A DNA stretch of 64,000 nt from Orbicella franksi (lineage: Eukaryota). Made by a program: the position numbers and the translations under genes. Below, in pieces: positions 1 through 64,000 of the stretch. Numbering within the stretch: the first letter of the stretch is position 1; every line of letters starts with the position of its first letter. The stretch spans positions 5,146,001 through 5,210,000 of the forward strand of contig OZ116707.1 in the NCBI GenBank assembly GCA_964199315.1, read 5' to 3'. The notes under the pieces were generated by a model. That model did no database searches. It was not told the origin of the DNA and was given only the letters and a program-made list of their open reading frames with translations.

Positions 1-12435: not shown

Positions 12436-13032
12436 TTATTCAAATAACTTTACCCTGTACGGGTGGTGAAGTGAGAACACAAGATAAGAGAACTTTCGCT
12501 CTTTCAGCTTTGAAACCAGACCTTTGTACTCATCCAGGGGGAGCTCGCCGGCATAATCATCGAAGATGGCTTTTGTTGTCCTGGCCAAGGGGGTGTAAAA
12601 GAGGACGATCGCCGCTACGTTCTCCCAGAAGGAAGATATTATGCCGGTCAACTTCTGGGTCAGCGCCCAAACGCTGATGCCCATATGTCGGACAGAAAAG
12701 GCGAGATTCACCAGCTCGCCTGTACGCCCTTTCACATCTTTGGAGGCCGCACAGTCGTCGAGGATTATGAGCGTGTTGGTGCCCTCGGAAAGCCATCTCA
12801 CGAGCTTCAACCACTTTTCCACGGTGTGCTGCTTGCAGACTATCACATCCATTCTTGGATCGTTTTTGCCAAGCCGGTGGTAGGTCTTGTGCGTGAACGT
12901 CGGGCAGATGAGCACGATGTAGTTGAACTTTCCACGGAAAGGGCCGTAGATCTGGTCCACCACGAACCTTGATTTGCCTGAATTTGTTGGCCCCATGATG
13001 AGAGCGTTGAAGGGTATCTTGCTGGGGTCCAT
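12436..13032 (-). CDS. DNA-packaging ATPase, A32/FtsK-HerA superfamily
   Basis: Walker A GPTNSGKS, Walker B LIILDD, arginine-finger RH, then ISVWALTQ. About 198 aa, intact frame, adjacent to the MCP. Confidence 0.92.
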   Translation of the reverse strand: MDPSKIPFNALIMGPTNSGKSRFVVDQIYGPFRGKFNYIVLICPTFTHKTYHRLGKNDPRMDVIVCKQHTVEKWLKLVRWLSEGTNTLIILDDCAASKDVKGRTGELVNLAFSVRHMGISVWALTQKLTGIISSFWENVAAIVLFYTPLARTTKAIFDDYAGELPLDEYKGLVSKLKERKFSYLVFSLHHPYRVKLFE

Positions 13033-13040
13033 GTTCATAT

Positions 13041-14268
13041 TCAATTCTGTACAGAGTCCAGCTGTCTGTCCATAATGTTGAACTGGGAGTCGGCGATGAC
13101 GAATACGTGGCAGTTCATGTTGCCTGAGCCTTCGCTTTCCGCCCGATTTCCAGCTGGACGCTGTCTGTACTGTTCACAAGGCGCTTGCCGCTTCCATGCA
13201 TTTCTTGGTCCGCCATGGAGCGCATATCAATCAGAAGCCCGAAATTGTCTCCGGTGTAAAACTTTGTCGCATCCATGTGCTTGGTTTTATTTTTTTCCTT
13301 CACAAAGAAACGTTGGGCCTCTTCGCACATGTCCTTGCCTTCAATGCCGTTGTTATAAATCATGTTGGGCGGGCCGTTGATCGTGACGCTGACTTTCGTC
13401 AGATCTGGGAAGATGTATTTTTCTGAATCTCTGGCTCCATCGGTATAAGGCTCTATGGAAAGTAGCAGGAGGGCTTTTAGCGACCTTTTTCGGGCGTCGA
13501 CTTTGATGTTCTTCCTCGTGTCGGTGTCTTTTTTGAAGATCACCACTTCGGAACGCATCATGTGGTCATAGGCGAACTCTTTTCCGCTGGAGTATTCGCT
13601 GTACGCCTCGTCCGCCAGAGTCTTGCTGTGGATCATTTCGTACTCGAGCTGGATGTTCGTCAGCTTGTATTTCAGCTGGGTTGTATCAGTTCCAATGACC
13701 ACATGTTCAGCTTCAGCAAGGGTTACTTTGAATACGAGGTCGTTGTAAAGGGCCTGGGGGTAGAAAACACTGTGATCGGTTAGGATCTGATGGTCAAGCC
13801 TGATCCGGTACTTGCTTCCGTACACCTCATTCAGCTTGTTTTCAGCGGCAACGCCCGAGGTTTTCTCGTCTCCTGCGCCTGAGCAGATCTTGCATAGGTC
13901 CTCGCTCTGAATCCCCTCGAGGATCATGCCATCTCGCTTTTCCTGCGAAAGGAAAAGGTCATCAAAGATTCTGTAGATTCCGTAGCCAACCATGTCTTGC
14001 AGGGTAATGCCTCCGAACTTCCTGTGCAGCCTGTCAACGAGCACCCGCGTGACGTTCTGGACAAGGAAGTTGTTGGCGTGCCCTTCAGAAAGGTCAATGT
14101 TAAAGATAAGCGCTAGCAAGCCCGGCACCAGAACCTCGTTCACGTTCAGCTTCGGCACTGAAACATACAGCGTATCACCGGGTTTGGCTTCAGTGCAGGA
14201 AAAGGTGATCCGCTTGACCGTGTGCTCGGCCTGCTGTACGTTGCGCAAAGGTTCTCTGGAACTGACAT
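13041..14268 (-). pseudogene. Major capsid protein (predicted double jelly roll) with two frameshifts
   Basis: Track ORF 13115..14248 is a beta-rich 377-aa core (TLYVSVPKL...VLVPG.LAL.F; LTNIQLEYEMI; LLIDMRSMADQEMHGSGKRLVNS). ATG at 14268 joins via a frameshift, and the C-terminus continues in another frame as GSGNMNCHVFVIADSQFNIMDRQLDSVQN* to 13041. Confidence 0.8.
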
Positions 14269-14328
14269 TGTATAATATGCCGGCGATTATTTCTAATTTG
14301 AAAAATATCAGGTTTGAAATATATCGCT

Positions 14329-15681
14329 ATGTCGGCCGAAGGCAGTGGCGAATTTGGTTACAAAGACCCGGACCTTGACAATCAGCTTGACCATGACTCT
14401 GATGATGGCGAACAAGAGGTCGACACAACCGGTCCTTTTCAGCCAGGCGCGGCATCCACTCCATACCAACCTGGCGACCCCTACCACGGGGGCGAACAAA
14501 CGGAAATGCGTACTATGCTGCACGAGCAGTCTGGCCTGCCTGACACTTCTTATACCAAGACATTTGGGGGAGAAGATATCCCTTTGCTTGAACCTGATCC
14601 GGAACGGAAATTCATCATAGACCGGCTAAAAAGCCAATTTTCCAAATTTAAAGAGAGTAGTTTTGCAGTTATGAAAGGTACCAAAGGGAAAACCAAGGGT
14701 CAAATTGTTGCTGTAGGTATGGGTGGAGGTGAGTACTAGATTATGAAAAAAGACGGGACAGACTTCACGAAAAGTTTTTTAGAAAGGTTTAAAGACAAAC
14801 TTGGGCCTAGAACTTCAGTTGTCATTGAAGAAGACCGGGATACTGTCAGAGAAATGAAACAAAGACTGAAAGAAGCTGAAAACCAACTGCAACAGGCAGA
14901 AACACTCTCTTCGCAAAGAGAAGAAGAAAAGAAAGAAGTTGAAGATCTGAGACGTAAAATCGGGCAAACTGATGCTAAGATCGATGCCATTCAGGATGAA
15001 CAAGGCTCGAAATATCAAACCGATCTCGAAAACAAGAAAAAAGAATTGGATTCACTTACAAAACAAGCAAAAAAACAAGAAAAAGAACAAGCCAAGGTTG
15101 ATAGACTCAGGGCCAGCATTGCTGCAAAAGAAAGTGAAACAAACGCCATGGAAGAAAGGTACAACCAAACAAAACCGTTGGACGCCCTGAGAGAGCAGGA
15201 AAGCGAGCTACAGCACCAAAACAAGGAAGACCAGGTGATCATCCAAGATGAGAATGCCTCGCCCTCCGAAAAAGAAGCCGCAGAAGGCAGAGTGGCAGAA
15301 AGAAACGAGGAGCTCGCGTGTTTGCAAACTCAGATCGTGGAAAGGGAAAGGGGGCGGCCTCTCTTGGAAAGGGTCAAAGAGATCTTCAAAAAATATGGTG
15401 TGACCTTGACTGCTATTCTTCTCGCTGCCGGGACCACAATCGGAGCTGTCATTGGGGTCCTCACCAGAGGTTTGAAAGCCACCGGCAAAGCTTTGGGGAA
15501 TGGCCTCAAAGATATTGCCGTGAAACTCGGTTCTCTGCTGCCCAGGCTGATTGGCTCGATCGTGAGCTTCCTGTTCAAAGCCGCCAGCCAAGTCGTCAGA
15601 TTTCTGGCCGAGCACACCTGGCTGCTTATTCTTGCCGCAGTGGCATTTTTGTTCAAACAATATTTTAAGAAGCAGCGTTAA
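14329..15681 (+). pseudogene. Coiled-coil protein with C-terminal amphipathic/TM helices; one gene split by a premature TAG
   Basis: Track ORFs 14314..14739 and 14743..15681 are in the same frame (GGGEY*IMKKDG). C-terminus GVTLTAILLAAGTTIGAVIGVL...LIGSIVSFLF...WLLILAAVAFLF. Confidence 0.75.
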
Positions 15682-15682
15682 C

Positions 15683-17330
15683 TTACTGCCAAGCCATGAA
15701 CAGCAACGCCGATAATCCAACTACACCGACAATTACCACCGTTTTGTTAATTTTGTGTTGCGGTGTTTTATCTGGAGCCGTGGGCTCAATTTTTTTGCGC
15801 CGTTGGCTGTGCTTGTTTAGTTTCAGTCGAAGCTGGTTTCCTTGATTCGGCTGTTGCGGCTTTGTGTATCGGGTTGGACGGGTGGCTGTTGGGTAGGTTG
15901 ACTTTTGACGGGCCACCTGCCATGAGTTTGAGCCCAGATTTTTTTGTGTCTGGGTGTATCTTGTTGTTCACCCCCAGTTTCATCCCAGACACCGCCTGTT
16001 TCAGCTTGTTGTTGTAACCGATCGTGCTTGCAGTGTTGATAATCATTTGTGCGGGCATGAGCCAGGACATGGGGGCTACAGCGAGATTGAGCCTGACTTT
16101 CGCTTGGTCCACCGCGAGCTGGTACCTTTGCATGCTCGCGGCCAGGTCGGGCTGTGTGATCGTGCTTTCCATCAACACCAAGAACTCGCTCTGGGCTTCT
16201 CTTGCTCGACCACCAGAACTGAGAATGCTGCTGCAGACGTTGACTTGCGCGCCTAGGACACAGTAAACGAAAGCCTCGATTGACTGGTTGATTCTCGACA
16301 AGCCCGTCTGCGTCAAACCGTTCGCGGTGTTGGGTGCAAACCAGTTGAACTGCCGATCTCCAAAAACATCAGGCCGTATGAACTCAATAAGGTCCCCCTT
16401 AATCAGTTTTCCACCTTCGTCGCTGAACTTGTTCCAATCAGGATACTTGTAATCTGTTTTTGTTGGCGATTGCCCCCAAGGCTTAACATACAACACCCCC
16501 AAACCACTATTTGCGCCCGAAGTAAACCTAAAGTCGCTTGAGGGGTCTATTCGGAATTCGCCGCATATCCTTTTGTACGAAGCGATGTCGTAATGATTAT
16601 TCATCTGGTCGAACGTCAGGTCTCTGGGCAAAGCACTTATGCTCTGAACACCTTCTAGCTGGTACAAAATGCACCTGACCGTGAAATACACGTGGAAGAT
16701 ATAGAAAGCTCTTATCTGCGGGGGGAGATTCATCCCACTGTCAAAGATTTCGCGAGAAACTCCACACCCCTGTGTCATGCAGAAAACCGCAAAGTTGAGC
16801 TGTTGTGGCCAATATTTCATGTCAGGCCCTCCTAACCAGTGTTTTGATTCGGTTCCAGATGTGCGTTTGAGTTTGGTGTCTTGAAATATTTCTTGGAATT
16901 TTGTTGTGAAATATTGGTCGGGCGTGATGTATATTTGGATTGCATCGTCGAATATTTTCTTCAAGCTTGGCGCTTTGCCGTCGAAAGGTACCACAGGGAT
17001 GGCCAATGAAACTTTTGAACCAAGTGGCGACAGCTGGTAAGGAAAACCACCGCTGTCTCCCAAACTGAGCTCTTTCATTTCGGCGCTCCAATATTTCCTG
17101 TCTGAGCTGAAGACGCTTTGAAACGCATCTTTGCTTTCTTCGAAAAACACCTCGGCAGTTACATTTTTTTCACGGTCAATCATTGCTTGTGAAATGAACC
17201 TGCTTTTGTCCGCTTTTGGAAAGCGGTTTAAAAAGTTTGTCCACGCCTTTTTCTTCATAGCATCTTTTTTCAAAAACTGGGGATCATCAAACCCGGGATC
17301 TTGACAGATATCGTTCCACATATTTGCCAT
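15683..17330 (-). pseudogene. Large (~550 aa) uncharacterised viral protein with C-terminal membrane anchor, frameshifted in a homopolymer
   Basis: Track ORF 15786..17345 (first ATG 17330; WPQQLNFAVFC, FHVYFTVRCIL) ends at a T-run near 15790. The overlapping ORF 15683..15916 supplies TVVIVGVVGLSALLFMAWQ*. Confidence 0.7.
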
Positions 17331-17365
17331 ATTATTTGGACACAATTTTATTTGTTGAATATAAA

Positions 17366-18046
17366 ATGGTTGTTCTCACTATTGTCACACAACAGAACGG
17401 AGGAACAATATATTTTGAAAAACCAATACCGAAAGTGCATTTCATGAAACTCATTTCTTGCAGTTTGTACAACAGCTGGGACACTTTGAAAAAAGAAGGT
17501 TCGGCCACCCTGGGAGTTAAAAACAAAGATAAAGCTTTATCAGTTAGTAAATTACTCCCAGGGCATTATAGTTTAGAAAGATTGTCAAAAGAAATAGACG
17601 GTCTGTTCGCCAAATATCAATATAAAGAGTTGCAAACAGCAATAAACCAACCTGTTGGCCAGCTTGTAATCAGAAATTTTGGGGCTGGGGCAAAACCAAT
17701 TGAACTTGATCGCGATTTAGCCGATTTGCTTGGTATTGGGCAAAAGTGGTTGCCTATAACCTTTGTAAAACGGCTTACAGCTCCAACGACATATTTTATT
17801 CATTGTAATTTGATCGACAAACAAAAGAATCTGTTCAATGACAAAAGGTCAGATGTATTAGCCTTGTTTGATGTCAAAGTGGAGCCTTATGAAAAAGTAA
17901 GCTATCAGGCTTCTCGGCAACAGGTTTTGCGAGACTGCTCTACAGGCGAGTCCGTAAATAGCATCACCATTAGCGTCAAAGATGAAGATGGTGAACTCTT
18001 TGATTTCAAGGGTTTCCCACTTCTTTTTGAATTAGAGTTAAATTAA
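17366..18046 (+). CDS. Minor capsid protein / penton (single jelly roll)
   Basis: C-terminal pattern YFIHCNLID...SDVLALFDV...VNSITISVKDEDGELFDFKGFPLLFELEL is typical of Polinton/PLV pentons. ATG preceded by GAATATAAA. Frame intact. Confidence 0.8.
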   Translation: MVVLTIVTQQNGGTIYFEKPIPKVHFMKLISCSLYNSWDTLKKEGSATLGVKNKDKALSVSKLLPGHYSLERLSKEIDGLFAKYQYKELQTAINQPVGQLVIRNFGAGAKPIELDRDLADLLGIGQKWLPITFVKRLTAPTTYFIHCNLIDKQKNLFNDKRSDVLALFDVKVEPYEKVSYQASRQQVLRDCSTGESVNSITISVKDEDGELFDFKGFPLLFELELN

Positions 18047-18063
18047 ATTTCTTTATATACGCA

Positions 18064-18657
18064 ATGTCTTCGGCAAATCTGTTGCCACCAAGCGCGCCGC
18101 CTGCCAAGCCACTATATCCAGTGGTGGCGGAGCCTTCTCAAAATTTCCACTTGCAGAAGGTCAATGAGATTTCCAACACTTTAGCCGGTGAGGTCCACCA
18201 CTATCGCCTTGTTGGCAAAAAATACAAACACGCGAGGAAGTTTGTTAATTGGGGTGCTGCCGGCTCAAGTATTCTCTTGGCAGCGTTTTCCAGCACGAGT
18301 TTTGGCTCCGCTCTGTCTGTGGTTGGCCTGCCAGCTGCAGTTCCTCTTGGCGGCGCTGCTGGATGCTTCGCTCTCATTTCGTCGGGGCTGATAATCGCCA
18401 GCAAAAAGTTCGACTCGAAAATAAAGAAGCGTCAAGAGATCACCACGCTCGCCGTTGCCAAGCGGGACACCGTCAACAGACTTCTCTCAAACGCTTTGAA
18501 CAACAACGCGGTGTCTTCGCATAAGTTCGACACCATCCTTTCTGAGTTTCAACAATACAACTTTCTGAAAGATCAGGTCCGTGCAAGGATGCTTCGCCAG
18601 CCATCAACGAGAAAGCTTCCTGATGTTGATGTCCAGAAACTGGAAACTGGAGAATGA
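18064..18657 (+). CDS. Viral membrane protein with Gly/Ala-rich hydrophobic hairpin between helical regions
   Basis: FHLQKVNEI..., then GAAGSSILLAAFSSTSFGSALSVVGLPAAVPLGGAAGCFALISSGLII, then KK.QEITTLAVAKRDTV..LLSNAL. ATG preceded by TTTATATACGCA. Confidence 0.7.
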   Translation: MSSANLLPPSAPPAKPLYPVVAEPSQNFHLQKVNEISNTLAGEVHHYRLVGKKYKHARKFVNWGAAGSSILLAAFSSTSFGSALSVVGLPAAVPLGGAAGCFALISSGLIIASKKFDSKIKKRQEITTLAVAKRDTVNRLLSNALNNNAVSSHKFDTILSEFQQYNFLKDQVRARMLRQPSTRKLPDVDVQKLETGE

Positions 18658-18754
18658 GTTGAAGTTGAAGCGGAAATGATAAAAAAAATAACAGCAACCC
18701 CCGCTTCGAACTAAGTTTTAGAAACAGACGGTTTCATTTGCACGTAATATGAAC

Positions 18755-18898
18755 ATGATTGTCTGCTTCCACTTGTTTGCGTTTCTTGTGAATGAATATT
18801 TCACACCTGAGTGGCAAAAAGAGGCACGCGATATTATGCATGAAGTCGTCGCTGCGATGGTTGAGGCACAAGCCCAATGGTTAAGTGCGGCCAGTTAG
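18755..18898 (+). CDS. Small viral ORF (47 aa), below the track threshold
   Basis: MIVCFHLFAFLVNEYFTPEWQKEARDIMHEVVAAMVEAQAQWLSAAS*, preceded by TAATATGAAC. A decayed paralog lies at ~19255-19330. Confidence 0.5.
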   Translation: MIVCFHLFAFLVNEYFTPEWQKEARDIMHEVVAAMVEAQAQWLSAAS

Positions 18899-18926
18899 AA
18901 AGTGGCCGCTTTTGATATGTAACATC

Positions 18927-19219
18927 ATGGAGAACCATCCGTGGAAAAGTCCTGCAAGTATCGAGGCAGAAAAAAATGGAAAGAACTTCAACAAGACTTT
19001 GAAGAAGTGAATAAATCAAAGCAAATTTATGAAAAAGAAAAAGAGTTTTTTGAAAAATTCTTCCGAATTATCCGATTTGGCAGTGGGATAAAAGAAGAGC
19101 ATAAAAAAGAACTGATTTTGAGAATAAAGTCTGATTTACAAGAAAAGTTGGAAACATTTCAGTCAAAGCAGCGTAAATACGAGAAAAGTGTTCCATCTTT
19201 TAGAGTCTTTAGCTATTGA
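18927..19219 (+). pseudogene. Lys/Glu-rich small viral ORF, probably frameshifted at the 5' end
   Basis: ATG at 18927 (after GATATGTAACATC) is out of frame with the track ORF 18941..19219, which lacks an ATG. Confidence 0.4.
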
Positions 19220-19325
19220 GTTGTTGAGATATTGGGAATTGTTTTTGCAGATGGTGTACCACGCCTGAGTGCCAAAAATAGGCTCGCGAAGTCGTTGCAG
19301 CAATGGTTGAGGCGGGTGAGGTTTT

Positions 19326-19717
19326 TTAATAATAACGCTCCCCGCCAAAAAGGAACCACTCGTGCCAGTCATAACTGTCCCAGGAGCATACTTTTAAAAA
19401 ATTCTTGTACTCAGGGCTGGCTTCAACAAGAGGTATTATCGGCTGTCTTAGCGTTGCTTTATGAACAGTTCCCTCCTTTTCGAAACAGGGGAAACAGCAC
19501 TCCTCGAAATAACAGTCCGGATATTCGAAACAAATAACCATCGGCACAATCTGCTGCTTGAATGCGCAGAATGGCAGTTTTAGAATATTCTCGTGTAACT
19601 TGCCCCACCCCATTTCGTTTTTTTCCTTAATTTTATCGTGATGTACTCCTTGAGAATCATCTCACGAAGCTCTTGAGGGAGATTTTGGATGGCCTCAGAA
19701 AGTCCGCCGGCAGCCAT
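19326..19717 (-). pseudogene. F-box-like viral protein, frameshifted in a T-run at ~19618-19625
   Basis: From ATG 19717: MAAGGLSEAIQNLPQELREMILKEYITIKLRKK, joining track ORF 19326..19613 (MGWGKLHENILKLPFC...). LPxELxxxIL is the F-box signature. Confidence 0.55.
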
Positions 19718-19942
19718 GTCGGCATATACACTGTGCATATACTTGTTCAATACGAAAATTTTTCAGGTGCACTTTTGAATAAACTATTGATTACGGACGT
19801 TGCAGCTTTGCTGGACCCACTATTTCGCCATTTTTTACTGCTGCGCTGTTGTGTTACATACACACACCGTTCTGGCGCAGCGTTCATGCAGCACACTGTG
19901 TCCTTGTCGAAAATTTGGTTTCAACAACTGCCGTTCTTGCAC

Positions 19943-20084
19943 ACACACATATATAGTGGGGGTTCTGGTCATAAGCGAACGCACACAGTGCAAGCGCAGA
20001 GCAACTCCGAATCTTCAGATGAGGAGTTGTGCTTGCGCTTGCACTGTGCGGAGCGCTGCACCAGAACCCCCACTATATGTGTGT
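19943..20084. repeat. ~142-nt imperfect palindrome / terminal hairpin of the viral element
   Basis: Perfect stems at 19951-19969/20060-20078 (19 bp), 19984-19998/20034-20048 (15 bp) and 20002-20008/20023-20029 (7 bp), with apex atc-ttca-gat and mismatch bubbles between stems. Confidence 0.9.
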
Positions 20085-20085
20085 A

Positions 20086-20245
20086 ATCAGATAGCCTACG
20101 AATCATCGGGCAGCTGCCAAAGATCATGAGCTTTGTCTTTTCAGGGTTGAGCAGAAGACAATTATCAAAACACCAGTTAGAAATTAGATGTAAATCCTTT
20201 TGGATAGTGTCCTTTGCTTCGTCAGCGTCACCAACTTTGAAAGAC
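20086..20245 (-). pseudogene. LINE (CR1/L2-like) reverse transcriptase fragment
   Basis: IQKDLHLISNWCFDNCLLLNPEKTKLMIFG matches the non-LTR RT motif DL..I..W...N.L.LN..KT..M.F. Confidence 0.8.

Positions 20246-64000: not shown

Follow-up and report, generated by a model that had tools for sequence, protein, structure and literature searches.

The window analysed here, a stretch of 64,000 nucleotides of the Orbicella franksi genome, contains a 9.7-kb Polinton remnant inserted in a LINE (Table 1). The named homologues are coral sequences, in keeping with a stony coral as the host. For the likely major capsid protein, the Atlas neighbours (0.97) belong to Capsid_N/DJR-like clusters, with low recognition, and Capsid_N matches two of nine homologues with E 0.01; the single-sequence model has pLDDT 29, and comparisons with PDB and with profiles gave no match. 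The terminal inverted repeats (TIRs) hold the start codons of the polymerase and, at the other end of the element, of a frame of ~148 aa (L034:6156-6644; 19326-19661 in the window). This frame has no Pfam match, and we take its LPPELREMIL stretch to resemble an F-box. Unrelated host repeats lie elsewhere in the window (25739-28824, 34769-35557, 47294-47688 and 45759-46418): a three-copy family of ~800 nt, an inverted repeat that resembles a MITE, and a tract of tandem repeats.

Table 1. Features of the Polinton remnant and its right border (positions in the window)
Feature	Position	Strand	Remarks
Left-truncated Polinton copy	10399..20084		left end, polymerase and integrase missing
A32-like packaging ATPase frame	12436..13173	-	PF04665, E 3.5e-6, over cut-off
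Likely major capsid protein, conserved family of ~416 aa	13115..14326	-	putative double jelly-roll fold
Conserved 529-aa frame of the element	15786..17375	-	no family match
Conserved frame, candidate minor capsid protein	17261..18046	+	from position and size only; no Pfam match
Terminal inverted repeat of the element	19708..20084	-	matches both ends of complete copies
Terminal fold-back palindrome	19943..20084		element tip is the end of the outer arm (5'-ACACAC on the minus strand)
Outer bubble, inner-arm side: extra base and mismatches	19970..19984	+	fixed polarity of the difference from the outer arm
Apex: tandem GA (20009-10) opposite GA (20021-22), 3-bp stem, TTCA loop	20004..20027	+	inverted in 4/54 sites
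Host LINE reverse-transcriptase fragment, the insertion target	20085..20260	-	matches to other LINE copies

The remnant ends on the right in a 142-nt palindrome, which a sequence-only reading had described as stems of 19, 15 and 7 bp with a 3-bp apex and a 4-nt loop, placed exactly at the boundary between virus and host. Both parts of this description are borne out. The palindrome is an imperfect series of stems in which the outer one pairs 19951-19969 with 20060-20078, followed inwards by the 15-bp and 7-bp stems and the apex, and its predicted DNA fold reaches -56.9 kcal/mol compared with -20.4 +/- 2.9 in 200 shuffles, none of which equalled it (z -12.4). The opposite strand folds with -56.3 kcal/mol, so that the energy model gives no strand preference. 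The LINE fragment that follows directly matches three other copies at 95-97%, and since these copies run unbroken across the junction, within the reverse-transcriptase frame, the right edge of the palindrome is the insertion border. At the foot of the inner arm lies a (GT)n run (19935-19948), which counts 3 to 26 units among the AC-type ends and is possibly a slippage zone.

In a search of the same genome, 40 of 63 candidates were scored. Thirty of these places pair up in inverted orientation at distances of 7-23 kb, and in the resulting 15 pairs the palindrome makes up the outermost ~145 nt of TIRs of ~400-540 nt at both element ends. An orientation-neutral apex pattern has 54 sites in the genome and none in its reversed control; all 54 were inspected and are element tips, each lying between element sequence and host DNA. 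The expectation that the hairpin occurs only at element ends, and at both ends of complete copies, has thus held. Target duplications are perfect in 31 of 34 end pairs from four subfamilies (5 bp in 23, 6 bp in 6 and 7 bp in 2), although a few of the pairs are segmental duplicates and the longer matches may be chance extensions. Near-identical copies at both ends of contig C15 and at C45:114572-144642 suggest assembly breaks or duplications inside elements. Three elements among the 15 pairs carry longer inverted duplications. Snap-back-like inverted duplications of one half, 4-8 kb in length, were seen at L035-L038, L053-L054, L061-L062 and L280-L281; one of these elements belongs to a hairpin-free group, so such duplications are not specific to the hairpin.

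Complete copies are Polintons/Mavericks of ~15 kb whose genes include those for an rve integrase, an A32 ATPase and a protein-primed family B polymerase (pPolB) that carries an Endonuclease VII insertion. PF03175 is over the cut-off in one of the four N-terminal or central polymerase frames matched or scanned, PF04665 is over the cut-off for the ATPase, and PF00665 matches the integrase with E 4e-7 and 3e-6, slightly below the curated cut-off. The Endonuclease VII domain inserted in the AC-type polymerase is also over the cut-off, and its DHxH motif, presumably catalytic, is found in 24 of 25 polymerase homologues. A model of a 781-aa natural N-terminal polymerase frame (pLDDT 77) contains a sheet-and-two-helix domain, whose top PDB matches, at E about 0.01 with none under 0.001, are little-finger domains of the Y family and whose top viral fold matches are polymerases labelled as adintovirus and densovirus. 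According to the consulted text of PMC11161782, a little-finger-like fold of this sort is the terminal protein; its linking residue, a Ser or Tyr, precedes the last strand, and a vOTU protease comes next in the chain. The terminal-protein Ser is present in 24 of 25 aligned polymerases and the vOTU Cys and His in all 25; the polymerase thus keeps the terminal-protein and vOTU residues and is predicted to have the terminal-protein fold.

The sequence-only reading had predicted a replication or resolution enzyme other than pPolB, a prediction that the complete copies do not support. No Pfam match at E 0.001 to HUH, SF3 helicase, primase, protelomerase or tyrosine-recombinase families was found in 70 frames taken from three copies, two of them complete and one covered over its capsid-side 10 kb; several of these frames have no family. 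An adenovirus-like protease has no match in these frames or in the genome, with a profile that is silent on the controls too. The element is assigned to the Polintons on the basis of a pPolB with terminal-protein and vOTU residues, the rve integrase, the ATPase and the TIRs, which have short tandem tip repeats and target duplications within the expected 5-8 bp.

Of 20 integrase loci, drawn from the 121 that were scored among 703 integrase candidates, 16 have the full hairpin at the expected end, one has half of it, one has a newly formed palindrome and two have lost the tip. Four subfamilies were distinguished that differ in hairpin sequence and use two unrelated polymerases, with the integrase, the capsid module and the GA/GA apex in common; beyond the first AC-tipped subfamily these comprise two AC-tipped ones with ~184-nt hairpins of different inner sequence and one AGTAGT-tipped. 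The integrase and capsid module of the AGT family are 83-93% alike in nucleotides to those of the AC type, and the polymerases share 22-30% of amino acids in local matches. Because the AGT family has the hairpin and its polymerase lacks a Pfam match to Endonuclease VII, a link of the hairpin to the polymerase with that domain was rejected. The first 200 nt of the 99 top-scoring ends of the four subfamilies fold with -52 to -113 kcal/mol, compared with -10 to -22 kcal/mol at seven ends from Polintons of this genome outside the four subfamilies, none of which has the hairpin. The hairpin is therefore a lineage trait that crosses a polymerase swap. One chimeric element (C6:15817801-15832725; L088-L089, L131) has hairpins of two kinds, AGT-type at its left end and AC-type at its right, and its flanks are alike in four of five bases. 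The hairpin-free groups (L280-L319) have AGTAGT tips and many long open polymerase frames, and CCAAT-like boxes are present in the TIR of one of them.

Related sequences were also sought in metagenomes and reads. Among 80 contigs kept of 384, 19 extend at least 3.5 kb past the integrase, and 13 of these have a hairpin of ~110-190 nt (two are identical and one is cut by the contig end); of the other six, four stop less than 400 nt from the polymerase start, one has a truncated polymerase and one has no hairpin in 500 nt. Scans of viral contigs gave one polymerase contig of 4.3 kb and no relative of the integrase. Many related contigs were found in three runs, and the joints listed include none that is informative at the hairpin. 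A poly(A) run from a related host gave 33 reads, all off-target, and so showed no expression, which speaks neither for nor against activity. No free genome, fold-back read or replication intermediate occurs among these contigs and reads.

The two arms of the palindrome differ in a constant manner. Tandem GA opposite GA beside the loop, on the strand that carries the 3' end, is present at 84 of 99 ends, and the polarity of the bubble between outer and inner arm is kept in 29/30, 16/20, 15/19 and 29/30 ends of the four subfamilies. In the three AC subfamilies it is the inner arm that has an extra base ~26 nt from the end (29/30, 16/20 and 15/19 ends), the exceptions being one swap, one erasure and otherwise unclear cases. 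The polarity is not absolute, as the bulge is swapped at one end and erased at several; of the 54 apex sites, two have lost the outer bubble. Flip/flop variants of the bubbles had been anticipated, and here the outcome is divided: inversion of the whole hairpin was seen at none of the 54 apex sites and none of the 99 flank-oriented ends, all integrated, so that selection at integration could hide isomers, and inversion of the apex alone was found at four of the 54. These four are both ends of one element, the left end of a second and a duplicate of the latter. Elsewhere it occurs in 1/20 and 1/19 of the longer AC-type ends and in 0/30 AGT ends, in sets with a bias against inverted forms. The element whose two apices are inverted keeps an intact 5-bp duplication, which suggests that the inverted form was carried by a free genome. 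Obligate whole flip/flop was not seen (0/54), and the spectrum of isomers would rather fit template switching between the arms with selection for one polarity. At one left tip (L090:4098-4341 with L192:7691-7872), ten normal bases lead into a palindrome of 236 nt, new and almost perfect, that consists of sub-terminal DNA, and the 5-bp duplication is intact.

Covariation between the arms and its timing were assessed in the same collection. Among 26 copies, 15 of 63 pairs changed on both sides compared with 6.7 in shuffles, and none of 500 shuffles was as high, although the count is inflated by relatedness of the copies and does not represent independent events. Distinct variants common to both ends of an insertion were taken as older than the insertion; in 30 elements, 42 of these are double and preserve pairing and nine are single (n=51). 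Differences between the left and right ends of the same insertion, in 32 pairs, are three double and 83 single (n=86). Given these opposite ratios, arm matching occurs while the element is mobile and not in the chromosome, and a correction of integrated palindromes by the host was rejected on the left-right differences.

The palindrome, known here from integrated copies, is likely a working end of the genome during copying; that it is the fold-back telomere of a free protein-primed genome is the reading we favour tentatively, at somewhat less than an even chance. The observations behind it are the position at both tips, the covariation that precedes insertion, the fixed polarity, the GA/GA apex on the 3'-terminal strand and the terminal-protein and vOTU residues; the enzymatic steps are all inferred. 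In such a scheme, pPolB would be primed by protein at the (AC)n or (AGT)n tip and, as it copies, displace a strand, whose 3' end would fold into a stem of ~70-90 bp with the 3' base paired and be extended, giving a hairpin-closed or dimer intermediate. The extra base ~26 nt from the end could leave only the outer arm active as an origin or integrase end, so that ends would be restored in one polarity, and occasional template switches between the perfect inner stems would account for inverted apices, for lost bubbles and for changes carried from one arm to the other. Sheared GA pairs are stable, and the proposed preference for the 3' strand rests on this property because both strands fold equally in the energy model. 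It is possible, if rather doubtful, that the element combines protein priming at the tip with self-priming from the 3' hairpin and asymmetric resolution of dimer junctions, a mode of replication not known to have been described for any double jelly-roll virus, and that the same palindrome, as a cruciform at the host border, could give Polintons a route out of the chromosome.

Against a fold-back telomere stands the fact that the hairpin follows the integrase/capsid module over the polymerase swap, a pattern no less expected of an integrase or packaging signal than of a primer. A hairpin or cruciform recognised by the integrase or the packaging machinery, with ordinary protein-primed strand displacement and arms matched by template switching and selection on shape, is the main rival for this reason and because the mismatches of the vaccinia telomere serve virion maturation and not DNA synthesis (PMC8956199). 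The sharing of hairpin and GA/GA apex by families with the same integrase/capsid module and unrelated polymerases, the chimera with its four duplicated flank bases of five, and the tie between palindromes and particular rve integrases in the consulted part of the Halocafeteria preprint (10.64898/2026.07.28.741278) all point the same way. However, the sequences of arms and tips are wholly different between the two polymerase types, and a stem of 25 bp, perfect and paired up to the terminal base, would suit a primer and be unneeded for a binding site; we regard a signal as unlikely, though a serious contender.

Poxvirus-like, covalently closed hairpin ends, with cruciform dimer junctions cut by Endonuclease VII and one isomer integrating, would account for the Endonuclease VII domain with its widely kept DHxH motif and for the apex isomers, and a cruciform would place a four-way junction exactly at the host border. 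This is improbable in view of the absence of whole inversions among the integrated ends and the retention of terminal-protein and vOTU residues; moreover, the AGT family has hairpins without an Endonuclease VII match, and nuclease insertions are common in Polinton polymerases according to the text available from PMC10748475 and PMC11161782. A functionless palindrome, which template switching would leave at linear ends without harm to the element and the same error would renew, is likewise improbable: arm-to-arm copying would work without selection, the 236-nt palindrome did arise anew at one end, and accidental annealing is named as an alternative in the consulted part of the Halocafeteria preprint, but copying alone would erase bulges, and subfamilies with little similarity in their stems still share the 1-nt bulge and the GA/GA apex, while other Polinton groups of the same genome have no palindrome. 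Many small inverted-repeat elements exist in the genome, yet a dispersed host MITE lying at the border by chance can be set aside almost entirely, since every apex site is flanked by element and host and the target duplication encloses the whole element rather than the palindrome; no stand-alone copies with their own target duplication were present among the sites examined, in agreement with the sequence-only reading.

The proposed fold-back telomere can be compared with several known systems. Polintons/Mavericks (Polintoviricetes) of stony corals (PMC11131425) and vertebrates (PMC8097293) share pPolB, the rve integrase, the A32 ATPase, a length of ~15 kb, TIRs of 400-540 nt, (AC)n or (AGT)2 tips and target duplication; the elements described here differ in a fold-back of 100-190 nt at each tip, in a duplication of mostly 5 bp instead of 6 bp, and in that no protease was detected, with a profile silent on controls. 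The words hairpin and palindrome do not occur in the main text of either paper. The virophages of Halocafeteria seosinensis and PLV subtype 4, as presented in the consulted part of 10.64898/2026.07.28.741278, also have palindromes in the TIR next to target duplications, tied to particular rve integrases, and hairpin priming is proposed for them; however, those palindromes measure 52 nt in the subtype drawn and occur preferentially with non-pPolB genes in a protist, whereas ours measure 100-190 nt and are found in an animal alongside two types of pPolB; covariation, a fixed polarity and apex isomers are also shown here. The telomeres of Streptomyces linear replicons combine a terminal protein with 3' fold-back palindromes containing G:A pairs, and the folded 3' end is extendable in vitro (PMC4513846, relevant sections), but they consist of several short palindromes and depend on an internal origin and the Tap/Tpg proteins; no homology is claimed. 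The left-end hairpin of autonomous parvoviruses (MVM, LuIII) has a one-base spacer difference between arms with one polarity kept, and in the MVM dimer bridge the GA/GAA spacer leaves one arm active (PMC1185569, relevant sections), but this hairpin depends on NS1, an HUH nickase, and on a genome of single-stranded DNA, and no HUH family was found here in the 70 frames. The flip/flop telomeres of poxviruses, which belong to the A32 ATPase lineage, are imperfect stems with conserved mismatches as well (PMC8956199), yet their ends are closed and their whole hairpins invert, an inversion absent from the integrated ends studied here.

In literature searches, which had supplements and Repbase (where these ends may already be recorded) outside their scope, terminal palindromes were met only in the Halocafeteria preprint of July 2026 (10.64898/2026.07.28.741278), whose consulted part describes them next to target duplications in virophages of protists and in a single PLV subtype, the majority lacking pPolB. 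A hairpin or palindrome of the DNA end was not found in the available text of PMC11131425, PMC8097293, PMC10748475, PMC8502044, PMC11161782 and 10.64898/2026.06.19.733378. As far as their available text goes, 10.64898/2026.10.13.758929 labels a palindromic repeat in a legend only, PMC11296320 mentions poxvirus hairpins, and the hairpins of 10.1101/2022.05.25.493380 are protein hairpins. New in the present work are the animal pPolB lineage, the timing of covariation, the fixed polarity, the apex shared across two polymerases, the apex isomers and the negative control within the same genome. A hairpin that works as a genome end in copying, as seems likely here, is unexpected for elements with a protein-primed polymerase, and the lineage shows that terminal palindromes are not restricted to elements without pPolB. 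To our knowledge, the exit of Polintons from the chromosome, the copying of their ends and the handover to the integrase have so far been a model without experiments. The covarying polar hairpin, together with the hairpin-free sister groups in the same genome, offers a short substrate for the study of end priming, integrase binding and excision in vitro.
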